A DNA stretch of 36,620 nucleotides, taken from positions 1 through 36,620 of the IMG/VR virus record IMGVR_UViG_2675903417_000002; one strand, written 5' to 3'. The first letter of the stretch is position 1, and every line of letters starts with the position of its first letter. Shown here one piece after another: positions 1-36,620 of the stretch. The notes below the pieces were generated by a model. That model had not been told where the DNA came from. It saw only the letters and a list, made by a program, of their open reading frames with translations, and did not search any database. Position numbers and translations under genes: made by a program. The stretch comes from a virus. Lineage: Duplodnaviria; Heunggongvirae; Uroviricota; Caudoviricetes.

Positions 1-228
1 CAATTAAAACAGCAAGTTATCAGTCTAAACAGAACACCAACGGGATGGAGGAGAGACAAAAAATATCCAATGAAACCGTAGCGCGTCAGCATTCAAAAGC
101 GGGGTTTCTTATTTTTACTTCACCAGTAACAAATACACTGTATCATAACTACATAAAAATGATTGTTCTGACTCAGATGAATTTCTTACTCTTGTAGAAT
201 GTCACTTAATGTTATTTATAGGTAAACA

Positions 229-2118
229 ATGAAATCCGAAACGCTAACCATCCAGCAAATTTTCCAAAATCAACGACAATATCGTGTTCCATTCTATCAA
301 CGTGCCTACGTATGGACGCAACGAAACCAATGGTCAGCTTTGCTGGAGGATATCTTCGAAAAAGCACAGAGCCGACTTTCGGGAACAAAACCAACCCCTC
401 ATTTCCTCGGCGCGGTGGTGCTGGAACCTCAACTCAAAAACAGCTTGTTAGGTGTAGATACCATACATATTATTGACGGCCAGCAACGTTTAACCACTCT
501 TCAATATATTCTGGCATCCATTCGATTATCATTGCGTGCTACAGGCCTTTCTGAACTGGAAGGGTTAGTATTGACTTGCTTGAAAAATACAAACGAAGCA
601 ACGATGAGAAATAAAAAGGTAGAATGCTTCAAACTGTGGCCAACTTTTCGAGATCAAACTCATTTTATTCAAAGTCTTAATGTTGATAATATTGACGATC
701 TCCGTAATGTATTTTCTGATAGCTTCACGCAACATGGTACGTTACGTAAACATTTCAACCACCCGCCGTCACTAGAGGCATTATGGTTTTTTACTGAAGC
801 CTTTATAAAATGGATTAAAATAGAAAACCGCTCACCACAAGAAAATGCTGTAGCACTAATTGAGGCTGTCTTGACGGATCTGAAACTGGTAAGCATATTT
901 CTCGAAGCTGAAGATGATGCCCAAATAATTTTTGAAACATTAAATGGGCGAGGAGCGGAACTTCATGCAACGGATCTTATTCGCAACTATATCTTTATGT
1001 GCGCTGAGCATGAAAATATTAATACTATTGAATTATATGAAAATGAGTGGAAGATCTTTGAAGATAAATACTGGTCGGAAAAGCAACGCCGTGGACGTAT
1101 TAATAAACCACGCATGGAGTGGCTTGTACATGCGACATTGCAATCAGAAAGGCAGCGTGAAATTGATCTGTCTCGCCTTTACAATGAGTATCGTGATTAT
1201 GTAAGTAAGGACTTGCCTTCACAACGAGCAGATCTGCAAGTAAAGCGCCTCAAACAATATGCATCACAATATAAAGAATTGGTTGGTGGTTTTGGCACAA
1301 CCCCCATCTCACACTTTGGACATCGCATCGCAGCCTATGATGTGACGACACTCTATCCGCTTGCTTTGTTCATTTCGATAGCTAACATCGCCGATGATGA
1401 GAAAGCAGCCATGTATAATGATCTTGTCTCCTACGTAGTACGAAGAGCCGTATGTGGCCTGACGCCAAAGAATTACAACAATGTATTTATGAATGTATTG
1501 CGACACTTGTCTAAAACGGAAATTTCCAGTATTGAGTTACGTAATATCCTCAATAGCTTAAATGGCGAAGCCTCACGTTGGCCTGGGGACTCAGAATTTC
1601 TCAACGCTTGCATCAATGCTCCACTTTATCCTGGCAGGCTCGACGCACCGAAAATGCGCTCAATGTTAACGGAACTTGAAAGAGAACTTTGTCGCCAAGT
1701 GAAGACAGAAAAGCCTGATGTTCCAAATCTTTCTAATCTCGATATCGATCATCTTATGCCTCAAAGTTGGTATTCCTGTTGGCCTCTCGAAAATGGTCAT
1801 ATGGTGACAAATTCAGATGCTACGGTAATGAACCAAATTGTTCTGTCTGGAACCGATCTTACCCCTGAACAGCTACTGGTAAGGAAACGGCAACAAGCGA
1901 TAGCTACGTTGGGAAATCTAACTTTGCTTAACCTTAGCGTAAACCGTTCCGTTCAGAATGCTGTATTTCTGAAAAAACGTGATGCTCTCATCGTCCACAC
2001 CAATCTACGACTGAACATACCACTTATACTTAAGGATAAATGGGATGAGAGTGAAATACTGGAGCGAGGTAAAAAGTTGGGGGAAATTGCATTGAAAGTA
2101 TGGCCAAAATACGATTAA
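229..2118 (+). CDS. GmrSD-family (DUF262 + DUF1524) type IV restriction endonuclease-like defence protein
   Basis: 629-aa ORF; N-terminal DUF262 motifs (VPFYQRAYVW, IIDGQQRLTTL at nt 475-489) and C-terminal DUF1524 His-Me finger-like motif (DIDHLMPQSW at nt 1741-1770); AGGT RBS before ATG 229; AT-rich relative to the phage structural genes. Confidence 0.7.
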   Translation: MKSETLTIQQIFQNQRQYRVPFYQRAYVWTQRNQWSALLEDIFEKAQSRLSGTKPTPHFLGAVVLEPQLKNSLLGVDTIHIIDGQQRLTTLQYILASIRLSLRATGLSELEGLVLTCLKNTNEATMRNKKVECFKLWPTFRDQTHFIQSLNVDNIDDLRNVFSDSFTQHGTLRKHFNHPPSLEALWFFTEAFIKWIKIENRSPQENAVALIEAVLTDLKLVSIFLEAEDDAQIIFETLNGRGAELHATDLIRNYIFMCAEHENINTIELYENEWKIFEDKYWSEKQRRGRINKPRMEWLVHATLQSERQREIDLSRLYNEYRDYVSKDLPSQRADLQVKRLKQYASQYKELVGGFGTTPISHFGHRIAAYDVTTLYPLALFISIANIADDEKAAMYNDLVSYVVRRAVCGLTPKNYNNVFMNVLRHLSKTEISSIELRNILNSLNGEASRWPGDSEFLNACINAPLYPGRLDAPKMRSMLTELERELCRQVKTEKPDVPNLSNLDIDHLMPQSWYSCWPLENGHMVTNSDATVMNQIVLSGTDLTPEQLLVRKRQQAIATLGNLTLLNLSVNRSVQNAVFLKKRDALIVHTNLRLNIPLILKDKWDESEILERGKKLGEIALKVWPKYD

Positions 2119-2140
2119 TGCAATTAATAAAATGATTATA

Positions 2141-2164
2141 GCGGCCTTACATTAGTAAGGCCGC
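2141..2164. terminator. Stem-loop (9-bp stem gcggcctta/taaggccgc, 6-nt loop) between the convergent defence gene and invertase remnant
   Basis: Perfect inverted repeat read directly; A/T-rich flank on the minus-strand side; no clean T-tract on the plus side. Confidence 0.45.
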
Positions 2165-2343
2165 TACTCACTATTAAATCCTTTAATTTGCATCAAGAAC
2201 AGCACTGTCAGCCCTAGGCTCTCGGACTTTGTACCGCTTATCTTGTCTTCAAAAATCAGCTCGCATCCTGCACAGTTCAACGCATTACGTTGTAGATCTG
2301 TGTTCTGGTCATTTATTGATACGCGTACATAGCCAATAAGCAT
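2164..2343 (-). pseudogene. pin: Degenerate remnant of a Gin/Pin/Hin-family serine DNA invertase (N-terminal ~42 aa conserved, then divergence and stop)
   Basis: Translation MLIGYVRVSINDQNTDLQRNALNCAGCELIFEDKISGT matches the invertase N-terminus including the catalytic Ser region, but the ORF stops after 59 codons where ~185-190 aa is expected; ATG at 2341-2343. Confidence 0.7.
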
Positions 2344-2397
2344 AGTGGATCCCTCTGACAAAAGCAGGAATGATGCCATTTGCTCGTTATTTCTGCA

Positions 2398-2423
2398 TTT
2401 TCATAAACGTTGGTTTGGGAGAA
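2398..2423. other. Left hix/gix-like 26-bp recombination site of the invertible tail-fibre segment
   Basis: Reverse complement reads TTCTCCCAAACC-AA-CGTTTATGAAAA; shares a 16-bp identical core with the site at 4234-4259 in inverted orientation; AAACC-NN-GGTTT-type core as in hix/gix sites. Confidence 0.65.
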
Positions 2424-2948
2424 GGCTCTGCATTACCTGTTGGTGTCCCTGTTCCGTGGCCTTCAGCCACTCCGCCAACAGGCTGGCTGAAATGCAACGG
2501 AGCAGCTTTTTCTGCTGAAGAATACCCGGAACTGGCAAAGGCTTACCCGACAAATAAATTGCCAGATTTACGTGGTGAGTTTATTCGTGGCTGGGATGAC
2601 GGGCGTGGTGTGGATGCGGGACGTGCCTTGCTAAGTCTTCAGGATGACTCTTTTGAAGCGCACAGGCATGAGTCCTTTTTTTACGCGGGTATTTCTCGCA
2701 ATGAAATACCATTAAAAAATCTTCCAAGTTCAGACGAGATGCTGACTTTAAGTTCTACAACTAATGCCTTGTCCCCGGACGGTATTGATGCCACTAATTC
2801 GTTAATTGGTAATGATGATTACAACTGTCTGATTGAAGGAAATAAAAATAACAAACGAACAGCGACGGGGTTGAGCACCAGTATTGTCGGTGCAGCAGAG
2901 ACCCGTCCACGTAATATTTCATTTAATTACATTGTGAGGGCTGCATGA
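2411..2948 (+). CDS. Alternative (currently unfused) tail-fibre C-terminal variable segment
   Basis: ORF 2370..2948 carries the GLGEG crossover-encoded peptide then a tail-fibre/collar-like C-terminus; sits inside the invertible segment in opposite orientation to the expressed fibre gene. Confidence 0.55.
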
Positions 2949-3550
2949 TGTATAACGCCATCTTAAATAATAAATTTATTGCCACAAAGGCAGGAGAGAT
3001 TACCGTTTATAACTATGACAGTGAGACACGGGAGTATATTTCTGCATCAACTGAATATCTTGCTGTGGGTGTCGGTATCCCTGCATATTCCTGTTTAGAT
3101 GCTCCTGACACACATAAGGTTGGTTATGCAATCTGCCGTTCGGCAGATTTAAACTCATGGGAATATGTGCCAGACCATCGCGGTGAAGTTGTCTATAACA
3201 CCGAAACGGGAGAATCAAAAGAAATCACAGCTCCGGGTGATTACCCTGAAAATACAACCACTATCGTCCCGTTAACGCCATACGATAAATGGGATGGTGA
3301 GAAATGGGTGACAGATACTGAGGCACAGCATAGTGCCGCAGTAGACGCGGCAGAAGCACAGCGCCAGTCGCTGATTGATGCTGCAATGGCTTCCATCAGT
3401 CTGATTCAACTGAAATTACAGGCCGGGCGGAAGCTGACGCAGGCAGAAACAACCCGATTTAACGCCGTGCTGGATTACATTGACGCGGTGACGGTAACAG
3501 ATACCAGCACCACGCCGGATGTCATCTGGCCTGAACTGCCGGAGGCGTAG
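2945..3550 (+). CDS. Tail fibre assembly protein (partner of the alternative fibre C-terminus)
   Basis: 201-aa ORF starting [25 protein letters not shown], typical Tfa N-terminus; overlaps preceding ORF by 4 nt. Confidence 0.7.
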
Positions 3551-3950
3551 GCCATTCAATATCGGGTGCTGTTGAAGTATCAACACGCATCAGCAGCACA
3601 CGGTATTTCTTCCATTCGGTGAGAGTTGAAGTTTCTTCATCAGTTGCGATATCAGCATCAACAGCATCCTGACGCCAGGATATTTCACTGTCAGCTTTTT
3701 CCCGTAATTGGGATTTTTTAACTTCAGCAATAGCTATTAATTCCTTTTTGGTCGGCTGAGGAATATCTATCAGTGCTGGTTTTCCATTCAGTGTTCCAAT
3801 CTGTTTTCCTGGTGGAATATCCGTAAATAACTTTTTATGTTCTTCCTCACTGACTATTACACCATCATCAGGCCACAGACCTGATGCCTCAAATTTTTCT
3901 TTCTCCGATATGGGGAAAAAGCCATTTGCTTTAGCGCTCCATACGTACAT
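3522..3950 (-). CDS. Tail fibre assembly protein (partner of the expressed fibre)
   Basis: 142-aa ORF directly downstream of the expressed tail-fibre gene; Tfa-like sequence; convergent with the other Tfa as in Mu G / e14 P segments. Confidence 0.7.
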
Positions 3951-3951
3951 A

Positions 3952-4536
3952 TCAATACCCCACCGCTATAATGTCCACATTAAATCCCCCGGGACCTGCC
4001 TGCCAGATGCTGGCCCCTGTTAATGATTTTGTTTGATGAACAACCGCCACATTTGCTGGCGATTGTGTTTCAGTTGTTACAGTACCGATATCATTCCAGT
4101 TAATTGAGATGGAATAGTTCGTTGTTGTAAACGACCGGGGGAAAGTTATGTGTCTTACATTGGTGCCGACAGGAAATCCAAGATAAACACGCTGAATTAT
4201 CATTCCTCCAGGTAACATAACCCAGTTAGCACCTTCTCCCAAACCAAGGTTTTCGAGAGCTGTTTTCACCGTGCCATCCGATTTGATATCGCCAAACGGA
4301 TTCTTGCGGCTTAACAGCAGCGCACGAAGCGCGGTAAGCAGCTGGTCATGCCGCCCCTTCTCCAGGCTGGCACCGGATGCCTCCACAACGCTGCAAAGCT
4401 CCTCCTGCAACATGTCAAAGTAGTCATCATCCAGATCGGTGGCAGGCGTGCCGGTCTGGGGGTTACCACGGGTAAAACCGTTCTTACCCGCGCCGAACTT
4501 ATCCTTCTGCGCGGTTTTCGTGTCTATACGATGCAT
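3952..4536 (-). CDS. Short side tail fibre protein (constant N-terminus fused to the current variable C-terminus)
   Basis: 194-aa ORF; crossover site falls at the NLGLGEG codons; follows the baseplate genes. Confidence 0.7.
4234..4259. other. Right hix/gix-like 26-bp recombination site inside the expressed tail-fibre gene
   Basis: TTCTCCCAAACC-AA-GGTTTTCGAGAG on the plus strand; inverted copy of the site at 2398-2423. Confidence 0.65.
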
Positions 4537-4539
4537 GGA

Positions 4540-5124
4540 TTACTCCGGATATTTAAAAATCACATAGGTATGCGACGGGCAGAGTTTGTTAAGAACACAC
4601 TCGACAACGGTGTCCCCCCAGAAGCGCAGCGCGGAATCACAGGGATCGCCACATGTCATCCAAGTGGTGTTGGTGGTGGCTGGCATGTTGACCTGCCAGT
4701 AATACCGCCATTCAGGCGCGTTCACAGCGTCAGTACAGGCCGATGAGCAGGTGAACGTGCTTTTGTCGTATCGCGTGATGGTAGCGTCTGGTCTGCCCAG
4801 GGCAGCAAGCTGTGCAAGGTAAAAATCCTCGTTGATGCCGCCCGCCAGGTTAACCTTCGCATCCAGCCGTTGCTGACGCTGGCGAAGGGTCTGTGTCCCT
4901 GCGGGAATACATTCATCCGGCAGACCGCACAGACGCTCCCAGCGGTTTATCAGTTCAGTGGTGGTGCGCGGATCCAGCTCCCGCATCAGGGCATCCGCAC
5001 GCTGATGAACGCGGGTTAATGACGGTGCCGCACCGGCAATCGACGGATCGCTGGCTGACCACGCCGGACCGGGGGGCAACAGTGCCGACAACAGACGGAT
5101 GTAATCATCGTTTGTCACGTCCAT
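4540..5124 (-). CDS. Mu gp48-like (DUF2313) tail/baseplate protein
   Basis: 194-aa ORF placed between the baseplate J-like gene and the tail fibre, as in Mu-like and e14-like tails. Confidence 0.6.
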
Positions 5125-6173
5125 GAAATCGTCCCCAGTACCGCCAGTTCATTTTTTGCAATGGAGATATTGTCTGCCGGTGTAAGCAACTGATGGCTGT
5201 ATTCCCCGTTCGCACCGGAAATCGCCTCACTGATACGCGATACCTTCAGTTCTCCCTGCGGATAACCATCACGCAGCAGGAACGAACGCAACTCCGCGGT
5301 GATGGCAGCCCGTATTTCCGGTGTGTCCGGCGTCACGCGGATATGAAAATCCACCGTATGTGCCACCGGCCTGAACACATACAAATCAGAGCCTGCCACC
5401 GGGGCCAGTGGCCCGATATGTTGTCTTGCCGCCGTTTCCGTTGATTCTTCCGGAATGGGATTAATCAGGTCACTGCTGGCAATCATCACACCGACAGTTC
5501 CCGTTCCCATCCAGTGACGGTATGTCCATGCGCGGGTAATGCCGGGCACTTCTTTAGCCCAGACGACATAGTCCCCGTCAGCCCCGCCCTGCGGCGTCCA
5601 GTAATACCGCTCAATGACGCGGGCGCGCCACGTTTCCAGATCTTCAGTATCGAATCCGCCAGTCAGAGTATCTGCAACACCGGAAGACGGCAGACCATTC
5701 ACCGGCGTGACCAGGATTAATGCCGTACCGTCGTCAGCGTTACCGACCGCGCCTGCACTTGAGCAAGTGATCGGCACGCGCAGGACACCACCGGAGCTGG
5801 TTGCATCAGCAGTTGCCGTGTACTGAACCAGGTCATCGCGCTGAATCACGCTCCCGGCAGTCACCTTCAGGCCATCGCTGACACCTTCCCAGCGCATATA
5901 CCCGCTGGCAGCCGTGGCCCCCTTGCGCGGACACCGTTTCATCGCAGCATGTCGCGCCAGCCAGGACTCATCGCACAGGTCAGGCAGCATGTTCATTGCC
6001 AGATAATCGATGTAACCGTAAACCGTATGCAGCGCCGCCGCATACACCTTTGCCCGCACGTCTTCATCCATGCGCCGGAGCGTGTCGCTGACGTCCAGCC
6101 TGGCGAATAAATCGTTACGGAGCATACTGATATTTTCTGCCAGCGTCGGGCGCTGAAATTCACTGTCCGCCAT
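5115..6173 (-). CDS. Baseplate J-like protein (Mu gp47-like)
   Basis: 352-aa ORF; size and position typical of baseplate wedge J family. Confidence 0.65.
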
Positions 6174-6588
6174 GCGTTATCGCACTCCACAGATCATCAA
6201 AAGAAATCATTACCGGTCCGTCACGACGCCAGAGAGTGATACTGTTACCCAGTTCATTAATCCCGGTGCGGCGGATATCCAGATCAATACGGGACACCAC
6301 GCCATCATCAATCATCCATTGCAGGCATTCGCGGATATACCCCCTTACCGTCTGCACCAGCTGATTGGTCAGTTTGCTGCGCTGAAGCAGCCACAGTCGG
6401 GAGCCGTAACGGTCATTCTGTACCGCAGGCCAGGTATCCCCCCACCATCCCATCGGGACGTCGGCGTTGTCATCAGGCTCCGCCCGCCGCCAGGTAAACA
6501 GGGAAATCACCACGGCGCGGGTCAGCGGATCCAGCGGTGCGCTGGCGCAGGTGCGTTTACCGTTCACCGTCAGCCACAGTTCCATCAT
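6160..6588 (-). CDS. Mu gp46-like baseplate protein
   Basis: 142-aa ORF, overlapping neighbours, conserved position in the Mu-like baseplate module. Confidence 0.5.
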   Translation of the reverse strand: MMELWLTVNGKRTCASAPLDPLTRAVVISLFTWRRAEPDDNADVPMGWWGDTWPAVQNDRYGSRLWLLQRSKLTNQLVQTVRGYIRECLQWMIDDGVVSRIDLDIRRTGINELGNSITLWRRDGPVMISFDDLWSAITHGGQ

Positions 6589-7133
6589 GCCTCCATCGCT
6601 TTATCCGGTTTGTCGGTGTTACTGCCCTGACCGTTCTCTCTGTGACTATGCCCGTTATAGGCAAGCCGCATCGCTGACATGGTGGTGCCGCCGGAGTCGC
6701 ACAGGTCTTTCACCTGTCCTGTCACTTCCAGGTCCATTTCAAAACGTGCTTCAGGTGCATTGCGAAACGTGATCGTTTTACCTGCACCGTCCACCACGAT
6801 CCCCTCCCGGGTCAGCGTCACGGACTGCCCCTGATCGTCATAGACAGCCACCTCACCCGTCTGCAGCCCTTTCAGGCGGTAGCGACGGTCCGACACCGTA
6901 ACAACCACCGCATGAGAACGGTCGCCATCCGGAAACAACACCACCGCTTCCGCACCGCTGTTTGCCCTTGCGGTAAAACCGTAGGGTTCAAGATGTTCAA
7001 CCCCGGCTTTGGGTTCACCGGCAATCAGGAACACATCCACGGTCTGACATTTCGTGGCGGCACTGATGCTTTTCACCACGGCCCGCCCAATCAGGCCGAG
7101 GAGTTGTCGCTGCATGGCTTCAATCGTCCTCAT
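6585..7133 (-). CDS. Baseplate assembly protein V / spike (Mu gp45-like)
   Basis: 182-aa ORF, position and size consistent with gpV-like spike. Confidence 0.55.
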   Translation of the reverse strand: MRTIEAMQRQLLGLIGRAVVKSISAATKCQTVDVFLIAGEPKAGVEHLEPYGFTARANSGAEAVVLFPDGDRSHAVVVTVSDRRYRLKGLQTGEVAVYDDQGQSVTLTREGIVVDGAGKTITFRNAPEARFEMDLEVTGQVKDLCDSGGTTMSAMRLAYNGHSHRENGQGSNTDKPDKAMEA

Positions 7134-8212
7134 CAGAACGGGTCCTCCTGTACTCTGGCTTTTTTCTTTTTCCGCGCGCCGGGGGCTTCGGGTTCAGGCA
7201 GATAAGCATCAGGCGGGCCGACACGGATTTCCGTCAGGGTGCCGTTCTGGTCCTGAGTAAACGTGACTTCCGAAACAAGCAGTTCGGTATTGTCGAAACC
7301 ACAGACCGGATCAAAGACAATCACCCGCTGGTTGGGCTGCCACAGCGTACCGTTACCCTGTCGCCAGCCCTGCACCACATAGGTGGTTTCATCCGTCCGC
7401 GCCGCCCGTTGTCGGGCTTCAAAGTCCGCACGGGCAATACAGCCTGCCCCCGTAGCCTGCCCTGTCTGCCTGATATACATCGGACGGTAACGGGCAATAA
7501 ATGCGTCCTCTGTGCGGGCCCGCAGCGCGGTGGTGGTGGCCTCACCGAAATCATCGTCGTTTCCGGCACGCTGCCCCGCCACCTGGTAAACAGAAAACCG
7601 CTCCCGGATACTCTTCTCCGTATCGCAGGAAAGGATGTTTTCCCCGAGTACCAGCGCAGTATGTGCCCGCGTTGAGCCAATACCACCAATCACCAGCCTG
7701 CCGTGCGGGTCGTCGTAAGCCAGTGCCTGCTGCTGACCGAGTATTTTGTTGATTACCTCAATCACCGTTTCACCGTGATCGGGCTGGACGTCAGGAATAA
7801 CACCCGACGGCGCACCGTTGTTCACCCCCTCAATGCCGAAAGGCGCAGCAAGCGCCTGCGCAATCTGTACCAGCGATCGTCCGTTAAACTGTGTCGGTTC
7901 GGCTGCACAGTCAATCAGGTCAGCAGTCAGACTACGTCCGGCAATACCGGTGCTGACCGAACGGGCATCGTAACGAACGGGGGTCGCCTCCACCCAGCCG
8001 GTGATCACCAGCTCATCACCAATCAGCACTTCCACTTTTGAACCATTTTTAATGCGCGGCTGAAGCGTGGTGATACCCTCATCTCCCGGCCACTGGCGGG
8101 TGATCTCCACGCTGAAATCCCGCGCCAGCCGTTCAATACCGGCACCGATGCGCACCGATGTCCAGCCATTCCACTCCCGGCCATTTACCCGTAGCGTGAC
8201 ATTGTCGTTCAT
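7133..8212 (-). CDS. Mu P-like (gp44) baseplate hub / tail protein
   Basis: 359-aa ORF between the DNA circulation protein and gpV-like gene. Confidence 0.55.
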   Translation of the reverse strand: MNDNVTLRVNGREWNGWTSVRIGAGIERLARDFSVEITRQWPGDEGITTLQPRIKNGSKVEVLIGDELVITGWVEATPVRYDARSVSTGIAGRSLTADLIDCAAEPTQFNGRSLVQIAQALAAPFGIEGVNNGAPSGVIPDVQPDHGETVIEVINKILGQQQALAYDDPHGRLVIGGIGSTRAHTALVLGENILSCDTEKSIRERFSVYQVAGQRAGNDDDFGEATTTALRARTEDAFIARYRPMYIRQTGQATGAGCIARADFEARQRAARTDETTYVVQGWRQGNGTLWQPNQRVIVFDPVCGFDNTELLVSEVTFTQDQNGTLTEIRVGPPDAYLPEPEAPGARKKKKARVQEDPF

Positions 8213-9537
8213 TGCACTGGCACCTTCAGAGGGATCACCGGCACAAAGCCGGGATGCGTAATGGCATTACGCCGGATAATGTCCGCGTCACGCGCCGCGT
8301 TATCAAACCAGGTCGCCGCCAGCACCAGCGCGGGTAAAACCTCATCCGGCGTGCGCTGAATGATCCGAGCAGACTGTTCAAGGCGCGTGTTGATATCCGC
8401 ATTCAGATCTGCTTTCACCCGGCGCAGCGCCAGAAACAGCGCATCACTGGTTGTACGGGACAACTCCTTATCAATTGCCATATTCAGTGTGTCGCGAATG
8501 TCGGTCAGTTCTTCCCACGTTGGCAGGTCAACCGTGTTTTTCACCGCCGGTGCATTGTTCAGCACCGGATGCGTGACGGCAGGCCAGCCGGAGCTCTGCG
8601 CGGGTGTTGTTGACTGCCCCACTGCGGCATTCTGCATCACCGCAGAAGTTGTTGGCGCAGGCAATCGGGTAACGGCATACGCCGCTTCGCTGATTGCAGT
8701 CGTACGAAGGGTGCTGGCAACCATGTTACGCTGCTGCGTCGCTGTGGCGGTGGTTTTACTGTCCATTTTCCAGACGCCGCGCGGTTGCAAATCGCTGCCG
8801 AGGCTGACACCAGAAAGCGTTTTGATCATGGTGACCAGGTCGCTGGCGTTACCATAAAGGCGTTTCCCGGTACGCCACATTTTCTGCACCTGCTCAACGA
8901 AATTTTTGCCTGACGATGGCGGCGGCAGAAGTACCGAGATATCCCCCTGCAACAGCCTGGCGGCATCCGATACGGCAGAATCCACCACTTTCATCGCATC
9001 AGAAACATACCCAAGCATTGTGCTGGCATTACCGACGACGTCGTTCTGCACAAAATCCGCCACGCCATCGATACTAAAACCGCTGAAGCTGTTACTGATG
9101 CAGTCATCCAGTGCAGAACAGGATGACATCAGCGCCTGCGCCGTCGCCGCACCTGATGTGGGGTAAGAGAGTTCTCCTGCTTCGACAAACTTCAGGTCAA
9201 AGCGGACAATACGTCCTTCACTCTTCGATGTGCTGACCCGAACTTCTCCGTCAACACAGACTTTCAGCTCACCGTAAGTCGGATGGACAAGCGTGCCGGG
9301 ACCGGGTTTATTCAGCGCGTCAATCAGGCGATCGCGCTGGTCAAAGCAGTCATCTCCCACCACATAAGCCGTGATGGACGGGCGGAAAGTAATTTTCCCC
9401 AGGTCTTCGGTATAGGGTTTGTCGCGGTTCGGGTATTCGTGCGTTTCCACACGACGGCCAGTTCCCGCACTTTCTTCTTCAACCTTAAACGGCACACCTC
9501 GAAATGACGCATCCTGAAGCCTGTCTTTCCACGTCAT
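8209..9537 (-). CDS. DNA circulation protein N-like (Mu gp43-like) tail protein
   Basis: 442-aa ORF immediately downstream of the tape measure region in a Mu-like tail module. Confidence 0.6.
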   Translation of the reverse strand: MTWKDRLQDASFRGVPFKVEEESAGTGRRVETHEYPNRDKPYTEDLGKITFRPSITAYVVGDDCFDQRDRLIDALNKPGPGTLVHPTYGELKVCVDGEVRVSTSKSEGRIVRFDLKFVEAGELSYPTSGAATAQALMSSCSALDDCISNSFSGFSIDGVADFVQNDVVGNASTMLGYVSDAMKVVDSAVSDAARLLQGDISVLLPPPSSGKNFVEQVQKMWRTGKRLYGNASDLVTMIKTLSGVSLGSDLQPRGVWKMDSKTTATATQQRNMVASTLRTTAISEAAYAVTRLPAPTTSAVMQNAAVGQSTTPAQSSGWPAVTHPVLNNAPAVKNTVDLPTWEELTDIRDTLNMAIDKELSRTTSDALFLALRRVKADLNADINTRLEQSARIIQRTPDEVLPALVLAATWFDNAARDADIIRRNAITHPGFVPVIPLKVPVQ

Positions 9538-9558
9538 ATATACTCCGAAAATTAAAAA

Positions 9559-9578
9559 GCCACCTATTAGAAGGTGGC
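9559..9578 (-). terminator. Rho-independent terminator downstream of the AT-rich moron
   Basis: 7-bp stem gccacct/aggtggc with 6-nt loop, followed on the minus strand by a TTTTT run. Confidence 0.55.
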
Positions 9579-9598
9579 CTTGTAATGAATTTTATTAA

Positions 9599-10129
9599 TT
9601 AGCGAGTCAGAAACAACGAATCTTTATACTTTTGCTGTTGTTCATTTAAATACTTAGCTGTTTCATCGCTGGCAAATGGAAATATTACCGTATTTTTAGG
9701 CATGGTAATTTCTTTTTTGTCCAGCGTCAGAGTAAACATAGGAACATACTGAGCAGAGTAACGCACCGCAGAAACGAGCTCTAGTTTAGACTCTTCAATA
9801 ACACTTAAATTATCCAGGCTAACTTTCTCTTCATCTTTTTTCTTTGACGCATTTAAAGTTTTTATTACTTTATTTAATTTCCCCTGAAAATCCTCCTTAA
9901 AGTTTTCAGGATTGCCGTCGACAACAAGAATCTGTTCACCCTGATTATCTGGAAAAATAATCTTTGCACTTATCAATTTATTTTCTTTATAAACATCACC
10001 AAGTTTTATGGCTCCTCCAGATAACTGAATAATATGTTCATCTTTAAAGGAGATGTTGCCAGAGATTATGAGAGATGAAAAAATAGCCGCTGCTCCAAGA
10101 ATTACACTTGCTGTGATATAGCCTTTCAT
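9599..10129 (-). CDS. AT-rich moron: exported or membrane-anchored protein of unknown function
   Basis: 176-aa ORF with hydrophobic N-terminus (SVILGAAAIFSSLIISG), Lys/Glu-rich body; clearly lower GC than the flanking tail genes; own promoter-like and terminator signals. Confidence 0.6.
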   Translation of the reverse strand: MKGYITASVILGAAAIFSSLIISGNISFKDEHIIQLSGGAIKLGDVYKENKLISAKIIFPDNQGEQILVVDGNPENFKEDFQGKLNKVIKTLNASKKKDEEKVSLDNLSVIEESKLELVSAVRYSAQYVPMFTLTLDKKEITMPKNTVIFPFASDETAKYLNEQQQKYKDSLFLTR

Positions 10130-10164
10130 TTTTCGCCTATTAACATTTTTCTAAATGTGCATTA

Positions 10165-10192
10165 ATTCTATCACTCTATTTATGACTTACAA
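10165..10192 (-). promoter_or_regulatory. Sigma70-like promoter for the moron (TTGTAA - 16 bp - TAGAAT)
   Basis: Hexamers read on the minus strand about 36 nt upstream of ATG 10129. Confidence 0.4.
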
Positions 10193-10220
10193 CCAGCAAT
10201 ACCTGTGAGGGGAATCCTGG

Positions 10221-12053
10221 CTACCAAAATCGGGTATAGCCAACATCGTGATTTATATCAATGCCACTGGAGCGTGTTTCCGTAACCCGCATACCTGGTG
10301 GCATATTTATAAATGATACCTTGATCTCACCATCAACTTTTGGCGCGGTAGCTTTATTAATCATGAAGGGATTCGAGCTTGTGGCACCGGAGGCGTTGTT
10401 TGCCTGAGCCGGATCCACCTCCGGATAAGGAGTGTATCCCCGTGGCGGTATTCCCGTCTCATAAGCATCATAAGCACCCGCGCCCCACTGCGCCGAGTTA
10501 ATGGCATCGACCGTGTCACCGGAACTGTCGGTAAACCATTCAATAATCGGCTTCAGCTTATCCCACATATCCTGAAACCACTTAACAACCGGTCCCCAGT
10601 TATTGATCACCATCCCCAGCGGCGACCAGGCAAAAACCTTCTTCAGAAGTTCCCAGCCAGCCTCAAAATAAGGACTAATGGTTTCCCAGAGTTTCTTAAA
10701 ATAAGGTCCGACAACATCCCAGTTAGTGATAATTAATCCCGCAGCCAGGGCAATCGCCGTCGCAATCATGCCAATCGGCGTCATCGACATGATCCTGCTG
10801 ACGATACTGATGGCACTGCCCACGCCCATCAATCCCAGTTTCAGAATCGCAAGACCGGCAGCAAGCCCGACGACGCCGCGAATAACCCGGGGATTTTCAT
10901 CCGCAAACTTCGTGAATTTTTCCCCTAACTCCCCCAGCCATTGCGTGATATTTTTGGCGTCACCAGAAAATGCGCCACCAATAGCCGCAAGGCCGTTAGT
11001 TGCGGTCCCCGTCATTGCCTCCCACAGGTTGGACAGCGTACCAAGCTGGGCCTGAACACGTTTATTCAGGCTGGCCTGTTTATGCATCTTCTGCTGGATC
11101 TGATCGTAACCATTCTTTCCTTTATCGATCAGAGCATTGACCACCTGAAGGGTTTCGGCATCATCACCAAATATTGCCTTAAGTACACCGGTTCGCTTAA
11201 CGTCGGTCAGTTTTCGCAGCTTTGCCAGTTGCCTGAACATGTTATCAAGACCGCCAAAACTCCCTTTGCCATCAGTAAAATCGAGCTGTACCCCGAGTTT
11301 CTGGCGGGCCATGATTTTATTGACGTCCCTGATTTTCTTAACGCTTAATCCGGACTGGATAACTTTTCGCAGGGCATTACCTGCCGACTCCCCGTTCATC
11401 CCCATCTGATCCATCATGACGCTGATGGGGGCAAGGCTCTGTGCAGCCTGAAGACCGTCCTTGTTCACCATCTTCAGAACAGAACTGGTTTTAGTGAAGA
11501 AGGACAACATGTTGGTATCGTCAACGCCCAGATAAAACGCCTTCTGGATAGTGTCGAACAGCCCCATCATGTCTTCTGACGCCGTTCCGGTAGCATCCTG
11601 CATCTTTGCGGCAAACTCGGCAGCCGCTTCCGGTGTTTTTTTCAGTTGTACCGCAAGATAAGCTGTCGCTTTACCCACACCGCCAAGAATGTTTTCTGCC
11701 GGGATCCCCTGACGCACCAGCATCTGCATCATGTTCTGAAAATCAGCCGTTGTACCGGGTAGCTGGTTACCCAGACCAATAGCCAGTTTATTGATGTCCT
11801 GAAAGCTCTTTCCGACCTCACCGTTCGCATCCATCATGGCAACTTTCAGCCCGGTGGCGGCGTTTTCCTGATCGGCATAAGATTTCAGGGAAAGCGTCAG
11901 ACCCGCAGCCAGTCCGCCACCAAGCGCCAGCCCACCCTGTGACGCTTCTTCCGCCTGGCGTTTAAATCCCCGGATTTTCTTTTGTATTTTCGACAGCGCG
12001 GGAGAAAGCCTGTCGACACCGGTGATCAACGCCTTAAGCTCAAATTCAGCCAT
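10221..12053 (-). CDS. Tail tape measure protein
   Basis: 610-aa ORF, Gly/Ala-rich with hydrophobic segments; follows the frameshifted chaperone pair. Confidence 0.75.
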   Translation of the reverse strand: MAEFELKALITGVDRLSPALSKIQKKIRGFKRQAEEASQGGLALGGGLAAGLTLSLKSYADQENAATGLKVAMMDANGEVGKSFQDINKLAIGLGNQLPGTTADFQNMMQMLVRQGIPAENILGGVGKATAYLAVQLKKTPEAAAEFAAKMQDATGTASEDMMGLFDTIQKAFYLGVDDTNMLSFFTKTSSVLKMVNKDGLQAAQSLAPISVMMDQMGMNGESAGNALRKVIQSGLSVKKIRDVNKIMARQKLGVQLDFTDGKGSFGGLDNMFRQLAKLRKLTDVKRTGVLKAIFGDDAETLQVVNALIDKGKNGYDQIQQKMHKQASLNKRVQAQLGTLSNLWEAMTGTATNGLAAIGGAFSGDAKNITQWLGELGEKFTKFADENPRVIRGVVGLAAGLAILKLGLMGVGSAISIVSRIMSMTPIGMIATAIALAAGLIITNWDVVGPYFKKLWETISPYFEAGWELLKKVFAWSPLGMVINNWGPVVKWFQDMWDKLKPIIEWFTDSSGDTVDAINSAQWGAGAYDAYETGIPPRGYTPYPEVDPAQANNASGATSSNPFMINKATAPKVDGEIKVSFINMPPGMRVTETRSSGIDINHDVGYTRFW

Positions 12054-12228
12054 GTGTGCGTTTCTCCTGCTCTATCCTGTTTGCCTGACTGACCAGCAAG
12101 GGAATTTCACTGATCGGCATATTCAGCAATTCGAAGGGATTAATGCGCCAGTAGCTGGCGCAGTCAAAGAAGCGATCAGTGAGGTATTCAGCCGTCAGGC
12201 CTGGAGGAAAAAACCAGCCACAAGCCAC
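12046..12228 (-). CDS. Tail assembly chaperone -1 frameshift extension (second frame)
   Basis: 60-aa ORF in the -1 frame relative to 12195..12464, overlapping its 3' end and the tape measure start; joined through a T_TTT_TTC slippery heptamer. Confidence 0.5.
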   Translation of the reverse strand: MACGWFFPPGLTAEYLTDRFFDCASYWRINPFELLNMPISEIPLLVSQANRIEQEKRTHG

Positions 12229-12464
12229 GCCGCTGCATTCAGGTCTGCCGGAGACATCTGGTCGACAGAGTTTTGCGGCACTTTCGCCAGCCGCACAATG
12301 TATTTCGATACCACATGCGCCAGAAGTCTGACGGACTCATCCTGATTCATCTGGTAGGGATACCCCAGCTCGCGGACATCCTTCCCGGTGGGTTCATCAA
12401 ACTCCAGTACGGAGAGTGTCTCACCATGAGCGATAATCGGTTTCTTTAACTCAAGCTCTTTCAT
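12195..12464 (-). CDS. Tail assembly chaperone (upstream frame)
   Basis: 89-aa ORF between tail tube and tape measure; ends AAWLVAGFFLQA with slippery site in the GFF codons. Confidence 0.65.
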   Translation of the reverse strand: MKELELKKPIIAHGETLSVLEFDEPTGKDVRELGYPYQMNQDESVRLLAHVVSKYIVRLAKVPQNSVDQMSPADLNAAAWLVAGFFLQA

Positions 12465-12820
12465 TACTGGTAATCCCCTTCTTCACCGTGGAACTCAAGA
12501 TCAACCGTGCCTTCTTCGGCATTATGGTTCGCTTCGCCGTGCAGCCAGGCGGACGACAATACATAGACCTGACCGTTCGCCAGCTCGGCAGTGATGGTCA
12601 TCTCATCAGACGAGGTGATTTTGCTCACCGGAAAATTCTTCGGCACCTTGAAGGTCCCTTTGACATAAGGCGCACGGTGAGTTTCCTTGCGGTCCACTGA
12701 ACCGTCCAGGCCGATGATGTCATCATTGACCGTCCTGTTCATGGGCACCTCAATGCCGCCGGTCAGCGATAGCTGCTGACCGTCAATTTTGAAATAACAG
12801 GTTCCCCCGATACGGGCCAT
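12464..12820 (-). CDS. Tail tube protein (Mu M-like)
   Basis: 118-aa ORF immediately downstream of the sheath gene. Confidence 0.7.
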   Translation of the reverse strand: MARIGGTCYFKIDGQQLSLTGGIEVPMNRTVNDDIIGLDGSVDRKETHRAPYVKGTFKVPKNFPVSKITSSDEMTITAELANGQVYVLSSAWLHGEANHNAEEGTVDLEFHGEEGDYQ

Positions 12821-14316
12821 TATGCAGACTCCTCTGAATACTGAAGACGGAACTGGTTAACCACGGCAAAGACACGCAACTGGTTAACATAGTCAGGCGG
12901 GAACAGCGTGTTCAGGCGGTTCGGATCGCTGGCATCACGCTCCACAACCAGGTACTGCTTAAACAGTTCGTAGTTTTCCACGATCCCCGCACGCTCAAGC
13001 TGACGGTAGGTTGCCAGCAGTTCCCCTTTGATCACCGCCGGGGTGACAATCGCCTGACCGGGACCAAAGCGGGTACCGTCGCTGGCAAGCTTGTGACGCC
13101 CGTACTTACTGGTAATGACGGATTTCAGTTTGCGCAGTACATACGCACTGGTATGCAGCGTCTCGCTGTCGAGGTAGCTGTTATCCGCAACCCCGTAAGC
13201 GTTTTTCCTGTACGTGGTGACATCACGCTGAATGCGCAGTACCCCACTTTCGACATACGCCGTTGCCACGCCATGAGACAGCAGGGTCTGTTGTTCTGTC
13301 ATCGTGAACCGTTTCCCCTTCGGCGCAGGCAGCATACCCACCAGCTCACCGGTCTGCGTGGGACGTGCCGGATCGTTGCGGATAAACACCGCTGCGCGGG
13401 CGGTACGGCTTGCCGCCAGCTCGTCGGCAGGTGTCTGGGTTTCTTTTTCGTATCCCGCCAGGGTAATGTGCTGCTGGTTAAACTGGTCACCTGCGGTCAC
13501 CAGTTCTGACAGCGTGCCGGTCTTTGCCGTATACACATGACCATACAGCTGACGCGCATAGCTCCAGCGACCGCTGGTATCGTTCATCTCGGTCACCAGC
13601 GTGTTAACGGAGGCCGTGTCGTTGAACGGCAGACCGATATAATCAAACGGCTCATCCGCCATTGCAGCCACCGCACCGGTGAGAACCGGAGCGCCCGTTC
13701 CGGCGGTACCCGTCGCCACAGCAATCTGTACGCCCGCTGGCAGCACTTCGCCCCCACCAAAGCCGTAGTAATTGAGGCTGACAGGAATTTCATTCCCGCA
13801 AAGCCCCTTATGACGCGCGGTCAGTGTGACCACGCCTGCCGAAGATGAGGCCGTAAACGGCAGGGTCGGAACGGCATTGATGGCATCCTGGATACTGCTG
13901 GCAATCGTCGCGACGTTATCGCCATTGGTCACCGGTGCCTGCACGCGGGTACGTCCCACATAAACATTCACCGTGCCGGTTTCGGTTGCCGCCCCTGTCA
14001 CCGTCAGCGTAACCGTTGCCGCCGCGCCCGTGGATTCAGGAACGGCAATCACATACAACTCGCCAAACGGGTCGGTCTGGCGATAAGCCTCAACCATACG
14101 CGCCAGCTGACTTCCCGCACCACAAATCTGGCGTGCATAGTCTGCCGACGGCATCAGCACCAGACTGTTGGCAACAATCTCTGCACCGTTATTGGCATGA
14201 CCAATCAGCAGCGACGCTCCGCTGTCCTGTGCAGTATTCGCCGCCGAGTTATCCATTTCCGCATAAAACAACGGAACCAGCGTATTCGACGGAATGGTGT
14301 TAAAGCTTATCGTCAT
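12820..14316 (-). CDS. Contractile tail sheath protein
   Basis: 498-aa ORF, size and position typical of myovirus sheath (Mu L-like). Confidence 0.8.
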   Translation of the reverse strand: MTISFNTIPSNTLVPLFYAEMDNSAANTAQDSGASLLIGHANNGAEIVANSLVLMPSADYARQICGAGSQLARMVEAYRQTDPFGELYVIAVPESTGAAATVTLTVTGAATETGTVNVYVGRTRVQAPVTNGDNVATIASSIQDAINAVPTLPFTASSSAGVVTLTARHKGLCGNEIPVSLNYYGFGGGEVLPAGVQIAVATGTAGTGAPVLTGAVAAMADEPFDYIGLPFNDTASVNTLVTEMNDTSGRWSYARQLYGHVYTAKTGTLSELVTAGDQFNQQHITLAGYEKETQTPADELAASRTARAAVFIRNDPARPTQTGELVGMLPAPKGKRFTMTEQQTLLSHGVATAYVESGVLRIQRDVTTYRKNAYGVADNSYLDSETLHTSAYVLRKLKSVITSKYGRHKLASDGTRFGPGQAIVTPAVIKGELLATYRQLERAGIVENYELFKQYLVVERDASDPNRLNTLFPPDYVNQLRVFAVVNQFRLQYSEESA

Positions 14317-14470
14317 CGGTATTCACCTTTTTATTCACGCGCCGGATATCACCCGCTGCTTCACGGCGCAGCCAGTAGTTGTTCTCGTCAACATTTCGCC
14401 CTTCGGCGGGCAAAAGGTCGCCGCGGGCAGGGTCAGGAACTGACCGCCCTTTAACAGGTTTGACAAACAT
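14300..14470 (-). CDS. Small conserved-position ORF (56 aa) upstream of the sheath gene
   Basis: ATG at 14468-14470 preceded by GAGGA; overlaps sheath start by 17 nt; below the 60-aa track cutoff, translated by hand. Confidence 0.35.
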   Translation of the reverse strand: MFVKPVKGRSVPDPARGDLLPAEGRNVDENNYWLRREAAGDIRRVNKKVNTDDDKL

Positions 14471-14478
14471 GAGGATCC

Positions 14479-15039
14479 TCAGGAAGGAAGGGTTATTTCG
14501 GTGTGATGTTCGATATCGCCGTCAGGCCCGTTACCGGGCTCGAGATAATCAACATCAATCGCCAGCGTTTGCAGTTCATCCAGACTGTTCAGGTCATCCT
14601 GCTGGCGGGTATCGTCTTCGGTAAGCTCGCTGATGACCGAAAAATCGAACTGATAAATCAGCTCATGACGATTCAGATCCAGCAGCGTGCCGCCGTCATA
14701 GGTAATCGGGTTACCGCACGCTTCCGGGTTCCAGCCCAGCAGGGCCTTAAAGAGCATCTGCCGGACATCGTCCACCACATCATACGAGGCAAACTGACCG
14801 CGCTCATCACGCCCGTTACTCAGTATGACAACCACGGAGAAGCCCTCTTTCAGCTCCTGCCAGTAGTCGGTCTGGCTTTTGTTTTCTCCCGGAGAGTCAT
14901 CACCCGGTACCACATACGCCGCCGGGAGTCTCAGCTTTCCGACCTCCGGCAGATTTTTGAACTGTGCCGCGCCTGCCACCCGGTTTTCAAAATACGGGCA
15001 GCGGGCACGCAGCGCAGCAATAACAGGCGTCAGTTTCAT
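14479..15039 (-). CDS. Tail/neck protein (tail completion or terminator-like)
   Basis: 186-aa ORF between head-tail joining genes and sheath. Confidence 0.45.
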   Translation of the reverse strand: MKLTPVIAALRARCPYFENRVAGAAQFKNLPEVGKLRLPAAYVVPGDDSPGENKSQTDYWQELKEGFSVVVILSNGRDERGQFASYDVVDDVRQMLFKALLGWNPEACGNPITYDGGTLLDLNRHELIYQFDFSVISELTEDDTRQQDDLNSLDELQTLAIDVDYLEPGNGPDGDIEHHTEITLPS

Positions 15040-15542
15040 CTGTGTCGTCGCTCCGGCTTCAGTGATTTACGCAATTCCCGCGCCAGAAAATAGCGTGTCC
15101 AGCTGCGGTTCTTTTCAAGAGTTTCCACCATAAAGTTATTACGTGGGGCCAGTCGCCAGCCGCTGCCACCGGATGCACCACGATGATGGCTGCGACGACG
15201 CTTTGCCCCTCGCCTCACGCCATAGAACAGAAAAGCCGGATAAAAATCACCGGTGATACGGCGGTTTCCCTCTCCATTACGCTGGTTAGGGGCTATACGT
15301 GCCATAAAACCAGGGCGATGTTTACTGGCTCTGGGTACCATGTAACCAATCGAACGAGCCAGGCGTCCGGTCTGATAACCGGGGTTTTCACCCGGTGCCG
15401 ACCGCGCACGGCGCATCACCAGCCGACGGGCATCACGCATATGACGCTGACCAATCGTGACAAACGCCCGCCTGACACGGGCGCGGTTAAAGCGCATCTC
15501 CGCGGGCTGCTGAAAATCAACGTGCAAAAAGGAAGTCGTCAT
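15036..15542 (-). CDS. Head-tail joining protein (HK97 gp10-like), Arg-rich
   Basis: 168-aa ORF in the connector module, overlapping neighbours. Confidence 0.45.
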   Translation of the reverse strand: MTTSFLHVDFQQPAEMRFNRARVRRAFVTIGQRHMRDARRLVMRRARSAPGENPGYQTGRLARSIGYMVPRASKHRPGFMARIAPNQRNGEGNRRITGDFYPAFLFYGVRRGAKRRRSHHRGASGGSGWRLAPRNNFMVETLEKNRSWTRYFLARELRKSLKPERRHR

Positions 15543-15927
15543 TGTTGCCTCCGTGACTCTGCCTACATTCGCCCAGCTCCGTACACTCCAGCAGCAGAAA
15601 GCGCCGCGCCCCGTTCAGATCGCGCTGACGTTTCACCCGGTACACACTGTCACCGCAGACCACCTCATAATCAGCGGTGATCCCCCGGCGGTAACGAATG
15701 GTGATGTAATGGGTGATGGCGTCCCCGGTCTGCGCGGTTTCCTGCCAGGTGGTGGCACTGGTCTGGATAACCTTCGCCCATGTCCGGAACGTAACCGGGT
15801 ATTGAGGCTCCACGCCAAAGTTATCCGCGGGCATATCCACCCGCAGGCGGATCAGGACGCGTTTATTCAGTTCACCGGGGTCCGGCAGAATGTAGGTTGC
15901 GCTGGTCTGCGCCTGACGAATTTTCAT
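15517..15927 (-). CDS. Head closure / head-tail adaptor protein
   Basis: 136-aa ORF in the connector module. Confidence 0.5.
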   Translation of the reverse strand: MKIRQAQTSATYILPDPGELNKRVLIRLRVDMPADNFGVEPQYPVTFRTWAKVIQTSATTWQETAQTGDAITHYITIRYRRGITADYEVVCGDSVYRVKRQRDLNGARRFLLLECTELGECRQSHGGNNDDFLFAR

Positions 15928-16247
15928 TGCGGAAAGTACCTGTACGGGCCGACAAGCCAGCCAAAACTCTGCGGCATGTCGAGTTTCTCCACTTCCGTAA
16001 CCGACGAGCGGTTTTCGTAAAAATGGCTGATAAGCATCAGCATCCCCAGACGAATATCATCCGGCAGGTGCAGCCTGTCCGGATCGCTGTCCGGAATGGT
16101 TTCATCCGGAGCATAGAGCTTCCGGTTCAGATACGTTTCCGTCCGCTTTTGCGCCGCACAGGCCAGCAGTTGCAGATGGCGGTCATCAGCATCGAAATCC
16201 TCATCCAGCCGGAGTTGGGCTTTAATCTCTTCCATTGTCAGAAGCAT
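15924..16247 (-). CDS. Head-tail connector (gp6-like) protein
   Basis: 107-aa ORF directly after the capsid genes. Confidence 0.5.
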   Translation of the reverse strand: MLLTMEEIKAQLRLDEDFDADDRHLQLLACAAQKRTETYLNRKLYAPDETIPDSDPDRLHLPDDIRLGMLMLISHFYENRSSVTEVEKLDMPQSFGWLVGPYRYFPQ

Positions 16248-16249
16248 AC

Positions 16250-16450
16250 TCAGCCCTCTTTACTGGTCGTGGCTTTTTTCTCTTTTGTCGCTTTACTGCT
16301 TTTTGCACTGGTTCCGCGCTCTGCTAACCCGGCCTGAAGTGCAATCTCCTGCACCCGGGCAGGAAGCGCCCCGTCGTCATACTCACCGGCCCGAATGACC
16401 TCAACACGCATACCGTCCGGTGACCATTTCAGATCTTGTTTCAGGATCAT
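16250..16450 (-). CDS. Small head-associated protein
   Basis: 66-aa ORF between major capsid and connector genes. Confidence 0.35.
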   Translation of the reverse strand: MILKQDLKWSPDGMRVEVIRAGEYDDGALPARVQEIALQAGLAERGTSAKSSKATKEKKATTSKEG

Positions 16451-16499
16451 GATTCTTCACCCGTCAGAACAGGGGGCGCGGTTCCACGCCCCTGAGTGA

Positions 16500-17705
16500 T
16501 TACGCCGCTGCAATCTTCAGCAGTTTGATGGCCTGCGAATCGACCAGCATCCCGCCGGTGCGCTTAGTGGTATAAAAACCGACAAACGGTTTATTGGTGT
16601 ACGGGTCACGCAGAATGCGGGTGCCGATACGGTCAACGATGGTGTAACCCCGTTTGAAGTTACCAAATGCAATGGCTTTCGCATCAGCGGCGATATCCGG
16701 CATCTGTTCGTTTTCAGCGATACCATAACCCGCCAGAGAGGACGGCTGCCCCAGTTCCAGCCCCGGACGCCACAGATAGTTACCCTCGGTGTCTTTCAGC
16801 AGACGGATGGCAAACAGGCTGTTGTTGTTCATCATGAACTTCGCGCCAGTGCGGTGTGCCTTACGCAGCGTGTAAATCAGTTTGATAATGGCGTCTGCGG
16901 TCACCGCGGTCGCTTCGCCGGATACAATATGCTGAAGTTTGCCGAACGCCCGGACCTTGTCGGTTTCATCAGTGGATTCATACGCCAGGAACCCTTTCGG
17001 CTTCTTGGTGCCATCGCCTGAGGTAAAGGCAATTTCTTCCTGTTCGGCAAATTCGGTTGCCAGCTCGCTGTTGATCCAGGCCTCCACGTTGAAGAAGGCA
17101 TCGTCCAGCATTTTCTGGGTAGCCTGCGGGTTGCCGTAAATTTCCCCCATGAGAGGTTCAATCAGCTCCAGTCTGGAGGTGGCAGTCTGGGATCGCGTAT
17201 CCGTTTCCCCCACCCATCCGGAAGCCGTACCGCCCAGATTCACCAGTTTTTTGTAGTCGGAACCGCCAACGGTGATCACCGTGGCTTCCTGACGCATCAC
17301 CACTTCATCTTTCAGCAGGTTAAGAATGTTGCGATCCAGTTCTTCCGGCACGGCGTAGCCACCGTCTTCATCGGTACCCACCTGCAATGCCTTACGCTCC
17401 AGATCGCGCAGACCGTCTTCACGGCCTTTACGCAGGAAGCCCACAAACGCCTCTTTATGCTCGGTGGCCAGTTTATTTTGCGCTCCACCAGCCGGACGTT
17501 TCAGCTCAAGCAGCTCTTTTTCAAGGTCGCTTTTGAGATTTTCCAGCTCGCTGAGTTTCCCGTTCAGGGTTTCCACCTGCCCGGCAAGCTTGCCTTTTTC
17601 CTGCTCAATCGCATCCACGCGCTTGTCGTTCTTTGCTTTGAAGTCGTCAAACTTCTGCTGCAGCTCCTGCGCGACCTGTTCGACATCTTTAATATCAACC
17701 GCCAT
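16500..17705 (-). CDS. Major capsid protein, HK97 fold, with N-terminal coiled-coil delta domain
   Basis: 401-aa ORF; N-terminal ~100 aa strongly coiled-coil (scaffold-like), follows the prohead protease. Confidence 0.8.
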   Translation of the reverse strand: MAVDIKDVEQVAQELQQKFDDFKAKNDKRVDAIEQEKGKLAGQVETLNGKLSELENLKSDLEKELLELKRPAGGAQNKLATEHKEAFVGFLRKGREDGLRDLERKALQVGTDEDGGYAVPEELDRNILNLLKDEVVMRQEATVITVGGSDYKKLVNLGGTASGWVGETDTRSQTATSRLELIEPLMGEIYGNPQATQKMLDDAFFNVEAWINSELATEFAEQEEIAFTSGDGTKKPKGFLAYESTDETDKVRAFGKLQHIVSGEATAVTADAIIKLIYTLRKAHRTGAKFMMNNNSLFAIRLLKDTEGNYLWRPGLELGQPSSLAGYGIAENEQMPDIAADAKAIAFGNFKRGYTIVDRIGTRILRDPYTNKPFVGFYTTKRTGGMLVDSQAIKLLKIAAA

Positions 17706-17719
17706 CGTATTTCTCCTGA

Positions 17720-18406
17720 TTAGAAGTTCAGATTTTTCAGTGCATTCAGTGCAGAGCCCACATCCTCAGCGTCGCGCAGGGACAGTGCGCCATAGCCCCC
17801 GGCCATGAATGCTTTGGCCTGGGTACGGGAGAGTCCGACATCACGCAGGACTCTTTCGATTTTTTTCTGTTCGGGGATTTCCCCGCGGGCCAGTGCGTTC
17901 TTGACGTCGCTGATCCGCGCCTCGTCGTTAGACGGGAACGTCACCAGGCTGACTTCCCAGAGGTCGATTTCTTTCAGCAGAAAGGCTTCTTTGCTCCGGT
18001 CGTATTCCCAGTCTTTCAGGACGTACCCAATAGAAAGGCCGGTTAACGAACCGGCCTTCATGTGTGCATGTGCGCGTTTTGCGAGGGGATCATCATCAAT
18101 AAGCAACCGTCCCCTGACGTAAAGCCCGACATCGTCTTCCTTCATTTCGGTGTAAACACCGATGGGTTCATCCATGCGGTGCTGCCAGAGCAGCGCAGGT
18201 AACGCTTTTCTGTCACTCCACGCCCGCAGGGAAGCAGCAAATGCCCCGGACATCACCACATCATCGTGGCTGTCCTTTACACCAAAGACGGAGCCATACC
18301 CTTCAAACTCACCGGAGTCACTGACAGATTTCAGACTCAGCGGTACATCAAGACGTTGTTTCGTCTGCATTGGCGTTATCCTTCTGCTTACCGGCTTTAC
18401 TGCCAT
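17720..18406 (-). CDS. Prohead protease (HK97 / U35 family)
   Basis: 228-aa ORF between portal and capsid, overlapping the portal 3' end. Confidence 0.75.
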   Translation of the reverse strand: MAVKPVSRRITPMQTKQRLDVPLSLKSVSDSGEFEGYGSVFGVKDSHDDVVMSGAFAASLRAWSDRKALPALLWQHRMDEPIGVYTEMKEDDVGLYVRGRLLIDDDPLAKRAHAHMKAGSLTGLSIGYVLKDWEYDRSKEAFLLKEIDLWEVSLVTFPSNDEARISDVKNALARGEIPEQKKIERVLRDVGLSRTQAKAFMAGGYGALSLRDAEDVGSALNALKNLNF

Positions 18407-19589
18407 CGGAGGGTTTCGTGGTCATGTTCATCGGTGTGAGATAGACATCACCACCGGGACGCGGATTCATATCTTCCAGGTCGCGGCAGTCATTGGGAGA
18501 GTAAATTCCCCAGTTGATCCCGGTGGCGTAGGCTTCAAAACGGGACTTCATGTCCCCGCGCAGTAACGCCCCGGCGTTAAATTTGGCGTAATAAACGCCC
18601 TGCTTACTTTTTCGTACCAGTCCGGTGTTGATCCGCTGTTCGATGCGGGTCAGATACGGCACCAGTGAATAGTTGATAAATCCCAGCCCCAGCTCTTCGA
18701 TATTGTTGAAGGTGGCGCGATCGGTGTTCTGCACCATGTGCAACGGCACCCGGAACAGACGACAGATTTCTTCAAGCTGAAACTTGCGGGTTTCCAGGAA
18801 CTGGCTGTCCTCGGCGTTCAGCGCCATCGACTTCCAGTCCAGCCCCATCTCAAGGATCATCGGGCGGTGAGCATTGCCAAGCCCGGTGTGACGCTCCTCA
18901 AAATCTTTCTTCAGGCGCTCATAAGCCTGATCTGACAGCGTCTGCTCTGTACGCAACACACCCGACGTCACCGCGCCATTGCTGAACAGTCTGGCCCCGT
19001 GCTCTTCGGTCGCAGCTGCCAGCGATATTGCCTCGCGGGCATAGGCGATGGGATTCAGCCCCACCAGTCCGTCCAGCGTCAGCGTGCGCACATGCCAGAT
19101 ATCCTCCTGGCTCAGTACATCCGTGGAGCCATCCGGGAATGTGACCTGATAGATCGGCTCCCAGCTACTGTTAAGCTTCGGTACCACACAGCCGGGATCG
19201 ACGGGCAGCAGTTCAGCCACTTCGCCAAATGCTTTCACTTTGTAGGCGTAAAAGTTTCCCCGCAGGCACAGACAGGTGACCACCAGCTCCCAGAACTCCT
19301 GCGGCGTCATATAGCCATTGGGATGCGTGGAGATCAGTTTATGCAGACGTTCGCCGGTGGCTCTCTGCTTCAGGCTGCCGTTCAGGTGATACAGATTGCA
19401 GGGCAACATCCCGACCGACTCTGCCAGCACTCTGACGCAGGAAAAAACCGCCGTCAGTCGCATGGCCCGCTGACTGCTGATCTGCTTTCCGGTATAGGTG
19501 TCGTAGGACATCCCGATGGCATCCGCCAGCTCTGCTGGCGTGGTCACCGGTGCGTCACTTTTTCGTTGAAATAATCCCGAAAAGAACAC
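18348..19589 (-). CDS. Portal protein (HK97 family)
   Basis: 413-aa ORF downstream of terminase large subunit. Confidence 0.8.
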   Translation of the reverse strand: MFFSGLFQRKSDAPVTTPAELADAIGMSYDTYTGKQISSQRAMRLTAVFSCVRVLAESVGMLPCNLYHLNGSLKQRATGERLHKLISTHPNGYMTPQEFWELVVTCLCLRGNFYAYKVKAFGEVAELLPVDPGCVVPKLNSSWEPIYQVTFPDGSTDVLSQEDIWHVRTLTLDGLVGLNPIAYAREAISLAAATEEHGARLFSNGAVTSGVLRTEQTLSDQAYERLKKDFEERHTGLGNAHRPMILEMGLDWKSMALNAEDSQFLETRKFQLEEICRLFRVPLHMVQNTDRATFNNIEELGLGFINYSLVPYLTRIEQRINTGLVRKSKQGVYYAKFNAGALLRGDMKSRFEAYATGINWGIYSPNDCRDLEDMNPRPGGDVYLTPMNMTTKPSDGSKAGKQKDNANADETTS

Positions 19590-19771
19590 TATTTACCTCC
19601 ACCAACAGACAGCTGTGTACGGTCGAGATATCGCGCTACCAGCCACGACCAGAACAGGCACAACGCCCCGGCAACAACAAACCCCGCCGGGGGATAAATC
19701 AGCCAGGCACCATACGCCAGCAAAAGCGCCCCCAGCACGCCCACCAGAGGCGCGAGAATCAGCATGATCAT
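19589..19771 (-). CDS. Small hydrophobic membrane protein
   Basis: 60-aa ORF with two predicted TM stretches between terL and portal. Confidence 0.35.
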
Positions 19772-19902
19772 AATTACCTCAGTTAAAGCGAGCGGATCCC
19801 ATAGGACTCAATGTGGTCAGACAGCGTGTCTTCTTTCTCGTACAGCATGGCTCTGCCAACCGCCATAATCAGCGCAACTGCACCGTCAATTTTGTTTTCC
19901 GC

Positions 19903-21516
19903 CTACTCTTTGACGGGTTTCACCACATCATCGTTACCCGGAATGGTTTTGCCGACCACATTGCCGATACACCAGGTCATGATGGGATTGCCATCATGAT
20001 GAAAGCGCCCCGATTCAATTGCCGCTTCCAGCTCTTTCATCGGGTCGGACATGTTGGTGTAGTTCTGAATGATAGTGACGGGATTCAGGTCTTCATCAGC
20101 AAGGTCATGTGACAACCCGGTCGCCCCGAAGGGGTCGATGGGTGACTCACTGACCGGGCTGATTTTGTTCGCCGCTTTGGCCTCCTCGAGGATGTAGCGA
20201 TAATCCACCTCCGCACCATCGGTAACGGTCAGAACGCCCATTTCCACCCATTTCTGAAAGCGTTCGGCTGTCCGGCGATCTTCATTTTTCTCGACGCTGT
20301 ACACCGTGTCATACGGTACCCAGAAGCGCGGAGCCACACTGTAGTAATGCGTTTTACCGTCAATCTCGCGGGTATAAAGTCGCGCCATGCTGTTCATATC
20401 CAGCTTACGCGCCAGGTCAAAGGCCAGAATGCACGGTTGCCCCTCGAACTGCTCAAGGGTCAGTGATTTATCCTCGCAGCTCTGCCAGCTCACCAGGTTG
20501 AAATACGCCGAACGCGCCGACACCCAGATATTGAGGTGTTTTGTTTTAAAGACGTTTGCCAGACGGGCGTTATTTTTCGCACGCTGCTGCTGACTTAACA
20601 AAAATTCGCGATAAACCGACACGCCAATATTCGGGTTAGCTTTTTCCAGCACCTGCGGGTCGGTCCAGTCATCGCCTTCGTCAACGGTATAGATGATCCC
20701 GAACAGTTCATCGTTGGGTACCGAACCGTTGAGCATCTCGATAACTTCCCGCCGCTTGTCGTAGCACGGCCCCTCAATGTTGTACCCGGCGGTGGTGATG
20801 GCCCACATCAGTGGCTGACGTCGCGCGCCCATCCCGGTAAGCATCGTGGTATAAAGCGCATCGGTGGCGTGCTCGTGATATTCATCCACCACGGCACAGT
20901 GGGGTGATGAACCATCACCGGGGTTACCGATCAGCGGTTCAAACCGCGCGCCATCCTCCGGACGGTTCATGTTTGAGGCGTTAACCTCAATCCCGAACGC
21001 TTCCGTCAGCATGGGTGTGCGTTTACACATCAGTCGCGCCGGGCGAAAGACTTCCCACGCCTGTTTCTCTGTCGTGGCACCGGAATACACTTCCGCGCCA
21101 AACTCGTTATCACAGGCAAAACAATACAGGGCAACACCGGCAGAGATTGCCGATTTGCCGTTCTTACGGGGGATTTCGGTATACACCTCCCTGAAGCGGC
21201 GCAGCCGGGAGCCTTTATTGACCCAGCCAAACGCACAGCAGATCACAAAGAGCTGCCACGGTTCCAGCGTGATGGGCATCCTCTTGAATGCCCACTCCCC
21301 CTTGGTGTGTGGCAACAGCTGAATAAATTTCGCGGCCCGTTCAGCCAGGTCCTTGTCGAAGCGGTAACGAAACGACTTACTTTTTTCCGCCATCAGGTCA
21401 TCAAGATGGCGCTGGCAGGCCTGAATCACAAACTGGCAGGCCACAATCTTTCCGCGCACGACATCACGGGCATACTGATTGGCAGCATTTACGTTGGGGT
21501 AAGATTTCCGGCTCAT
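19903..21516 (-). CDS. Terminase large subunit
   Basis: 537-aa ORF; ATPase and nuclease domain-sized; overlaps terS by 4 nt. Confidence 0.85.
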
Positions 21517-22016
21517 GATTCGATGATTTTCAGAAACGGGTTAGTGGCTTTCTTCTGCCCCGCCAGGCCAATCAGACGCTGGCGGCTGCTGGGGTCGAGT
21601 CCGAGCATTGCCCCCGTGCTGCTCATCTCGGACTCCTGTTCTTTCTTGGCGGTCAGCTCCGGATTTTTGACCATGCCACCCATTGCACCGGTGATGATGT
21701 TGCCCTGTCTGGCAATATTTTTCACGGCACGCCGCCAGAACTCGTAGGCCACGCACCACCGCTCAAGCACCGCGAGGTCAGTCACGCACAGCAGGCCCTG
21801 ACCGCAGAGTTCTTTGGTTGTCAGTTGCCACATGATCGTGGCGAGAGGGAGATCTTCTTCAGCGAACCACTCCGGTGGCTCAACACCTTTGATGGGCGTA
21901 AAAACAGGTTCATCTTTATTCAGGGCTCGCTTGCCGGGGTTTCCGGCCAGCGCCTTGCGCGCCGTTGGCTTGGGGCGACGCCCGGAACGCCCCGCCGTTC
22001 CAGCCATATGCGGCAC
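21513..22016 (-). CDS. Terminase small subunit (P27-like)
   Basis: 167-aa ORF immediately upstream of terL. Confidence 0.7.
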
Positions 22017-22132
22017 TCCTGGTTAAATTTCATTTTTCGCGGGTATAAAAAAACGATGGGGCGGGCAGTCCGGAAGACGTCAGGCTGCAGGGATTTGACC
22101 CGCCCCTCCCCTCAGACAGTTGAGAATTATTA
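22017..22132. other. Candidate cos / packaging site region
   Basis: Intergenic between HNH and terS, the cos position in HK97-like phages; contains G-rich GGGGCGGGCAG (cf. lambda cosN GGGCGGCGACCT) and an 8-bp inverted repeat GGGGCGGG...CCCGCCCC. Confidence 0.35.
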
Positions 22133-22483
22133 TCACTTTAACCGTTCACGGGCCGTCTTCGCCTTATGACACGGCCAGCACAGACTCTGCAGATTACAGT
22201 CGGCATCAGTGCCGCCATGCGCTTTAGGGATGATGTGGTCAACGGTTTTCGCCTCACGCACCACACTAGCACGCAGACATAACTGACACAGGCCTTTGTC
22301 ACGCTTCAGGACACGCGCGCGGATAACATCCCACTTCGAACCATAGCCGCGCTGATGACGGGACTGACCTGGCTTGTATTGCTTCCAGCCTTCGCTTTTG
22401 TGGCTTTCGCAATAGCCTGACGGGTCAGTAGTTGTAGAGCTGCAGCCGCGAATACGGCAGGCCTTTGGGATTCGCGGGGGCAT
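22133..22483 (-). CDS. HNH endonuclease (terminase-associated)
   Basis: 116-aa ORF with Cys/His-rich HNH motifs (CESHK..., CWPCHKAK). Confidence 0.75.
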   Translation of the reverse strand: MPPRIPKACRIRGCSSTTTDPSGYCESHKSEGWKQYKPGQSRHQRGYGSKWDVIRARVLKRDKGLCQLCLRASVVREAKTVDHIIPKAHGGTDADCNLQSLCWPCHKAKTARERLK

Positions 22484-22537
22484 TAATCTTTCCCCTTAAT
22501 TTATTACTATGAAGCAGACCACAGAGATCGTAATAAA

Positions 22538-22557
22538 AAAACCGCCCGAAGGCGGTT
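22538..22557. terminator. Bidirectional rho-independent terminator after the lysis cassette
   Basis: Stem ccgcc/ggcgg extended by A/T pairs, loop cgaa, flanked by A7 upstream and TTT downstream. Confidence 0.6.
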
Positions 22558-22575
22558 TAAAGTACGGTTCGCATT

Positions 22576-22773
22576 TTATCCTTTTAAAGCGAGCTGAATT
22601 GCATCGGCCAGCTTTCCAATGCGCTCAGTTGCCTGATCTAAATCGCTATGCATTACTCCATTACCTGAGCTTGCTGATGCCTTAGCTATCTCAAGTGCAG
22701 CCTGAACTGCAAGTAAACGCTGTGTTTTTTCATCAGTACTAGCCATACCATTTTTAAAATAGTTCTCTAACAT
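22576..22773 (-). CDS. Small AT-rich helical protein of unknown function (65 aa)
   Basis: ORF 22576..22812 trimmed to the Met preceded by AAGGGA RBS; followed by the strong terminator. Confidence 0.4.
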   Translation of the reverse strand: MLENYFKNGMASTDEKTQRLLAVQAALEIAKASASSGNGVMHSDLDQATERIGKLADAIQLALKG

Positions 22774-22864
22774 AATAATTCCCTTTCTTACCCTGCCGAT
22801 ATAGCAGGTCACGAAAAGTTAATGGGGATTATATTGCAGTTTTCAAGGTTATGTTCACAGCCCC

Positions 22865-23416
22865 TCAGGGAGAGGGGCTTCTGTGATACTGTTGCCGTTC
22901 CCGTTCTATCTGGCGTATTCCTGCGAGCTGATTATTCGCCCTGTCAATAGCTGTCAGTAGAGGTTCAATCCACAGCACGGCCTGGCAGTATGTCAACGCG
23001 CCGGTGGTAAAGGAGTCATTATCGGCTGAGTAAGGGTGCCCGGGATCGGAATGTATGGCGCCGGAACGTAAACTGTTCGCATATTCGAGCACCCCGTTAG
23101 CGATATCAGCAGGAACAGGAAAATCGCAATTTTTTTCACGATGGAGAATCTCCCTGTATTTAATAACCGTTTTTTCACCACTGTCACTAAGTAATGAGTT
23201 CAGACTTCCAGTATATTCTGCTACCTGATTAAAGCGGCTAAAGTTGAATGCCTGTTCAGCTATCACTTTCCCTTGATATTCTGCTTCACCTACGGCTTTA
23301 TCCGCACGTAACTTTTCTATCTGATATTTACTGTAGTAATGGTTTGCTGACCAGACGAGTCCACCAAAGATAGAAATGAAGAATGCAGCGATAACCAGCT
23401 TATAACTCAACTTCAT
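22865..23416 (-). CDS. Rz-like i-spanin
   Basis: 183-aa ORF with N-terminal TM (LVIAAFFISIFGGLVW), overlaps endolysin 3' end. Confidence 0.7.
   Translation of the reverse strand: MKLSYKLVIAAFFISIFGGLVWSANHYYSKYQIEKLRADKAVGEAEYQGKVIAEQAFNFSRFNQVAEYTGSLNSLLSDSGEKTVIKYREILHREKNCDFPVPADIANGVLEYANSLRSGAIHSDPGHPYSADNDSFTTGALTYCQAVLWIEPLLTAIDRANNQLAGIRQIERERQQYHRSPSP
22993..23187 (-). CDS. Rz1-like o-spanin lipoprotein embedded in Rz in another frame
   Basis: Lipobox LISLTGC and Pro-rich C-terminus; entirely inside the Rz ORF; GTG start codons at track start and at codon 17. Confidence 0.6.
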   Translation of the reverse strand: MTVVKKRLLNTGRFSIVKKIAIFLFLLISLTGCSNMRTVYVPAPYIPIPGTLTQPIMTPLPPAR

Positions 23417-23876
23417 TTACCACCCCGCCAGCCTCTTTAAATCGGGCAATCAGGTCACCGATTTTATGTTCATACTGACCGTAACCTGCACCGGGTAATG
23501 ACGCCCAGATATTGCTGCAACGAGCGATAGCCTGACGAATATCGCCGCAATCAATCATCGGTAAAGCACCACGCTCTTTAATCTGCTGCAGCGCTACAGC
23601 GTCCTGGCTTTCTGGAGAAAAATCTTTCAGGCCAAGCTGTTTACGGTAAGTATCCCACCAGCGTGAAAGAAGCTGGTAACGTCCAGCGGCTGTTGATTTG
23701 AGTTTGAGGTTTAGCGTGACAAGTTTGCGAGGGTGATCGGAGTAATCAGCGAACAGTTCGCCACCAACAATAACGTCATAACCGTGGTTACGTGTCGGTT
23801 GTCGCCCGTTATCCGTTCCTTCTGACCATGCCACCATATCAAGGAAAGCTTTACGCTGGGGATTTAGCACCTGCAT
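23400..23876 (-). CDS. R: Endolysin, lambda R-type lytic transglycosylase
   Basis: 158-aa translation is near-identical to lambda R as recalled (NPQRKAFLDM.AWSEGTDNGRQ.TRNHGYDVIVGGELF.DYSDHPRKLVTLN). Confidence 0.9.
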   Translation of the reverse strand: MQVLNPQRKAFLDMVAWSEGTDNGRQPTRNHGYDVIVGGELFADYSDHPRKLVTLNLKLKSTAAGRYQLLSRWWDTYRKQLGLKDFSPESQDAVALQQIKERGALPMIDCGDIRQAIARCSNIWASLPGAGYGQYEHKIGDLIARFKEAGGVVNEVEL

Positions 23877-23879
23877 AAA

Positions 23880-24206
23880 TTACTCCTTAGAACCACCAAA
23901 CTTATTACCGATTACTCTCATTGCAGCCCCACGAATAGCATCGACACCGATCAGCCCCACCCCACCACCAATGGCAACAGAAAGTGATTTAGGCCATCCG
24001 ACATACTCAAGAGCGGATGCAAAAGTCAGTGTCAGAGCGCCACAGAGCAAAATCTCGAGCGTTTTTCGCTTCCAGCCACCACCACCGCCAAAATAGGCAA
24101 TGCGCAAGCCAGCCATAACGATCGACATAATTACTGCGCCCAGCGGCGTGTCTCCACGCCACCAGCTCTGGACCAACTCCAGCCAGGTATTTGGGTTATG
24201 AGGCAT
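23880..24206 (-). CDS. Holin (lambda S-like class)
   Basis: Track ORF 23880..24263 trimmed to internal Met (MPHNPN...) because a terminator hairpin lies inside the longer version; TM segments and charged C-terminus. Confidence 0.65.
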   Translation of the reverse strand: MPHNPNTWLELVQSWWRGDTPLGAVIMSIVMAGLRIAYFGGGGGWKRKTLEILLCGALTLTFASALEYVGWPKSLSVAIGGGVGLIGVDAIRGAAMRVIGNKFGGSKE

Positions 24207-24252
24207 TTCGTCATCTCTCACCTCGCGATATTTGCGGGTACTGTGAAATAAA

Positions 24253-24278
24253 AAAGCCGCCAATTATTTGGCGGCTTT
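24253..24278 (-). terminator. Rho-independent terminator following the Q-to-holin moron
   Basis: 9-bp stem aaagccgcc/ggcggcttt, 8-nt loop, T-run on the minus strand. Confidence 0.55.
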
Positions 24279-24295
24279 CAATAAAAAAGAAAATG

Positions 24296-25081
24296 TTATC
24301 GGGGAAGGTGTTGCTTTGGTCCTTCCCAACTGAAGGAATTAAAAACTTTTTGGATTAAATTTTGCAACTTTGCCAAAGACTCTGTCGAAATATCTACTTC
24401 ACCATAATAGCCATCAGCCATAGTGCACCCAAATTTAGTTCCGAATAAGTTATTCAACATCAATGCCCCCTGAGGTGCAACAACATGAATATTATTTACA
24501 GGTTTGAGTTTTATTGGCTTTGGTTCTTTCTCTGCACCAAGCCCACGAACTCTGTCTTCCATGTGTTGAGCTGAATTCCTTACCTTTCTTAAATCCGGAA
24601 AGTCTTTAGAAAGCTGTTCATGCAATTTTTTAATGTTCTCTGGCGCGCCATTTTCTTTTGAAATTACCTTTAAAAATTTATCAATAGCATCCAAAGCGTA
24701 GAGAAATGATTTTGCATGTAAGAAGATCAATCTGTGTTGATGAGCCAACGGATATTCACCGTTATTCCATTTTTCTCTTTTTAGACGTAGCTCGACCTCT
24801 GAAAAAACCTGTTCTGAATATTCATAAGGTTGATAACCAAACTCTTTACGAACCAGCATTTCCAGTGCTTGTCGTTTCTGTACATCAGCTTGCCATGTCT
24901 GAGAAATATTATCGAATTTACTGTTATTCTTAGTTCTTTCCTGTTCGAATAAATTTAATGCTACATTAGCATCATAAAATGCAGTTTCTAAATGGGATAA
25001 TAAGTTATTAAACGTCCATTCTAACTCTCTGTTTTCAAACTTAAGATTACTGCCTGGCTTGATTAACTCAAAAACATACAT
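24296..25081 (-). CDS. AT-rich moron protein of unknown function; candidate HEPN-like (Rx4H) toxin or defence protein
   Basis: 261-aa ORF in the Q-to-holin slot; low GC versus neighbours; motif RNSAQH fits Rx4-6H; ATG 25079-25081 with AGGGG RBS; own terminator. Confidence 0.6.
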   Translation of the reverse strand: MYVFELIKPGSNLKFENRELEWTFNNLLSHLETAFYDANVALNLFEQERTKNNSKFDNISQTWQADVQKRQALEMLVRKEFGYQPYEYSEQVFSEVELRLKREKWNNGEYPLAHQHRLIFLHAKSFLYALDAIDKFLKVISKENGAPENIKKLHEQLSKDFPDLRKVRNSAQHMEDRVRGLGAEKEPKPIKLKPVNNIHVVAPQGALMLNNLFGTKFGCTMADGYYGEVDISTESLAKLQNLIQKVFNSFSWEGPKQHLPR

Positions 25082-25155
25082 TTTTTCGACCCCTAGTTGT
25101 ATGGTCGAATAATTATATTACTAATTAATACCGTCATTCTGTTTTTACACAATAA

Positions 25156-25176
25156 AAAACCCGCTCAATGGCGAGT
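25156..25176 (-). terminator. Possible tR'-like weak terminator downstream of the late promoter
   Basis: 5-bp stem with one G-U pair followed by T6 on the minus strand. Confidence 0.3.
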
Positions 25177-25223
25177 TCTTGAAGGTTATCAACAGCAGAT
25201 ACATAAAGCCCATCGTTGAGGAA

Positions 25224-25252
25224 ATCTTATCCAGATTTTTTGAAAAATGCAA
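25224..25252 (-). promoter_or_regulatory. Candidate late promoter PR' (TTGCAT - 17 bp - TAAGAT)
   Basis: Hexamers read on the minus strand just downstream of the Q gene stop. Confidence 0.45.
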
Positions 25253-25283
25253 GTATCATGTCGCCATCTTCGTCGAAAATCAT

Positions 25284-26036
25284 TTATCTTGTCACCTTTC
25301 TCAATTGTGTCTCTGCATATGCTTCTTCCTGCCAGCACTTTGTAACCAGTTTATCAATGACATCTGCATATCCTTTGTACCACTGATAATCCGTCAGGTC
25401 TGGTACCAGCTTCTGGACATGATTCCGCGCCAGTGTGGTTGGTAAACGGCTAAATCGGTTTCCATTGCAACGCCCACAAATCTTATAAACAGGCGTGCCA
25501 TGAAGCCGGGTCCTTTTTTCATCCAGGACAATACCTTTACCCTTACACCCTCTGCACGCTGTGCTGACTTCTCCCTTACCATGACAATGCTGACATAGTT
25601 CCTTCACCCACTCTTCCTTGATAACAGATTCCCCGCTTCTGGAGTGTTTCACCACCTCGCGCAATACATTATGAAATCCAGTACCAGCACAATGCTCACA
25701 GCGAGCCTTACTTGCCGCAGACCTGGAATAATCAGCAAAGGCAAAATTCACAAGGTAAGGGATGATCTGTAACCGGATTTCTTCACTCAATTTGTTCAAT
25801 GTCGGGTTATCCAGTGCCATCGCGTAATTGAGCAGACCTTCAATCGCAAACTGAGGATCCTGAACACCAACTTTTGCCAGGAATAAGGCAAACCCAAGCG
25901 GTGCTTTCGACTGCACCATCCCCTGCGCAGCCATCACATCTGTAATTGTTAAACCACCCGAGCCTGTCGCCGGTGCGTCATCACTCAATTTTGGAGATTT
26001 TGGGGAGTAATATTTTGGTAAAGCTTCAAGGTTCAT
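25284..26036 (-). CDS. Late-gene antitermination protein Q
   Basis: 250-aa ORF with Cys-rich zinc-binding region (CEHCAGTG...CQHCHGKG...CRGCKGKG), positioned just upstream of the lysis genes. Confidence 0.75.
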   Translation of the reverse strand: MNLEALPKYYSPKSPKLSDDAPATGSGGLTITDVMAAQGMVQSKAPLGFALFLAKVGVQDPQFAIEGLLNYAMALDNPTLNKLSEEIRLQIIPYLVNFAFADYSRSAASKARCEHCAGTGFHNVLREVVKHSRSGESVIKEEWVKELCQHCHGKGEVSTACRGCKGKGIVLDEKRTRLHGTPVYKICGRCNGNRFSRLPTTLARNHVQKLVPDLTDYQWYKGYADVIDKLVTKCWQEEAYAETQLRKVTR

Positions 26037-26049
26037 GCTCGTTCTCCAC

Positions 26050-27045
26050 TTACGCCAGTACGCCTATTGCCAGCGCACGATCGATAAAACGAAATATCAG
26101 CTCCAGCTGGGAGCCATACTTCTCTTCAAATGCCACGGTATCCGCATGCAGCTCGTCGTGATGCTTTCTGCACAAAGGCAACACAAAGAGGTCATGCGCT
26201 TTTGTACCCATCCCACCCTGACCGTGGCCTATCAGGTGGTGGGGATCATCAGCAGGCTTTCCACAACATGCACACGGCTGTGTCTTAACCCAGCGCGTGT
26301 ACTTTTCATTAACCCAGCGGCGACGTTTTGGGCGTAACATAAAAGACTCCGGCGACTCCGGATCCACTTTCAGCGCCAGCACCTTTTTCGCCTTATCCTG
26401 GATGATGCTGGTGGCAGGAACCGAAGGCACAAGGTCACTTTCCCGGGTGACAGACGGCACAACAGGCTTCGGTAATCTCAGTGCCTTACGGGCTGCACTT
26501 TCCGGTAAGGCATCCGCCAGGTCATTACGAATCAGCCACCAGCACAGTTCCGGCATTGTCACAACGTGACTGTCATCAAAACCGAGATCCCGACGCACAA
26601 CAGACAACACCCAGCGGGCACAGTTATCCGTTGCCATTGATTCCAGCCGTTCCGTGAACTGATCGCGCAGCTGGTTATCGCAGTGCCAGCACAGACGGAT
26701 CGCGCCCGGCGCGTGTCGCATTGTGGTCATGTTCTCGCTGTGCCAGTCGGAATGAGGCCACTGACAGCCCTTTTCACGAAGTAACCAGCTTTCAAGACAT
26801 TCCACGCCACCAGCACGACGGATCACTGCCTCATTGCAGAACACGGCTCGAACGGCAGGATCATCCGCCAGCGGTTGTGATGCCGCGGGAACGGCACCAC
26901 TGGCGAAAGATGAATAACGTTCCGGCTCAGGCTCCAGCAGGACACGCCCCTGCATAAACAGGGGCATCAGCTCTGAACCGGGTCTGAACAATACGATCCC
27001 CATACGCGGGGCTATTTCAGGGGTCAGTAGTGCTCTCACGGTCAC
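26050..27045 (-). CDS. DUF968 / YdfU-like protein
   Basis: 331-aa ORF with C-terminal Cys/His cluster (CACCGKPADDPHHLIGHGQGG...CRKHHDELH); resemblance to Qin prophage YdfU is from memory. Confidence 0.55.
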   Translation of the reverse strand: MTVRALLTPEIAPRMGIVLFRPGSELMPLFMQGRVLLEPEPERYSSFASGAVPAASQPLADDPAVRAVFCNEAVIRRAGGVECLESWLLREKGCQWPHSDWHSENMTTMRHAPGAIRLCWHCDNQLRDQFTERLESMATDNCARWVLSVVRRDLGFDDSHVVTMPELCWWLIRNDLADALPESAARKALRLPKPVVPSVTRESDLVPSVPATSIIQDKAKKVLALKVDPESPESFMLRPKRRRWVNEKYTRWVKTQPCACCGKPADDPHHLIGHGQGGMGTKAHDLFVLPLCRKHHDELHADTVAFEEKYGSQLELIFRFIDRALAIGVLA

Positions 27046-27046
27046 C

Positions 27047-27856
27047 TCAATGAACGGTATCGAGCAGCTTTAACAGCTCAGGGAATCGGGATTCGAAGAA
27101 ATGCGGCTGCGTCTCGCGCGGATTTGCAGGACTGGTGATGTTCTTGCCGAACATGCAGCCTTTCGCTGTCAGCGACCAGAATTTTTTGATGTTGTTAATC
27201 GCGGTACGGCTGTATCGTTCGCGCTGCTCGACGATCCCCAGCTTCACCATCTGGTGATATGCCTGATTAGCCGTCAGGCGGATACCATACTGCTTCAGCA
27301 GTGCACTCAGTGACAGCGTAGGGCGACTTGAGCCATCGGGTGCATCGGCAGGAGCATCAATTGCATAGCGCGGAGCCAGATTCGGTAAGCCAACAGCCTC
27401 CTGGAGTTTCTGACAAGCCCCAAGCACAGATGAGTTAGACAGGTTTAATTCCCGACGCATAAAGTCCAGCAGAATCACACCAGCCTGCATCTTGTCAGCA
27501 GCCTGCCCGGATAATTTTTCCGGTGCGCTGGTTACCATATCGAAAGTACGGATCACCTTCAGATGGAATGACGGGCTGATCCACATTGCATAGGCATACA
27601 CCAGTTCCTTGCAGACATACGTTCCCTGGTTATTTCCGCCATTAATGACGCTAACTGGTTGATTTTGTTCCAGAGGCGGAATTCCACCCTCGGTGAAAAG
27701 TTGTTCAATCAATTCACAGGTTTGCTTATTGGAGAGCCAGTATTTCGGGCGGTTTTTTTGTTCTCCCCCGGCTGCCCTGTGCAGATCGTTCAGGCTGTAA
27801 CGCCCATAAGCATCACGACGAACTTCAATACCATCAATGACCATCAGATTATTCAT
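27047..27856 (-). CDS. KilA-N domain antirepressor-like protein
   Basis: KilA-N signature (MVIDGIEVRRDAYGRYSLNDLH ... YAYAMWISPSFHLKV); start set at Met preceded by GAGGAG RBS (track ORF extends to 27889). Confidence 0.7.
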   Translation of the reverse strand: MNNLMVIDGIEVRRDAYGRYSLNDLHRAAGGEQKNRPKYWLSNKQTCELIEQLFTEGGIPPLEQNQPVSVINGGNNQGTYVCKELVYAYAMWISPSFHLKVIRTFDMVTSAPEKLSGQAADKMQAGVILLDFMRRELNLSNSSVLGACQKLQEAVGLPNLAPRYAIDAPADAPDGSSRPTLSLSALLKQYGIRLTANQAYHQMVKLGIVEQRERYSRTAINNIKKFWSLTAKGCMFGKNITSPANPRETQPHFFESRFPELLKLLDTVH

Positions 27857-27875
27857 ACTTCGTTTCTCCTCTTGC

Positions 27876-28265
27876 TCAGGCGGCTGCACCCGCCGTTTTC
27901 TCGTACTTACTGATAGTGATCTCGACCTTCCCTTCCGGGATAACCGGTCCCCACTCCACCAGCATTCTTTTCACCTGACTGTCGTCTTCCCACACACCCG
28001 CGTGGGTCAGGGCGTCAAACAGCGCCTTGTTATAGTTGTCCAGATCGCGGATCCGGTTATCCGGAGGAAACAACACGATCTCCACTGAAGCAGGTGCCGA
28101 CGTTGGTTTCGGCAGACGACGTAACTGCTCAACTATTGCTGCGCACGCCGCGCTCTGGAATTTTCGCCCCGCCGCGCTTATCAGGCTCTTACCAGCAAAC
28201 GCCCCTTTGTTGGGGTGTCGCCAGTACGTGTTCACGCTGGGCGGAAAAGGCAGGATCAGCTTCAT
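27876..28265 (-). CDS. rusA: RusA-family Holliday junction resolvase
   Basis: 129-aa ORF; conserved RusA core (DLDNYNKALFDALTHAGVWEDDSQV) aligns with E. coli RusA as recalled. Confidence 0.8.
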   Translation of the reverse strand: MKLILPFPPSVNTYWRHPNKGAFAGKSLISAAGRKFQSAACAAIVEQLRRLPKPTSAPASVEIVLFPPDNRIRDLDNYNKALFDALTHAGVWEDDSQVKRMLVEWGPVIPEGKVEITISKYEKTAGAAA

Positions 28266-28588
28266 ACTTTCAGGCCCCTCTCATGTAACCAGTGGGTTGC
28301 ACGCAGCCTTGCGTTTTCCTCACCGGCAAGCAGTGAGCGGATAATCCCGACCGCCTCGCTGTCGTCGTCCTTCACCGCGGTATGAAGCGTGATGCCCCGG
28401 GCCACGCCACGCTTTATCGTGATGACGCCTTTTTTCTCCAGTGCGCGAAGATGCTCCACCGCTGCATTCACTGAACGGTATCCCAGCATGGTTGCCACCT
28501 CCTGATTGGTTGGCGGGAAGCCACGTTCTTTCTGATAAGAAATCAGCATATCCAGCACCTGCTGCTGGCATTGAGTTAACCTCGTCAT
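28262..28588 (-). CDS. LexA N-terminal DNA-binding-domain-only protein (no S24 peptidase domain)
   Basis: 108-aa ORF aligns residue-by-residue with the LexA winged-helix domain (LT.RQQ.V.D.I...G.PPT..E.A..LG.RS.NAA.EHL.AL..KGVI.I..G..RGI.L); ATGA overlaps with both neighbours. Confidence 0.7.
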   Translation of the reverse strand: MTRLTQCQQQVLDMLISYQKERGFPPTNQEVATMLGYRSVNAAVEHLRALEKKGVITIKRGVARGITLHTAVKDDDSEAVGIIRSLLAGEENARLRATHWLHERGLKV

Positions 28589-29238
28589 GCCGCCATCTCC
28601 CTGACCAGTTTTTCTGCCTGCTGGCGAACCTGCGCCAGAAAGGCCTCACCACATGCCTCAAGTTCATCGCGCCCGATGTAGCTGATTGCCGGTCCCTTCC
28701 AGGTCTTGTCGAAAACAGCAATAGCACCAGCGAAGAAAGCGCCTGTCGGCACCTGCTTCTCATCCTTCGGGATAAACCAGGCAGGCAGTTCAAAACCAAT
28801 ACGCCCGCGAATAAAAGCAATATGATCTGCATCTTCCGGCCACCACACTTCGCTGGTGGCAGCTTTGATCAGGAAAACATAGCGCCCGCCTTTATCACGC
28901 ATGGCACTGGCATGCTTCATGATGTAACGCATGCCGGTGATGTATTGCCCCTCATGCTGACTGGCGCGGCTGTATGGGGGATTACCAAAGGCAGCACCTT
29001 TAAGCTCCGCAAGGCGTTCTGACCAGTCATGCGCCAGCGCGTTGTCTTCCGCCGTGTAATACGCAGCACATTTGGCGTTATCACCGTCAGTGAACAGATC
29101 CAGAACAAACGGGCCAAACAGGGTGTTAATTCCCCAGAAAATGTTGTCCGGCGTGCGCCACTGATCGCCCACTTCCTTCAGTTCATGGGCTGGTTTGTTC
29201 CGCAGTTCCGCCAGCGCCTGGCAATATTTATTACTCAT
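28585..29238 (-). CDS. Phage Dam-family N6-adenine DNA methyltransferase (orphan)
   Basis: NPPY motif (FGNPPYS); start set at Met overlapping the upstream stop (TAATG). Confidence 0.7.
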   Translation of the reverse strand: MSNKYCQALAELRNKPAHELKEVGDQWRTPDNIFWGINTLFGPFVLDLFTDGDNAKCAAYYTAEDNALAHDWSERLAELKGAAFGNPPYSRASQHEGQYITGMRYIMKHASAMRDKGGRYVFLIKAATSEVWWPEDADHIAFIRGRIGFELPAWFIPKDEKQVPTGAFFAGAIAVFDKTWKGPAISYIGRDELEACGEAFLAQVRQQAEKLVREMAA

Positions 29239-29732
29239 TAAGCCCCCACGTAATTCCCTGAGAGATACCACTCTTCACCTGATGCAGCCCGCTTACTGCT
29301 TTTCCGTAAACACCGTTCACGACGCGCCAGAAAATTGTTTCGTTCTGGCTGGGAGTGGCTTTCACGGAATGCCGCCATCCACACCGTTGCAGCACGACGG
29401 TATAAGCCCCTGGACTCCAGTTCTTCCGCCTGGCGGGTCAGGCACAAAATCACCCGCGGGTCGTTAGTGCCGACATAGAAATTGCGCACAGGTCTGGTTT
29501 CACGAACTGGTTGTAGTTCCGGATCCTGCGCTCTCTCAGTCAGGCGCGGGAAATGTCTGTGTGTATCTCCTTCACAACGGTGAGCCACACGCCCACTCTG
29601 ACGTAACTTGCTTGCTGACTGCAGAACGCGCTGCCGTGAGTAACCTGCAAAAGCATCCGCAATGTCTCCGGAAGTACAGCCCGGATGGGCTTCAATGAAT
29701 TTCTGAACGTCATTCAAAAGACTCATGCTCAC
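29238..29732 (-). CDS. Hypothetical protein, possible winged-helix N-terminus
   Basis: 164-aa ORF translationally coupled between the O-like gene and the methyltransferase. Confidence 0.4.
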   Translation of the reverse strand: MSMSLLNDVQKFIEAHPGCTSGDIADAFAGYSRQRVLQSASKLRQSGRVAHRCEGDTHRHFPRLTERAQDPELQPVRETRPVRNFYVGTNDPRVILCLTRQAEELESRGLYRRAATVWMAAFRESHSQPERNNFLARRERCLRKSSKRAASGEEWYLSGNYVGA

Positions 29733-30670
29733 CCCCTGAATCCTGCCGGGATCTGGCTGTAGTCCACATTGTCGTAACTGGCTTTGAAGTACGGGTCTTC
29801 GCGTTTTTCTGTGTACGTGCTGACGGACGGCGATAAGCGCAGGGAAAGCTCATCCCATTTTTCCCGCAGCTTCGACGGGCTGAGCACGTTACGGCACCAG
29901 AACGGATCGCGGCTGACGCGGCTGTACATCTCGCAGATTTGTTTGTGAGTACGACCATCCTGCACACACATCAGGCGAATTTCGTTTGCCCAGGCTGTCC
30001 AGTTCGGTTCTTTGGGACGAACCACCTCGCCGTCACATTCGGCAGCCTGCTCGTACAGGGCGATGATTTTTTTCCAGAGCCACTGTGCGCAGGTCAAATC
30101 ATCCTGCGTCCCCCACTGGCGCTTTTTAGGGCTGAATACAACCGCATCAGGATGGCGAGTTAAAAAATCCTGTTCAGCCGTCTGCGTGTCCGGTTGCGAA
30201 GCGTCCGGACGAGAAGGTTTTTTATCTGACGGATCATGTTTTGATTTTACTGACGGATCCCCGCCAGATTCTGACGGGTGAAAACCCGCTTTTTTGCCAG
30301 ATTTCGACGCATCAAATTTTGACGGGTCAGATTTTGATGCGTCAGATTTTGACGGGTCAGAATCTGACAGTTGAGAAAATGCCGCTGCCTGAAGCTTCGC
30401 AACGTTAAGCTGATAAACATTCGACGCATTGCGGTTACCCTGGCGACGCGCCTTACGCGTTAACCAGCCTTCTGCTTCCAGCCGTGCGATAGCCGTTCTG
30501 ACGGTACTCATCCCCGCGCCAATCTGACGGGCAATGGTTTCAATTGATGGCCAGCACACACCTTCGTCATTACTGAAATCAGCCAGGCGGGCCATAATTG
30601 CCACGCTGGATAACTTCATGCCTGATGCAGCGCAACCATCCCATACATAGCCGGTTAATTTAGTGCTCAT
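29729..30670 (-). CDS. Replication initiation protein (lambda O-like; N-terminal HTH, repeat linker, C-terminal domain)
   Basis: 313-aa ORF; N-terminal winged-helix typical of phage initiators; in-gene iteron array encoding DPSKS/DASKS repeats. Confidence 0.65.
   Translation of the reverse strand: MSTKLTGYVWDGCAASGMKLSSVAIMARLADFSNDEGVCWPSIETIARQIGAGMSTVRTAIARLEAEGWLTRKARRQGNRNASNVYQLNVAKLQAAAFSQLSDSDPSKSDASKSDPSKFDASKSGKKAGFHPSESGGDPSVKSKHDPSDKKPSRPDASQPDTQTAEQDFLTRHPDAVVFSPKKRQWGTQDDLTCAQWLWKKIIALYEQAAECDGEVVRPKEPNWTAWANEIRLMCVQDGRTHKQICEMYSRVSRDPFWCRNVLSPSKLREKWDELSLRLSPSVSTYTEKREDPYFKASYDNVDYSQIPAGFRG
30246..30373. repeat. Iteron array (about seven 15-bp direct repeats, consensus AGATTTTGACGGGTC) inside the replication gene: candidate origin
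   Basis: Tandem near-identical 15-mers read directly, in phase with the pentapeptide repeats of the initiator. Confidence 0.55.
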
Positions 30671-30679
30671 GACCGACCT

Positions 30680-31018
30680 CTATTTCCCTGAATTTACGAC
30701 GAAACTGTTCGAGCGGACTGAAGCATTCATGCTCATAACCTTCGCGGAGGTAGATAACCCGTTGTGTTTCCGGCTCCCAACGAATGACTCTGACGGGCAC
30801 TCCGTAGTGATCTTTGAACCAGCGGTTAACTTGTCGCAAAGGACTGTCTCCTTCTGCCGGTTGAAATCACCCACAGCCCACTCTGCAAAGCTGTGGGTGA
30901 CAATTTCCCTGTCACCTGGTACATTCACTGCATAGCAATACTCCACCTTCGCTTTTCCACCCGGTACAGGAAGCGCAATCAGTTGCGAGCGACGGTAGTG
31001 TGTTGTTAAACTGTTCAT
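30680..31018 (-). CDS. Hypothetical protein (112 aa)
   Basis: ATGA overlap with the upstream regulatory gene suggests coupling; an antisense ORF of similar length exists, so frame choice is uncertain. Confidence 0.35.
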
Positions 31019-31578
31019 GCGTTAGTTTCTCCACAGTCACGACACGCCACGGCGCCCGGAGCTGCACACTCGCGGGCGTCATTACTTTCTGAAATGCAAA
31101 AGATTTTGTAGACCAGTGCTGCATGCTCCTGCAGCTTCGAAATTGAGAGATACAGCTCGTCGTTAATTGCTGTCTTCTCATGCGGTTCCACTACACCGTC
31201 TTCGATTGCTGAACGAATCTGTTTTGAATAACTGCCGATCTGTTCAATGACTTCCAGCAGACGCTGGTTAATATCGGCGTTGTCCACATCCTCGACGTCA
31301 GGAAGAGACACAAAGACGCCATTTGCAGACTGCGCCACAGCGTCAGCAATGAAGTGAGTTCCACCAGCACGTTGCAAAATCATTGCCCATCCCAGCGGGA
31401 AAATCTGATCGCCATCGGCACGAAGGCGGTTAAATAATGCGTTCTCTGTTACATCCAGCCAGTCAGCTGCTTCAGCGTAACCACCCGGCAACTTTGCGAT
31501 AGTTTTTCTGACAGCTTTCACGTACCACTCAGGCTGTTTTTCTATTTTCCAGTGATGCTTACCCACGATTAGCCTCAT
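31015..31578 (-). CDS. Early regulatory protein (CII-like / YdaT-like), uncertain
   Basis: 187-aa ORF in the cII position downstream of the cro-like gene; family assignment from memory only. Confidence 0.4.
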
Positions 31579-31609
31579 CGTTCTGTGGTTAAAAATTGAA
31601 AGTGTTCTG

Positions 31610-31810
31610 CTAATCTTTCGGATAGATATCCGGTCTTAAGTCAGATTTCGTAATTGCACCTGACGTGCATTGCTCAAGTTTTTTAGCCAGCACAAAACTG
31701 GCTTTTTTATAGCCATTGAAAACCAGCCGTAAGTAGCCAGGTGTTGAGCCAACTTTTCCGGCCAACTCGCCCTGCTGTTCTTTGGTTAAAGAGTCCCAAT
31801 ACGCTTTCAT
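31610..31810 (-). CDS. Cro-like HTH regulator
   Basis: Track ORF trimmed to internal ATG (31808-31810) with GGAGG RBS; the longer version overlaps the divergent repressor; HTH-like GSTPGYLRLVFNGYKK. Confidence 0.5.
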   Translation of the reverse strand: MKAYWDSLTKEQQGELAGKVGSTPGYLRLVFNGYKKASFVLAKKLEQCTSGAITKSDLRPDIYPKD

Positions 31811-31864
31811 ACAATATGTACCTCCGATGTACATATTACATGATTGAAATGAACCTTCAAGATA

Positions 31865-31885
31865 CTTGTACCTTAACGGTACAAG
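31865..31885. promoter_or_regulatory. Operator-like palindrome CTTGTACC-N5-GGTACAAG between the divergent repressor and cro-like genes
   Basis: Perfect 8-bp arms; TGTACC half-site recurs at 31813-31837 and downstream of the repressor gene. Confidence 0.45.
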
Positions 31886-31900
31886 GGTTTTAATTTCGTT

Positions 31901-32575
31901 ATGAAAACAATCCATGACATCCGGCGGTCTAACGCCAGAAAACTGAGAGATGGTGTTGGCGGGAATTCTTCCTTTGCCACTATGATTGATCGCGAGCCAA
32001 CCCAGACCAGCAGGTTTATGGGAGATGGTGCTACTAAAAATATCGGTGACAGCATGGCACGACACATCGAAAAATGTTTCGACCTGCCTGTCGGATGGCT
32101 CGATCAAGAACACCAGACAACGAACATCACAAAAAAACCTGATGTTTCAATCACTAATAAACAAATCACATTAGTCCCTGTCATATCATGGGTACAGGCC
32201 GGAGCATGGAAAGAAGTTGGATATTCTGAGGTTGATTTGAGCACAGCAGAAACGTATCCCTGCCCTGTACCCTGTGGGGAAATGACTTATATCTTGCGGG
32301 TGATAGGTGATTCAATGATTGATGAGTACCGCCCGGGAGACATGATTTTTGTCGATCCTGAAGTACCTGCCTGCCACGGTGACGACGTTATTGCATTGAT
32401 GCACGATACAGGTGAAACCACCTTCAAAAGGTTGATAGAAGATGGGACACAGCGTTATCTCAAAGCGTTAAACCCAAACTGGCCTGAGCCTTACATTAAG
32501 ATCAACGGTAATTGCTCTATAATTGGTACAGTGATTTTCTCAGGAAAACCAAGAAGATACAAAATCAAAGCCTAA
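31901..32575 (+). CDS. CI-like prophage repressor with C-terminal S24 (LexA-like) autopeptidase domain
   Basis: 224-aa ORF; C-terminal domain closely resembles P22 c2 / LexA S24 domain (VIGDSM, FKRL, KINGNC); N-terminal XRE-like HTH. Confidence 0.8.
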   Translation: MKTIHDIRRSNARKLRDGVGGNSSFATMIDREPTQTSRFMGDGATKNIGDSMARHIEKCFDLPVGWLDQEHQTTNITKKPDVSITNKQITLVPVISWVQAGAWKEVGYSEVDLSTAETYPCPVPCGEMTYILRVIGDSMIDEYRPGDMIFVDPEVPACHGDDVIALMHDTGETTFKRLIEDGTQRYLKALNPNWPEPYIKINGNCSIIGTVIFSGKPRRYKIKA

Positions 32576-32587
32576 TCAATGTTTATG

Positions 32588-32610
32588 AACCTGCTTCGGC
32601 AGGTTTTTTT
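32588..32610 (+). terminator. Rho-independent terminator after the repressor gene
   Basis: Stem aacctgc/gcaggtt, loop ttcg, followed by T7. Confidence 0.6.
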
Positions 32611-32614
32611 ATAC

Positions 32615-32642
32615 TTGACAATGTACCTTTGAGATACATAAT
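32615..32642 (+). promoter_or_regulatory. PL-like promoter (TTGACA - 16 bp - CATAAT) with two ATGTACC operator-like repeats
   Basis: Consensus -35 read directly; ATGTACC at 32621-32627 and 32641-32647. Confidence 0.4.
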
Positions 32643-32768
32643 GTACCCAAGCGAAACAACGAACAGGCAGGACGCCCACGAAGTAGCCGCCTGGGGCATA
32701 TGAAGTCCAGGATGATTCGTTGAGTCATGTTGTGCCACTAGGCACTCATGTTAAAGCAGGTGTATGAA

Positions 32769-33044
32769 ATGAAAGTCCAGATTTTAAACAATAGTGGTGA
32801 AGTCGTTTGGTCATACGACATAGCCGCCCATGTAGATCAGAGCGGCGATAGCTGGGCCAATGGGAAACATCAGATTATGGCTGGAGTTGTGTTCTCTTTA
32901 CGCCGTGGTTTGGAACAGGCTGAAGTATTTCCATCAGACCCTGAATGGAAATGGCCTTTTTCTATTTGTCCAAATTCGGAGAGCACATTTCAGAAAATTG
33001 GTCAGAAAGTCGCACTCGAAGAGCATCAGCCAACTGTTTCCTGA
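32769..33044 (+). CDS. Hypothetical protein (91 aa), first gene of the leftward-operon equivalent
   Basis: Track ORF trimmed to ATG 32769 with AGGTG RBS; not Arg-rich, so not an obvious N-like antiterminator. Confidence 0.4.
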   Translation: MKVQILNNSGEVVWSYDIAAHVDQSGDSWANGKHQIMAGVVFSLRRGLEQAEVFPSDPEWKWPFSICPNSESTFQKIGQKVALEEHQPTVS

Positions 33045-33057
33045 TTTTTTCAGGTAA

Positions 33058-33207
33058 CTAGTCGGCATCGCAGAAACAACAACGCTCGATCATGTTGAAA
33101 GCCGATTCGTAGAACTGTTTCTGCTGAGTGTCGCTGAGACAGGAAAAGAGCGACGTTACGATGATTTTATTAATTGCATTATCAAGTTCTTTTTCATCAA
33201 AAGTCAT
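33058..33207 (-). CDS. Small Cys-rich ORF (49 aa), speculative
   Basis: ATG 33205-33207 with AGGA RBS; C-terminus CCFCDAD; below the track cutoff. Confidence 0.25.
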   Translation of the reverse strand: MTFDEKELDNAINKIIVTSLFSCLSDTQQKQFYESAFNMIERCCFCDAD

Positions 33208-33459
33208 TTGATTTTCCTTTTATGTATACGGGCTTAAAAGGATACCACCGAGCCTGAAGTGGTGAAAAGACAGGCACATAACAGCTAAGTATTTTCAACC
33301 AGAGAGAATCCTTAGCGTTGTGGTGAATGCGGCTCAGCGCACGCGGGTTAAGGTTGAGGCTGACAGTCGACCTTCTGTGGATACCCACCCGTCTGGTGTG
33401 CAACCTTCGCCAGGCACCGGGAGGCACCCGGCACCACAACTTTATGCTGTGTGTAGTCC

Positions 33460-33600
33460 TGGCGGTACCAGTTTGTACCCTTGCTTCCGGCTGGTACCGT
33501 CCTTTTTACAAAACAGAGAAGAGCATCACCGGACGACGGGCTCATAACCCAATCCATCCGGGCGGCTGCCACCGCAGGTGTTCTTCTCTGTTTTGTGGAG
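33460..33600. other. Unexplained structured element: GGTACCAG/CTGGTACC inverted repeat plus a long inverted repeat (15-bp perfect arms about 55 nt apart)
   Basis: Arms ACAAAACAGAGAAGA (33508-33522) and TCTTCTCTGTTTTGT (33583-33597) read directly; lies in the untranslated leader of the yfdP-like gene. Confidence 0.3.
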
Positions 33601-33644
33601 AAACTAATCGGCCTTGCAGGGTCGATATGATGAGGAGCAGCAAA

Positions 33645-34007
33645 ATGGCTAGCGAACGCAGTACTGATGTGCAGGCATTTATCGGGGAGCTGGACGGCGG
33701 CGTATTTGAAACCAAAATCGGCGCAGTTCTCAGTGAAGTCGCTTCCGGTGTGATGAACACGAAAACCAAAGGTAAGGTCTCACTCAACCTGGAAATCGAA
33801 CCATTTGATGAGAACCGTGTGAAAATCAAACACAAACTCTCATATGTTCGCCCGACTAACCGCGGGAAAATTTCCGAAGAAGACACCACCGAAACGCCGA
33901 TGTATGTCAATCGCGGTGGTCGCCTGACTATTCTGCAGGAAGACCAGGGACAATTACTGACTCTTGCCGGTGAACCTGACGGAAAACTCCGCGCAGCAGG
34001 CCATTAA
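33645..34007 (+). CDS. YfdP-like hypothetical protein (120 aa)
   Basis: ATG 33645 with GAGGAG RBS; length matches CPS-53 yfdP as recalled; the longer track ORF 33327..34007 runs through the inverted-repeat region and is rejected. Confidence 0.45.
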   Translation: MASERSTDVQAFIGELDGGVFETKIGAVLSEVASGVMNTKTKGKVSLNLEIEPFDENRVKIKHKLSYVRPTNRGKISEEDTTETPMYVNRGGRLTILQEDQGQLLTLAGEPDGKLRAAGH

Positions 34008-34072
34008 TATCGTTATTAATTAACTGATTATTTATCTCATCACTGAATATCTTTATATAGTGAGGACTTATT

Positions 34073-34897
34073 ATGTCTCAGAACTTAGACGCAACCGCAA
34101 TTAATCAAATCCATGCCCTTATTTCTGCTCAGGGTGTTAATGAAATTATCAGTAAGATTGGTGCCGATGCTGTGGCATTGCCTGAGAATTTCCGCATTCA
34201 TGATCTGGAAAAATTTAATTTAAATCGCTTCCGTTTCCGTGGTGCGCTTTCCACTGCCAGCATCGATGACTTTACCCGTTATTCTAAAGATCTTGCAGAT
34301 GAAGGCACCCGCTGCTTTATCGATGCTGATAATATGCGTGCCGTCAGTGTGCTTAACCTGGGTACTATTGATGAACCAGGTCACGCAGATAACACCGCCA
34401 CTCTCAAACTGAAAAAGACAGCACCGTTCTCTGCTCTGTTGTCTGTTAATGGCGAGCGTAACTCCCAGAAATCACTGGCAGAATGGATTGAAGACTGGGC
34501 CGACTACCTTGTGGGCTTTGATGCTAATGGTGACGCCATTCAGGCAACCAAAGCGGCGGCAGCTATCCGTAAAATCACAATTGAAGCGAACCAGACCGCT
34601 GATTTTGAAGATAATGACTTCAGCGGCAAACGCTCCCTGATGGAGTCTGTCGAAGCGAAGACCAAAGACATTATGCCAGTGGCATTTGAATTTAAATGCG
34701 TTCCGTTTGAAGGCCTGAAAGAACGTTCATTTAAATTACGCCTCAGCATTATCACTGGCGATCGTCCTGTACTGGTTCTGCGCATTATTCAGCTGGAAGC
34801 GGTGCAGGAAGAAATGGCTAACGAATTTCGTGATCTGCTTGTTGAGAAATTCAAAGACAGCAAAGTAGAAACCTTTATTGGTACTTTCACCGCCTGA
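34073..34897 (+). CDS. yfdQ: YfdQ-like DUF2303 protein
   Basis: 274-aa ORF; length and gene order (before an HD-domain gene) match E. coli CPS-53 yfdQ as recalled; not verified by search. Confidence 0.5.
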
Positions 34898-35025
34898 TTT
34901 CATTACTGCAAATGCCCCTGCGGGGGCATTTATGGAAACGTAATTAACTCAATAATCGCCGGATGGTGAGGGCTTCCTTTTACCAGAATTCTGTGCGGTG
35001 CAGCGCAAATAACGTGGAGAACAAA

Positions 35026-35574
35026 ATGTCATTTATTAAAACTTTTTCTGGGAAGCATTTTTATTATGACAGGATAAATAAAGACGACATCGTTATTAAC
35101 GATATCGCGGTTTCCCTTTCAAATATCTGTCGCTTTGCAGGACATCTTTCACACTTCTACAGCGTCGCCCAACATGCGGTGCTTTGCAGCCAGCTGGTAC
35201 CGCAGGAATTTGCTTTTGAAGCGTTAATGCATGATGCAACAGAAGCTTATTGTCAGGACATCCCCGCGCCAATGAAACGCCTTCTTCCTGACTATAAACG
35301 GATGGAAGAAAAAATAGACGCCGTAATCCGTGAGAAATACGGGTTACCCCCGGTTATGAGCACGCCTGTGAAATATGCCGATCTCATCATGCTGGCAACC
35401 GAACGCCGCGATCTCGGGCTTGATGATGGCTCTTTCTGGTCTGTACTGGAAGGTATCCCGGCAACAGAGATGTTCAAAGTGATTCCACTGGCACCGGGCC
35501 ATGCCTACGGGATGTTTATGGAACGCTTTAAAGAGCTGCATAAGATACATAAACAATCCAGACAGCGAAATTAA
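35026..35574 (+). CDS. yfdR: HD-domain phosphohydrolase (YfdR-like 5'-deoxynucleotidase)
   Basis: HD motifs (SVAQHAVL ... LMHDATEAY); start set at ATG 35026 with GGAGAA RBS. Confidence 0.65.
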   Translation: MSFIKTFSGKHFYYDRINKDDIVINDIAVSLSNICRFAGHLSHFYSVAQHAVLCSQLVPQEFAFEALMHDATEAYCQDIPAPMKRLLPDYKRMEEKIDAVIREKYGLPPVMSTPVKYADLIMLATERRDLGLDDGSFWSVLEGIPATEMFKVIPLAPGHAYGMFMERFKELHKIHKQSRQRN

Positions 35575-35602
35575 CTAGTGAAATAGTTTTGTAGCAAAAG
35601 AA

Positions 35603-35863
35603 ATGAGGTTATCAAAAATGCTTCAAATGCTGACACTTGAGGAATGGGCTGCGGAAAAATTTAGGAGTAATCCTCCAAGTGTGTCCACATTGCGTCGTTA
35701 TGCTAAGCAGAATTTATTTTGTCCACCGGCAATGAAACAAGGTCGACTATGGCGAGTACGTGAGGACGCAGAGTTAGTTGGGGAATTAGTTACTCCTGTC
35801 ATCAAGAAAAATGATTCTATTATTCTACAAAGGATTTTAAGTAATGGCAGCCAGACCACGTAA
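35603..35863 (+). CDS. xis: Excisionase (lambda Xis-like)
   Basis: LTLEEWAAEKF...LRRYAKQNLFCPPAMKQGRLWRVRE resembles lambda Xis; overlaps the int start. Confidence 0.65.
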   Translation: MRLSKMLQMLTLEEWAAEKFRSNPPSVSTLRRYAKQNLFCPPAMKQGRLWRVREDAELVGELVTPVIKKNDSIILQRILSNGSQTT

Positions 35864-36500
35864 AAATAATGTTTCAGTCCCGAACTTGTATCCACTCTAT
35901 AGCAGAAAAGTAAATAAAGTTTATTGGCGATATAAGCATCCAGTGACCGGGAAGTTTCATTCTTTGGGCACAAACGAAGCTGAAGCCATTGCTATTGCCA
36001 CTGAGGCCAATACACGCCTGGCTGAGCAAAGAACCCGGCAGATTCTGGCTATCAGTGACAGAATCGCAACCAGCAAAGGAAAAGCAATCACAACGTCAAC
36101 CTGGTTAGATCGCTATCAAGCAATCCAGGATGACAGACTGAAAAGTGGCGATATAAAGCTCAATACCTATAAACAGAAAGCCAAACCAGTATCCTTGCTC
36201 AGGGAACGAGCAGGACTGAAGTTAATTTCAGCCGTTGATGTCAGGGATATAGCCCAGTTGCTTGACGAGTATATCGCCGTCGGACAGCCGAGAATGGCGC
36301 AAGTAGTTCGTTCCGTCCTGATTGATGTATTCAAGGAGGCGCAACACTACGGAGAAGTCCCCCCGGGCTATAACCCGGCATTAGCCACCAAACAGCCCAG
36401 AAGAAAAATTACCCGACAACGGTTAAGTCTTGAAGAATGGCAAAAAATCTTTGAAATCGCAGATGCCAGTCATCGTTATATGGGGAATGGGCTTTGTTGA
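35844..36500 (+). pseudogene. int: Tyrosine integrase, N-terminal ~218 aa only (catalytic domain missing)
   Basis: N-terminal and core-binding region align with lambda Int (PNLY..., WLDRY...), but all three frames hit stops between 36498 and 36519. Confidence 0.55.
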
Positions 36501-36545
36501 ATAAATCAGATTTCGGGTAAGTCTCCCCCGTAGCGGGTTGTGTTT

Positions 36546-36620
36546 TCAGGCAATACGCACGCTTTCAGGCATACCTGCTTTCGTCATTTTGTTCAGCGCT
36601 CGTACCAGGGCCATAGCCTC
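36546..36620 (-). CDS. 3' end of an unidentified minus-strand gene entering from beyond the window
   Basis: Open frame from the window edge ending ...KMTKAGMPESVRIA then TGA at 36546-36548; only 24 codons visible. Confidence 0.25.
   Translation of the reverse strand, partial: EAMALVRALNKMTKAGMPESVRIA

Follow-up and report, generated by a model that had tools for sequence, protein, structure and literature searches.

The window, by which we mean the whole 36,620-nucleotide stretch of DNA analyzed here, encodes near its left end what is, judged by its sequence, the restriction enzyme GmrSD itself and not merely a GmrSD-like protein. We put at about 0.88 the probability that this gene is an allele of gmrSD serving as accessory cargo in a myovirus-type prophage of the SfII/e14 family, at its attR-proximal end, with the mechanism, history and consequence proposed below. 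The enzyme is already known and biochemically characterized and its location in a prophage is already published, and novelty is limited to some detail of the genomic setting. Two earlier papers noted gmrSD in a prophage beside tail-fiber and invertase genes (PMC4437046, PMC4619093). Neither mentions the icd/e14 site, a truncation of pin or an equivalence with mcrA, and nowhere does PMC4437046 use the words "e14," "icd" or "invertase."

The gmrSD gene (229..2118, plus strand) opens with an ATG and encodes a single-chain type IV modification-dependent restriction endonuclease of 629 amino acids. The first-pass annotation had reported a 629-residue DUF262/DUF1524 protein with DGQQR and DHxxP motifs, and both motifs are present: DGQQR at residues 83 to 87, within an N-terminal DUF262/ParB-like (ParB/Srx-like) NTPase domain, and DHLMP at residues 507 to 511, within a C-terminal DUF1524 His-Me/HNH nuclease domain. 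The profile search that it proposed gave strong Pfam matches to GmrSD_N (PF03235, residues 8 to 256, 2.1e-33) and GmrSD_C (PF07510, residues 451 to 619, 3.8e-19), and the PADLOC mREase_IV model PDLC03655 covered 629 of 629 positions at 1515 bits. NCBIfam profiles returned no match, and a sequence search of the PDB returned only a weak one over the N-terminal domain (9jfl, 1.8e-7), an entry deposited as "DUF262 domain-containing protein." When a phage collection was searched with the protein by tblastn, the only matches had less than 31% identity and lay in Gram-positive phages; none of the sequenced free phages in that collection carries gmrSD.

Compared with the reference sequences in Suppl. 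Fig. S1 of PMC4437046, the window protein is identical at 624 of 629 positions (99.2%) to Eco94GmrSD (WP_000834395, E. coli STEC_94C), at 624 of 629 (99.2%) to the resequenced GmrSD of CT596, the family prototype, and at 584 of 629 (92.8%) to UTI89_C2960. The five substitutions relative to Eco94 (R201H, T266A, R316H, A407S, I435V) are scattered and conservative. Eco94 and CT596 GmrSD, also 629 amino acids long, share with the window protein the DGQQR, ExEx4ExK and D507-H508-N522 motifs, and their setting is alike, an SfII-like prophage in which the gene lies directly downstream of the tail-fiber genes with a phage invertase adjoining. Alanine mutants of D507, H508 and N522 lack endonuclease activity (PMC4437046), and all three residues are retained in the window protein. 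It is on these proven catalytic residues and the 99.2% match to the prototype enzymes that our identification as GmrSD rests; the label "GmrSD-like" thus named the right family but undercalled a known enzyme. A more distant relative is BrxU, likewise a single-chain DUF262 plus DUF1524 protein that is stimulated by NTPs and cleaves modified-cytosine DNA. BrxU is borne on plasmids or islands (the BREX island) whereas the window gene is prophage-borne, it additionally acts on 5mC, and no BrxU structure was matched in the PDB search.

For the mechanism that we propose, we rely on experimental work with the Eco94 and CT596 enzymes, each 99.2% identical to the window protein (PMC4437046). The single chain would recognize DNA containing glucosyl-5-hydroxymethylcytosine or 5-hydroxymethylcytosine, its stimulation by NTPs would go through the DUF262 domain at the N terminus, and the C-terminal His-Me nuclease (D507-H508-N522) would carry out cleavage. 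A lysogen would be expected to exclude T-even phages unless a matching inhibitor, such as IPI* of T4, is injected along with the phage DNA; T4 delta-ip1 was restricted more than 1e6-fold in the published work (PMC4437046). The five substitutions could alter activity or inhibitor sensitivity.

An alternative hypothesis is that the window enzyme belongs to the GmrSD family but has another target, such as a different hypermodified base or, like BrxU, 5mC, in which case the T4/IPI* picture would be inapplicable. Substrate range does vary within the family: the UTI89 enzyme spares both T4 and T4 ip1-, is insensitive to IPI*, is inactive in vitro and differs in phage range (PMC4437046), and BrxU cuts 5mC. 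Alleles of gmrSD are moreover mosaic across codons 1 to 130, where the UT type is strongly diverged (dS of ~0.87, versus ~0.05 in the C-terminal half). The window protein, however, is of the CT596/Eco94 type throughout, and none of its five substitutions falls within the motif residues mutated in PMC4437046 (E271/E273/E278/K280 and D507/H508/N522), so that we regard a different target as unlikely. Still less probable is that gmrSD survives only as a relic, silent or decaying, of a dead prophage and has no part in defense. The neighboring pin is a pseudogene, and insertion sequences lie by the block in some relatives (IS2 adjoins it in locus L006, and in L005 the gene has been lost to IS903B). 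Against decay, all six loci compared, which come from four contexts, keep the 629-codon reading frame at full length (92.8 to 99.8% amino acid identity), with dN/dS of ~0.18 in the three comparisons for which it could be computed (L006, L015, L016). Elsewhere in the window the set of phage genes looks complete, its morphogenesis genes 97% identical to those of SfII, SfI, SfIV and two induced E. coli phages, and the original exclusion phenotype came from the prophage copy in CT596 (PMC4437046).

We return to gmrSD as an intact allele carried as cargo, and to the block that contains it. An AT-rich character had been claimed for this block, and GC content is indeed 0.35 to 0.45 across positions 1 to 2400, compared with 0.53 to 0.62 from ~4200 onward. 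Its upstream part (1..228, plus strand; GC 0.35) holds a promoter-like site (119-146, plus strand; a TTCACC-16-TATCAT match) and an unsupported open reading frame of 50 amino acids (45-197, plus strand) that has no Pfam match. This frame was considered as a partner of gmrSD and rejected, as it has no domain match and lies partly outside the block held in common with L006. A hairpin with a 13-bp stem (2138..2167), found by a scan for terminator-like structures, sits between the convergent genes and is likely a terminator; it is within the cargo block, with the homology break to its right, at 2208. The block common to other chromosomal contexts begins at window positions 8 to 58.

The attR site is not in the window, and the icd location was therefore inferred from genomes 99% identical to it. 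In one of these (NZ_CM149554), attR lies ~645 bp to the left of what is position 1 here. The earlier placement of the gene at the prophage end consequently holds in that it is attR-proximal, but the true end is not inside the window. In the near-identical genomes an SfII/e14-like prophage occupies icd, with the gene order iraM, icd 3' fragment, DUF262 gene, truncated recombinase, tail-fiber genes, ymfQ and baseplate genes. Three such loci (L001, L002 and L007, all 99% identical) have the duplicated icd 3' fragment (icdC) at attR beside iraM, and ymfQ, stf/tfa and pin at the same end. Where K-12 e14 has the 3' part of pinE and mcrA, these genomes have a 2.85-kb AT-rich block, and homology to e14 is lost at window position 2208 on one side and, on the other, 7 bp into the att core.

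Convergent with gmrSD, and separated from it by the 45 bp already claimed for that interval (between the stop codons at 2118 and 2164), lies a pseudogene of the DNA invertase gene pin (2164..2343, minus strand), its start at 2343 contained within an open reading frame at 2164..2379 (minus strand). Some 41 to 45 genuine N-terminal codons, in line with the ~42 first estimated, give way to unrelated ones that end in a stop. Residues 1 to 41 are those of K-12 PinE except at position 10 (I10/T10), the catalytic-serine motif YVRVS is kept, and the remnant matches the Resolvase N-terminal domain (3.3e-8). It stops after 59 codons, against ~184 to 190 amino acids in intact Din-family invertases; about three quarters of the gene is gone, and the product has neither a complete catalytic domain nor the C-terminal helix-turn-helix of a Din invertase. 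In RefSeq its equivalent is recorded as "recombinase family protein, incomplete, missing C-terminus," and tblastn with PinE found no second Pin-like gene within the window. The possibility that the remnant is a functional small protein was rejected, for the copies in L005 and L006 are frameshifted by a 1-nt deletion. The junction (2208..2222), where similarity to intact pinE ends and which bounds the inserted or replacing block on the right, was mapped by blastn against K-12 e14 and phage pro483 together with alignment. DNA similarity to e14 pinE is solid to ~nt 122 and stops at window position 2208 (pinE nt 136), which agrees with a junction predicted near 2215-2222. The identical junction is found in loci L006, L007, L015 and L016.

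Among 5426 complete E. coli genomes, ~295 carry the block together with the truncated pin, and its chromosomal positions number at least four (icd, tRNA-Pro, ssrA and a retron-adjacent site). Since only at least ~55 of these 295 genomes have the GmrSD block joined to icdC, with others at tRNA-Pro, at ssrA or beside the retron, the block is tied to the tail-fiber end of the phage rather than to icd. The UT-type gene UTI89_C2960 fits this pattern: it shares the 629-residue architecture, the truncated-pin neighbor and the prophage-end position of the window gene, and differs from it in lying at integration sites elsewhere (tRNA-Pro, ssrA). No gmrSD beside an intact pin was seen in 8 sampled genomes of the 295 or in 6 fetched loci, all of which had pin truncated. 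From these genome comparisons we infer the history of the replacement. An AT-rich block of ~2.1 to 2.85 kb (promoter, gmrSD and hairpin) would have replaced the interval from pin codon ~42-46 to the att core, which in e14 holds the rest of pinE and mcrA. As the same junction recurs at icd, tRNA-Pro, ssrA and the retron-adjacent site in 295 of 5426 genomes, the replacement was probably a single event, after which recombination has probably carried the module of gmrSD, truncated pin and tail-fiber genes from one related prophage to another, across several integration sites.

At icd, the interval next to attR has been filled in other ways. K-12 e14 has the order pinE-mcrA-icdC, an arrangement present in 329 genomes, which bears out the earlier statement that mcrA takes the equivalent position in e14; in the near-identical genomes the prophage is at this same icd site. 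Like gmrSD, mcrA of the cryptic prophage e14 is a type IV modification-dependent gene of the HNH type between pin and attR(icdC). McrA itself is an unrelated protein (277 amino acids, with a different recognition domain), mcrA is co-directional with an intact pinE whereas gmrSD converges on a truncated pin, and the two cargo blocks have no DNA similarity. In a further 289 genomes, an AAA_5 ATPase and McrC (PF10117), a McrBC-like pair, are joined to icdC. McrA, the McrBC-like pair and GmrSD are each found in ~5% of complete E. coli genomes. Across the 10 sampled loci of our survey of slot contents, different and unrelated defense genes thus occupy this one flanked position from strain to strain, and non-defense cargo (umuDC, sitABCD) also lies before attR at icd. 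The suggestion of a conserved defense-cargo hotspot is borne out as far as three type IV systems are concerned but not in the sense of defense alone: this icd interval ahead of attR is a slot for cargo in general, and type IV restriction genes are often what it holds. A literature search for a defense hotspot at e14/icd found nothing relevant.

To the right of the junction lies an invertible P-like segment of ~1.84 kb (2411..4246). Its left crossover site, or pix (2398..2423), is part of an inverted repeat with the sequence that PMC12529663 quotes for the e14 P-segment repeats, and its right one (4234..4259) agrees both with the repeat and with the flip boundaries in L007; the repeat (2405-2425 and 4232-4252) is 21 nt long and 95% complementary. 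From their reading frames and domains, the segment includes a currently silent tail-fiber C-terminus with a collar domain (2370..2948, plus strand), tail-fiber assembly genes at 2945..3550 (plus strand) and 3522..3950 (minus strand), and an alternative C-terminus, currently expressed, in the distal part of 3952..4536 (minus strand). In the Din-family switches (Pin/e14 P, Gin/Mu G and Hin), as here, 26-bp inverted crossover sites flank alternative tail-fiber ends. In those switches the enhancer region is at the start of the invertase gene; that of hin, 65 bp in length, is situated ~100 bp from hix in the N-terminal coding region (PMC3798978, PMC2724282). By position, the retained 5' part of pin should contain such a Fis enhancer, and two G-N13-C sites (2308-2322 and 2259-2273), 49 bp apart from center to center and the first of them 95.5 bp from the pix center, delimit a putative Fis-dependent recombinational enhancer there (2259..2322, minus strand). 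Unlike in the known switches, the window's resident invertase gene is destroyed, which would leave an orphan switch dependent on an invertase elsewhere.

Both orientations of the segment occur beside the GmrSD/truncated-pin flank, five genomes being arranged as the window is and five flipped. For this reason the segment is probably flipped by another invertase encoded elsewhere in the cell. The resident invertase is dead, but the two crossover sites are still there, and so is the 5' stretch of pin predicted to carry the enhancer; these would serve invertases acting in trans, as PinQ and PinR do on the e14 P segment (PMC12529663). The two orientations could in principle stem instead from homologous exchange between prophages, with the segment itself frozen and the block recombining into prophages whose segments already faced different ways. 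That the block moves from one prophage background to another is clear, and fits such a history. Yet L001 and L007 are both at icd, have identical GmrSD and tail-fiber assembly protein accessions and differ by a clean inversion of the segment, the flip in L007 mapping exactly to the arms at 2405-4252; only ~200 bp of homology separate junction and pix, leaving little room for exchange, and trans inversion by PinQ/PinR was an experimental result (PMC12529663). We consider a frozen segment improbable. A much closer call is whether the retained piece of pin has any cis-acting role or is a chance endpoint of deletion. It diverges at about the surrounding rate and carries frameshifts in some copies, as would be expected of chance, and we give that reading somewhat less than even odds. 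The retained 136 bp, on the other side, span the whole predicted enhancer (2259-2322) with margin, and both orientations persist. The Keio delta-pinE strain, from which the whole frame is gone, is reported to be locked despite pinQ and pinR (PMC12529663), which speaks for a cis-acting role as well, but loss of PinE itself explains that result too.

A bolder extension of the favored reading is that the pin-attP interval of SfII/e14-type phages is a dedicated, exchangeable type IV slot, and that the gmrSD cassette travels with a deliberately retained, enhancer-keeping pin stub, the orphan switch surviving through the invertases of other prophages. We offer this tentatively and think it rather more likely to be wrong than right.

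In the arms race of T4-like phages with E. coli, GmrSD is a textbook case, and PADLOC and similar tools already detect it. What is added here is genomic context: the prototype gmrSD lies in the icd-site slot that holds mcrA in K-12 and a McrBC-like system in other strains, which makes this slot a concrete and easily surveyed locus in which to look for more modification-dependent nucleases. Cassette and pin scar are common to prophages at four or more chromosomal sites, and a host-range inversion switch can, on this evidence, outlive its own recombinase. Such an orphan switch would bear on the prediction of tail-fiber expression in these prophages and on the reading of recent claims that P-segment inversion affects phage adsorption.

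The open reading frame at window 229..2118 (+ strand, ATG start) encodes a 629-aa protein in which residues 83-87 read DGQQR and residues 507-511 read DHLMP. As the first-pass annotation had anticipated from these motifs, the DUF262 and DUF1524 profiles both match it (Pfam GmrSD_N PF03235, 2.1e-33; GmrSD_C PF07510, 3.8e-19). The PADLOC type IV restriction model PDLC03655 matched 629/629 positions at 1515 bits, indicating a REBASE enzyme as its identity. Supplementary Fig. S1 of He et al. (PMC4437046) gives the sequences of Eco94GmrSD, resequenced single-chain CT596 GmrSD and UTI89_C2960, and these references were rebuilt from it. The window protein is identical at 624/629 residues to Eco94GmrSD, at 624/629 to CT596 GmrSD (the family's founding member) and at 584/629 to the UTI89 enzyme. 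It keeps D507, H508 and N522, the three catalytic residues; changing them to alanine abolishes endonuclease activity (PMC4437046). Given this near-identity and the conserved catalytic residues, we identify the gene by sequence as gmrSD itself. At 99.2% identity, its product is predicted to work as published for GmrSD: the enzyme cleaves DNA containing glucosyl-5hmC or 5hmC, is NTP stimulated, and, when the injected inhibitor IPI* is missing, restricts T4 >1e6-fold, but wild-type T4 only weakly (PMC4437046). The literature already describes the enzyme and its activity, on an SfII-like or curable prophage, with tail fiber genes and a phage invertase as neighbors (PMC4437046; PMC4619093 citing Bair et al. 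2007). The finding is correct, but the gene was already known. The block is AT rich, as had been noted: G+C is 35-45% over the first 2.4 kb and 53-62% from ~4200 on, where the phage structural genes lie.

Convergent with gmrSD is the remnant of a pin-type invertase gene (- strand; pin start at 2343, open reading frame end at 2164), which matches the Resolvase N-terminal domain (Pfam) and whose residues 1-41 equal K-12 PinE except for one substitution. The predicted 45-bp gap between the two stop codons is present, and a hairpin with a 13-bp stem (2138-2167) lies between the genes. All features listed in the first-pass annotation are found at the positions it gave. Alignment with related prophages, the proposed means of mapping the junction, gives this result: the tail fiber region, the pix crossover site and pinE nucleotides 1-136 match e14 up to window 2208, with identity to pinE solid as far as ~nt 122 (alignment A1). 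The pin stub carries a 1-nt deletion at two loci.

The window's first 5.2 kb is 98.9% identical to E. coli chromosomes that carry iraM, an icd 3' fragment, the DUF262 gene, a truncated "recombinase family protein," tail fiber and assembly genes, ymfQ and baseplate genes. By this synteny, the gmrSD prophage in these chromosomes sits at the attachment site of the e14 cryptic prophage, which in K-12 reads ymfQ, stfP, tfaP, tfaE, stfE, pinE, mcrA, icdC, iraM. On the host side, iraM and icdC resemble K-12 and homology ends 7 bp inside the e14 end. Between the two breaks lie 2852 bp in the gmrSD prophage versus 1584 bp in K-12, the latter comprising pinE codons 46-184 and mcrA. Because the same breaks bracket the gmrSD block here and the pinE 3' part plus mcrA in K-12, the claim that mcrA occupies the equivalent position is literally true. 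The gene was also said to occupy the prophage end; its location is end-proximal, and the end itself lies just beyond the window, with ~645 bp of the block left of window position 1. That stretch, from att core to window start in the icd locus of strain MEI148-20EC (L001 7356-8000), holds two small open reading frames of ~50 aa each and ~11 copies of an 8-bp tandem repeat, CCCACCAA. On the attR side (L001 7349-7362 compared to the K-12 locus, L003 6400-6413), similarity is undetectable past ~7 bp inside the att core, so K-12 e14 and the gmrSD prophage would appear to have no common attP arm there, reflecting either integrases with different arm sites or cargo replacement extending to the core. 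For the rest of its genes, the window shares 97% identity with the morphogenesis genes of Shigella phages SfII, SfI and SfIV and of two induced E. coli phages.

We sampled a small set of 10 loci from genomes where an icd fragment comes after iraM, the sign of a resident prophage. In three, an AAA_5 ATPase (651 aa) and a McrC-family protein (357 aa) adjoin attR next to icdC (L010 1222-4295; L009 1226-4299; L011 1222-4295), an arrangement found before attR in 289/5426 complete genomes. By sequence family the pair is a McrBC-like type IV system; PADLOC made no McrBC call on it. The count for K-12-type pinE-mcrA-icdC is 329 genomes, which include many laboratory derivatives. Among the samples, umuDC-like genes come after an intact recombinase in one genome, and three genomes have sitABCD, in a prophage of a different kind. 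Since such unrelated genes fill the attR-proximal interval, this end of icd prophages is, across the 10 loci, a cargo slot, where three mutually unrelated type IV restriction systems occur fairly often, along with nondefense cargo. The proposed "conserved defense-cargo hotspot" thus stands as to the restriction systems and not as to exclusive defense, given the umuDC-like and sitABCD cargo.

At least 80% of window 1-2400 is present in 295/5426 complete E. coli genomes, and the block joins icdC in only about 55. Among the carriers sampled, none has an intact invertase beside gmrSD: all eight (99.9% to 91.9% identity) run through the junction and are annotated with DUF262 and a truncated recombinase. 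The same block (window 8-58 to past 2416), with the same junction, occurs in three contexts besides icd: a degraded prophage at tRNA-Pro/yejM, an SfII-type prophage at ssrA, and a prophage with different baseplate genes adjoining retron Ec67 and an integrase. In the last (strain TUM17668, L015 303-3892), the block directly adjoins an Ec67-family reverse transcriptase/endonuclease and a tyrosine integrase, by appearance a small multisystem defense cluster. At ssrA (L016 1402-4221), a LEM-3-like GIY-YIG domain gene, two hypotheticals and a DinI-like pseudogene precede it; the pseudogene also lies upstream at tRNA-Pro (L006). GmrSD is intact at six of six loci (629 aa, 92.8-99.8% identity), with dN/dS ~0.18 (computed for three relatives, L006, L015 and L016). 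In strain 2024CK-00535 (L005 6001-7171), all that is left of the cargo block is 37 bp, which, with the pin stub, borders IS903B next to a type I restriction-modification operon; gmrSD appears to have been lost through IS903B. The simplest reading is that one ancestral replacement produced the junction; the gmrSD/truncated-pin/tail fiber module would then have dispersed among related prophages through recombination, with selection retaining gmrSD and not pin.

Alleles of gmrSD are themselves mosaic. CT-type and UT-type alleles diverge mainly in codons 1-130 (window 229-618, compared with L006 5107-5496 and L016 4607-4996). Because dS against UTI89-type alleles is 0.86-0.88 in codons 1-130 and 0.03-0.07 in codons 261-629, the comparison suggests that the N-terminal segment was exchanged from a diverged source. 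The swapped segment may underlie the reported CT/UT difference in IPI* sensitivity, or set phage range.

Beyond the pin stub, inverted repeats at 2405-2425 and 4232-4252 (the pix crossover arms) have the sequences given for the crossover repeats of the e14 P segment (PMC12529663). They enclose ~1.84 kb with two alternative tail fiber C termini, the silent one with a collar domain (2370-2948), and two assembly genes. The fiber gene expressed in window orientation (3952-4536) encodes 194 aa without the collar domain; in flipped genomes the fiber is 275 aa. When the flipped segment was built in silico and searched in complete genomes, five matched over its full length (100% coverage, 97.5-98.2% identity), pin stub and gmrSD 3' end included; five have the window orientation. 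LST200A (L007, also at icd) and MEI148-20EC share the icd site, the GmrSD accession and the assembly-protein accessions, and differ by inversion of the segment exactly at the arms, from which we infer that the segment inverted after pin was destroyed. The acting invertase must be encoded elsewhere, since the window encodes no second Pin-like protein; PinQ and PinR, encoded in other cryptic prophages, have been demonstrated to invert the e14 P segment in trans (PMC12529663). Two G-N13-C motifs (2308-2322 and 2259-2273), both within the retained 136 bp of pin, are candidate Fis-enhancer sites. Din-family inversion requires a Fis-bound enhancer. In hin, this 65-bp element lies within the codons for the N terminus, ~100 bp from hix (PMC3798978, PMC2724282); the putative sites in the stub are similar in spacing and position, lying 49 bp apart with the first 95.5 bp from the pix center. 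That the stub was nonetheless kept by accident, and not for the putative enhancer, is a serious possibility, if somewhat short of an even chance.

The accessible GmrSD literature yielded no description of the icd/e14 site of gmrSD and its equivalence with mcrA, of the exact pin truncation that recurs at several att sites across hundreds of genomes, of the orphan yet apparently still active inversion switch or of the McrBC-like alternative cargo, and our literature search found none of the icd-prophage cargo slot. The site, the pin truncation, the orphan switch and the alternative cargo are useful context for gmrSD, not a new kind of system.

Follow-up and report, generated by a model that had tools for sequence, protein, structure and literature searches.

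The window, i.e. the whole stretch of 36,620 nt analysed here, is colinear with a prophage of approximately 40 kb found at icd in strain MEI148-20EC. The prophage has genes for head, tail, lysis and regulation and appears complete. It has a Mu-like tail and lambdoid early genes, looks full length and is most likely integrated at icd. Gene order in the region studied follows that of K-12, ymfQ-stfP-tfaP-tfaE-stfE-pinE. The features of this region are listed below with their window coordinates and strand.

229-2118, + strand: GmrSD-family type IV restriction gene, 629 aa (Pfam GmrSD_N and GmrSD_C; PADLOC mREase_IV)
2138-2167, - strand: terminator-like hairpin between the GmrSD stop codon and the end of the stub ORF (consensus scan; 13-pair stem with 7 GC pairs; a pattern match only)
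2222-2343, - strand: pin invertase remnant, ATG at 2343, first 41 of 184 codons (blastn against K-12 pinE)
2259-2322, - strand: putative equivalent of a Fis-dependent recombinational enhancer, 64 bp, within the invertase stub (three-way alignment with K-12 pinE and Mu gin)
2398-2423, + strand: left crossover site (pin side), centre between 2410 and 2411; 26/26 identical to the K-12 e14 site beside pinE
2426-2948, + strand: collar-type fibre C-terminus, the silent alternative (Pfam Collar, E 1.7e-15; 57% identical to K-12 StfE)
2945-3550, + strand: TfaE-like tail fibre assembly gene, partner of the collar-type cassette (Pfam Caudo_TAP, E 8.7e-30; 88.5% identical to K-12 TfaE)
3522-3950, - strand: tail fibre assembly gene, partner of the currently expressed cassette (Pfam Caudo_TAP, E 1e-33; 33% identical to K-12 TfaP)
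3952-4231, - strand: currently expressed fibre C-terminus (Pfam Gp53-like_C, residues 108-194 of the 194-aa fibre)
4234-4259, - strand: right crossover site, within the fibre gene, centre between 4246 and 4247; 26/26 identical to the K-12 e14 site within stfP
4247-4536, - strand: constant fibre N-terminus, outside the segment, codons 1-97 (ORF list; 97% identical to K-12 StfP N-terminus over 105 aa)

Anatomy of the segment and its truncated invertase gene

The initial annotation had proposed a Pin/Gin-type invertible fibre segment bounded by two inverted 26-bp sites of the hix/gix type. Direct comparison supports this and identifies the segment as the P segment of e14. Besides their full identity to the K-12 e14 sites, the two sites match Mu gix at 17 of 26 positions (hand count from the sequences). 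The left site reads TTTTCATAAACG-TT-GGTTTGGGAGAA on the + strand and the right site CTCTCGAAAACC-TT-GGTTTGGGAGAA on the - strand. They have an AAACC-NN-GGTTT-type core, are identical to each other at 21 of 26 positions and share the central dinucleotide TT. A repeat finder placed the inverted arms at 2405-2425 and 4232-4252 (21 nt, 95% complementary, spacing 1806 nt). Within these arms lies a perfect 16-bp core, TTGGTTTGGGAGAAGG, which occurs in only two copies in the window, at 2410-2425 (+) and 4232-4247 (-). Dinucleotide shuffles gave a mean of 0.03 matches to this core, and two or more matches in 0 of 100 shuffles. The same 16-bp repeat is the reported target of PinQ (PMC12529663).

Between the sites lie two alternative fibre C-termini in opposite orientations, each with its chaperone gene, and the constant N-terminus is located outside. 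The Collar, Gp53-like_C and two Caudo_TAP matches agree with the two C-termini and two convergent assembly genes anticipated in the initial annotation. The whole fibre gene expressed at present spans 3952-4536 (-), where the Gp53-like cassette is fused to the constant part. Both fusions are in frame: the present one encodes 194 aa, and in-silico inversion joins the collar-type cassette to the constant part to give a fibre of 275 aa. This exact 275-aa protein was found on public contigs through a protein index of draft assemblies; among RefSeq complete E. coli genomes the flipped fibre gene of the window had no 100% match, the best being 97.2%. At the other end of the segment, the collar-type cassette currently forms part of a 192-aa ORF (2370-2948) that begins with a StfE-type leader peptide. 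This stub-proximal ORF is open in either orientation, measuring 111 aa after inversion. The variable cassettes are 56-57% identical to K-12 StfP and StfE. An NCBIfam scan of six ORFs returned nothing informative, and no promoter-like site was detected by a sigma-70 consensus scan of 2050-4700, which covered the fibre operon and the stub-proximal ORF.

No intact small serine invertase (Resolvase plus HTH_7, about 184-193 aa) adjoins the segment. The pin remnant is identical to K-12 pinE at 156 of 167 positions (93%, blastn), and homology ends at 2222. From there its frame continues into unrelated sequence up to a stop at 2164-2166. The stub matches only positions 2-53 of the 145 in Pfam Resolvase and lacks HTH_7, while the invertase of intact relatives has 184 aa and both domains. 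The truncation noted in the initial annotation is therefore real, with 41 of 184 codons left. PGAP annotates the corresponding gene of related genomes as an incomplete recombinase whose C-terminus is missing. We rejected the idea of a frameshifted, recoverable gene, since position 2222 and the GmrSD stop codon (2118) lie only about 100 nt apart, with unrelated sequence and the terminator-like hairpin between them.

The gene convergent with the stub sits where K-12 e14 has mcrA, the K-12 order being pinE-mcrA-icdC. Its product is a predicted GmrSD-type restriction enzyme, which combines an N-terminal DUF262 domain (GmrSD_N, E 2.1e-33) and a C-terminal DUF1524/HNH-type domain (GmrSD_C, E 3.8e-19) in one polypeptide and matches the PADLOC mREase_IV model over its full length (1514.8 bits). 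The arrival of the GmrSD module replaced mcrA and removed the 3' three-quarters of pin. Type IV restriction genes (McrA versus GmrSD) are thus exchanged at this end of the prophage, beside pin. The GmrSD-pin' module occurs in prophages at two different integration sites.

The remaining part of pin retains a block of 64 bp that, by homology and spacing, is the putative equivalent of the Fis enhancer. The Hin enhancer is 65 bp long, with a Fis site at either end, and lies about 100 bp from hixL (PMC3798978); the Fis motif has been described elsewhere (PMC4784862). In the stub, two conserved G-N13-C 15-mers are found at 2308-2322 and 2259-2273, centred 95.5 and 144.5 bp, respectively, from the centre of the left site. 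A scan for such 15-mers retrieved both of them at these distances not only in the window but also in K-12 pinE and Mu gin. Of two substitutions relative to K-12, one falls at the centre of the proximal 15-mer. The element was placed by alignment to pinE and gin and by the size and distance given in PMC3798978, and not by a published pin or gin footprint. At the level of sequence, the block resembles a cis-acting enhancer with two Fis sites in the 5' end of an invertase gene, approximately 100 bp from one crossover site. The initial annotation overlooked both this block and the exchange of mcrA for a GmrSD gene.

Both orientations of the truncated allele in E. coli

The GmrSD-pin' junction is common to 299 of 5,426 complete E. 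coli genomes (about 5.5%), and both orientations of the segment are found among them. A collar-type cassette adjoins the stub, as in the window, in 67 of these 299 genomes, and the Gp53-like cassette of the window does so in 12. In a phage collection, nothing matched the segment closely over its full length (best coverage 43%), and a literature search turned up nothing specific on the truncated allele.

Three pairs of loci differ only in the orientation of the segment. The E. coli assembly L016 (GenBank GCA_017779465.1) is base-for-base identical to window positions 1-6754 except for a precise inversion of the segment; its GmrSD gene is the same, at 629 aa, and its Resolvase stub has 59 aa. 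MEI148-20EC and LST200A are identical from the left flank to window position 4935 and have opposite orientations. In EC_J_9 and B1S11, a related prophage lies beside tRNA-Pro/yejM; the flanks are 100% identical over 5,104 and 2,738 nt and the segment is precisely inverted. In this last pair, a SNP in the inner half-site (GGTTTTGG) moves with the segment, whereas the outer AAACG/AAACC marker stays in place. The exchange must therefore have taken place within the 7 bp TTGGTTT, which include the central dinucleotide.

The initial annotation had regarded the host-range switch as locked, the fibre being probably frozen in its current orientation. Between strains this is contradicted: an identical truncation junction is found in both orientations, and L016 equals window positions 1-6754 bar the inversion. 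The same annotation allowed for a Pin/Gin homologue acting in trans, and this reading has the better support. Inside sub-lineages that carry the truncated allele, lineage and orientation tend to go together, suggesting that switching may be infrequent; the comparison of strains records past inversions, not their rate. SNPs relative to related prophages cluster at 2429-2906 and 4261-4935, with almost none elsewhere.

Probable inversion in trans and alternative readings

We consider, with a probability of about 0.8, that an e14-family prophage here carries its P-type invertible tail-fibre segment with a dead invertase of its own, and that the segment is flipped in trans. At the right crossover site, the constant N-terminus is joined to either of two receptor-binding C-terminal cassettes, behind each of which lies a chaperone gene for its assembly. 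Inversion of the 1,836 bp between the site centres interconverts the present 194-aa fibre, with a Gp53-like tip, and the 275-aa fibre, with a collar-type tip. A replacement event brought a GmrSD-type gene into the place of mcrA, with loss of pin beyond codon 41. As both crossover sites and the 64-bp enhancer-equivalent block survived, the DNA should still be a competent substrate. Small serine invertases of other resident prophages or plasmids (Pin/Gin/Cin-type or PinQ/PinR-type) most likely flip the segment in trans, probably with the assistance of host Fis. The orientation in any strain, including the source strain, would be a snapshot rather than a permanent state.

Candidate enzymes were surveyed with chimeric marker+gene searches, in which matching places beyond the marker were counted; some of these may be fragments or pseudogenes, a caution that applies to the next three counts. 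The pinQ query had at least one extra matching place in all eight genomes with the closest junction, and the pinE 3' query had an extra match in six of the eight. The marker plus pinE 3' query was matched by 4,788 of 5,426 genomes. Judging from these matches, each of the eight closest genomes seems to have a further gene for a small serine recombinase. In published work, the e14 P segment is flipped in trans by PinQ and by PinR, PinE acts likewise on the G segment of Mu and the H segment of Salmonella, and the P segment was inverted in 33% of 562 genomes (PMC12529663).

Alternatively, the segment may be truly locked in the source strain, where no invertase would be compatible or sufficiently expressed. 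The fibre would then stay in its 194-aa Gp53-like form and flips would occur elsewhere, only in hosts bearing a helper. We regard this as unlikely. The dead invertase fits this view, as do the partial tracking of orientation with sub-lineage and the two of the eight closest genomes whose chromosome lacks a pinE-type 3' match. So does a K-12 pinE deletion mutant in which the segment was reportedly locked despite chromosomal pinQ and pinR (PMC12529663); that lock may be due to loss of the enhancer along with the gene. Against it, the exact allele of the window occurs flipped with the same stub in L016, at least one pinQ/R-like match was retrieved in each of the eight closest genomes, Pin-family sequences are found in most E. 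coli genomes, and the sites and the enhancer block are intact.

Another possibility concerns function rather than mechanism. The stub-proximal ORF, which consists of the StfE-type leader (MMPFARYFCIFINVGLGEG) and a cassette, might encode a surface-active fibre fragment that blocks adsorption of other phages according to orientation, in which case host defence would be the main present role of the locus. The precedent is K-12 e14, where StfE2 is reported to block phage adsorption after PinQ-driven inversion (PMC12529663), a recombinase-activated phage inhibition (Kirigo et al. 2025). In favour of this, the leader shows conservation with K-12 StfE, neither orientation closes the ORF and the neighbouring GmrSD gene is a defence gene. 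However, the prophage appears complete, unlike K-12 e14, so that a fibre switch has an obvious use for the virion. The absence of a promoter-like site from the consensus scan of 2050-4700 and the low identity of the cassettes to those of K-12 also argue against defence as the main role, which we consider quite improbable. A defence role of this kind is compatible with inversion in trans.

Homologous exchange, either of a flipped segment from a related prophage proficient in pin (crossovers then falling in the ~180-bp stub/site region and in the constant fibre or ymfQ region) or of the truncated left module into an already flipped prophage, would suit the mosaic nature of this prophage family with its clustered SNPs and the presence of the GmrSD-pin' module at two integration sites, but it is highly improbable: three independent pairs are identical over the segment and kilobases of flank apart from the inversion, every case would need a sequence-identical donor and a crossover in a very short interval, and the 7-bp exchange interval of EC_J_9 and B1S11 around the central dinucleotide fits a serine invertase and is far too short for RecA-type exchange.

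Inversion in trans may be part of a broader picture, which we put forward tentatively, at slightly below even odds. The prophage could be an apparently complete, probably inducible e14-family myovirus without an invertase of its own, in which tip switching would depend wholly on the invertases of other prophages or plasmids in the cell and the GmrSD-pin'-P-segment unit would spread as a module between phages that integrate at different sites (icd, tRNA-Pro/yejM). If this is true, the host range of the virions after release would hinge on the other elements that the lysogen harbours.

Relation to known inversion systems

Earlier work has established the e14 P segment with its crossover sites, the ability of Din invertases to complement one another and inversion in trans by PinQ and PinR; this locus therefore adds no new mechanism. 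What it provides is a natural and widespread genotype in which the cognate invertase is gone, the substrate and the enhancer block are kept and inversion is still demonstrable. In prophage annotation and in the prediction of phage host range, a dead invertase gene should thus not be taken as a sign of a fixed fibre or host range. The genotype also makes it possible to ask, against a clean background, which of the resident recombinases work on the P segment when expressed at native levels.

The closest counterpart is the P segment of K-12 e14. Both 26-bp sites are identical, and the order of ymfQ, constant N-terminus, two cassettes, two convergent tfa genes and pin is the same. Identity to StfP is 97% in the constant part, and the TfaE-like gene reaches 88.5% to TfaE. 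The chromosomal surroundings (icd fragment, iraM and ymgK/L) are likewise shared by the colinear relatives of the window. In contrast to e14, the window has 41 of the 184 codons of pin and a convergent GmrSD-type gene instead of mcrA. Its cassettes reach only 56-57% identity to StfP and StfE, and one of the chaperones only 33% to TfaP. Its prophage appears full length (~40 kb), whereas that of K-12 is a cryptic 15-kb remnant.

The Hin/hix system of Salmonella has a comparable Fis enhancer, an element of 64-65 bp that lies within the 5' part of the invertase gene, roughly 100 bp from one of the sites and with a Fis-type 15-mer at either end (PMC3798978). The window differs in keeping the DNA only, without the gene product; the alignment comprised the window, pinE and gin.

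The G segment of Mu, with Gin and gix, has the same layout. The constant fibre part lies outside, Sv-U and U'-Sv' lie inside, and the invertase gene is located beside one site and transcribed away from it. The gix sites match at 17 of 26 positions and have the same AAACC-NN-GGTTT core; the central dinucleotide is TC in gix and TT in the window. Over their first ~40 codons, gin and pin show strong conservation of the DNA, which takes in the 15-mers at 95.5 and 144.5 bp. The fibres of Mu are much longer, and Mu has its own working invertase. The C segment of P1, with Cin, is analogous to the Mu G segment.

Action in trans also has precedents. Fin of Fels-2 acts on the Salmonella H segment in trans, and in this case, as with PinQ and PinR on e14 P and PinE on Mu G, the segment and the enzyme are located on different prophages. 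Those systems have their cognate invertase. In the window it is absent, and genome comparison suggests that the segment would depend fully on foreign enzymes.

Crossover sites and fibre cassettes

The initial annotation described two inverted 26-bp sites of AAACC-NN-GGTTT, gix-type architecture enclosing two alternative fibre C-termini and two convergent assembly genes, and this description agrees with the features detected here.

Features of the P segment and its surroundings (window coordinates)
229-2118, plus strand: GmrSD-family type IV restriction gene (629 aa), convergent with the invertase stub, end-to-end match to the PADLOC type IV model
2343 (ATG) to 2222: truncated pin invertase stub (pin'), pinE homology 93%, 41 of 184 codons left
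2259-2322: putative enhancer-equivalent block, 64 bp, bounded by two 15-mers, placed by homology and geometry
2398-2423: left 26-bp site, outward to inward TTTTCATAAACG-TT-GGTTTGGGAGAA
4259-4234: right 26-bp site, outward to inward CTCTCGAAAACC-TT-GGTTTGGGAGAA
2405-2425 and 4232-4252: inverted-repeat arms (repeat finder), 21 nt, 95% complementary, spacing 1806 nt
2426-2948, plus strand: silent collar-type fibre C-terminus, inside the segment
2945-3550, plus strand: convergent TfaE-like chaperone gene, 88.5% identical to K-12 TfaE, inside the segment
3522-3950, minus strand: chaperone gene of the expressed C-terminus, inside the segment
3952-4231, minus strand: expressed fibre C-terminus, Gp53-like_C domain, inside the segment
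3952-4536, minus strand: fibre gene (194 aa), after ymfQ (Mu gp48 family) and the baseplate J gene
4247-4536, minus strand: constant fibre part, first 97 codons, outside the segment

The perfect 16-bp core TTGGTTTGGGAGAAGG occurs twice in the 36.6 kb, once per strand, far above chance (shuffled sequences gave a mean of 0.03 matches, and none of 100 contained at least two). The left and right sites are identical at 21/26 positions, with the central dinucleotide common to both. Each matches one P-segment site of the K-12 cryptic prophage e14 at 26/26 positions; the match to Mu gix is 17/26, around the shared AAACC-NN-GGTTT core.

The constant part of the fibre has 97% identity over 105 aa to the N-terminus of K-12 StfP. 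When 2411-4246 was inverted in silico, both frames stayed open and the fibre became a 275-aa collar-type protein. A public 90%-identity clustering placed the 194-aa fibre with 413-aa phage portal proteins (6,130 members), a grouping that looks like an artefact of the collection's clustering rather than biology.

The invertase stub and the neighbouring restriction gene

The invertase gene adjoins the left site and points away from it, the arrangement seen in Mu and e14. Its proposed truncation was confirmed: beyond the loss of codons, the stub matched only positions 2-53 of 145 of the Pfam Resolvase model, no DNA-binding domain was detected in it with Pfam, and PGAP labels it an incomplete recombinase in related genomes. 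No second invertase gene was found within the prophage. At window position 2315 (stub codon 10, minus strand), after the catalytic serine, the stub encodes Ile where K-12 has Thr (VSINDQ versus VSTNDQ). The same C-to-T substitution falls on the middle base of the proximal Fis-type 15-mer; any effect in the stub would be confined to the DNA element.

About 100 nt, including a terminator-like hairpin, separate the end of the stub homology from the end of the GmrSD gene at 2118. In K-12 e14, the same position holds the rest of pinE and then mcrA, so one replacement event both exchanged the type IV restriction genes and deleted three-quarters of pin. The GmrSD gene occupies exactly the place of mcrA, also a type IV restriction gene, in the opposite orientation. 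In three relatives (loci L011, L012 and L017), a LEM-3 GIY-YIG nuclease gene lies at this position, after an intact invertase, and the prophage end beside pin appears to be a site where defence genes are swapped.

E. coli EC_J_9 and B1S11 (locus positions 2000-7200) also carry the GmrSD-pin'-P-segment module with an identical truncation junction, in a related prophage beside tRNA-Pro/yejM and not icd, so the module has been transferred between phages that integrate at different sites. An e14-like deletion derivative (GCA_016681175.1, locus positions 4200-6000) carries, in order, a repressor gene (Peptidase_S24), immediately after it a 74-aa C-terminal baseplate J fragment, then ymfQ, the flipped fibre segment, the stub and GmrSD, so the truncated-invertase allele also occurs in a cryptic remnant similar in form to K-12 e14.

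Segment orientation among truncated alleles

The truncation junction (query 1800-2400, coverage at least 80%) was found in 299 of 5,426 complete E. coli genomes. Two junction-spanning queries, each joining the truncated flank to the first 250 nt of one cassette, placed a collar-type cassette beside the stub in 67 genomes (the window state) and the window's Gp53-like cassette there in 12 (the flipped state).

Strains MEI148-20EC and LST200A have the same mismatch list against window positions 1-4935 and identical GmrSD and chaperone proteins, yet their segments lie in opposite orientations. Between EC_J_9 and B1S11, which share the GmrSD-pin' junction in the tRNA-Pro/yejM prophage, both flanks (5,104 and 2,738 nt) show 100% identity, with a precise inversion of the segment between them. 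In this pair, the inner half-site SNP GGTTTTGG travels with the segment and the outer AAACG/AAACC difference remains in the flanks. This limits the exchange to the 7 bp TTGGTTT, containing the central dinucleotide at which serine invertases cut. The predicted flipped 275-aa fibre was found as an exact sequence on public contigs. In GCA_017779465.1, it lies beside a 59-aa Resolvase stub and a 629-aa GmrSD gene, and the locus is identical to window positions 1-6754 apart from the inversion, the only mismatches (2409 and 4248) marking the asymmetric outer half-sites. Sequences of the window's own allele thus exist in both states, and the invertase is dead in either.

At the species scale, the switch is not locked. 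The frozen host-range switch of the initial annotation is contradicted by three near-isogenic pairs with opposite orientations and a truncated invertase in each. The segment could nevertheless be locked in the source strain, of whose genome the window covers 36.6 kb, if a helper enzyme is absent there. A defence role resembling that of StfE2, the K-12 e14 fibre fragment reported to block phage adsorption, would be compatible with the conserved StfE-type leader of the stub-proximal ORF, and may hold alongside inversion in trans.

The ~40-kb icd-integrated prophage of E. coli MEI148-20EC, which has a full head, contractile-tail, lysis, regulatory and int/xis gene set, is colinear with the window (97-99% identity). 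The sole large break in colinearity is a 3.6-kb stretch (22485-26053) in the late regulatory/lysis region. In MEI148-20EC, the holin gene and Q are separated there by an 'anti-phage protein'/hypothetical/MBL-fold cassette. The window's Q-type antiterminator (25284-26036) is a different one, and its 261-aa ORF at 24296-25081 matches nothing in Pfam or PADLOC. Relative to MEI148-20EC and LST200A, its closest relatives, the window has 27 SNPs in the silent collar cassette (2429-2906), 30 in the constant fibre part and ymfQ (4261-4935), two in the left 2.4 kb and none in the remainder of the segment, a clustering that looks like patchwise recombination of receptor-binding parts. With such mosaicism visible, homologous recombination could conceivably have brought in a flipped segment, but this is unparsimonious, as three pairs are identical save for the inversion and the exchange maps to 7 bp.

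Putative enhancer-equivalent DNA and probable enzyme supply in trans

Invertases of the Din family require a cis-acting enhancer. That of Hin spans 65 bp, with a Fis site at either end, about 100 bp from hixL (PMC3798978); for Gin, the stimulating site lies inside the invertase gene, according to the title of Kahmann et al. 1985 (cited in PMC3798978). Over their first ~40 codons, pinE and gin show strong DNA-level conservation, and in the window, K-12 and Mu alike, two G-N13-C 15-mers recur at the same distances (95.5 and 144.5 bp) from the centre of the site. On this homology and geometry, the block that they bound is a putative Fis enhancer equivalent. The pinE homology runs 36 bp beyond it, and the truncation therefore spared this DNA. 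The block differs from K-12 by two substitutions, one being the C-to-T at the centre of the proximal 15-mer, which we would expect to be tolerated because Fis sites have an A/T-rich centre (PMC4784862).

Without its own invertase, the segment would invert only if it is still a competent substrate and the enzyme comes in trans. Chimeric queries joining a single-copy GmrSD-gene marker to an invertase gene gave at least one extra chromosomal pinQ match in all eight genomes with the closest junction (at least 99.8%), and an extra match to the 3' part of pinE missing from the stub in six of the eight, both taken as raw counts of matches. The 16-bp repeat is exactly where PinQ and PinR flip the e14 P segment in experiments; the Salmonella H segment is inverted by both PinE, which also acts on Mu G, and Fin of Fels-2 (PMC12529663). 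A K-12 pinE knockout was reported as locked (PMC12529663), which we suggest is because whole-gene deletion takes the enhancer too, unlike the natural truncation.

A literature search found no paper describing the truncated allele, which is useful as an annotation caution and a natural test bed, and is unsurprising to a specialist. The locus is the e14 P-inversion system, as its sites, gene order and chromosomal position show. Compared with a self-contained Din system, the window has the sites, the enhancer sequence and the cassette architecture, both orientations are observed, and one defining feature is missing, the intact adjacent invertase. We rate the P segment here as an orphan, trans-dependent state of this known system, its closest functional parallel being the documented PinQ/PinR inversion of e14 in trans.

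What the first reader, a model, noticed from the sequence alone, without database searches (positions are those of the whole stretch)
9559..10192. AT-rich exported-protein moron inserted within the tail operon
A low-GC 176-aa gene with a hydrophobic N-terminus lies between the tape measure and DNA circulation genes, with a TTGTAA-16-TAGAAT promoter and a hairpin plus T-run terminator. This is the classic moron architecture for lysogen-expressed genes. Envelope-located proteins at this kind of position (for example Cor-like) often mediate superinfection exclusion.
Basis: partly seen in the sequence, partly recalled or inferred. Interest (0 to 1): 0.6.

Follow-up and report, generated by a model that had tools for sequence, protein, structure and literature searches.

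The report
Membrane-protein moron in prophage tail operon
An AT-rich, self-contained gene cassette for an uncharacterised membrane-anchored periplasmic protein sits between two tail genes of an SfV-like E. coli prophage, in a slot that related phages leave empty or fill with other envelope proteins; it is a textbook moron whose function, most plausibly blocking other phages at the envelope, is untested.

Summary
A 176-aa ORF (9599..10129, minus strand, GC 0.345 against 0.51-0.59 in neighbouring genes) lies between the tape measure and DNA circulation genes. It has an extended -10 promoter-like site upstream and a strong hairpin plus T-run downstream. The moron reading holds. SfV, SfI and SfII share about 97%-identical flanks but have only a short spacer there. 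In complete E. coli genomes the same slot is empty or holds at least five other unrelated single-gene cargos, most with signal peptides, a lipobox or a membrane anchor. Homologues at 41-57% identity occupy the same slot in Leclercia-type and Edwardsiella prophages. Homologues at about 23% identity sit in small integrase/resolvase islands. It is therefore mobile accessory cargo, not a tail part. It is under purifying selection (dN/dS about 0.08). There is no Pfam, NCBIfam, PADLOC or PDB match, and PHROGs lists it as unknown. The AlphaFold core is confident but has no solved structural neighbour. The 20-22-residue uncharged N-terminus, with no cysteine, points to an inner-membrane signal anchor rather than a Cor-like lipoprotein. 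Superinfection exclusion is the best guess (about 0.4) and is untested. It is a new member of a known kind, of moderate interest.

The parts
9548..10233 (-). Whole moron cassette. This segment has no counterpart in SfV, where a spacer of about 60 bp takes its place.
   Evidence: Alignment of the window with SfV, SKA5, 720R4 and Leclercia loci. Similarity to SfV weakens within the last few codons of the tape measure gene and resumes at the ribosome-binding site of the DNA circulation gene (CGGAGT.TATATG). The boundary coordinates are approximate, read. No flanking direct or inverted repeats were found.
10165..10192 (-). Sigma-70 promoter-like site TTGTAA-16-TAGAAT with a TG extended -10.
   Evidence: It is the only minus-strand 9-of-12 site with a TG that lies in an intergenic gap of the late operon. 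The aligned position in Leclercia-type loci keeps TTGCAA/..AAT. The Edwardsiella homologue has TGTTATAAT about 75 bp upstream of its ATG, the only such match in 12.5 kb. Function was not tested.
10136..10138 (-). Weak Shine-Dalgarno-like AGG, 6 nt before the ATG.
   Evidence: Read directly from the sequence (aatAGGcgaaaaATG).
9599..10129 (-). Coding sequence: 176 aa, phrog_5485, RefSeq WP_000679479.1, annotated 'hypothetical protein'.
   Evidence: Purifying selection: dN/dS 0.078 between two Leclercia-type alleles. The family has 77 cluster representatives at 50% identity.
10058..10123 (-). Codons 3-24: N-terminal hydrophobic segment, a predicted signal anchor or signal peptide.
   Evidence: Of 56 family representatives, 55 have an uncharged N-terminal stretch; in 54 it is 15-25 residues, and 53 have 1-2 Lys/Arg before it. 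S8, I10, G12, I21 and S23 are 55-66% conserved. No lipobox was seen, and this protein has no cysteine.
9602..10042 (-). Codons 30-176: predicted periplasmic alpha/beta domain (four strands, helix 74-94, long hairpin 114-143, helix 149-171).
9546..9581 (-). Intrinsic terminator: 10-bp stem, 6-nt loop and T-run.
   Evidence: -17 kcal/mol, z = -5.75. Hairpins of different sequence occupy the same position in Leclercia-type loci, Edwardsiella, SKA5 and 720R4, and even the empty SfV site.
10221..12053 (-). Upstream flank: tail tape measure gene.
   Evidence: PF10145; annotated as tape measure in RefSeq.
8209..9537 (-). Downstream flank: Mu gpN-like DNA circulation gene.
   Evidence: PF07157.

Best explanation
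This is a moron: a horizontally exchanged, self-contained transcription unit (promoter, AT-rich ORF, intrinsic terminator) placed in the spacer between the tape measure and DNA circulation genes of an SfV-like E. coli prophage with a Mu-type tail.

Its product is most likely a bitopic inner-membrane protein. It would have a 2-residue cytoplasmic N-terminus, one transmembrane anchor (residues about 3-24) and a roughly 150-residue periplasmic alpha/beta domain with no close solved structural relative.

Inferred mechanism:
- In the lysogen the late operon is silent. The cassette's own promoter drives the gene, and the terminator stops transcription from running into the baseplate genes.
- During lytic growth, Q-antiterminated late transcription reads through it.
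- The protein acts at the inner membrane or periplasm to block a step of infection by incoming phages, such as tail-tip or tape-measure insertion or DNA transfer across the inner membrane. That is superinfection exclusion in the manner of HK97 gp15, P22 SieA or T4 Imm/Sp.

What is shown: the cassette anatomy, its accessory and mobile status, purifying selection, and the envelope-targeting sequence features. What is inferred: expression in lysogens, topology, and any anti-phage activity.

Confidence by step: moron or accessory cargo about 0.9; envelope location about 0.85; signal anchor rather than cleaved signal peptide about 0.6; superinfection exclusion about 0.4.
For: Accessory status:
- The cassette is absent from SfV, SfI, SfII and 689R6, whose flanks are about 97% identical.
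- A split query of the two flanks found the junction in 1094 of 5426 complete E. coli genomes. In an evenly spaced sample of 47 two-flank rows, about 25 sites were empty, 9 held this cassette and 13 held other cargo.
- The other cargos are unrelated: two signal-peptide proteins (SKA5 and 720R4 types), an N-terminally anchored OB-fold protein on the opposite strand, a 225-aa lipoprotein (LLGGC), and one cytoplasmic PH-domain protein.

Composition: GC 0.345 against 0.51-0.59 in neighbours.

Conservation of the unit:
- Homologues at 41-57% identity keep the same slot, low GC, a promoter-like site and a terminator in Leclercia-type and Edwardsiella prophages.
- 76 of 80 IMG/VR viral contigs have both tail flanks directly adjacent.

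Mobility and arms-race-like signals:
- The protein is 53-55% identical where flanking tail proteins are mostly 67-88% identical.
- Between two Leclercia-type prophages dS is 1.07 for the cassette against 0.2-0.3 for the flanks, which indicates allele exchange. dN/dS is 0.078.
- Homologues at about 23% identity lie in small integrase/resolvase/DUF5906 islands. One is near an Mrr-type nuclease gene and next to another secreted protein.

Envelope targeting.

Operon logic: a Q antiterminator gene lies in the same prophage at 25284..26036.

Precedent: HK97 gp15, the founding moron, lies in the tail operon next to the tape measure gene. It inserts in the inner membrane and blocks phage entry (PMC3594210).
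Against: - There are no expression data and no phenotype.
- No match to any PADLOC defence model, Pfam, NCBIfam or PDB sequence. PHROGs lists the family as unknown.
- The only significant fold match is an uncharacterised 'lipoprotein' of a Pseudomonas phage (Foldseek E 3.4e-6, TM 0.53/0.63), which says nothing about function.
- The promoter motif is not statistically enriched. The -35/-10 hexamers are only partly conserved in Leclercia-type loci, where the scan reported no promoter at that position.
- Many morons encode envelope proteins that serve host fitness rather than phage exclusion.
- No isolated phage in INPHARED carries the gene, so no phage-biology data exist for it.
- One of the six cargo types at the slot is cytoplasmic.
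Confidence: 0.42

Rival explanations
1. Lysogenic-conversion envelope factor for host fitness rather than phage exclusion. The membrane-anchored periplasmic protein would alter envelope physiology, for example stress, serum, bile, colicin or antimicrobial-peptide tolerance, or adhesion. This is the role of lambda Bor and Lom.
For: Same moron anatomy and envelope targeting. Carried by 179 of 5426 complete E. coli genomes from humans, livestock, soil and water at 99% identity or more. Morons commonly encode such factors (PMC3594210).
Against: The family spans gut Enterobacterales (E. coli, Leclercia, Lelliottia, Edwardsiella, Mangrovibacter) and a metagenome-derived Pseudomonas sp.. It is always found on prophages or small integrative islands, which fits a role in conflict between mobile elements better than a niche-specific host trait. 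Many alternative cargos at one fixed slot is the pattern described for defence hotspots in P2 and P4 phages (recalled from memory; Rousset et al. 2022 appears only in a reference list).
Confidence: 0.25
2. A late-expressed phage helper, not a lysogen gene. It would be transcribed mainly with the Q-antiterminated tail operon and act in the periplasm during lytic growth. Possible roles are masking receptors so that progeny are not lost on debris (as with T5 Llp), or modulating lysis timing or envelope integrity.
For: It lies on the same strand inside the late operon, so it must be co-transcribed when Q antitermination overrides its terminator (for Q; gene order). The promoter is only a 9-of-12 match.
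Against: It is dispensable in closely related viable phages (SfV, SfI, SfII). A terminator is maintained directly after it in every lineage. One alternative cargo at the same slot is on the opposite strand. Distant homologues lie outside any late operon. All of this points to an independent transcription unit.
Confidence: 0.13
3. A structural or assembly component of the Mu-type tail, for example a periplasm-spanning or tape-measure-associated factor.
For: Only its position between the tape measure and DNA circulation genes, and the retention of that position in three diverged prophage lineages.
Against: It is absent from plaque-forming SfV, SfI and SfII with near-identical tail genes. About half of E. 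coli junctions are empty and others carry unrelated cargo. It has a Sec-type N-terminus, whereas tails assemble in the cytoplasm. GC is 0.345. Homologues occur outside phage tail operons.
Confidence: 0.02
4. Not a functional gene: a decaying AT-rich insertion with a chance ORF.
For: No annotation and no known domain.
Against: dN/dS is 0.078-0.093. The family has 77 cluster representatives of conserved length (about 170-180 aa) with invariant G44 and Y124 and a conserved motif. The AlphaFold core is confident. 180 of 181 E. coli records are 99% identical or more.
Confidence: 0.01

Closest known systems
HK97 gp15 moron (Juhala et al. 2000; Cumby et al. 2012; reviewed in PMC3594210)
   Same: Both are single-gene morons inside a tail operon directly beside the tape measure gene. 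Both have deviant GC and their own promoter and terminator. Both products have an N-terminal membrane segment, and gp15 inserts in the inner membrane. Both have relatives outside phages.
   Different: There is no sequence relationship: no Pfam family, including any YebO-type model, is hit. The slot is on the other side of the tape measure gene (tape measure/DNA circulation in a contractile Mu-type tail, against chaperone/tape measure in a siphovirus). gp15 is described as a small protein, whereas this one has a roughly 150-aa folded periplasmic domain. Exclusion is demonstrated for gp15 and not for this protein.
Cor (phi80, N15, HK022) and T5 Llp receptor-masking lipoproteins
   Same: They are prophage- or phage-encoded envelope proteins located near tail genes that exclude phages (for Cor and FhuA).
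   Different: Those are lipoproteins acting on the outer-membrane receptor FhuA (lipoprotein nature recalled from memory). This protein has no cysteine and so no lipobox, and it is predicted to be anchored in the inner membrane. A different cargo at the same slot (225 aa, LLGGC) is the lipoprotein-type one.
Injection-blocking exclusion proteins: P22 SieA, T4 Imm and Sp, P1 Sim, lactococcal Sie2009
   Same: They are inner-membrane or periplasmic proteins made by a resident phage that stop incoming DNA at the envelope (for SieA, Imm and Sp). Sie2009-type proteins are of similar size with an N-terminal anchor (from memory).
Tab of Pseudomonas phage JBD26 (PMC10884400)
   Same: [quoted passage not shown]
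   Different: Tab is an 83-residue protein encoded between the terminase genes. It blocks tail assembly of the invading phage, which happens inside the cell. This protein has a Sec-type N-terminus and would act outside the cytoplasm.
PHROG family phrog_5485
   Same: Full-length match, E = 1.7e-107. This is the family the protein belongs to.
   Different: The family has no assigned function, so membership gives no mechanism.

Membership tests
Moron (definition of Juhala/Hendrix 2000, as summarised in PMC3594210) | Extra DNA between two genes that are adjacent in closely related phages | tested here: met
   SfV, SfI, SfII and 689R6 have about 97%-identical flanks and only a short spacer (46 bp between the annotated genes in SfV). 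Roughly half of sampled E. coli junctions are empty.
Moron (definition of Juhala/Hendrix 2000, as summarised in PMC3594210) | Base composition different from the surrounding genes | tested here: met
   GC 0.345 and GC3 0.30, against 0.51-0.59 and 0.56-0.64. It is one of the two lowest 600-bp bins in the window. The same contrast holds in Leclercia-type and Edwardsiella loci.
Moron (definition of Juhala/Hendrix 2000, as summarised in PMC3594210) | Own promoter | tested here: inconclusive
   TTGTAA-16-TAGAAT with a TG extended -10 lies in the 91-bp gap upstream. The position is partly conserved in Leclercia-type loci, and Edwardsiella has a perfect TGTTATAAT. Motif counts are not above shuffles, and activity was not measured.
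Moron (definition of Juhala/Hendrix 2000, as summarised in PMC3594210) | Own terminator | tested here: met
   Hairpin of -17 kcal/mol, z = -5.75, plus a T-run. Hairpins of different sequence sit at the same place in all homologous loci examined.
Moron (definition of Juhala/Hendrix 2000, as summarised in PMC3594210) | Expressed from the repressed prophage | not testable with these tools
   Needs RNA or protein data from a lysogen.
Cor/Llp-type exclusion lipoproteins | Lipobox with an invariant cysteine after the signal peptide | tested here: not met
   The protein has no cysteine. No lipobox was apparent on inspection of the 56 family N-termini.
Known exclusion and defence protein families with profile models (for example Imm- or YebO-type families in Pfam; PADLOC systems) | Significant match to the family profile | tested here: not met
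   No Pfam family at E <= 0.01, and no consistent Pfam hit across 56 members at E <= 1. No PADLOC model, no NCBIfam model, and no PDB sequence at E <= 10 with the family profile.
Structural tail protein of SfV/Mu-type tails | Present in all functional phages that carry this tail module | tested here: not met
   Absent from SfV, SfI and SfII. Replaced by unrelated genes in SKA5 and 720R4.
Sec-targeted envelope protein (signal peptide or signal anchor) | Short positively charged N-terminus followed by an uncharged hydrophobic stretch of 15 residues or more | tested here: met
   M-K followed by a 22-residue uncharged stretch; Kyte-Doolittle 19-mer maximum 2.1. The feature is present in 55 of 56 family representatives. 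No dedicated predictor (SignalP, TMHMM) was available, and cleavage is undecided: ISG/N is a possible -3/-1 site, but the hydrophobic region is unusually long for a cleaved peptide.
phrog_5485 | Full-length profile match | tested here: met
   E = 1.7e-107, residues 1-176 matching profile positions 1-176 of 176.

The most novel reading that the evidence does not exclude
The tape measure/DNA circulation spacer of SfV-like Mu-tailed prophages could be a dedicated, so far undescribed hotspot for interchangeable envelope-acting anti-phage cassettes. At least six unrelated single-gene cargos occupy it in E. coli, and five are membrane- or periplasm-targeted. The phrog_5485 family would then be a new class of inner-membrane-anchored periplasmic injection blockers with a fold that has no solved relative. 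It is shared between prophage tail operons in Enterobacterales and small integrative islands in Pseudomonas-like bacteria.
Probability: 0.3. Interest if true: 0.6.

Novelty: new member of a known kind. Interest (0 to 1): 0.36.

Why it matters
Morons in tail operons are the classic place where prophages keep genes that pay their rent to the host. The founding example, HK97 gp15, turned out to block phage entry. This cassette is a clean, compact and widespread example of the same design: about 3% of complete E. coli genomes carry it, and about one fifth of SfV-type junctions.

Its protein family has no Pfam, PADLOC or PDB relative. The slot it occupies holds several other envelope-targeted unknowns. 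If even some of these block phage entry, the slot would offer a ready-made set of natural variants for studying how contractile-tailed phages cross the periplasm and inner membrane. It would also help explain patchy phage sensitivity among E. coli strains, which matters for phage therapy. If they do not, this remains an ordinary uncharacterised lysogenic-conversion gene.

Tried and rejected
- Transposon or IS origin: no flanking direct or inverted repeats. Rejected in favour of recombinational cassette exchange.
- Non-coding RNA explanation: no Rfam family anywhere in the window.
- Known domain or defence family: Pfam, NCBIfam, PADLOC and PDB sequence with the family profile were all negative.
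- Scanning GTDB genomes with the family alignments failed because no stretch was conserved enough. Contexts were obtained through exact-protein look-ups instead.
- Isolated phages: neither DNA nor protein searches of INPHARED found the gene.
- 'Plasmid' hits: the one inspected looks like a piece of prophage with an IS26 rather than a true plasmid or a clean excised phage. It was not used as evidence of activity.
- Literature: no paper mentions WP_000679479. The papers on SfV-family phages describe morons only elsewhere, between Q and the lysis genes. No description of this hotspot was found.
- Structural tail protein and pseudogene readings were rejected (see rival explanations).

Full report
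**1. What is there**

The window is an SfV-like temperate prophage of E. coli. It has lambdoid early and late control and a Mu-type contractile tail, with the late genes on the minus strand.
- The interval 7000-13000 is 97% identical to Shigella phages SfV, SfI and SfII and to E. coli phage vB_EcoM-689R6 over 89% of its length.
- Pfam identifies the sheath (12820..14316), tube (12464..12820), tape measure (10221..12053, PF10145), DNA circulation protein (8209..9537, PF07157) and baseplate hub (7133..8212).
- A Q antiterminator lies at 25284..26036, an integrase N-terminus at 35844..36500, and a GmrSD-type restriction gene at 229..2118.
- In a near-identical RefSeq copy the prophage lies next to a truncated isocitrate-dehydrogenase gene fragment (consistent with the icd/e14 attachment site, from memory), and the target ORF is WP_000679479.1, 'hypothetical protein'.

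**2.

- The only ORF of 40 aa or more between the two tail genes is 9599..10129 on the minus strand, 176 aa.
- Its GC is 0.345 (GC3 0.30), against 0.51-0.59 (GC3 0.56-0.64) for the neighbouring genes. The 9601-10200 bin (0.338) is among the two lowest in the window.
- The 91-bp gap upstream holds TTGTAA-16-TAGAAT with a TG extended -10, at 10192..10165.
- Eighteen bases after the stop codon there is a 10-bp-stem hairpin plus a T-run, at 9581..9546. As RNA it folds at -17 kcal/mol, z = -5.75 against shuffles.
- Motif counts in the region are not above chance. The promoter call therefore rests on position and comparison, not statistics.
- No Rfam family and no flanking repeats are present.

**3. 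It is an insertion or replacement cassette in a variable slot**

- SfV has only 46 bp between the two annotated tail genes, and that spacer contains its own small terminator hairpin.
- Similarity between the window and SfV weakens in the last few codons of the tape measure gene and resumes at the ribosome-binding site of the DNA circulation gene. This bounds the cassette at about 9548..10233.
- Phage SKA5 carries a different 170-aa ORF there (phrog_8976), and phage 720R4 a different 162-aa ORF (phrog_5586). Both are AT-rich, have classical signal peptides and are followed by their own terminators.

I then searched complete E. coli genomes with a split query made of the last 500 nt of the tape measure gene and the first 500 nt of the DNA circulation gene.
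- The junction occurs in 1094 of 5426 genomes, and 863 of them have a place covering at least 80% of the split query.
- In an evenly spaced sample of 47 two-flank rows, the spans fall into discrete classes:

| Span (bp) | Slot content | Rows |
|---|---|---|
| 1063 | empty | 25 |
| 1683 (one row 1680) | this cassette | 9 |
| 1684 | same span as the SKA5 site; annotated 'hypothetical protein' (type inferred from length only) | 5 |
| 1588-1589 or 1446 | 'OB-fold protein' | 5 |
| about 1820 | 225-aa protein | 2 |
| 1496 | PH-domain protein | 1 |

- The OB-fold cargo lies on the opposite strand and has an N-terminal membrane segment. The shorter version appears N-terminally truncated.
- The 225-aa protein has a lipobox (LLGGC). 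Only the PH-domain protein lacks any export signal.
- The slot is therefore a hotspot of interchangeable single-gene cargo, and five of the six cargo types are aimed at the envelope.
- The cassette itself is present at 99% identity or more in 180 of 181 matching records, from 179 genomes. In 76 of 80 IMG/VR viral contigs it is directly flanked by the same two tail genes.

**4. The protein family**

- PHROGs places the protein in phrog_5485, function unknown.
- A word-indexed search found relatives of 173-174 aa at 52-57% identity in Leclercia, Lelliottia and metagenomes.
- A full HMMER profile search found 77 cluster representatives at 50% clustering. Nearly all full-length members are 165-200 aa.
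- Named members come from Edwardsiella, Mangrovibacter, Leclercia, Lelliottia, E. coli and a metagenome-derived Pseudomonas sp. All are annotated 'hypothetical'.
- The Leclercia-type homologues (53-55% identity) and the Edwardsiella homologue (41%) sit in the same slot of diverged SfV-like prophages. They keep low GC (0.33-0.36 against about 0.5-0.6), a terminator and a promoter-like element. In Leclercia-type loci this is TTGCAA with ..AAT at the aligned position. In Edwardsiella it is the only TGNTATAAT in 12.5 kb.
- Homologues at about 23% identity lie outside tail operons, in small islands with an integrase, a resolvase and a DUF5906 primase-like gene. In one case the homologue is next to another signal-peptide protein and near an Mrr-type nuclease.

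Evolution of the cassette:
- Between the window and the Leclercia-type prophages, flanking tail proteins are mostly 67-88% identical. One tape measure allele is an exception at 36%. The cargo protein is only 53-55% identical.
- Between two Leclercia-type prophages the cargo has dS 1.07 against 0.2-0.3 for the flanks, and dN/dS 0.078.
- The gene is therefore real and under purifying selection, and its alleles are exchanged independently of the tail backbone.

**5. The protein itself**

- The N-terminus is M-K followed by a 22-residue uncharged stretch (YITASVILGAAAIFSSLIIS within GYITASVILGAAAIFSSLIISG). The protein has no cysteine and no tryptophan.
- Of 56 family representatives, 55 have such a stretch; in 54 it is 15-25 residues, and 53 have one or two Lys/Arg before it. 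S8, I10, G12, I21 and S23 are 55-66% conserved, while mean column identity across the alignment is 28%.
- The length and relative conservation suggest an uncleaved signal anchor (N-terminus in, C-terminus out). By contrast, the neighbouring cargo proteins have short cleavable signal peptides with AxA-type sites. Cleavage after ISG24 cannot be excluded without a predictor or an experiment.
- The rest of the protein has a conserved motif: N/H32, G39, L43-G44, Y47, E49, N93, Y124 and L134.
- With an 18-sequence alignment it folds confidently: mean pLDDT 77, with most 10-residue blocks from residue 31 onward at 75-95. The fold is four strands, a long helix, a long beta-hairpin and a C-terminal helix.
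- Foldseek against viral models gives one significant hit, an uncharacterised 'lipoprotein' of Pseudomonas phage ventosus.
- Pfam, NCBIfam, PADLOC and PDB-sequence searches are all negative.

**6. Most likely mechanism**

Shown:
- a self-contained, horizontally exchanged unit with deviant composition;
- it is dispensable for closely related viable phages;
- it encodes a conserved protein with a Sec-type N-terminus.

Inferred:
- In lysogens the late operon is off. The cassette's promoter then expresses the protein, and the terminator protects the downstream baseplate genes from read-through. In lytic growth, Q-modified polymerase reads through.
- The protein sits in the inner membrane with its domain in the periplasm.

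I rank functions as follows.
- **Superinfection exclusion at the periplasm or inner-membrane step, about 0.4.** Three observations support it. The founding moron, HK97 gp15, occupies an analogous position beside the tape measure gene and blocks entry from the inner membrane (PMC3594210). The slot behaves like a cargo hotspot enriched in envelope proteins. The family travels only on prophages and small integrative islands across ecologically unrelated hosts.
- **A Bor/Lom-like host-fitness role, about 0.25.**
- **A late-expressed helper role, about 0.13.**
- **A structural tail role or a non-gene.** Both are effectively excluded.

**7. Comparison with known systems**

- The cassette works like a classic moron and meets the testable defining features. 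Promoter activity and lysogen expression remain untested.
- It is not a member of the Cor/Llp lipoprotein class, because it has no cysteine.
- It is not a member of any profiled exclusion or defence family.
- It resembles HK97 gp15 in architecture and neighbourhood only.

**8. Verdict**

The moron interpretation is well supported and is now backed by comparative data. 'Exported' should probably read 'membrane-anchored, periplasm-facing'. 'Cor-like' is a loose analogy, not membership. Superinfection exclusion is a reasonable but untested hypothesis.

The finding is a new, uncharacterised member of a well-known kind of element. The added value from this stage is the recognition of a multi-allelic cargo slot and of a wider protein family without known relatives. 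Interest is moderate.

Noticed in passing
window 9538-10220 slot; loci L002 2862-3374, L003 2908-3396, L015 533-979 (-), L016 532-918 (-), L017 591-1268, L018 556-933: The tape measure/DNA circulation spacer is a multi-allelic cargo slot in E. coli SfV-like prophages. It is either empty or holds one of at least six unrelated single genes. Five of the six are envelope-targeted: two signal-peptide proteins, one membrane-anchored OB-fold protein on the opposite strand, one lipoprotein, and the present protein. The sixth is a cytoplasmic PH-domain protein. None matches a PADLOC model.
   Followed up: partly
L001 (SfV) 2805-2834: Even the empty slot in SfV contains a terminator-like hairpin plus T-run between the tape measure and DNA circulation genes. 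This could be a remnant of a lost cassette or a native attenuator inside the tail operon.
   Followed up: no
window 229-2118 (+): A full-length GmrSD-type (DUF262/DUF1524) type IV methyl-directed restriction enzyme gene lies beyond the tail-fibre genes near the low-coordinate end of the window. The region has low GC (about 0.38-0.44). PADLOC mREase_IV matches with E = 0. This is a second, recognisable defence cargo of the same prophage.
   Followed up: partly
window 24296-25081 (-): A second strongly AT-rich island (GC 0.337 in bin 24601-25200) holds a 261-aa ORF with no Pfam or PADLOC match. It lies directly downstream of the Q antiterminator gene and ahead of the downstream late genes. SfIV has a described moron in the equivalent position, between Q and the lysis cassette.
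   Followed up: partly
window 2370-3550 (+) facing 3522-4536 (-): A tail-fibre C-terminal (Collar-domain) fragment and a tail-fibre-assembly gene on the plus strand face a second assembly gene and fibre gene on the minus strand. This is the layout of a Gin/Pin-type invertible host-range segment. In a near-identical RefSeq copy the adjacent recombinase is a frameshifted fragment, so the switch may be locked.
   Followed up: no
L004 10013-11808 (also L005-L009): Leclercia-type relatives carry two extra genes without Pfam matches (about 503-520 aa and 94 aa) between the DNA circulation and baseplate hub genes. Those two genes are adjacent in the window (8209..9537 and 7133..8212), so this is another variable position in the tail module.
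   Followed up: no
L079 3029-3800: One IMG/VR copy has an insertion of about 770 bp between the cassette and the DNA circulation gene. The insertion encodes a 169-aa protein that looks like an IS200/IS605-family TnpA, judged by eye from motifs, and it lies at or next to the terminator hairpin.
   Followed up: partly
L011 6401-6943: In the Pseudomonas-type island, the distant family member is directly preceded by a 180-aa ORF with a classical cleavable signal peptide (…LPAFA/DE). It may be a partner protein or a second envelope cargo.
   Followed up: no
window 10056-10084 (+): A 9-of-12 promoter-like site with a TG lies on the opposite strand inside the ORF. It is most likely a chance match in AT-rich DNA.
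   Followed up: no

Follow-up and report, generated by a model that had tools for sequence, protein, structure and literature searches.

A mobile single-gene cargo of the Q-to-holin slot is a candidate HEPN-like abortive-infection RNase

What does the single AT-rich gene between the antiterminator gene Q and the holin gene of a tailed phage do, and could it act by itself as a defence or toxin module? The question is raised by a stretch of 36,620 nucleotides (positions 1 to 36,620 of IMG/VR record IMGVR_UViG_2675903417_000002, referred to below as the window). In the list of open reading frames, the cargo gene of this slot is a 261-aa ORF with an ATG start codon. Its GC content is 0.358 (0.35-0.36), as against 0.467 for Q, 0.523 for the holin gene, and about 0.51 (0.508) for the whole window. 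The gene and the two edges of its slot are as follows.

25284..26036, minus strand: Q antiterminator, upstream edge of the slot (PF03589 Antiterm, E 6.8e-54; RefSeq 'antitermination protein Q')
24296..25081, minus strand: cargo ORF, 261 aa, PHROG 5322 family, predicted solo HEPN-like protein
23880..24263 (RefSeq 23880..24206), minus strand: lambda-family holin, downstream edge of the slot (PF05106, E 4e-25)

The endolysin and Rz-like genes come after the holin in the window. The preliminary description, which was made from the letters of the window, had placed an AT-rich 261-aa gene at the Q-to-holin position, and the ORF, its GC content (0.358 vs 0.508), and the PF03589 and PF05106 flanks agree with this. 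It had also regarded the slot as a variable cargo site, and comparison with other E. coli prophages that carry the same Q bears this out: one of them has a 67-aa ORF in the slot, and another has ORFs of 141 and 67 aa together with a DNA methyltransferase. The limits of the insert were located by comparison with E. coli prophages in which one of these two modules, Q or holin, is combined with a different cargo. Similarity to such Q modules spans a tR'-like hairpin and ends at 25154, and similarity to cargo-free holin modules ends at about 24226-24261. Therefore, the tR'-like terminator belongs to the Q module, and the terminator downstream of the ORF belongs to the cargo. The signals found in and around the insert, in the order of transcription, are listed here.

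25212..25252, minus strand: PR'-like late promoter, read from the sequence, with -35 TTGCAT at 25252->25247, a 17-nt spacer, -10 TAAGAT at 25229->25224, and AACGAT at 25217->25212 in the initial transcribed region
25180->25155, minus strand: tR'-like intrinsic terminator with a 10-bp stem, 4 GC pairs, and a T-run, the weaker of the two hairpins
25112..25141, minus strand: predicted promoter-like element of the cassette, with a consensus -10 TATAAT at 25117->25112, a weak -35-like CAGAAT at 25141->25136, and an 18-nt spacer
25085..25109, minus strand: leader inverted repeat or hairpin, TTCGACC-11 nt-GGTCGAA, which begins immediately past the -10, stops 4 nt short of the ATG, and includes the GGGG Shine-Dalgarno-like bases
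24279->24252, minus strand: intrinsic terminator of the cassette with a 12-bp stem, 6 GC pairs, and a T-run, 17 nt past the stop codon

The PR'-like promoter, located past the stop codon of Q and ahead of the upstream hairpin, is followed by CTCAACGATGGGC. It was not listed by a consensus scan because it matches only 3/6 positions of the -35 and 4/6 of the -10. We take TTGCAT-17-TAAGAT and the bases downstream to resemble lambda PR' with its sigma-dependent pause element, and the names 'PR'-like promoter' and 'tR'-like hairpin' are reasonable for the upstream region. Further downstream, the hairpin mapped at 24279->24252 corresponds to the separate terminator that the preliminary description had assigned to the low-GC insert (24253-24278). 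The region 24252-25150 is best explained as an insulated moron cassette, situated directly after tR' within the late-operon leader of an E. coli prophage with lambdoid regulation and composed of a promoter-like -10, a short leader, the ORF, and a terminator. It has the marks by which lambdoid morons are recognized: a deviant GC content, definable limits, variable occupancy of the site, and a -10 and a terminator that are kept together with the gene, the promoter being a predicted one.

Examination of other viral loci showed that this arrangement recurs. Among 41 non-redundant IMG/VR loci, the immediate upstream neighbor matches a Q-type family in about 30-36 (PF03589 in 15, PF06323 in 9, PF06530 in 6, and DUF1133 in a further 6), so at least three unrelated Q families are represented. 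The two downstream neighbors give 45 holin-family matches (22 to PF16931, 19 to PF05449, and 4 to others), and these are counts of matches rather than of loci, since PF16931 and PF05449 are often adjacent genes of one locus. The same Q/holin arrangement was observed in Klebsiella, Citrobacter, and a second E. coli variant.

Such a home in the late operon raises the question of when the gene is expressed. One reading is that the protein is a HEPN-like RNase of the phage's own lytic cycle, made late from PR' through Q antitermination and used in host RNA decay, competitor exclusion, or lysis timing. Its co-orientation with the late operon directly after PR'/tR' and the frequency of Q and holin genes on either side are consistent with this, and the poor -35 of the cassette, taken together with the late-operon position, means that expression could be mainly late and lytic. 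However, the signals that travel with the gene point elsewhere. The TAATATAAT block, which in the window is TATAAT at 25117->25112, is kept some 36 nt ahead of the start codon by 15 of the 21 diverged prophage copies compared, and nearly all prophage copies have an equivalent hairpin 16-21 nt past the stop codon. The stems of these terminators covary (GGCTGCC/GGCGGCC, GGCTACC/GGTAGCC, GGCCGC/GCGGCC, and GCCGCC/GGCGGC), and a terminator-like hairpin within 150 nt of the gene was present at 43 of 92 loci, compared to 53 of 920 random control windows. Q-modified RNA polymerase is not stopped by a terminator between the cargo and the holin. A conserved post-gene terminator would be useless against such a polymerase, and transcription independent of Q, in the lysogen, is therefore the best explanation, the terminator being kept because read-through into the lysis genes must be prevented. 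As far as the sequence goes, a conserved -10 TATAAT and a downstream terminator are set against a weak -35, and the cassette may be transcribed in lysogens without Q. We consider a role confined to the lytic cycle to be very unlikely, and the homes of the gene outside phages, described below, add to this judgment.

The leader was analyzed at 21 loci. Its inverted repeat has a predicted energy of -8.9 kcal/mol (RNAfold), and pairing is possible in 80% of the cells of the stem, whereas slid controls reach 26-50%; two or three of the pairs show compensatory changes. Thus, there is moderate support for an inverted repeat that is conserved from the -10 to the ATG and shows some covariation. RNAalifold called no consensus structure for the leader, and the predicted accessibility of the ribosome-binding site differs only modestly between the read-through transcript (0.34) and the transcript from the cassette's own promoter (0.46). 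On these two grounds, the hairpin is kept as a side observation outside the core of our proposal. The element is confined to the enterobacterial prophage copies: those of Pseudomonas, Vibrio, Aeromonas, and Chromobacterium lack it in their upstream regions. No RNA family of Rfam matched at the locus.

We then turn from the cassette to the family that it carries. A word-indexed search returned 375 relatives of the cargo protein, and an exhaustive profile search returned 986 clusters at 50% identity (about 1000; E≤1e-3). The best 150 of these 986 clusters are mostly 250-280 aa long, each with one full-length match to the query, and few of the sequences are truncated. Members occur in Gamma-, Beta-, Delta-, Alpha-, and Epsilonproteobacteria and in a few Bacteroidota and Acidobacteriota. 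In E. coli, 48 of 5426 complete genomes have the family, with all copies on the chromosome; 23 of them contain a cassette ≥99% identical to that of the window, and the other 25 contain a variant of about 68% nucleotide identity. The family is highly mobile and patchily distributed. A close homolog is absent from cultured phages (a collection of 50,697 records). A distant one of 204 aa, whose gene is flanked by the tape-measure and tail genes of Marinitoga phage MPV1, has only the core in common with the cargo protein (FPNLRYVRNSIAHFEDR; hhalign probability 97%), and its use as a bridge query gave only three close relatives.

The sole library match of the cargo protein is PHROG 5322, annotated as 'unknown function'. 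Scans of the protein against Pfam and NCBIfam gave no match, and PADLOC-DB v2.0.0 gave 0 families at E≤10, so the earlier statement that the protein is without a named homolog stands. The family has no name in Pfam, NCBIfam, PADLOC, or PHROGs, and the searchable literature, queried with the accession, the PHROG number, and the plasmid name, gave no mention of it.

A clue to function was the peptide RKVRNSAQH, which the preliminary description had considered to fit the Rx4-6H motif of HEPN RNases. Taken as a single sequence, the match is no more than chance: an Rx4-6H pattern was found in 67% of shuffles of the cargo protein, which itself contains a second, unconserved match at R117..H122, whereas the narrower pattern R[NDH]x3H was found in 5% of shuffles. 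Moreover, the first arginine of the peptide, R165, would give Rx7H and is only 72% conserved. What fits Rx4H is R168-N-S-A-Q-H173, encoded as follows.

24563..24580 (24580->24563), minus strand: codons for R168-N-S-A-Q-H173 (Rx4H), with R168 98% and H173 98% conserved and N or D at position 169

These values come from an alignment of 150 sequences with 30-67% identity to the query, in which H173 is the only conserved histidine of eight and R168 is the best-conserved arginine. We count the motif as real because both residues are conserved across these 150 relatives, and not because of the match in one sequence; the earlier claim holds in this form, without R165. Residue 169 is N in 82% of the 150-sequence set, and N (73%) or D (27%) in a more diverged set of 83 sequences. 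Residues E175, D176, and R177 are conserved at 85-97% across both alignments, and the segment 161-182 that contains all of these positions is the most conserved stretch of the protein. The most variable stretches are residues 47-88 and 143-160, which also carry indels. Upstream of the motif, in the helix 112-142, conservation reaches 94% at D131, and 86% of the sequences have K or R at position 135, forming Dx3[KR]. The hallmarks described for HEPN proteins are Rx4-6H, a polar residue (N, D, or H) after the arginine, and an upstream acidic residue in Ex3[KR] that lies near the motif in space (PMC3710099). The cargo family has both the Rx4-6H and the polar residue, and the acidic residue present is D (D131) and not the E of the typical Ex3[KR].

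The structure was predicted by AlphaFold2. An alignment of 35 sequences gave a model with pLDDT 88 and pTM 0.80, and the 150-sequence alignment raised these values to 97.2 and 0.90 with the layout unchanged. In the model, short strands at the N-terminus lead into a very long helix (18-81), along which the helices 89-106 and 112-142 run back. Helix 149-160 is followed by a kink at P162 and by the helices 164-172 and 174-178, which bear the motif. The C-terminal part consists of a beta-rich region (181-230), a helix (233-248), and a last strand. This predicted layout, in which the motif ends a helical element and is followed by an insert and a last helix, is compatible with the description of the HEPN fold. 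In HEPN proteins, that fold is a four-helix up-down bundle whose third helix ends in the motif, ahead of the loop to helix 4. In the cargo protein, D131, K135, N39, and N43 are candidate neighbors of R168 and H173 in space. Foldseek searches against PDB and BFVD returned no significant match, and the predicted fold matches generic helical bundles as well as it matches HEPN. Mean-field DCA of 332 sequences, applied to helix packing and the proximity of active-site residues, was too noisy to be used.

A profile search against the HEPN clan and Abi families had been suggested as a check, and none of the searches made a link. When 83 diverse members were scanned against Pfam with hmmscan (E≤10), only noise and no HEPN family appeared; profile searches of the PDB sequence set with two alignments (A1 and A5) were empty, without any HEPN chain. 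A comparison with a 51-sequence AbiU2 profile gave an hhalign probability of 0.3%, and single sequences of AbiU2, AbiV, and Abi_2 compared with the same program were likewise negative. The HEPN families are known to diverge widely in sequence, so these negative searches do not refute a HEPN assignment, which rests on the motif signature and the compatible fold.

The same results leave room for a protein that is no nuclease, in which the cluster of R, H, E, and D residues on a helical bundle would form a ligand- or protein-binding site and the gene would have some other accessory role, such as anti-defense, regulation, or sensing for a partner encoded elsewhere. The lack of profile-level homology to HEPN or any enzyme family and the equally good match to generic helical bundles are in line with such a role, and some domains of the HEPN clan are non-catalytic substrate-binding modules. 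However, non-catalytic HEPN domains typically lose Rx4-6H (PMC3710099), and here R and H are each conserved at 98% with N or D after the R. A partner in trans is also unlikely because the gene is the only cargo of a 4.2-kb plasmid and seems to form an integron cassette by itself. We therefore regard a non-nuclease role as unlikely, although it is the strongest of the competing explanations, and a catalytic HEPN-like protein as the preferred reading.

Whether a catalytic HEPN-like protein would act alone can be judged from its neighborhoods. No neighbor family recurs beyond 4 of 55 species-level loci. In the 4168-bp Psychrobacter plasmid pA53P1, which has rep, a relaxase gene, and mobC, the homolog is the only cargo. 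The gene is thus self-sufficient and has no conserved partner. In addition, a conserved adjacent antitoxin gene, by which a type II toxin-antitoxin system would be recognized, was found neither at the 55 loci nor on pA53P1.

The copies outside the Q-to-holin slot have diverse surroundings. A Pseudomonas copy adjoins HEPN_AbiU2 and an AAA_21/RloB pair within a Toprim/DUF927 island. The Vibrio parahaemolyticus copy belongs to what seems to be an array of integron cassettes, in which an AbiV-family gene is situated at a distance of about 4 kb, and the Aeromonas copies occupy integrase/VapE islands that also have a SIR2-like gene. In Acinetobacter, the copy on small Rep3 plasmids adjoins an Abi_2 gene and toxin-antitoxin pairs, and the Chromobacterium copy is a lone gene between housekeeping operons. 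A survey of 145 neighbor proteins from the species-level loci with PADLOC and Pfam yielded restriction-modification methyltransferases, HipA, MNT-type nucleotidyltransferases, IS elements, and housekeeping genes. Because this list is mixed, the association with defense genes is suggestive, and it carries no per-locus enrichment figure.

These homes bear on two of the alternatives. For an RNase of the lytic cycle, small plasmids, an apparent integron array, integrase islands, and lone chromosomal genes would be unexpected places, and so would the absence of a close homolog among the 50,697 records of cultured phages. For an addiction or stabilization toxin, which would kill cells after loss of the prophage or plasmid and would be held in check by a hidden antitoxin (a small RNA or the leader), the very small plasmids, the adjoining toxin-antitoxin genes, and the conservation of the leader inverted repeat in prophage copies would fit, and HEPN toxins are common in toxin-antitoxin modules. 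However, no neighboring ORF is conserved at the 55 loci, the leader does not extend beyond the enterobacterial prophage copies, and the locus has no Rfam family. Addiction is accordingly the least probable of the readings considered here.

We propose that the cargo represents a new family of solo HEPN-like abortive-infection RNases, acting as cytoplasmic one-gene effectors. This reading is the leading one and has about an even chance of being correct. The helical bundle would carry the R168-N-x3-H173 site, backed by D131-x3-K135 and E175-D176-R177, and the variable helical extension and the small conserved beta domain would be attached to this bundle. In the lysogen, small amounts of the protein would be produced and kept in an oligomeric, inactive state. 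A rearrangement would then be triggered by some component of a superinfecting phage, for which the hypervariable residues 47-88 and 143-160 are the candidate sensing surface. Other HEPN proteins suggest, by analogy, that the Rx4H motifs of at least two copies would come together to create an RNase site that needs no metal. Once tRNA or mRNA is cut, both the infected cell and the phage would be stopped, and the infection would be aborted.

The working model for this scheme is HepS, encoded by the Gifsy-1 prophage of Salmonella, which is a resting tetramer that is non-toxic at rest, is activated by siphovirus tail-tip proteins, and cuts tRNA anticodon loops (PMC13043305). Like the cargo, HepS is a single HEPN(-like) prophage protein with a canonical Rx4H and no partner or inhibitor gene, and a resting oligomer, activation by a phage protein, and tRNA cleavage may be expected of the cargo by analogy. 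There is no detectable sequence relationship between the two, as judged from PDB profile searches that returned no HEPN chain, in a PDB set that may not include HepS. A second precedent is Tha of Staphylococcus aureus prophages, for which minor tail proteins are the activators and whose motif is RNSIMH (PMC11087260); Tha-1 and Tha-2 are 301 aa long, with a C-terminal HEPN domain that is detected by HHpred (PMC11087260). Tha-1 and Tha-2 are solo HEPN abortive-infection RNases of prophages, which is the kind proposed for the cargo, and self-activation on induction would have to be avoided in both cases. Tha differs from the cargo locus, where no inhibitor gene was seen, in being accompanied by an inhibitor of its own, Ith, encoded in an antisense operon, and it differs further in its Gram-positive hosts and genomic position.

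Since Tha and HepS are known, solo HEPN abortive infection from prophages has already been described, and the cargo would add a new family to this kind. The preliminary description had called it the best candidate for an undescribed single-gene defense or toxin module: the solo gene, its defense-gene neighbors, and its mobile elements speak for such a module, but the kind itself is not new (Tha, PMC11087260; HepS, PMC13043305). The family is set apart by its own architecture and by the unusual regularity with which it is found in the Q-to-holin slot.

Other HEPN proteins offer further comparisons. The integron cassette protein Vpc_cass2 (PDB 3jrt) was placed in the KNTase_C clan by its authors (PMC3548836) and appears in a HEPN survey as 'Integron cassette HEPN, Rx4-6H conserved' (PMC3710099). 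It has 166 aa compared to 261 aa in the cargo, with 13% identity over the aligned residues, and lacks both the beta domain and the long helical extension of the cargo protein. AbiU2, AbiD/F (Abi_2), and AbiV are likewise (nearly) single-protein abortive-infection HEPN genes of similar size, and members adjoin relatives of the cargo in Pseudomonas and on the Acinetobacter plasmids or, in the Vibrio array, lie about 4 kb away. The local pattern L-x-x-[IV]-R-N-x3-H-x3-R of the cargo family resembles that of Abi_2. The difference from these families is one of profile: AbiU2 reaches only 0.3% in hhalign, and no Pfam HEPN model matches the 83 members at E≤10.

With the Q-to-S morons of lambdoid phages (stx), the cassette shares a slot after PR'/tR', low GC content, variable occupancy, and tRNA genes in the slots of some relatives. 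It differs from the stx type in that the cargo has its own conserved -10 and terminator and is predicted to be a cytoplasmic protein with a nuclease-type motif and not a secreted toxin.

If the proposal is true, about a thousand clusters of 'hypothetical proteins' would gain a function, among them the genes found in about 1% of the complete E. coli genomes and in numerous mobile elements of Klebsiella, Citrobacter, Enterobacter, Acinetobacter, Vibrio, and Pseudomonas. The family is missed by current tools for the annotation of defense systems and would therefore be an addition to them. The Q-to-holin slot would become a recurrent home for defense cargo as well as for toxins (Stx), and the family would provide a third independent case in which to study phage sensing by a one-protein HEPN system and the avoidance of self-activation by the prophage. 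Because the cassette is small and self-contained, the proposal is easy to test.

A wider scheme can be drawn up more speculatively, and as a whole we consider it doubtful. In this scheme, PHROG 5322 would be a large, unrecognized clade of solo HEPN-type abortive-infection RNases, each built from a catalytic bundle, a hypervariable sensor extension, and a beta domain. The insulated cassette would move among prophage late-operon leaders, integrons, satellites, and mini-plasmids, and the inverted repeat of the leader would silence translation on Q-dependent read-through, so that the prophage's own lytic cycle is spared.

Two minor observations concern the regions upstream of the relatives. HEPN anticodon nucleases exist, and tRNA genes lie directly upstream of the gene at 4 of the 41 viral loci and at four Klebsiella genome loci (L003-L006), with none in the window; because of these low counts, a tRNA link was dropped as a defining feature of the family. 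Separately, an attC-like sequence is common to the upstream regions of the Vibrio and Aeromonas copies.

An inverted repeat precedes the cargo ORF, which encodes a 261-aa predicted solo HEPN-like protein of the PHROG 5322 family, and was recognised both in the sequence and in alignment A6 of diverged prophage copies.

25085-25109 (-), inverted repeat TTCGACC-11 nt-GGTCGAA (sequence and A6, 21 prophage loci)

The repeat runs from directly 3' of the conserved -10 (TATAAT) to 4 nt short of the ATG, and the Shine-Dalgarno-like bases of the cargo gene lie within it. Its pairing is kept in 80% of cells of the A6 alignment (21 diverged copies) vs 26-50% in slid controls, and covariation was detected in the stem across the same loci at pairs 24-49 (UA 12, CG 7, UG 2) and 26-47. 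RNAalifold returned no consensus structure for the leader repeat from these 21 loci, and a role as a DNA operator is equally possible. If it acts as an RNA stem, transcription starting about 7 nt past the -10 would remove the 5' arm, so that the stem could form on read-through (late) transcripts only and be absent from those initiated at the cargo's own promoter. The predicted accessibility of the ribosome-binding site is 0.34 on read-through and 0.46 on own-promoter transcripts, a modest difference only. A leader stem on read-through transcripts resembles the 'fold-back inhibition' of IS10, which acts on externally initiated transcripts.

Homologues of the cargo protein were also found in other genetic contexts.

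L137 1356-2207, homologue (48% identical) on Psychrobacter plasmid pA53P1 (4168 bp)
L012 3911-4525, 204-aa homologue, gp37 of Marinitoga phage MPV1

The family's minimal natural context is the mobilisable 4.2-kb plasmid, whose sole accessory gene, beside Rep, relaxase and MobC, is the homologue. In MPV1, a temperate phage of Thermotogota, gp37 is flanked by tape-measure and tail genes. About 55 residues are missing from its N-terminus, and what it shares with the family is limited to the core helix and RNSIAH motif; this suggests that the long helical extension of family proteins is an accessory part. The upstream sequence GCGTTGCTCACACCTTAA is common to the copy in Vibrio (L008, about 7950-8000), which lies in an apparent array of integron cassettes, and the one in Aeromonas (L009/L010), located in an integrase/VapE island. 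This shared sequence is possibly what remains of an attC site, a hint that the gene in Aeromonas originated as an integron cassette.

Klebsiella-type prophages have tRNA genes between Q and cargo, about 220 bp 5' of the homologue.

L003-L006, about 7624-7781, tRNA genes upstream of the homologue
L098, L099, L100 and L103, about 5690-5793, tRNA genes upstream of the homologue

They encode tRNA-Thr(UGU), or tRNA-Asn(GUU) and tRNA-Arg(UCU), and occur at a minority of loci only; the window has no tRNA gene between Q and cargo. Their position is noteworthy because tRNAs are frequent cleavage targets of HEPN defence nucleases and phage-encoded tRNAs are able to compensate.

Other E. coli strains with the same Q module have alternative cargo in the same Q-to-holin slot.

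L013 2046-2249, 67-aa hypothetical protein (E. coli prophage)
L014 295-2350, 141-aa and 67-aa hypothetical proteins and a DNA methyltransferase (E. coli prophage)

At the latter locus, the tR'-like terminator is present in a second copy (1824-1847). The Q-to-holin slot serves as a general site of cargo exchange.

Three other genes of the window were noted.

9599-10129 (-), 176-aa ORF without Pfam match
26050-27045 (-), DUF968 protein with HNH-like C-terminus
27047-27889 (-), KilA-N protein

On one side the 176-aa ORF is bordered by the gene for DNA circularisation (8209-9537), on the other by the next genes of the tail module. In prophage L129, a close relative, the corresponding position is occupied by a different gene, encoding an OB-fold on the opposite strand, so the tail module may contain a second slot for variable cargo. 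The DUF968 and KilA-N genes are located immediately 5' of Q, and the DUF968-Q pair upstream of the cargo was also observed in E. coli, Citrobacter and Leclercia prophages.

Follow-up and report, generated by a model that had tools for sequence, protein, structure and literature searches.

A small gene in the 36,620-nucleotide stretch of viral DNA analysed here (the window) encodes a protein that truly has the LexA DNA-binding fold and is under selection. This 108-residue product, which we call LexN, is predicted to join the LexA winged helix through a short acidic linker to a conserved hairpin of two helices, and it has no self-cleaving S24 domain. Our best reading, offered tentatively and at somewhat less than an even chance, is that LexN serves as a RecA-insensitive surrogate of LexA. 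Binding of LexN to SOS boxes is plausible.

LexN lies in the nin region of the window, with the replication genes on one side and Q on the other. The genes around it, and its ribosome binding site, are the following.

26050..27045, minus strand: DUF968/YdfU HNH-type protein gene (Pfam DUF968, 3.5e-81)
27876..28265, minus strand: rusA, Holliday-junction resolvase, the downstream gene (Pfam RusA, 6e-15; phrog_34)
28262..28588, minus strand: LexN coding sequence, ATG start, 108 aa (ORF list)
28585..29238, minus strand: dam, phage N6-adenine DNA methyltransferase (PF05869), the upstream gene (Pfam Dam, 1.2e-45; TIGR01712, 1.7e-76); its start, 29238, is placed by comparison with the 654-nt homologue of mEp460
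28597..28601, minus strand: Shine-Dalgarno sequence GGGAG of LexN as read from the sequence, 8 nt 5' of the ATG and within the 3' end of dam

The LexN start codon (28588-28586) overlaps the dam stop codon as an ATGA tetramer at 28585-28588, and the LexN TGA stop overlaps the rusA start as a second ATGA at 28262-28265. The ORF list and the sequence leave LexN neither a promoter nor an intergenic region of its own. The first-pass annotation had described the gene as translationally coupled to dam and rusA in an early operon, and the overlaps at both ends, within a delayed-early operon that runs through the nin region from the replication genes to Q, bear this out: LexN is expressed within that operon by translational coupling between its two neighbors.

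The relationship to LexA is clear at the level of both profile and fold. Pfam LexA_DNA_bind (PF01726) matches residues 1-65 over the whole of its 65-position model (E=3e-19, 69 bits, cutoff 23.7), and a HMMER search of the PDB recovers E. coli LexA (1lea, 3jso) at E ~1e-15. Fitted to the DNA-bound N-terminal domain of LexA in 3jso, the AF2 model of LexN (pLDDT 85) agrees to 1.0 Å over 67-68 residues at 50% identity, and Foldseek returned 3jso, 1lea and 1jhh at rmsd 1.0-1.3 Å and 49-51% identity. The resemblance is therefore to the winged helix of LexA itself and not to another winged-helix family, as the first-pass annotation had held, and the alignment to LexA family profiles that it had proposed as a check gives the whole-model PF01726 match. 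Its statement that the S24 domain is missing also stands: a Pfam search found no Peptidase_S24 match in the 108 residues, and TIGR00498, the LexA equivalog, matches only over model positions 1-91 (70.7 bits, cutoff 110.95). The same annotation had aligned LexN with LexA along its length, which is correct for residues 1-69 and incorrect for residues 75-103, where the model has a distinct helical hairpin. The parts of the protein map as follows.

28382..28588, minus strand: LexA-type winged helix-turn-helix, residues 1-69 (AF2 helices 6-22, 28-35 and 40-52; beta-wing 56-68)
28433..28474, minus strand: recognition helix SVNAAVEHLRALEK, residues 39-52 (HMMER alignment with E. coli LexA)
28367..28381, minus strand: acidic, low-confidence linker, residues 70-74 (AF2 pLDDT <50 at residues 71-74)
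28280..28366, minus strand: family-specific helical hairpin, residues 75-103 (AF2 helices 75-88 and 93-103, pLDDT ~90)

Because the catalytic S24 domain is missing, LexN is incapable of RecA*-stimulated self-cleavage. HMMER aligns LexN A88-G89 with the A84-G85 cleavage site of LexA; the dipeptide is not conserved in the family, falls in a predicted helix and has no protease domain in cis. The hairpin that occupies this part of the protein found no Pfam family, and the phage family keeps its consensus, EAVxxIRALLAGEENARxRAxxWL, even among members only 38-50% identical, A97 and L101 being invariant. It may be a dimerisation or partner-binding module.

Helix III of LexA contacts DNA through S39, N41, A42, E44 and E45 (PMC3091678). 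Four of these five residues (S39, N41, A42, E45) are the same in LexN and E. coli LexA, as are H46 and K53; E44 is replaced by valine, and R28 of LexA by asparagine. In the wing, R64-G65-I66 are shared by the whole LexN family and by LexA. HMMER aligns LexN rsvnaavehlr to LexA rspnaaeehlk, so that the earlier comparison of SVNAAVEHLR with SPNAAEEHLK was right to the letter. The helix SVNAAVEH, including E44V, is also found unchanged in full-length, S24-bearing LexAs of betaproteobacteria, and CTGT-N8-ACAG boxes of the E. coli type lie ~0.5-1.2 kb upstream of those lexA genes. At the two betaproteobacterial loci seen in detail (L096 and L100), tandem boxes stand ahead of a same-strand ORF that precedes lexA. 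Across the tail-bearing LexN family position 44 is never glutamate, and several relatives have altered recognition helices (SVNTIAGH in Citrobacter, SQNTVFIH in Salmonella, SPNAVALH in Klebsiella and SPNAATDM in Cronobacter).

The gene itself is already known. It is orf42 of SfV and gp46 of mEp460, from which the window gene does not differ in family, and it belongs to PHROG 362, whose profile (phrog_362) matches LexN at 2e-59 over protein residues 1-108 and profile positions 1-106, the hairpin included. It has for years been annotated as a LexA DNA-binding-domain protein, under PGAP as a 'LexA family transcriptional regulator'; the searchable literature yielded annotations only, and no functional study of the enterobacterial family. 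Genes 97-99% identical to it occur in mEp460, SfV, SfII, cdtI and Stx2 phages, and phage and E. coli copies share 96-99% amino-acid identity. LexN is present in 2233 of 5426 complete E. coli genomes (~40%). The gene has 43 distinct DNA alleles but only 11 protein versions, and pN/pS is 0.06 for the full length, 0.02 for the winged helix and 0.15 for the tail; LexN is under strong purifying selection. E. coli K-12 presumably lacks the gene, its related CPS-53 prophage being truncated at dam. A PADLOC search of LexN for defence systems returned only a weak match to a CARF-associated winged helix-turn-helix (E=5e-4), which we disregarded.

The setting of the gene recurs too. The nin-region order of the window is found again in mEp460, mEp390 and Klebsiella, Edwardsiella, Kosakonia, Buttiauxella and Enterobacter loci, and the SfV/mEp460-type context (dam-lexN-rusA-kilA-DUF968-Q) is that of the window. 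By tblastn synteny, rusA lies 3' of LexN in most divergent loci, and wherever an enterobacterial locus extends far enough, it has a DUF968 gene at most ~1.5 kb to the downstream side of LexN and just ahead of Q.

If LexN binds SOS boxes, its targets are unlikely to be in the phage. We scored SOS boxes with a weight matrix built from operator sequences; its strong matches fit the textbook consensus TACTGTATATATATACAGTA on sight. The window contains no perfect CTGT-N8-ACAG, and one-mismatch versions occur at chance frequency (16 observed, 11.8 +/- 3.3 expected). The best matrix score, 14.6 at 3774, falls within a coding region and within the range of the shuffle maximum (12.1 +/- 2.5); real sites score 13-27. 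An SOS-box target in cis was rejected on these grounds, and the lack of a strong box in the window means that targets would have to be sought in trans, either in the chromosome of the host or in prophages that share the cell.

Other operators were sought as well. CTGT/ACAG palindromes with spacers of 0-20 nt were rejected as candidates, the excess over 42 orientation-spacing tests not being significant. Among these, ACAG-N14-CTGT occurs 5 times against 0.3 expected from dinucleotide shuffles, which ignore CTG/CAG codon bias; all five copies are in coding sequence and are otherwise dissimilar. An 11-bp inverted repeat at 30867-30900 was rejected as an operator since it is missing from all 102 of 102 related loci. 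The pR'/qut and cI/cro operator regions contain only GTAC-type cI operators and tR', and no palindrome was found in the pR' region at 25081-25284. No conserved candidate operator for LexN emerged from these searches.

Relatives of LexN do have SOS boxes nearby. In the Klebsiella/Enterobacter sister subfamily, 28 of 34 viral loci have a match 437-690 nt upstream, with matrix scores of 17-29 (most at least 21). The two loci read in detail (L093 and L113) show a terminator, a sigma-70 promoter with the box over its -10 element, dinI, orf85, LexN, orf67, DUF968 and Q, in that order. In Edwardsiella phage EPP-1 an SOS box lies in the intergenic stretch that precedes the LexN cluster, and in some E. 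coli-type phages the KilA-N gene directly after LexN-rusA has an SOS-box promoter. The upstream box is still canonical in the Klebsiella loci whose helix reads SPNAVALH, and is therefore explicable by host LexA alone; it is no proof of autoregulation.

We propose that LexN would work as follows. The isolated N-terminal domain of LexA binds operators weakly, and for this reason LexN would need to dimerise, which the hairpin may provide. In other LexA-domain proteins that lack S24, the winged helix is accompanied by this hairpin or by a different C-terminal domain, or is doubled in tandem, and these additions would be in line with the same need. A LexN dimer may recognise LexA-type CTGT half-sites, in SOS boxes or close variants of them, and it is dimerisation together with half-site recognition that would make LexN a RecA-insensitive substitute for LexA. 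LexN would re-occupy SOS-box promoters as soon as the early operon of the phage is active, either after induction, with host LexA cleaved, or upon infection of a damaged cell. Its targets would include SOS genes of the host as well as promoters under LexA control, which are common on related prophages (those of antirepressor-like KilA-N genes, dinI and morons). Both the SOS response and the induction of competing elements would be damped or timed as a result.

The first-pass annotation had already raised SOS-box binding and modulation of the host SOS response as a plausible role, and the evidence falls on both sides. The evidence for LexN as a surrogate LexA is the fold, the four conserved contacts of five, the identity of its helix with that of betaproteobacterial LexAs, the SOS context of its relatives and the constraint on its sequence. 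Against this reading stand the lack of a strong SOS box in the window, the consistent loss of Glu44, the R28 to Asn replacement, the variable helices of relatives and the GIL01 precedent considered below; taken as a whole, we hold it at just short of evens.

Comparison with known regulators shows what such a role would share with them and where it would depart. LexN has the same fold as the E. coli LexA N-terminal domain (1lea, 3jso; rmsd 1.0 Å, 50% identity over residues 2-69). Unlike LexA, it lacks the S24 peptidase and dimerisation domain with the Ser119/Lys156 dyad, has a 30-residue helical hairpin instead, and is encoded in a prophage operon rather than by an autoregulated chromosomal gene. 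LexA(Ind-) mutants such as S119A and G85D (1jhh, 1jhf) offer a functional analogy, being LexA-type binders that are proof against RecA* and keep SOS promoters shut. These mutants, however, retain the C-terminal dimerisation domain and the wild-type operator geometry, whereas dimerisation of LexN, if any, would be via an unrelated hairpin. Prophage DinI is a small SOS-damping protein of lambdoid prophages, and in the Klebsiella/Enterobacter subfamily its gene shares an SOS-box-promoter operon with the LexA-domain gene. The target of DinI is the RecA filament, not a DNA operator, and in the window no dinI adjoins LexN.

Alternatively, LexN may be a phage-specific transcription factor, a captured winged helix that has been retargeted to a non-SOS phage operator. 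It would there act as repressor or activator of a phage promoter, one conceivable purpose being the timing of late or accessory genes. We consider this possible but doubtful. The precedent is gp6 of the betatectivirus GIL01, a truncated LexA homologue that binds the palindrome GaCACAnnTGTGaC overlapping the -35 element of the late promoter P3 and activates that promoter (Fornelos et al. 2018, PMC6182141). Gp6 is the only phage truncated LexA that has been characterised, and it establishes that such a protein can come to bind a new site and to activate transcription. Both proteins are phage-encoded, consist of LexA_DNA_bind without a cleavage domain (gp6 matches PF01726 at 7.9e-14) and are transcribed with early genes. 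A BLASTP comparison of LexN with gp6 gave no alignment at E <= 100, leaving the Pfam domain alone in common, and thus the two were captured independently, from a proteobacterial and a firmicute LexA. They differ further in that gp6 has 66 residues and ends at the wing, where LexN adds its conserved hairpin, and in that the gp6 helix, SHKTAHRY, has diverged from that of its host's LexA and reads a different palindrome, whereas LexN keeps a host-type helix. The activator role of gp6 has been demonstrated.

The constant position of LexN in the nin region, just upstream of Q, would suit a private regulator of this kind, as would the loss of Glu44 throughout the family and the missing strong SOS box. 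The hosts of the LexN relatives should have one common SOS box, and yet helix residues 42-45 differ between lineages, as expected of co-evolving phage operators. On the other hand, the operator that this explanation calls for did not appear: the pR' and cI/cro regions show only cI-type GTAC palindromes, and the sole striking palindrome, the 11-bp inverted repeat, is the one confined to the window among the related loci. Moreover, the window helix is identical to that of genuine LexAs, and LexN has no promoter or intergenic region through which to regulate itself.

It is improbable that LexN is instead a DNA-binding accessory of the recombination and repair genes of the nin region (RusA, the DUF968 HNH protein, Dam), which would, for instance, target or modulate them on DNA rather than act as a transcription factor. 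The coupling to rusA is preserved in the distant phage mEp390, the two genes are closely juxtaposed in Kosakonia loci, and the short distance to DUF968 in enterobacterial loci holds even where rusA is missing. However, DUF968 occurs in 187 phage records as against 61 with LexN, and Dam is often missing beside LexN, so that the linkage looks like nin-region synteny. An obligate partnership of LexN with DUF968 was rejected because DUF968 is three times as widespread. There is also no evidence of fusion or co-variation, and nowhere in the protein is constraint tighter than in its sequence-specific recognition helix. Very improbable is the notion that the tail is a relic or mimic of the LexA cleavage-site region, which would present S24 peptidases (host LexA, phage cI) or RecA* with a decoy or pseudo-substrate and so modulate cleavage instead of acting via DNA binding: the HMMER and TIGR00498 alignments do reach LexA residues 86-91, with 'VG' and 'AGE' in register after the acidic run, but Ala-Gly is not kept in Cronobacter, Cedecea, Klebsiella and Buttiauxella members, the segment is a high-confidence helix rather than a strand-loop docking in an S24 active site, and the strongest constraint is on the winged helix.

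Returning to LexN as a RecA-insensitive LexA, it is tempting to speculate on a wider role, although we think it rather unlikely. On this view a large share of the prophages in E. coli and other Enterobacteriaceae would carry a RecA-proof mini-LexA, made from the early operon in the present phage or from the SOS-induced dinI operon in the Klebsiella/Enterobacter subfamily. It might shut SOS-box promoters again at the very time when host LexA is undergoing destruction. Mutagenic and repair genes of the host would then be kept off, along with colicins and the antirepressors that LexA controls in competing prophages. This might impose a hierarchy on prophage induction and, in ~40% of E. coli strains, curb stress-induced mutagenesis.

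Should SOS-box binding hold true, about four in ten E. coli genomes would carry a prophage switch that overrides the DNA-damage response independently of RecA. This would bear on Shiga-toxin phage induction, competition between co-resident prophages and antibiotic-induced mutagenesis, as well as on the reading of SOS reporter and induction data in wild strains. Should LexN prove to have an operator of its own, it would be the second independent case, after GIL01 gp6, of a LexA DNA-binding domain turned into a private phage regulator. Either way, an abundant and well-conserved protein without a published function is cheap to test, and its carriers include Stx2a, Stx2c, Stx2k, Shigella serotype-converting and cdt phages.

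A lambdoid prophage of the SfV/mEp460 type, from E. coli or Shigella, makes up the window. Around the gene for LexN, the 108-aa protein with only the LexA N-terminal domain, 1.6 kb of sequence shares 99.5% identity with Escherichia phage Kati and 97-98% with mEp460, SfV, SfII and several Stx2a, Stx2c and Stx2k phages. On the minus strand the genes run cro, cII-like, replication gene, PerC/YfdN-like, dam, LexN, rusA, KilA-N, DUF968/HNH and Q, followed by pR'/tR', and this order makes the "early operon" of the first-pass annotation a fair label, in the sense of a delayed-early, nin-region operon. ATGA overlaps join the dam stop to the LexN ATG (28585-28588) and the LexN stop to the rusA start (28262-28265).

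28262-28588, minus strand, LexN ORF, ATG start 8 nt past GGGAG, judged real
28585-29238, minus strand, Dam methyltransferase (PF05869, TIGR01712)
29238-29732, minus strand, PerC/YfdN-family regulator gene, sharing the dam operon and lying directly upstream of dam

In EPEC and EHEC, PerC/Pch homologues carried by prophages act as regulators of the LEE island. The Dam gene is tagged 'phosphoadenosine phosphosulfate reductase' in RefSeq/PHROG-derived phage annotations, which appears to be a misannotation propagated from phrog_33262.

Profile, PDB and structure matches together show that LexN resembles LexA itself. The full Pfam LexA_DNA_bind model falls on residues 1-65 (E=3e-19; 69 bits, cutoff 23.7), and a PDB sequence search ranks E. 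coli LexA entries first (E about 1e-15). Modelled by AF2 from 24 family sequences (pLDDT 85), LexN shows LexA's helices and two-stranded wing. Over 67-68 residues, at 50% identity, the model fits the N-terminal domain of DNA-bound LexA (3jso) with an rmsd of 1.0 Å; MarR/MepR, GntR, BlaI-like and other wHTH families match the model orders of magnitude worse. The winged helix is thus LexA's own, as first proposed, and the suggested recognition-helix alignment (SVNAAVEHLR with SPNAAEEHLK) was reproduced against the E. coli LexA PDB entries. The missing S24 domain was likewise borne out: a Pfam search found no S24 peptidase in LexN, and the NCBIfam LexA equivalog matches over its first 91 model positions only (70.7 bits against a cutoff of 110.95). 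The claim that the alignment runs along the whole length holds for the winged helix and fails beyond it, where AF2 predicts an acidic linker (residues 70-74, low confidence) and, confidently, a helix-turn-helix hairpin (75-103) without a Pfam family.

The observation is correct, yet it is on record in public annotation. LexN is SfV orf42 and mEp460 gp46 ("LexA DNA binding domain protein"), its PGAP name is "LexA family transcriptional regulator", and PHROG 362 ("transcriptional repressor") matches it end to end (2e-59). Protease-less phage LexA DNA-binding domains are known from the Betatectivirus GIL01 and are widespread in viral structure predictions, including those for Mycobacterium phage Wildcat, tectiviruses and uncultured phages. 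In the searchable literature we found no study of the target DNA, function or hairpin role of the enterobacterial family. The family is very abundant in enterobacteria. There would be real upside if LexN proved to override the SOS response.

LexN is present in 2233 of 5426 complete E. coli genomes (at least 90% DNA identity), with up to four copies per genome. The 43 DNA alleles among 83 copies encode only 11 proteins. The overall pN/pS of 0.06 drops to 0.02 across the winged helix and reaches 0.15 in the tail. An exhaustive HMMER scan recovered full-length relatives down to 38-52% identity; the divergent ones with a named source are all from Enterobacteriaceae (Citrobacter, Cronobacter, Kosakonia, Enterobacter, Cedecea, Klebsiella and Salmonella). 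Relatives keep the winged helix and the tail EAVxxIRALLAGEENARxRAxxWL, in which A97 and L101 are invariant. Divergent loci keep the slot between the replication genes and Q, with rusA next in most and DUF968 in all. Since 187 phage records have DUF968 and 61 have LexN, LexN is an optional passenger of a DUF968 module. Two other LexA-domain proteins occupy the same nin-region slot.

L084:3995-4210, Edwardsiella phage EPP-1, 71-aa tail-less LexA domain, helix SPNAAEDH
L095:8001-8453, Enterobacter MAG, 157-aa LexA-domain version with an unrelated C-terminal domain

The tail can thus be swapped as a module. Three metagenomic proteins (P0128, P0130, P0150) carry two tandem LexA winged helices, also without an S24 domain. 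Taken together, these forms suggest that a LexA domain lacking S24 must have some means of presenting two reading heads.

We give a little under an even chance to LexN being a dimeric, RecA-insensitive LexA surrogate. The hairpin would dimerise LexN, the dimer would read LexA-type half-sites, to judge from the conserved contact residues, and once the early operon is on LexN would repress SOS-box promoters in trans. Helix III of LexA contacts DNA through S39, N41, A42, E44 and E45 (PMC3091678). All are identical in LexN except E44, which is Val, and the wing R64-G65-I66 is invariant across the LexN family and LexA. The SVNAAVEH helix recurs letter for letter in full-length, S24-bearing LexAs of Betaproteobacteria (pattern scan, one genome per species), and E. 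coli-type SOS boxes lie about 0.5-1.2 kb upstream of these lexA genes; a closer look at two of the loci showed tandem boxes before a same-strand ORF preceding lexA. The CTGT-N8-ACAG box is reportedly common to beta- and gammaproteobacteria. Val44 is for these reasons compatible with canonical SOS-box recognition. Against SOS-box reading, no member of the phage family has Glu at position 44, LexN has Asn in place of R28, and residues 42-45 are altered in Citrobacter (SVNTIAGH), Salmonella (SQNTVFIH), Klebsiella (SPNAVALH) and Cronobacter (SPNAATDM), whose hosts should have the same SOS box.

The main alternative, possible but clearly less probable, is that LexN is a private regulator with its own operator. 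Its precedent is GIL01 gp6, the only characterised truncated phage LexA, which binds a different palindrome and activates the late promoter (PMC6182141). Both gp6 and LexN match PF01726, yet BLASTP aligns neither to the other, so they are independent captures of the LexA domain. Our search for a conserved candidate operator for LexN found none, and the cI/cro and pR' regions show cI-type palindromes only. An 11-bp perfect inverted repeat, TCACCCACAGC-N12-GCTGTGGGTGA (30867-30900), was rejected as an operator, being absent from all 102 related loci fetched; it lies within ORF 30680-31018 (phrog_1170), just upstream of the overlapping ORF 30660-30839 (phrog_1343). That LexN is a recombination accessory is improbable, and we give still less credence to its tail being a cleavage-site decoy: A88-G89 aligns with LexA A84-G85, but the dipeptide is unconserved in the family and predicted by AF2 to be helical.

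The window itself holds no perfect CTGT-N8-ACAG, and its one-mismatch sites are at chance level. A weight matrix was built from E. coli operators, which themselves score 13-27. Its best site in the window falls within coding sequence and scores 14.6, where shuffled sequence gives a maximum of 12.1 +/- 2.5. ACAG-N14-CTGT occurs five times (6701, 13278, 30873, 31152 and 34418; 0.3 expected from dinucleotide shuffles), always in coding sequence and with nothing else alike, an excess we judged to be chance plus CTG/CAG codon bias.

Around the relatives' loci SOS boxes do recur, and the LexN gene therefore lives in an SOS-wired neighborhood. In the Klebsiella/Enterobacter subfamily, 28 of 34 viral loci have a match 437-690 nt upstream of the LexN gene (matrix scores 17-29, most at least 21). 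Two Klebsiella prophages, L093 (7315-9567) and L113 (2300-5165), have a terminator and then a sigma-70 promoter with a consensus SOS box overlapping its -10, leading into dinI (Pfam 2.9e-25), orf85, the LexA-domain gene, orf67, DUF968 and a Q-like antiterminator. Enterobacter L097 (7464-9902) has a similar promoter, the box just past the -10, with no dinI and no terminator seen upstream. In this subfamily the LexN gene thus appears, from its promoter sequences, to be SOS-induced along with dinI, an SOS damper, and in the Klebsiella prophages a late-gene regulator appears to sit within a LexA-controlled operon. Phage EPP-1, too, has an SOS box, in this case intergenic and preceding its LexN cluster. 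Such a neighborhood fits an SOS-related role and does not prove that LexN binds those boxes; Klebsiella members with an altered helix still have a canonical box upstream, and host LexA by itself can account for that box.

Among 80 loci of E. coli-type phages, 24 carry a strong box ahead of a methylase moron that lies downstream of Q, and in four (L056:6765-6784, L059, L022, L072) an SOS-box promoter separates rusA from the KilA-N gene, antirepressor-like by PHROG; in the window these two genes overlap (27876-27889), with no such promoter between them. Of the same 80 loci, 23 have a strong box within cI coding sequence, in the part for the linker that joins the HTH and S24 domains of the cI-like repressor. 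It is near-consensus (TACTGTATGTAAAAACAGTA / TACTGTATATAAAAACAGTA) in mEp460 (L001:11225-11244) and a Shigella flexneri prophage (L085:5103-5122), and is missing from the window cI (31901-32575). The explanation for an intragenic LexA site in such a gene is not obvious.

Elsewhere in the window we noted one further gene.

24296-25081, minus strand, 261-aa moron preceding the lysis genes, flanked by tR' (25180-25155) and a strong terminator (24279-24252)

We found no credible Pfam or PADLOC match for this moron, which matches PHROG 5322 (function unassigned). Iteron-like inverted repeats (GTCAGATTTTGAC units) at 30306-30368, within the replication-initiator gene (29729-30670), are probably the phage origin.

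Follow-up and report, generated by a model that had tools for sequence, protein, structure and literature searches.

The early-left region of the phage genome studied here raises the question of what two neighboring inverted repeats do in a stretch that encodes no recognizable protein. The window, by which we mean the whole 36,620-nucleotide stretch of DNA that was analysed, represents an SfV/SfII/e14-like temperate phage whose + strand carries, in order, cI, pL, orf33, a small RNA, a leader, yfdP-yfdQ-yfdR, xis, and int (Table 1). Both repeats lie in the 430-nt non-coding stretch separating orf33 from yfdP, and this gene order therefore places them in the leader of the early-left operon. The near-consensus pL-like promoter, judged from its sequence, is the likely source of the early-left transcripts reaching positions 33460-33600, and yfdP is the first gene after the leader. 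BLAST comparisons show that the 33460-33600 segment travels as a module together with yfdP, independently of the upstream small-RNA core, and of the complete E. coli genomes searched, more than half contain DNA matching the region around the repeats.

Table 1 Features of the early-left region surrounding the two inverted repeats.
Feature	Position	Strand	Description and basis
cro-like gene	upstream end of the region around the repeats	-	
Operators (A/T)TGTAC-N7-GTACA(A/T)	31817-33 and 31867-83		pattern search
CI-like repressor gene	31901-32575		
Terminator of the CI-like repressor gene	32587-32606		
pL-like promoter	32615..32642	+	TTGACA-16-CATAAT; promoter scan, 11/12 matches, near-consensus
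Third operator, ATGTAC-N7-ATACAT	32621-32639		overlaps the pL-like promoter; pattern search, match at 32622-38
Small RNA, sRNA-17 homologue	33316..33508	+	193 nt, ends in the T1 U-run
T1, intrinsic terminator	33461..33507	+	11-bp stem, 33461-33471 / 33491-33501
LH, three-way-junction leader RNA	33503..33601	+	fold, covariation, G·U asymmetry
P1, basal 25-bp helix of LH	33503-33527 with 33577-33601	+	fold
P2 arm of LH	33529..33561	+	CCGGA/UCCGG plus GA/UC, around the anticodon-arm mimic
P3 arm of LH	33562..33575	+	GCGG-CUGCCA-CCGC; fold and covariation
Conserved GUGGAGAAACUAAC-type segment	33596..33607	+	near-invariant columns; 3' end of P1 and single-stranded linker
P4, small hairpin just 5' of the ribosome-binding site	33607..33626	+	covarying stems
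yfdP	Shine-Dalgarno GAGGAG 33633-33638, ATG 33645, stop ends 34007	+	RefSeq annotation, identical DNA

A preliminary description of this DNA had reported a perfect 15-bp inverted repeat, and we find the two arms fully complementary (ACAAAACAGAGAAGA at 33508-33522 and TCTTCTCTGTTTTGT at 33583-33597). The arms are separated as described, by 60 nt rather than the approximately 55 nt given, and the repeat can be extended as proposed, to 25 nt rather than about 20 (84% complementarity between 33508-33532 and 33572-33596). Read as RNA with G·U pairs allowed, this second repeat becomes a 25-bp helix. It is the only pair of perfect 15-mer inverted repeats within 120 nt of each other in the entire window, and 100 dinucleotide-preserving shuffles contain none. 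The other repeat, CGGTACCAG (33463-33471) and CTGGTACCG (33491-33499), is likewise present and grows to an 11-bp stem. Folding of positions 33280-33660 as RNA yields a z-score of -5.86 relative to shuffled sequences, none of which (0/100) folds equally well. Both inverted repeats are thus real and chance is excluded. They had been treated as a single unit, whereas the first is a terminator and the second belongs to a separate leader structure downstream.

The terminator (T1) consists of a stem enclosing a 19-nt loop, followed by a single C and a run of five uridines at 33503-33507, and thus displays the GC-rich hairpin and the U-run on the transcribed strand that characterize intrinsic terminators. 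A simple terminator scan misses T1 because the loop exceeds the 8-nt limit of that scan. The predicted RNA that ends in this U-run comprises a multibranched core closed by pairing of 33317-33325 with 33432-33440, the linker UAUGCUGUGUGUAGUCC, and then T1. A close counterpart is sRNA-17 from E. coli K1 RS218, a 193-nt RNA encoded by an mEp460-like prophage and defined by 5' and 3' RACE and Northern blotting, with a 3' RACE end of ...GGTACCGCTCTTTT (PMC7719688). We located sRNA-17 on phage mEp460 by mapping the published primers and probe (PMC7719688). The full-length primers, the RACE primers, and the Northern probe all fall on the + strand within a 194-nt span that opens with CGTTGTGGTGAATGCG and terminates within the U-run belonging to the same T1 hairpin. 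The window RNA matches sRNA-17 in its position upstream of yfdP, its strand, its 5' end (CGTTGTGGTGAATGCG), its 3' closing strand (CACCACAAC) and closing helix, its T1 hairpin, and its length (193-194 nt), and differs in the interior of the core, which has strongly diverged. This likeness explains the first inverted repeat. By analogy with the RACE-mapped end in the homologous prophage, the first repeat is a Rho-independent terminator that would end a small RNA of about 193 nt of the sRNA-17/STnc100 kind. The sRNA-17 study reported no Rfam homologue and did not describe the downstream LH element or a link to STnc100 or DicF (PMC7719688). For RS218, with RNA-seq data under PRJNA575116 for the wild type and an sRNA-17 deletion, a rise of yfdP of roughly 95-fold is on record.

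Such links emerge from comparison with Rfam. The STnc100 model (RF02076) covers positions 33287-33509 end to end at 41.2 bits (E = 2e-7), which lies below its gathering score of 47 and so gives no match at the gathering threshold, and the first repeat forms the terminal hairpin of the model in that alignment. The shared features extend to the conserved GUGGUGAAU...CACCGGGAGGCACCCGGCACCA and the terminal hairpin with its U-run, and STnc100, like the window RNA, is prophage-borne, as are the small RNAs of the PasD family (bioRxiv 10.64898/2026.05.13.724894). The sub-threshold match covers only the first hairpin of the two repeats, and the classic copies of STnc100 reside in late regions, such as the one located downstream of stx2 (PMC12370729). 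In addition, the 5' arm of T1, TGGCGGTAYCAGTTT, is common to the DicF terminator of the Qin prophage (5' arm TGGCGGTATCAGTTT). The DicF model (RF00039) scores only 15.7 bits at 33448-33502 against a threshold of 48, with the terminator arm alone in common. Qin itself carries a genuine DicF (76.7 bits) followed by an STnc100-like core (34.4 bits, sub-threshold) that extends up to dicB; Qin thus has these modules in another order. The Qin dicBF system resembles the window in placing a small RNA within a lambdoid early-left operon and ending it at a mid-operon terminator, and differs in the DicF seed and in its lack of LH. The first hairpin thus joins sRNA-17, STnc100/PasD, and DicF as what appear to be shuffled modules of one early-left leader system.

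The second repeat has no such counterpart. Rfam 15 searched over 33503-33626 returns no family, the generic matches being exemplified by MIR1094 (19 bits versus a gathering score of 80), and the hairpin ribozyme model scores 14.5 bits on the second hairpin against a gathering score of 65. The Rfam scan suggested in the preliminary description was hence informative for the first hairpin, through the sub-threshold STnc100 alignment, and found nothing for the second. A retron msr-msd was also considered and rejected, as the adjacent genes are yfdP, yfdQ, yfdR, xis, and int, with no RT. Instead, the second repeat is the basal helix (P1) of a new and widespread leader RNA without an Rfam counterpart, which we call LH. 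Half of the finding is thus already known as a small-RNA terminator, and the other half is a new leader RNA with a tRNA-like arm. The two halves overlap in sequence: within the 25-bp P1, GGAGA is the pairing partner of the T1 U-run, which lies about 95 nt upstream of it. The 5' arm of LH starts within the T1 U-run, so LH can form solely on transcripts that read through the terminator. A promoter scan finds no consensus match between T1 and LH, where there is also no room for a promoter.

We identified 31 loci encoding relatives of YfdP in a search covering one genome per species. Most enterobacterial genera share the same leader, in which a GC hairpin and U-run are followed by a 25-30-bp stem starting from the U-run, a three-way junction, the segment GUGGAGAAACUAAC, the small GC hairpin P4, a Shine-Dalgarno sequence, and the ATG. 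Phages of at least 15 enterobacterial genera carry LH ahead of their first early-left gene. Nucleotide identity over the stem region amounts to 72-89%, compared with only 57-76% for the YfdP protein, in Enterobacter, Kosakonia, Phytobacter, Mangrovibacter, Leclercia, Atlantibacter, and others. In other genera, the stems of the long forms of LH are of similar length and usually contain one or two mismatches; P3 varies in length among homologues, accommodating insertions of up to roughly 35 nt, and the loop of P4 retains a GCA/UGCAG core. In Providencia the arm sequences differ and the long stem is retained. LH is missing from a Buttiauxella locus (L012) and from CPS-53 of E. coli K-12 and is dispensable in some relatives, which weighs against the processing model favored below; the Buttiauxella locus, which also lacks T1, nevertheless keeps the GUGGAGAAACUAAC segment.

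The preliminary description had proposed folding and covariation analysis across homologous prophages as a check on a long RNA stem-loop, and the outcome bears out an RNA. In an alignment of 32 diverse homologous sequences, 82.8% of cells pair, and 22 base pairs show double-sided changes, compared with 11.3 ± 2.1 in shuffled alignments, none of which (0/500) reaches this number, and with 8-15 in slid controls. The two main basal-stem helices contain 20 pairs, of which 11 are compensatory, and all three pairs of helix 6 in P3 have double-sided changes. RNAalifold independently recovers P1, the anticodon-like hairpin described below, P3, and P4, with compensatory changes in 16 of its 27 pairs. 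The alignment contains 137 G·U cells and only 14 A·C cells. This excess means that the selected structure is an RNA of the + strand, rather than a DNA cruciform or a product of the opposite strand. The covariation and the G·U asymmetry, both read from aligned sequences, thus show LH to be a selected + strand RNA structure, and the RACE-mapped 3' end of the homologous small RNA (PMC7719688) likewise supports the earlier suggestion of a regulatory RNA for the first hairpin.

The P2 arm of LH ends in the hairpin GGG-CUCAUAA-CCC at 33538-33550. Alignment with metZ shows 14 nt, CGGGCTCATAACCC at 33537-33550, to be an exact match to the anticodon stem-loop of tRNA-fMet from E. coli; the invariant CGGGCUCAUAACCC of the arm is likewise identical to that stem-loop, and the identity spans three G-C pairs and the loop CUCAUAA. 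Across the 32 diverse homologues, CGGCUCAUAACCCAAUC is invariant or nearly so, while the stem that encloses it covaries. Variant loops are altered at positions 37 and 38 and retain YUCAU, which is also present in Providencia; one Scandinavium locus (L033) lacks CAU. The likeness to tRNA is confined to this arm. ARAGORN finds no tRNA gene in the window and the Rfam tRNA model gives no match there, and we rejected a tRNA gene or remnant as there is no cloverleaf and the metZ alignment matches the anticodon arm alone. A literature search on CUCAUAA and on initiator-tRNA mimics in phages returned nothing relevant. Neither strand of the window contains a site complementary to the anticodon-like loop that might serve as an antisense target. 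The closest second copy of the motif in the window, at 24189-24204, has three mismatches, lies inside the holin coding sequence, and was attributed to chance. P3 loops resembling an anti-Shine-Dalgarno sequence (CUUCCUAA) were also considered and set aside, being present in a subset of homologues and missing from the window.

The same arm occurs well beyond yfdP. A scan of IMG/VR for GGCTCATAACCCAATC found at least 120 loci, and most of those listed carry T1 and LH before yfdP. The same cassette is also found directly before yfdR, two kinds of RdgC-like gene, or xis. A short form, composed of a terminator, a closing stem of 7-8 bp, the same anticodon-like arm, and a small arm, precedes holin genes; phage vB_EcoM-689R2 has it in the gap separating the Q antiterminator gene from the holin gene. 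One viral contig (L127) carries both forms. Among the matches listed, 91 of 96 distinct loci with the tRNA-like motif have a hairpin and T-run directly upstream. The element is therefore a widespread structured RNA, present in the phages of many enterobacterial genera and missing from Rfam, and it stands where the first terminator is passed in the early-left and late operons, which is the commitment of a prophage to expressing the xis/int and lysis genes.

How might these two structures act together? The interpretation we favor, with a probability of roughly 0.6, is that T1 and LH constitute a terminator-gated leader processed by RNase III. T1 would end the small RNA, and only polymerases reading through T1 would make LH. 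RNase III would then cut the two-turn perfect duplex of P1, a prediction drawn from duplex length, as P1, at 25 bp, spans the roughly two turns (about 20 bp or more) of near-perfect duplex expected of an RNase III site. Cleavage would split the upstream small RNA from the yfdP-xis-int message, leave that message with a new 5' end beside P4, and free the three-way junction as a small tRNA-like RNA, so that T1 and LH would jointly gate and process early-left expression. The RNase III sites of the lambda N leader hairpin and of lambda sib provide precedents, and at sib, as in LH, the full duplex forms only on terminator read-through. Like LH, the lambda N leader, lambda sib, and T7 early-RNA sites contain a long near-perfect duplex in an untranslated part of a phage operon; LH differs from these hairpins in its conserved three-way junction and tRNA-like arm and has no sequence similarity to them, and its cleavage is a prediction. 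DicF offers a further precedent, as RNase III and RNase E, together with termination, generate it from the polycistronic early-left transcript (bioRxiv 10.1101/2023.04.14.536235). The 7-8-bp closing stem of the short form is too short for RNase III, and processing is therefore not the conserved core function of the three-way junction. As a separate observation, the strict conservation of CGGCUCAUAACCCAAUC is left unexplained by a processing role.

One tentative alternative, which we regard as unlikely on present comparisons, assigns the function to the arm itself. The core of LH would be a decoy or mimic of the initiator-tRNA anticodon arm, made only after terminator read-through during lytic development, which in trans or in cis would engage a reader of the tRNA-fMet anticodon stem-loop. 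Candidate partners would be a PIN toxin of the VapC/MvpT type, which cuts tRNA-fMet at A38/C39, MetRS, or the 30S P site with IF3. Such a mimic, acting as decoy or sensor, would cover both the early-left and the late operon and is compatible with RNase III processing as the best explanation of the basal stem. In its favor, an exact 14-nt identity stays invariant while the enclosing stems covary, YUCAU persists in Providencia and even where loop positions 37 and 38 differ, and the arm recurs directly behind terminators, including in the short form in the Q-holin gap and in both forms on a single contig. Enteric VapC toxins are described as cleaving initiator tRNA (PMC5175351). Against it, the variable loop positions 37 and 38 lie beside the reported VapC cleavage site, the Scandinavium locus has no CAU, and the resemblance stops at the anticodon arm, with both ARAGORN and the Rfam tRNA model negative. 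An exact initiator-tRNA anticodon arm is nonetheless unexpected at this position, and it renders testable the idea that phage RNA mimics of tRNA parts control RNA processing, translation initiation, or host toxins directed at tRNA. If true, such a mimic would protect or re-program translation initiation during lytic growth.

A more doubtful proposal is that LH and P4 form a nut-like antitermination site. The 3' arm of LH would then provide boxA- and boxC-like sequences and P4 would serve as boxB, loading Nus factors or a phage factor onto polymerases that have passed T1 and thereby shielding the long operon from Rho and later terminators. Ribosomal RNA operons carry boxA, with the consensus UGCUCUUUA, and boxC. 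In most genera the 3' arm reads UGCUCUUUU...UGUGUGG, near both rrn elements; a conserved small hairpin, P4, follows 20-25 nt downstream, and its stems covary; and the element heads long operons. The boxA-like stretch is however degenerate in the window (UGUUCUUCU), and it is base-paired within P1 and covaries with its partner, which argues that the pairing itself is selected. Being degenerate here and paired, this stretch leaves the proposal weak. LH also lies downstream, not upstream, of T1. The HK022 put RNAs provide an architectural parallel, being structured, cis-acting RNAs about 70 nt long that fold into two hairpins and head phage operons, and differ in that they lie directly after a promoter and upstream of the terminators they suppress (PMC9378689). 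Sequence comparison and an Rfam scan detect no similarity to the HK022 putL region, and a put-like antiterminator was rejected on this basis and on the placement of LH; within the window, we recognized no N-like ORF or protein and no put-like RNA.

We hold a comparably low opinion of the possibility that LH is a translational operator, whether a protein-binding site, a thermosensor, or a ligand sensor, that would control ribosome access to the first gene with no cleavage involved. The placement of LH is suggestive, as it immediately precedes the ribosome-binding site regardless of which gene comes first, with the conserved GGAGAAACUAAC linker and P4 between LH and the Shine-Dalgarno sequence. 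The thrS operator is a precedent for a leader that mimics an anticodon arm. LH resembles such mimics, and the initiator tRNA itself, in its 13-14 nt of identity to the tRNA-fMet anticodon stem-loop, and differs from them in that it has no cloverleaf, acceptor arm, or T arm and is followed by no synthetase gene. In the predicted fold, however, both the Shine-Dalgarno sequence and the AUG are unsequestered, LH showed no alternative pairing with the initiation region, and complementarity between the loop and the start codon is limited to 3-5 nt and not consistent among homologues.

Much less probable is that the repeats act as DNA, either as a third operator cluster for the CI-like repressor or as a recombination or cruciform site, both of which had been suggested in the preliminary description. 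The inverted repeats are long, and the GTACC motif occurs in both T1 and the operators. With the operator dyad taken from the cI-cro region, a search of the window that allowed up to one mismatch finds it solely at the three operators of the cI region and pL and not within 33460-33600. The T1 hairpin, GTACC included, also lies in a block approximately 97% identical in heteroimmune mEp460, whose repressor and operators are unrelated, and other genera keep the GC hairpin and U-run without GTACC, so the proposed GTACC link is a superficial resemblance. Against a recombination site, the compensatory changes and the excess of G·U over A·C cells indicate a single RNA strand, and int is 2.2 kb away from the element. 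The earlier interpretation is thus partly supported: the element is an RNA and is neither an operator nor a recombination site.

Least credible is that the stretch encodes a small protein. ORFs do exist at 33320-33547 (+), 33481-33630 (+), and 33348-33572 (-), and PGAP/RefSeq annotates a pseudogene, "frameshifted hypothetical protein," at the equivalent of 33320-33630. However, no frame stays open across the homologues, several of which have stops in all six frames, in agreement with the initial impression that no ORF accounts for this stretch; the indels in P3 are not multiples of three, and conservation follows the paired columns. The RefSeq pseudogene is most plausibly an artefact lying over non-coding RNA, and the annotation at this position is corrected accordingly.

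The core of the small RNA that precedes the terminator and the conserved leader of yfdP recurs in other early-left operons in different company. In the K-12 Qin prophage, a related copy of the STnc100/sRNA-17 core (L159, positions 2953-3086; Rfam 34.4 bits) lies between dicF and dicB, a placement indicating that small-RNA modules have been shuffled among early-left operons. A Buttiauxella locus (L012, 1318-1500) carries an STnc100-like core joined directly to UUUUA-UGUGGAGAACUAAC and lacks both the terminator and the leader, the boundaries of the missing part coinciding with the base of the long stem. In two Phytobacter loci (L022, 1222-1300, and L027, 1186-1264), the slot of the core directly upstream of the terminator instead holds a gene resembling a tRNA (Ile with anticodon AAT by ARAGORN; 52.8 bits with the Rfam tRNA model).

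Deletion of the sRNA-17 core in strain RS218 raised yfdP expression ~95-fold and also increased that of yfdR (PMC7719688 Table 1). Both genes lie immediately downstream of the terminator and leader, and their rise looks like a cis effect, which the authors of that study did not discuss.

The junction with the anticodon arm also has a short form, located behind a terminator in the interval that separates the Q antiterminator gene from the holin gene, in phage vB_EcoM-689R2 (L160, 3501-3624) and at loci L068, L040, L127, L138, and L140; contig L127 holds the long form as well. Across the 32-sequence alignment of leader homologs (A3), the variable-arm (P3) loops fall into the recurring classes UUGCAG, CUUCCUAA, and CUGCCA, of which CUUCCUAA is anti-Shine-Dalgarno-like. 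The P4 hairpin retains a GCA/UGCAG loop core while its stems covary. A near-match to the leader motif at 24189-24204 on the minus strand (GCCTCATAACCCAAAT, three mismatches) falls within the opening codons of the holin coding sequence (MPHNPN...) and was judged to be a chance occurrence.

Features of the early-left region outside the leader
Feature	Position	Strand	Description
Near-consensus promoter	32615-32642		11/12 matches; overlaps operator dyad; immediately after cI terminator
Unannotated ORF	33058-33207	-	49 codons; convergent with orf33; absent from RefSeq annotation
Upstream box	33239-33284		45 nt; ACCACCGAGCCTGAAGTGGTGAAAAGACAGGCACATAACAGCTAAG
STnc100/sRNA-17 core	33317-33440		multibranched; closing strands GUUGUGGUG / CACCACAAC

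The upstream box is found again in other genera at 84-98% identity, at variable spacing from the downstream leader; locus L024 contains two copies, and a related box precedes dicF in the Qin prophage. Its possible roles include those of promoter, processing site, and nut-like site.

RefSeq/PGAP places a “frameshifted hypothetical protein” pseudogene over the small RNA and leader (4121-4431 of L002, the annotated identical DNA; window 33320-33630), but the conservation pattern indicates that this segment is non-coding. The unannotated ORF is preceded by a good ribosome-binding site, AAGGAA, at a distance of 7 nt from the ATG, and a terminator-like hairpin on the same strand (33263-33244) lies immediately upstream. 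The near-consensus promoter is probably pL; the SfV annotation marks only the cI-cro operator region, leaving the equivalent promoter unmarked.

Follow-up and report, generated by a model that had tools for sequence, protein, structure and literature searches.

An early-left yfdP-yfdQ-yfdR block in a temperate phage resembling SfV

The three genes in front of the excisionase and integrase genes of the window, by which we mean the whole 36,620-nucleotide stretch of DNA that was analyzed, are almost certainly yfdP, yfdQ and yfdR. Together they form an ordinary yfdP-yfdQ-yfdR block, which lies in the early-left operon of a temperate phage resembling SfV, with a Mu-like tail and a lambdoid control region. 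This block is already known, as it has been named, annotated in RefSeq and partly characterized, and it is very common in E. coli. Our leading reading of its function, to which we assign a probability of roughly 0.4, is that of an early-left module, silent in the lysogen and expressed early after induction, in which YfdR would damp host initiation beside a YfdP-YfdQ unit. A sequence-only reading of the same DNA had described a DUF2303 protein followed by an HD-domain enzyme at 34073-35574, and both ORFs proved to be real and intact on the + strand, with matches far beyond chance. That reading had overlooked yfdP and the cut of int by IS903B at ~36490.

Table 1. Features between the cI-like gene and the end of the window (positions are those of the window).
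Feature	Position	Strand	Evidence or remark
cI-like repressor gene	31901-32575		Peptidase_S24 domain
cI terminator	32587-32606		directly 3' of cI; terminator scan
putative pL-like early-left promoter, TTGACA-16-CATAAT, 11/12	32615-32642	+	promoter scan; function predicted
orf33	32748-33044	+	between the cI-like gene and yfdP
yfdP, 120 aa	33645-34007	+	99% identity to K-12 YfdP; phrog_204 match
yfdQ, 274 aa, DUF2303 family	34073-34897	+	Pfam PF10065, phrog_210 match
hairpin, 9-bp perfect stem with 4-nt loop, AAATGCCCC-TGCG-GGGGCATTT	34921-34942		in the 128-nt yfdQ/yfdR spacer; read from the sequence
yfdR, 182 aa, small HD-domain phosphohydrolase, 5'-deoxynucleotidase type	35026-35574	+	phrog_318, E 6e-107
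xisE-type excisionase	35618-35863	+	Pfam Exc, E 2e-12; RefSeq annotation of a 97.7%-identical locus
intE-type (e14 / icd-site) integrase, 5' part, interrupted	35844-36489	+	lambda-integrase arm-binding domain, E 8.5e-38
IS903B (IS5 family) end inside int	36490-36620		100% identity to IS903B ends on thousands of plasmids

The features follow in the order cI, terminator, operator-overlapped promoter, orf33, yfdP, yfdQ, yfdR, xis and int, with orf33 and the later genes on the + strand, and a stretch of ~600 nt from orf33 to yfdP holds no convincing gene. All three yfd genes are intact ORFs. The YfdQ-like and YfdR-type assignments made from the sequence alone were borne out by HMM annotation, in which DUF2303 was covered at full length, and by protein identity to K-12, at 99% for YfdQ and 94% for YfdR (176 of 178 residues, with the gene in the same place after yfdQ). 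It was noted that RefSeq gives the same gene names at the 97.7%-identical locus, and that the DNA from orf33 to orf30 of Shigella phage SfV is ~98% identical to the window. At a DNA identity of at least 95%, 3012 of 5426 complete E. coli genomes carry the block, which is essentially full length in 2456 of them. The structural genes of the window are SfII/SfI/SfV-like. The excisionase and integrase genes lie directly downstream of yfdR, as had been claimed, and the earlier description of an accessory or host-takeover region at the integrase-proximal end agrees with the lambdoid early-left operon placement. Scans of the whole window with Rfam and for tRNAs were both empty.

Among the closest named systems, the E. 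coli K-12 cryptic prophage CPS-53 (KpLE1) has the identical yfdP-yfdQ-yfdR order, with protein identities of 99%, 99% and 94%, but goes on with yfdS, yfdT and torI, its integrase being intS at argW. Similarity to both K-12 and SfV ends at window position 35535, within the 3' end of yfdR, and past this point e14-type xisE/intE genes stand in place of yfdS-yfdT. This mosaic junction explains why the last ~13 YfdR codons differ from K-12 and SfV and why the window lacks yfdS and yfdT, neither of which gave a tblastn match anywhere in it. SfV, with its orf32-orf31-orf30, shares the cI, terminator and early-left layout; orf31 and orf30 correspond to yfdQ and yfdR, and phages SfII, SfIV, mEp460 and the Stx2c phages were grouped with it as closest systems. 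SfV then continues with orf29 and orf28 (homologues of yfdS/yfdT), its own xis-int and gtrABV, whereas the e14-type xis-int of the window is broken by IS903B. The similarity of int to E. coli prophages stops at 36489, where the insertion sequence interrupts the gene after its first ~215 codons (the intact homologue has 376 aa in H1), and the prophage probably cannot excise with the help of its own integrase.

The pL-like promoter was the best promoter-like site of the region and the only strong one upstream of yfdPQR. Between its hexamers sits a cI-type operator half-palindrome, TGTACCTTTGAGATACA (32622-32638). The motif TGTAC-N7-GTACA occurs in three copies in the 36.6 kb window, two of them in the cI/cro intergenic region and one at this promoter, and the yfd genes are co-oriented behind it within the early-left operon. 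As judged from these motifs, the arrangement is a lambda-type pL/oL layout, which leads us to expect repression of yfdPQR in the lysogen, where they are probably silent, and early transcription after induction. Repression of this promoter by cI carries the caveat that the operator-like site is single and that terminators lie between the promoter and yfdP. The hairpin in the yfdQ/yfdR spacer has no T tract on either strand and was not called by the terminator scan. It may be the reason that K-12 databases list a yfdPQ operon apart from yfdR.

We then consider the HD enzyme. The mechanical ORF starts at 34963, and the true start is the ATG at 35026, which has a GGAG ribosome-binding site upstream and gives the 182 aa found in RefSeq. 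The intact H...HD motifs described earlier were seen again as the conserved H50, H69-D70 and D119; in an alignment of 59 homologues, each of these residues and of E73 and D78 is shared by at least 95% of the sequences. The alignment includes Atu1052 (PDB 2gz4, E 2.7e-13), the nearest relative with a solved structure. With the HD residues present and conserved, the catalytic site of YfdR looks intact. The PHROGs description of phrog_318 is 'deoxyribonucleoside 5' monophosphate phosphatase', and K-12 YfdR is described as a metal-dependent 5'-(deoxy)nucleotidase of weak activity and low nucleotide affinity (Zimmerman 2008, as cited in PMC4776307).

YfbR, the housekeeping 5'-deoxynucleotidase of E. 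coli, has in common with YfdR the HD superfamily, the HD...E...D motif block and the reaction class. The two are only 33% identical over 40 residues, however, and the nucleotide affinity of YfbR is much higher than that reported for YfdR (PMC4776307, citing Zimmerman 2008). Membership of YfdR in the YfbR family proper was rejected, as it scored 24.7 bits against a cutoff of 25.9 for Pfam PF12917 and 19.9 against 122 bits for the NCBIfam equivalog NF003009. By these sequence comparisons YfdR is only a distant relative of YfbR. The deoxynucleoside-5'-monophosphatase Dmp of phage T5 is likewise the product of an early phage gene and resembles YfdR in annotated reaction; it was rejected as a relative, with no detectable sequence similarity, and is an analogue only.

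YfdQ matched Pfam DUF2303 over residues 7-272 of 274, scoring 309.7 bits (cutoff 26.6; E 1.9e-92). The family comprises 3868 clusters at 50% identity (E <= 1e-3), and the best 150 of these 3868 representatives are all single-stretch proteins of ~250-296 residues. Among 72 DUF2303 sequences, E46, R54, R56, D106, R166, P202 and G270 (window numbering) are invariant, and the family carries a PGHAD motif along with its invariant arginines. YfdQ proteins are also uniformly acidic, with a median pI of 5.2 over 72 homologues. An AlphaFold2 model was built from the 72-sequence alignment (pLDDT 85), and fold searches with it returned no characterized structural relative, from libraries that lacked PDB entry 9o7m, and no similarity to a recombinase or to the Rad52, RecT, Erf or Gam types. 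Entry 9o7m, titled 'YfdQ Protein', has 36 chains and is a homologue of YfdQ (E 4.6e-45). Its protein comes from a Xanthomonas phage of the MET23-P3 type and resembles that of the window in being a DUF2303 protein of 274 aa with a YfdP homologue upstream, at an identity of ~38%. In this Xanthomonas phage, yfdQ is followed by a 401-aa protein and, a few genes on, by Erf-YqaJ-SSB, with no HD enzyme. We found no paper associated with 9o7m and no PDB entry for YfdP or the 401-aa neighbor.

To establish which genes travel with yfdQ, two sets of loci were taken from two YfdQ sub-alignments: 80 loci in species-representative genomes, mostly Enterobacterales, and 80 more divergent IMG/VR contigs. YfdP was found at 79 of 80 loci in the species-representative set (directly upstream in 78) and at all 80 in the IMG/VR contigs (strictly adjacent in 76), and thus near YfdQ in 159/160 loci and directly upstream in ~154/160. 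YfdR, in contrast, was located within 4 kb downstream of YfdQ at 56/80 species-representative loci (adjacent in 49/80) and accompanied YfdQ in 16/80 IMG/VR contigs, which gives 72/160 for both sets together. Among the non-Enterobacterales loci of the species-representative set, YfdR was missing in all but one. YfdR-like HD proteins were recorded in 330 phage records compared to 183 for YfdQ, and many large virulent phages of Caulobacter, Bacillus, Stenotrophomonas and Pseudomonas carry such enzymes without YfdQ, while the Stx2a phages have YfdQ without YfdR. The view of YfdQ and YfdR as a dedicated pair was thus not upheld. From the counts over 160 loci and the phage records, the conserved unit is YfdP-YfdQ, and YfdR is a frequent but replaceable companion.

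The surroundings of yfdQ were also characterized. Of the 80 species-representative loci, 59 have a cI-like S24 repressor upstream and ~18 have xis/int downstream. In loci lacking YfdR, the gene after yfdQ is often one for a DEDDh 3'-5' exonuclease or an SSB, which points to a DNA-metabolism setting. The exonuclease (Rv2179c-like, PF16473) lies just downstream of yfdQ or yfdR in 22/80 loci. It was also noted that the database proteins P0011, P0074 and P0153 combine YfdP (PF27127) and DUF2303 domains, perhaps as true fusions or else as a product of read-through in gene calling, and in both cases they fit a functional link between YfdP and YfdQ.

[quoted passage not shown] A plasmid carrying only yfdQR gave no suppression of hda-185, and yfdP was dispensable (PMC4776307). 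Purified K-12 YfdR binds DnaA domain I in a Phe46-dependent manner, in moderate competition with DiaA and DnaB. In pull-downs, YfdQ bound strongly neither to YfdR nor to DnaA (PMC4776307). Deletion of yfdQRST had no replication phenotype, and the authors themselves left an overexpression artefact possible (PMC4776307). Both dNMP phosphatase activity and binding to DnaA domain I are known for K-12 YfdR only (PMC4776307). The reported effect can be likened to that of other DnaA inhibitors (lambda P, B. subtilis SirA and Dps), which bind DnaA and lower oriC initiation but have no sequence relationship to YfdR; lambda P targets DnaA domain III, whereas K-12 YfdR targets domain I at Phe46. According to a preprint, a resident phage is triggered to form plaques when YfdQ is produced in a host that carries CPS-53.

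From these observations, we favor the early-left module introduced above. The yfdPQR genes would be silent in the lysogen and, upon induction, would be transcribed early from pL. YfdR would then damp the initiation of the host chromosome in favor of phage replication, and might also trim dNMPs. YfdP and YfdQ would form a separate, tightly linked unit acting on the same stage of DNA metabolism as YfdR and, in E. coli, would be required for the effect of YfdR in vivo. We hold this mechanism at its modest grade because it rests on K-12 overexpression work with a gene set that is incomplete in the window. Against it stand the lack of yfdS and yfdT, one of which is needed for hda-185 suppression, the missing replication phenotype of the yfdQRST deletion, the possible overexpression artefact, the pull-down results for YfdQ and the caveat on repression by cI. 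The part given to YfdQ is a guess, since this protein has no characterized structural relative.

A further question is whether the genes serve instead in conflict with other phages or with the host. In prophage defense, YfdR and YfdQ expressed in the lysogen would deplete deoxynucleotide pools and so abort or exclude superinfecting phages, and nucleotide-depleting HD-domain enzymes are indeed known defense effectors. Furthermore, yfdPQ mRNA is detectable in growing K-12, whose CPS-53 has lost the repressor region (PMC9181523). However, none of YfdP, YfdQ, YfdR and orf33 had a PADLOC-DB v2 match at E <= 0.01, and YfdR is a 182-aa enzyme of the weak dNMP-phosphatase type, of low nucleotide affinity in the report cited above, and no dNTP triphosphohydrolase or deaminase. 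In an engineered strain, deletion of yfdR left the CMP yield unaltered (PMC10870394). The genes also appear not to be a separately promoted moron, as they are co-oriented within the early-left operon behind the operator-overlapped promoter and are probably silent in the lysogen. Large virulent phages commonly carry YfdR-like enzymes, and the published phenotype is a DnaA-mediated inhibition of host replication initiation. We therefore find the defense role that had been suggested for yfdQ/yfdR to be unsupported speculation, and the whole explanation to be exceedingly improbable. Counter-defense would place the module in lytic growth, where it would neutralize a host immune system; YfdR might hydrolyze a nucleotide signal or product, and YfdP-YfdQ might sequester or mimic a target. 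The position in an early operon is typical of anti-defense genes, YfdQ proteins are uniformly acidic and belong to a large, phage-borne and uncharacterized family, and even distant phages keep YfdP and YfdQ together. Nevertheless, the literature retrieved under these gene and family names held no anti-defense role, the published phenotypes concern DnaA/replication and stress tolerance, and the neighbors of yfdQ (SSB, exonuclease, Erf/YqaJ) resemble DNA metabolism more than immune evasion. Nothing that we found points to counter-defense, and we judge it quite unlikely.

A recombination, repair or replication accessory has a somewhat better, though still minor, chance of being correct. YfdP-YfdQ would here be an oligomer handling DNA ends or ssDNA beside phage SSB, exonuclease and annealing proteins, with YfdR as an independent nucleotide-salvage enzyme that shares the operon. 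The early-left position equivalent to yfdPQR holds exo-bet-gam in lambda, and no recognizable Rec module lies between cI and int in the window. The downstream neighbors described above, namely the DEDDh exonuclease, SSB and the Erf-YqaJ-SSB of the Xanthomonas phage, would agree with such a role, as would the several invariant arginines and PGHAD motif of YfdQ; the 36 chains of one PDB entry would fit a large oligomer. Deletion of yfdQ is weakly MMS- and H2O2-sensitive, as cited in PMC4776307. Against this, YfdQ is acidic and its modeled fold appears unlike the Rad52, RecT, Erf and Gam types, and Pfam searches of YfdP, YfdQ and YfdR gave no hit to the Exo/YqaJ, Bet/RecT/Erf/Sak or Gam/Abc families. 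A 2025 survey of lambdoid phages often encountered the trio in early-left operons, whether or not a Rec module was present, and its authors judged a hidden recombination role unlikely, pointing out that phages whose Rec module is complete can carry the trio too and that not every phage lacking such a module has it (PMC12315714).

A broader proposal, which we also consider unlikely, is that YfdP-YfdQ is an obligate two-gene phage module, perhaps a large assembly (36 chains in 9o7m), with an undescribed function in early infection, either host-replication takeover with YfdR or the neutralizing of host defense. The HD enzyme would be one of several interchangeable downstream partners, along with the DEDDh exonuclease and SSB. 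It follows from the linkage that yfdQ is better studied together with yfdP than with yfdR, and DUF2303, despite its deposited structure, is still a large phage family to which no activity has been assigned.

The intact control region also bears on how K-12 results are read. A 3.2-kb deletion in CPS-53, equal to window 30438-33625, has removed half of the O-like gene, the cII-like gene, cro, cI, pL and orf33, and through this loss K-12 yfdP no longer lies behind a repressor-controlled promoter. With the block apparently under cI/pL control in an intact prophage, the phenotypes seen on overexpression in K-12 can be read as those of an early lytic function in the ancestral phage.

Several minor observations were made around this deletion. 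K-12 (L003 6879-7700) matches the window at 99-100% on both flanks, and the deletion fuses the iteron region to a point 19 bp upstream of yfdP. At 30312-30367 the window has four 11-bp repeats with 15-bp spacing, one TCAAATTTTGA, two copies of TCAGATTTTGA and one inverted TCAGATTCTGA. They are inside the O-like replication gene (29729-30670, - strand) and look like origin iterons. The same sequences occur in K-12 between yfdO and yfdP, where footprinting had defined them as 'SrsR boxes' (PMC9181523), and owing to this identity the strongest SrsR site of K-12 may be a relic phage origin.

Between orf33 and yfdP, an unannotated 49-aa ORF (MTFDEKELDNAINKII...CCFCDAD) with an AGGA ribosome-binding site was noted on the - strand at 33058-33207. 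It runs against the early-left operon and is annotated neither in SfV nor in the RefSeq homologue. The G+C-rich segment at 33327-33644 shares the yfdP reading frame, so that a mechanical ORF of 226 aa results, and PGAP labels its equivalent a frameshifted hypothetical protein. Related phages keep ~97% identity from window position 33245 onward, and this conserved stretch covers the G+C-rich segment.

Follow-up and report, generated by a model that had tools for sequence, protein, structure and literature searches.

Organization of the integrase locus

The stretch of DNA analysed here, referred to below as the window (36,620 nucleotides), carries near its right end an excisionase gene, the 5' part of an integrase gene (int) and one end of an insertion sequence (Table 1). 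An exact match to the 218-aa integrase product identified the window as the entire draft contig JXVP01000047.1 (36620 bp) of assembly GCA_000948675.1, for which a literature search returned no paper. A second sequence from the same assembly, taken from contig JXVP01000009.1 and designated L008, runs from the 3' half of int through icd and phoQ. The int open reading frame begins with ATG and occupies 35844 to 36500 on the plus strand, giving 218 aa, exactly as an earlier note on this DNA had reported. That note had also found no catalytic domain in the frame, and Pfam bears this out: PF00589 is absent from the window ORF, while in intact IntE it spans residues 193-365. The lambda-Int arm-binding domain PF09003 is found at residues 1-73 of the window ORF (E=8.5e-38) and is likewise present in intact IntE. 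The excisionase gene, whose longest ORF starts at 35603 and whose gene call is the shorter one listed, overlaps the start of int by 20 nt, and a xisE gene is annotated at the homologous position in Escherichia coli STEC388.

Table 1. Features at the right end of the window (window coordinates; L008 is the sequence from contig JXVP01000009.1)
Feature	Coordinates	Strand	Remarks
xisE-type excisionase	35618..35863	+	81 aa as in relatives; PF07825 Exc, E=2.1e-12; intact
intE 5' part, codons 1-215 plus 1 nt	35844..36489	+	Arm-binding domain and most of core-binding region; without catalytic residues
Left copy of 9-bp target-site duplication, TGGGGAATG	36481..36489	.	Same 9 bp at L008 179-187
IS-derived tail of int ORF	36490..36500	+	After G at 36489 reads G/GG CTT TGT TGA, ...G-L-C-stop
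IS903B terminal 131 nt	36490..36620	-	131/131 identity; contig ends within element

The first 215 residues of the window product are identical (215/215 aa) to those of the 376-aa IntE of STEC388, and divergence begins at residue 216, so that only the final three codons and the stop differ. At the DNA level there is 100% nucleotide identity to STEC388 intE up to 36489 and none past it. In a three-way alignment, intE extends to ...ATGGGGAATG (36489) and IS903B begins with GGCTTTGTTG (36490), and the ORF ends at 36500 because its frame runs directly into the inverted repeat of the element. Alignment of intact IntE to lambda Int (PDB 1z1b, E=4e-57) places catalytic residues at R226 (lambda R212), K249 (K235), H330 (H308) and R333 (R311); the remaining two are the histidine in LLGHK and the tyrosine in DRYHDD. 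All six are located beyond residue 215, that is, after the break, and the series R-K-H-R-H-Y does not occur in one polypeptide in the window. Judged by sequence, domain order, adjoining xis and the icd site, the gene is an e14-type intE; it belongs to that family by descent, disrupted though it is.

Identity of the sequence beyond the break point

All 131 nucleotides from 36490 to the edge of the window are identical to IS903B (E=5e-62), with matches in more than 5000 plasmid records whose copies are annotated 'IS5-like element IS903B family transposase'. They correspond exactly to positions 1-131 of the 1057-bp IS903B on plasmid Rts1 (NC_003905). This reference copy has GGCTTTGTTGAATAAATC at one end and the reverse complement of that repeat at the other, and encodes a transposase that carries PF13737 and PF01609 (Pfam) and stops 57 nt from the end of the element. 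In the window the same 18-bp inverted repeat lies at 36490-36507, and its reverse complement is found at L008 161-178.

A minus-strand ORF entering from the window edge and ending at 36546 had been described in the earlier note and read there as a flanking gene of the host. A coding segment of 24 residues does end at that position, with the stop at 36546-36548 and the last 24 codons at 36549-36620, and this end coincides with the stop of the IS903B transposase (Rts1 reference position 1557). The segment is the C-terminal end of that transposase, not a host gene, and it appears to enter from the edge because the contig stops inside IS903B.

The behaviour of the two sides of the break point in other genomes is equally distinct. 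When window positions 35600-36620 were compared by megablast with 5426 complete E. coli genomes, 414 genomes matched up to 36489, in genes annotated intE and xisE, and none of these matched past that position; the bases after 36489 have thousands of matching places on chromosomes and plasmids, as a mobile repeat behaves. A frameshift or sequencing error whose correction would restore a full-length integrase, a possibility raised in the earlier note, was rejected: the DNA after 36489 is unrelated to int throughout and is identical to IS903B. IS903B is 1057 bp in length and makes 9-bp direct repeats (PMC10513040). With 131/131 nt (window) and 178/178 nt (L008) identical to the Rts1 copy, 18-bp terminal repeats at both ends and a 9-bp direct duplication flanking them, the element at 36490 can be assigned to IS903B by its sequence, its inverted repeats and its target duplication.

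The remainder of the integrase gene on a second contig

The other side of the insertion is found on contig JXVP01000009.1. Positions 1-178 of L008 are exactly positions 880-1057 of IS903B, in the same orientation as the IS end in the window, and the following nine bases (179-187) are TGGGGAATG, the same 9 bp that precede the IS at window 36481-36489 and that occur as a single copy in intact intE. The integrase gene resumes at L008 188, so that int codons 217-376, which hold the catalytic domain, lie on this contig, with the catalytic residues encoded at L008 190-672. The 3' part of int has not been deleted; it lies on a different contig of this assembly, next to the opposite end of IS903B and the 9-bp duplication. 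When window 35844-36489 is joined to L008 188-672, an uninterrupted ORF of 1131 nt (376 aa) results, and the int reconstructed in this way, with the IS and one duplicate removed, has a 1-nt mismatch to STEC388 intE. Together the two contigs cover 309 of the 1057 bp of IS903B, and the interior of the element is on neither; the window contig ends 131 nt into the IS because the short-read assembly broke within multicopy IS903B.

An insertion model forecasts, for the far side, an IS903B end followed by a 9-bp duplicate and int, with Met217 as the first start codon and a 160-aa product. That product, forecast ahead of any look-up, was found as an exact sequence in the protein collection, encoded at the end of JXVP01000009.1. 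NCBI E. coli assemblies also pair a partial N-terminal Int with the 160-aa fragment, the two having neighbouring accession series. The same int/IS903B junction occurs in Logan assemblies of at least four other runs (L004-L007, all ending ...ATGGGGAATGGGCTTTGTTGAATAAATCAGATTTCGG). L008 and L009 show the reciprocal junction with the duplicated 9 bp, as does L011, which has a nested IS; L010 starts within the duplicated 9 bp and is trimmed at the IS boundary. In all, the int::IS903B allele recurs in about ten public assemblies, one of which contains the nested element, an IS110-family member. For the samples that carry the junction, no contigs with an uninterrupted int were returned. The exact junction 39-mer CATCGTTATATGGGGAATGGGCTTTGTTGAATAAATCAG had 0 matches in genome contigs of GTDB representatives, and among the 5426 complete E. 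coli RefSeq genomes none carries the junction and none covers more than 87% of window 35600-36620.

Prophage ends at the icd site

The order of genes on L008 following the 3' piece of int is a D12 methylase, an AAA_15/AAA_21 ATPase, icd, rluE, nudJ, mnmA, hflD, purB and phoPQ; intact relatives have the same layout with different cargo between int and icd. About 210 nt of L008 (3419-3628), comprising the last ~165 nt of icd and ~50 nt downstream, share 94.8% identity with the icd fragment displaced to the opposite end of a closely related prophage in strain 20KM0223N, the fragment of that strain serving for the comparison since the counterpart in this genome lies outside the window. Similarity to the 20KM0223N fragment is lost at about L008 3630-3636. 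These comparisons put the int-side end of the prophage ~165 nt inside icd, about 3.45 kb past the IS and, with the IS counted, roughly 4.5 kb to the right of window 36489. The prophage-host junction that the earlier note had placed at 36480-36545 is thus the boundary of an IS, and the real one lies in icd.

At the opposite side, window positions 1-300 are identical to 20KM0223N sequence 660-870 nt inside the prophage, counted from the displaced icd fragment and iraM, and the other prophage end accordingly lies to the left of window position 1. The layout of 20KM0223N would put the icd-derived repeat 660-870 nt left of that position. In line with the suggestion to look for att core repeats, L008 (int 3' half through icd and phoQ) was compared by BLAST with the full length of the window; there was no match, and the icd-derived repeat is therefore absent from it. 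The window is wholly internal to a prophage of ~42 kb, and neither att site is contained in it. An Exc-family gene adjacent to int, the 3' end of icd as the site and a duplicated icd 3' segment (by comparison with 20KM0223N) are all found here. On integration, e14 takes the place of about 163 bp at the 3' end of icd (PMC6379469), and the similarity seen here fits this mode of integration. The left contig end, which likewise falls inside the prophage, ~660 nt from the displaced icd fragment by the 20KM0223N layout, is without IS sequence.

A probable single IS903B insertion and its alternatives

We consider it highly probable that one IS903B insertion split an e14-type intE, that the contig broke in the IS, and that the 3' part of int consequently came to lie on another contig. 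In the proposed sequence of events, IS903B (IS5 family, 1057 bp) would have transposed into codon 216 of intE in an SfV/SfII-like myovirus integrated at icd of E. coli, duplicating 9 bp (TGGGGAATG) and cutting int into two pieces. The 5' piece retains the arm-binding and core-binding regions and reads three codons into the IS before a stop, which yields the ORF of 218 aa; the 3' piece comprises 160 codons with all of the catalytic residues. The multicopy nature of IS903B then led the short-read assembly to break inside the element. We infer from the IS ends that the two contigs are joined through one copy of the element: the ends are of opposite type, in the same orientation and flanked by a perfect 9-bp duplication, and a single copy is the simplest reading of this arrangement.

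The link itself is a part of the element that neither contig contains, both stopping inside the IS, and this leaves room for a different history in which IS903B entered int and the halves are now apart or the insert is larger than one IS. It could be a composite with cargo between direct IS903B copies, or the halves could have been parted by an inversion or translocation when another IS903B copy later recombined with this one. IS903B is multicopy in Enterobacterales (a query including IS903B matches up to 46 places per E. coli genome), and in another sample an IS110-family element has hit this IS copy, an indication that the locus keeps changing. However, the left-hand IS end holds the C-terminal side of the transposase and the right-hand one its N-terminal side, and the two face the same way, as they must in a single copy; the flanks hold a perfect 9-bp duplication. 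In Tn903 the IS903 copies are in inverted orientation, and the arrangement of ends seen here is unlike that. Such a larger or rearranged insert is therefore improbable in our judgement.

The remaining two readings fare far worse. A deletion at the right boundary between prophage and host, with the catalytic half lost and a host gene flanking the truncated int, is the reading in line with the earlier note, and it would account for the fact that no frame of the window continues into a catalytic domain and that unrelated sequence follows the break. The data nevertheless refute it: the flank is IS903B and not a host gene, the catalytic half is found on another contig of the assembly, following the second IS end and a copy of the 9-bp duplication, host genes begin only at the actual junction inside icd, 3.45 kb further on, and the int and icd genes of intact relatives have cargo genes between them. 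An assembly artefact, in which an IS903B end was misjoined to an intact, uninterrupted int, might be suspected since misjoins occur at contig ends in repeats and the window is a draft contig, but we give it almost no credence, as the identical junction is present in independent assemblies from different pipelines (NCBI and Logan; L003-L007) and the reciprocal junction with the duplicated 9 bp in L008, L009 and, with the nested IS, L011.

Consequences for the integrase and the prophage

The integrase is very probably inactive, because the break parts the DNA-binding domains from all six residues of the catalytic set; this assessment rests on domain content. The catalytic 3' piece has neither the upstream arm- and core-binding domains nor an obvious expression signal of its own. 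From established tyrosine-recombinase biochemistry together with the distribution of domains, loss of both recombinase activity and excision would be expected, and the lack of a contiguous Int would lock the prophage in place. The earlier note had likewise held the integrase to be probably non-functional, a conclusion that stands with a different cause, an IS insertion instead of truncation at a boundary. Its description of the prophage as grounded is also upheld, in that excision without outside help is probably beyond this prophage, since Int lacks the catalytic domain. This strain is predicted to carry a nearly complete SfV-like prophage at icd whose excision would occur only with Int supplied in trans or upon precise loss of the IS.

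It is conceivable, though we think it quite unlikely, that int::IS903B is more than simple decay and could be maintained as a 'lock' on a prophage loaded with defence genes, a GmrSD type IV restriction enzyme at one end and a methylase plus an ATPase at the other, so that a successful E. coli lineage retains it; if so, IS903 would insert preferentially at this site in int.

Comparison with known systems

The closest parallels to the insertion are mgrB::IS903B and cirA::IS903B in Klebsiella, which have the same terminal sequence, 18-bp repeats, a 9-bp duplication and a disrupted coding sequence (PMC10513040; PMC13618097). Unlike these inactivations, the target here is a prophage integrase in E. 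coli and not a chromosomal resistance-related gene, and int::IS903B is without a known selected phenotype. Insertion of IS elements into prophage genes and prophage 'grounding' are well known (PMC6379469), and int::IS903B is an already known kind of event, in which nothing departs from known kinds. Being a routine route to prophage immobilisation, brought about here by one of the commonest IS in Enterobacterales, it is of small biological importance. The more general lesson concerns draft assemblies: when a gene 'stops' at a contig end with an unrelated ORF beside it, the usual cause is a repeat that interrupts the gene and at which assembly broke off, and such a stop is no basis for inferring a prophage boundary or a deletion.

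The integration module itself resembles those of e14 (IntE/XisE) and phage-21-type integrases, which likewise have arm-binding and core-binding domains followed by the catalytic R-K-H-R-H-Y order and share with this prophage an Exc-family excisionase gene overlapping the start of int; RefSeq names the homologues of the window genes intE and xisE. In e14 the genes lit/ymfD/ymfE lie between int and icd, whereas a D12 methylase and an AAA ATPase occupy that place here. In contrast to e14, moreover, int is split by IS903B, and the prophage is a ~42 kb SfV/SfII-like myovirus and not a 15-kb remnant. Both elements occupy the 3' end of icd and provide a replacement for it of ~165 nt (163 bp in e14; PMC6379469). 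The grounded prophages e14, Rac and DLP12 also exemplify loss of excision as a step in domestication with defence cargo kept (PMC6379469), and the present prophage would share both traits. Unlike those E. coli prophages, it has structural, lysis and regulatory genes that, apart from int and pin, look full length by ORF size; this prophage would be at a very early stage of decay, reversible in principle.

The prophage, its cargo and further signs of decay

Window positions 12000-36489 are 97% identical over 86% of their length to vB_EcoM-689R6, a record of a predicted 43-kb prophage, and large blocks are 96-98% identical to the Shigella phages SfV, SfII and SfI. On these similarities the prophage is an SfV-like myovirus whose int/xis module, located at icd, is of the e14 type. 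The vB_EcoM-689R6 record (ON470584.1), although entered as a 'phage', holds the host genes icd, rluE, nudJ, mnmA and hflD, and therefore represents a prophage prediction extending past the att site and not the genome of a packaged phage.

Window 229-2118 (plus strand) encodes a type IV methyl-directed restriction enzyme of the GmrSD type (DUF262/DUF1524), which is of full length and matches PADLOC mREase_IV over 1-629 of 629 (E=0). It is located at the prophage end opposite int, the position of mcrA in e14. Two further cargo genes lie between the 3' fragment of int and icd (L008 662-3301). The first, a D12-class adenine methylase that overlaps the int stop by 11 nt, has PD-Lambda-5_B as its best PADLOC match (E=2e-121); the second, an AAA_15/AAA_21 ATPase of 569 aa, weakly matches PtuA, AriA and GajA-type ATPases. 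Since the genes found between int and icd differ among related prophages, the interval is a variable defence-gene slot.

The structural, lysis and regulatory modules had been called apparently intact in the earlier note, which holds as far as ORF size goes, the genes being of full length; the exception is pin, also a remnant. This Pin/Hin-type serine invertase remnant (window 2197-2343, minus strand) has ~41 invertase-like N-terminal residues (MLIGYVRVSINDQNTDLQRNAL...), and its homologue in 20KM0223N is annotated 'missing C-terminus'. On one side of it is the GmrSD gene and on the other a tail-fibre segment that looks invertible and contains two tail-fibre assembly genes facing in opposite directions, at 2945-3550 on the plus strand and 3522-3950 on the minus strand. 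We regard the fibre switch as probably frozen, a second sign of prophage decay.

An IS110-family element nested in IS903B

In one sample with the int::IS903B allele (SRR17770098, Logan, L011 1-41), an IS110-family element is nested in the IS903B inverted repeat. Comparison of L011 with L013 240-1631 places the nested element 9 bp from the tip of the repeat (...CCATTCCATT/AACAAAGCC/TGGGGAATG). A different IS at the int site of this sample was considered and rejected, the odd end being the IS110-family element nested in IS903B, as in E. coli ABWA45, which shows the same nesting. A 31-mer spanning the nesting junction occurs in 218 E. coli genomes at 288 places, with up to 15 per genome, which suggests that the IS110-family element targets the IS903 terminal repeat.
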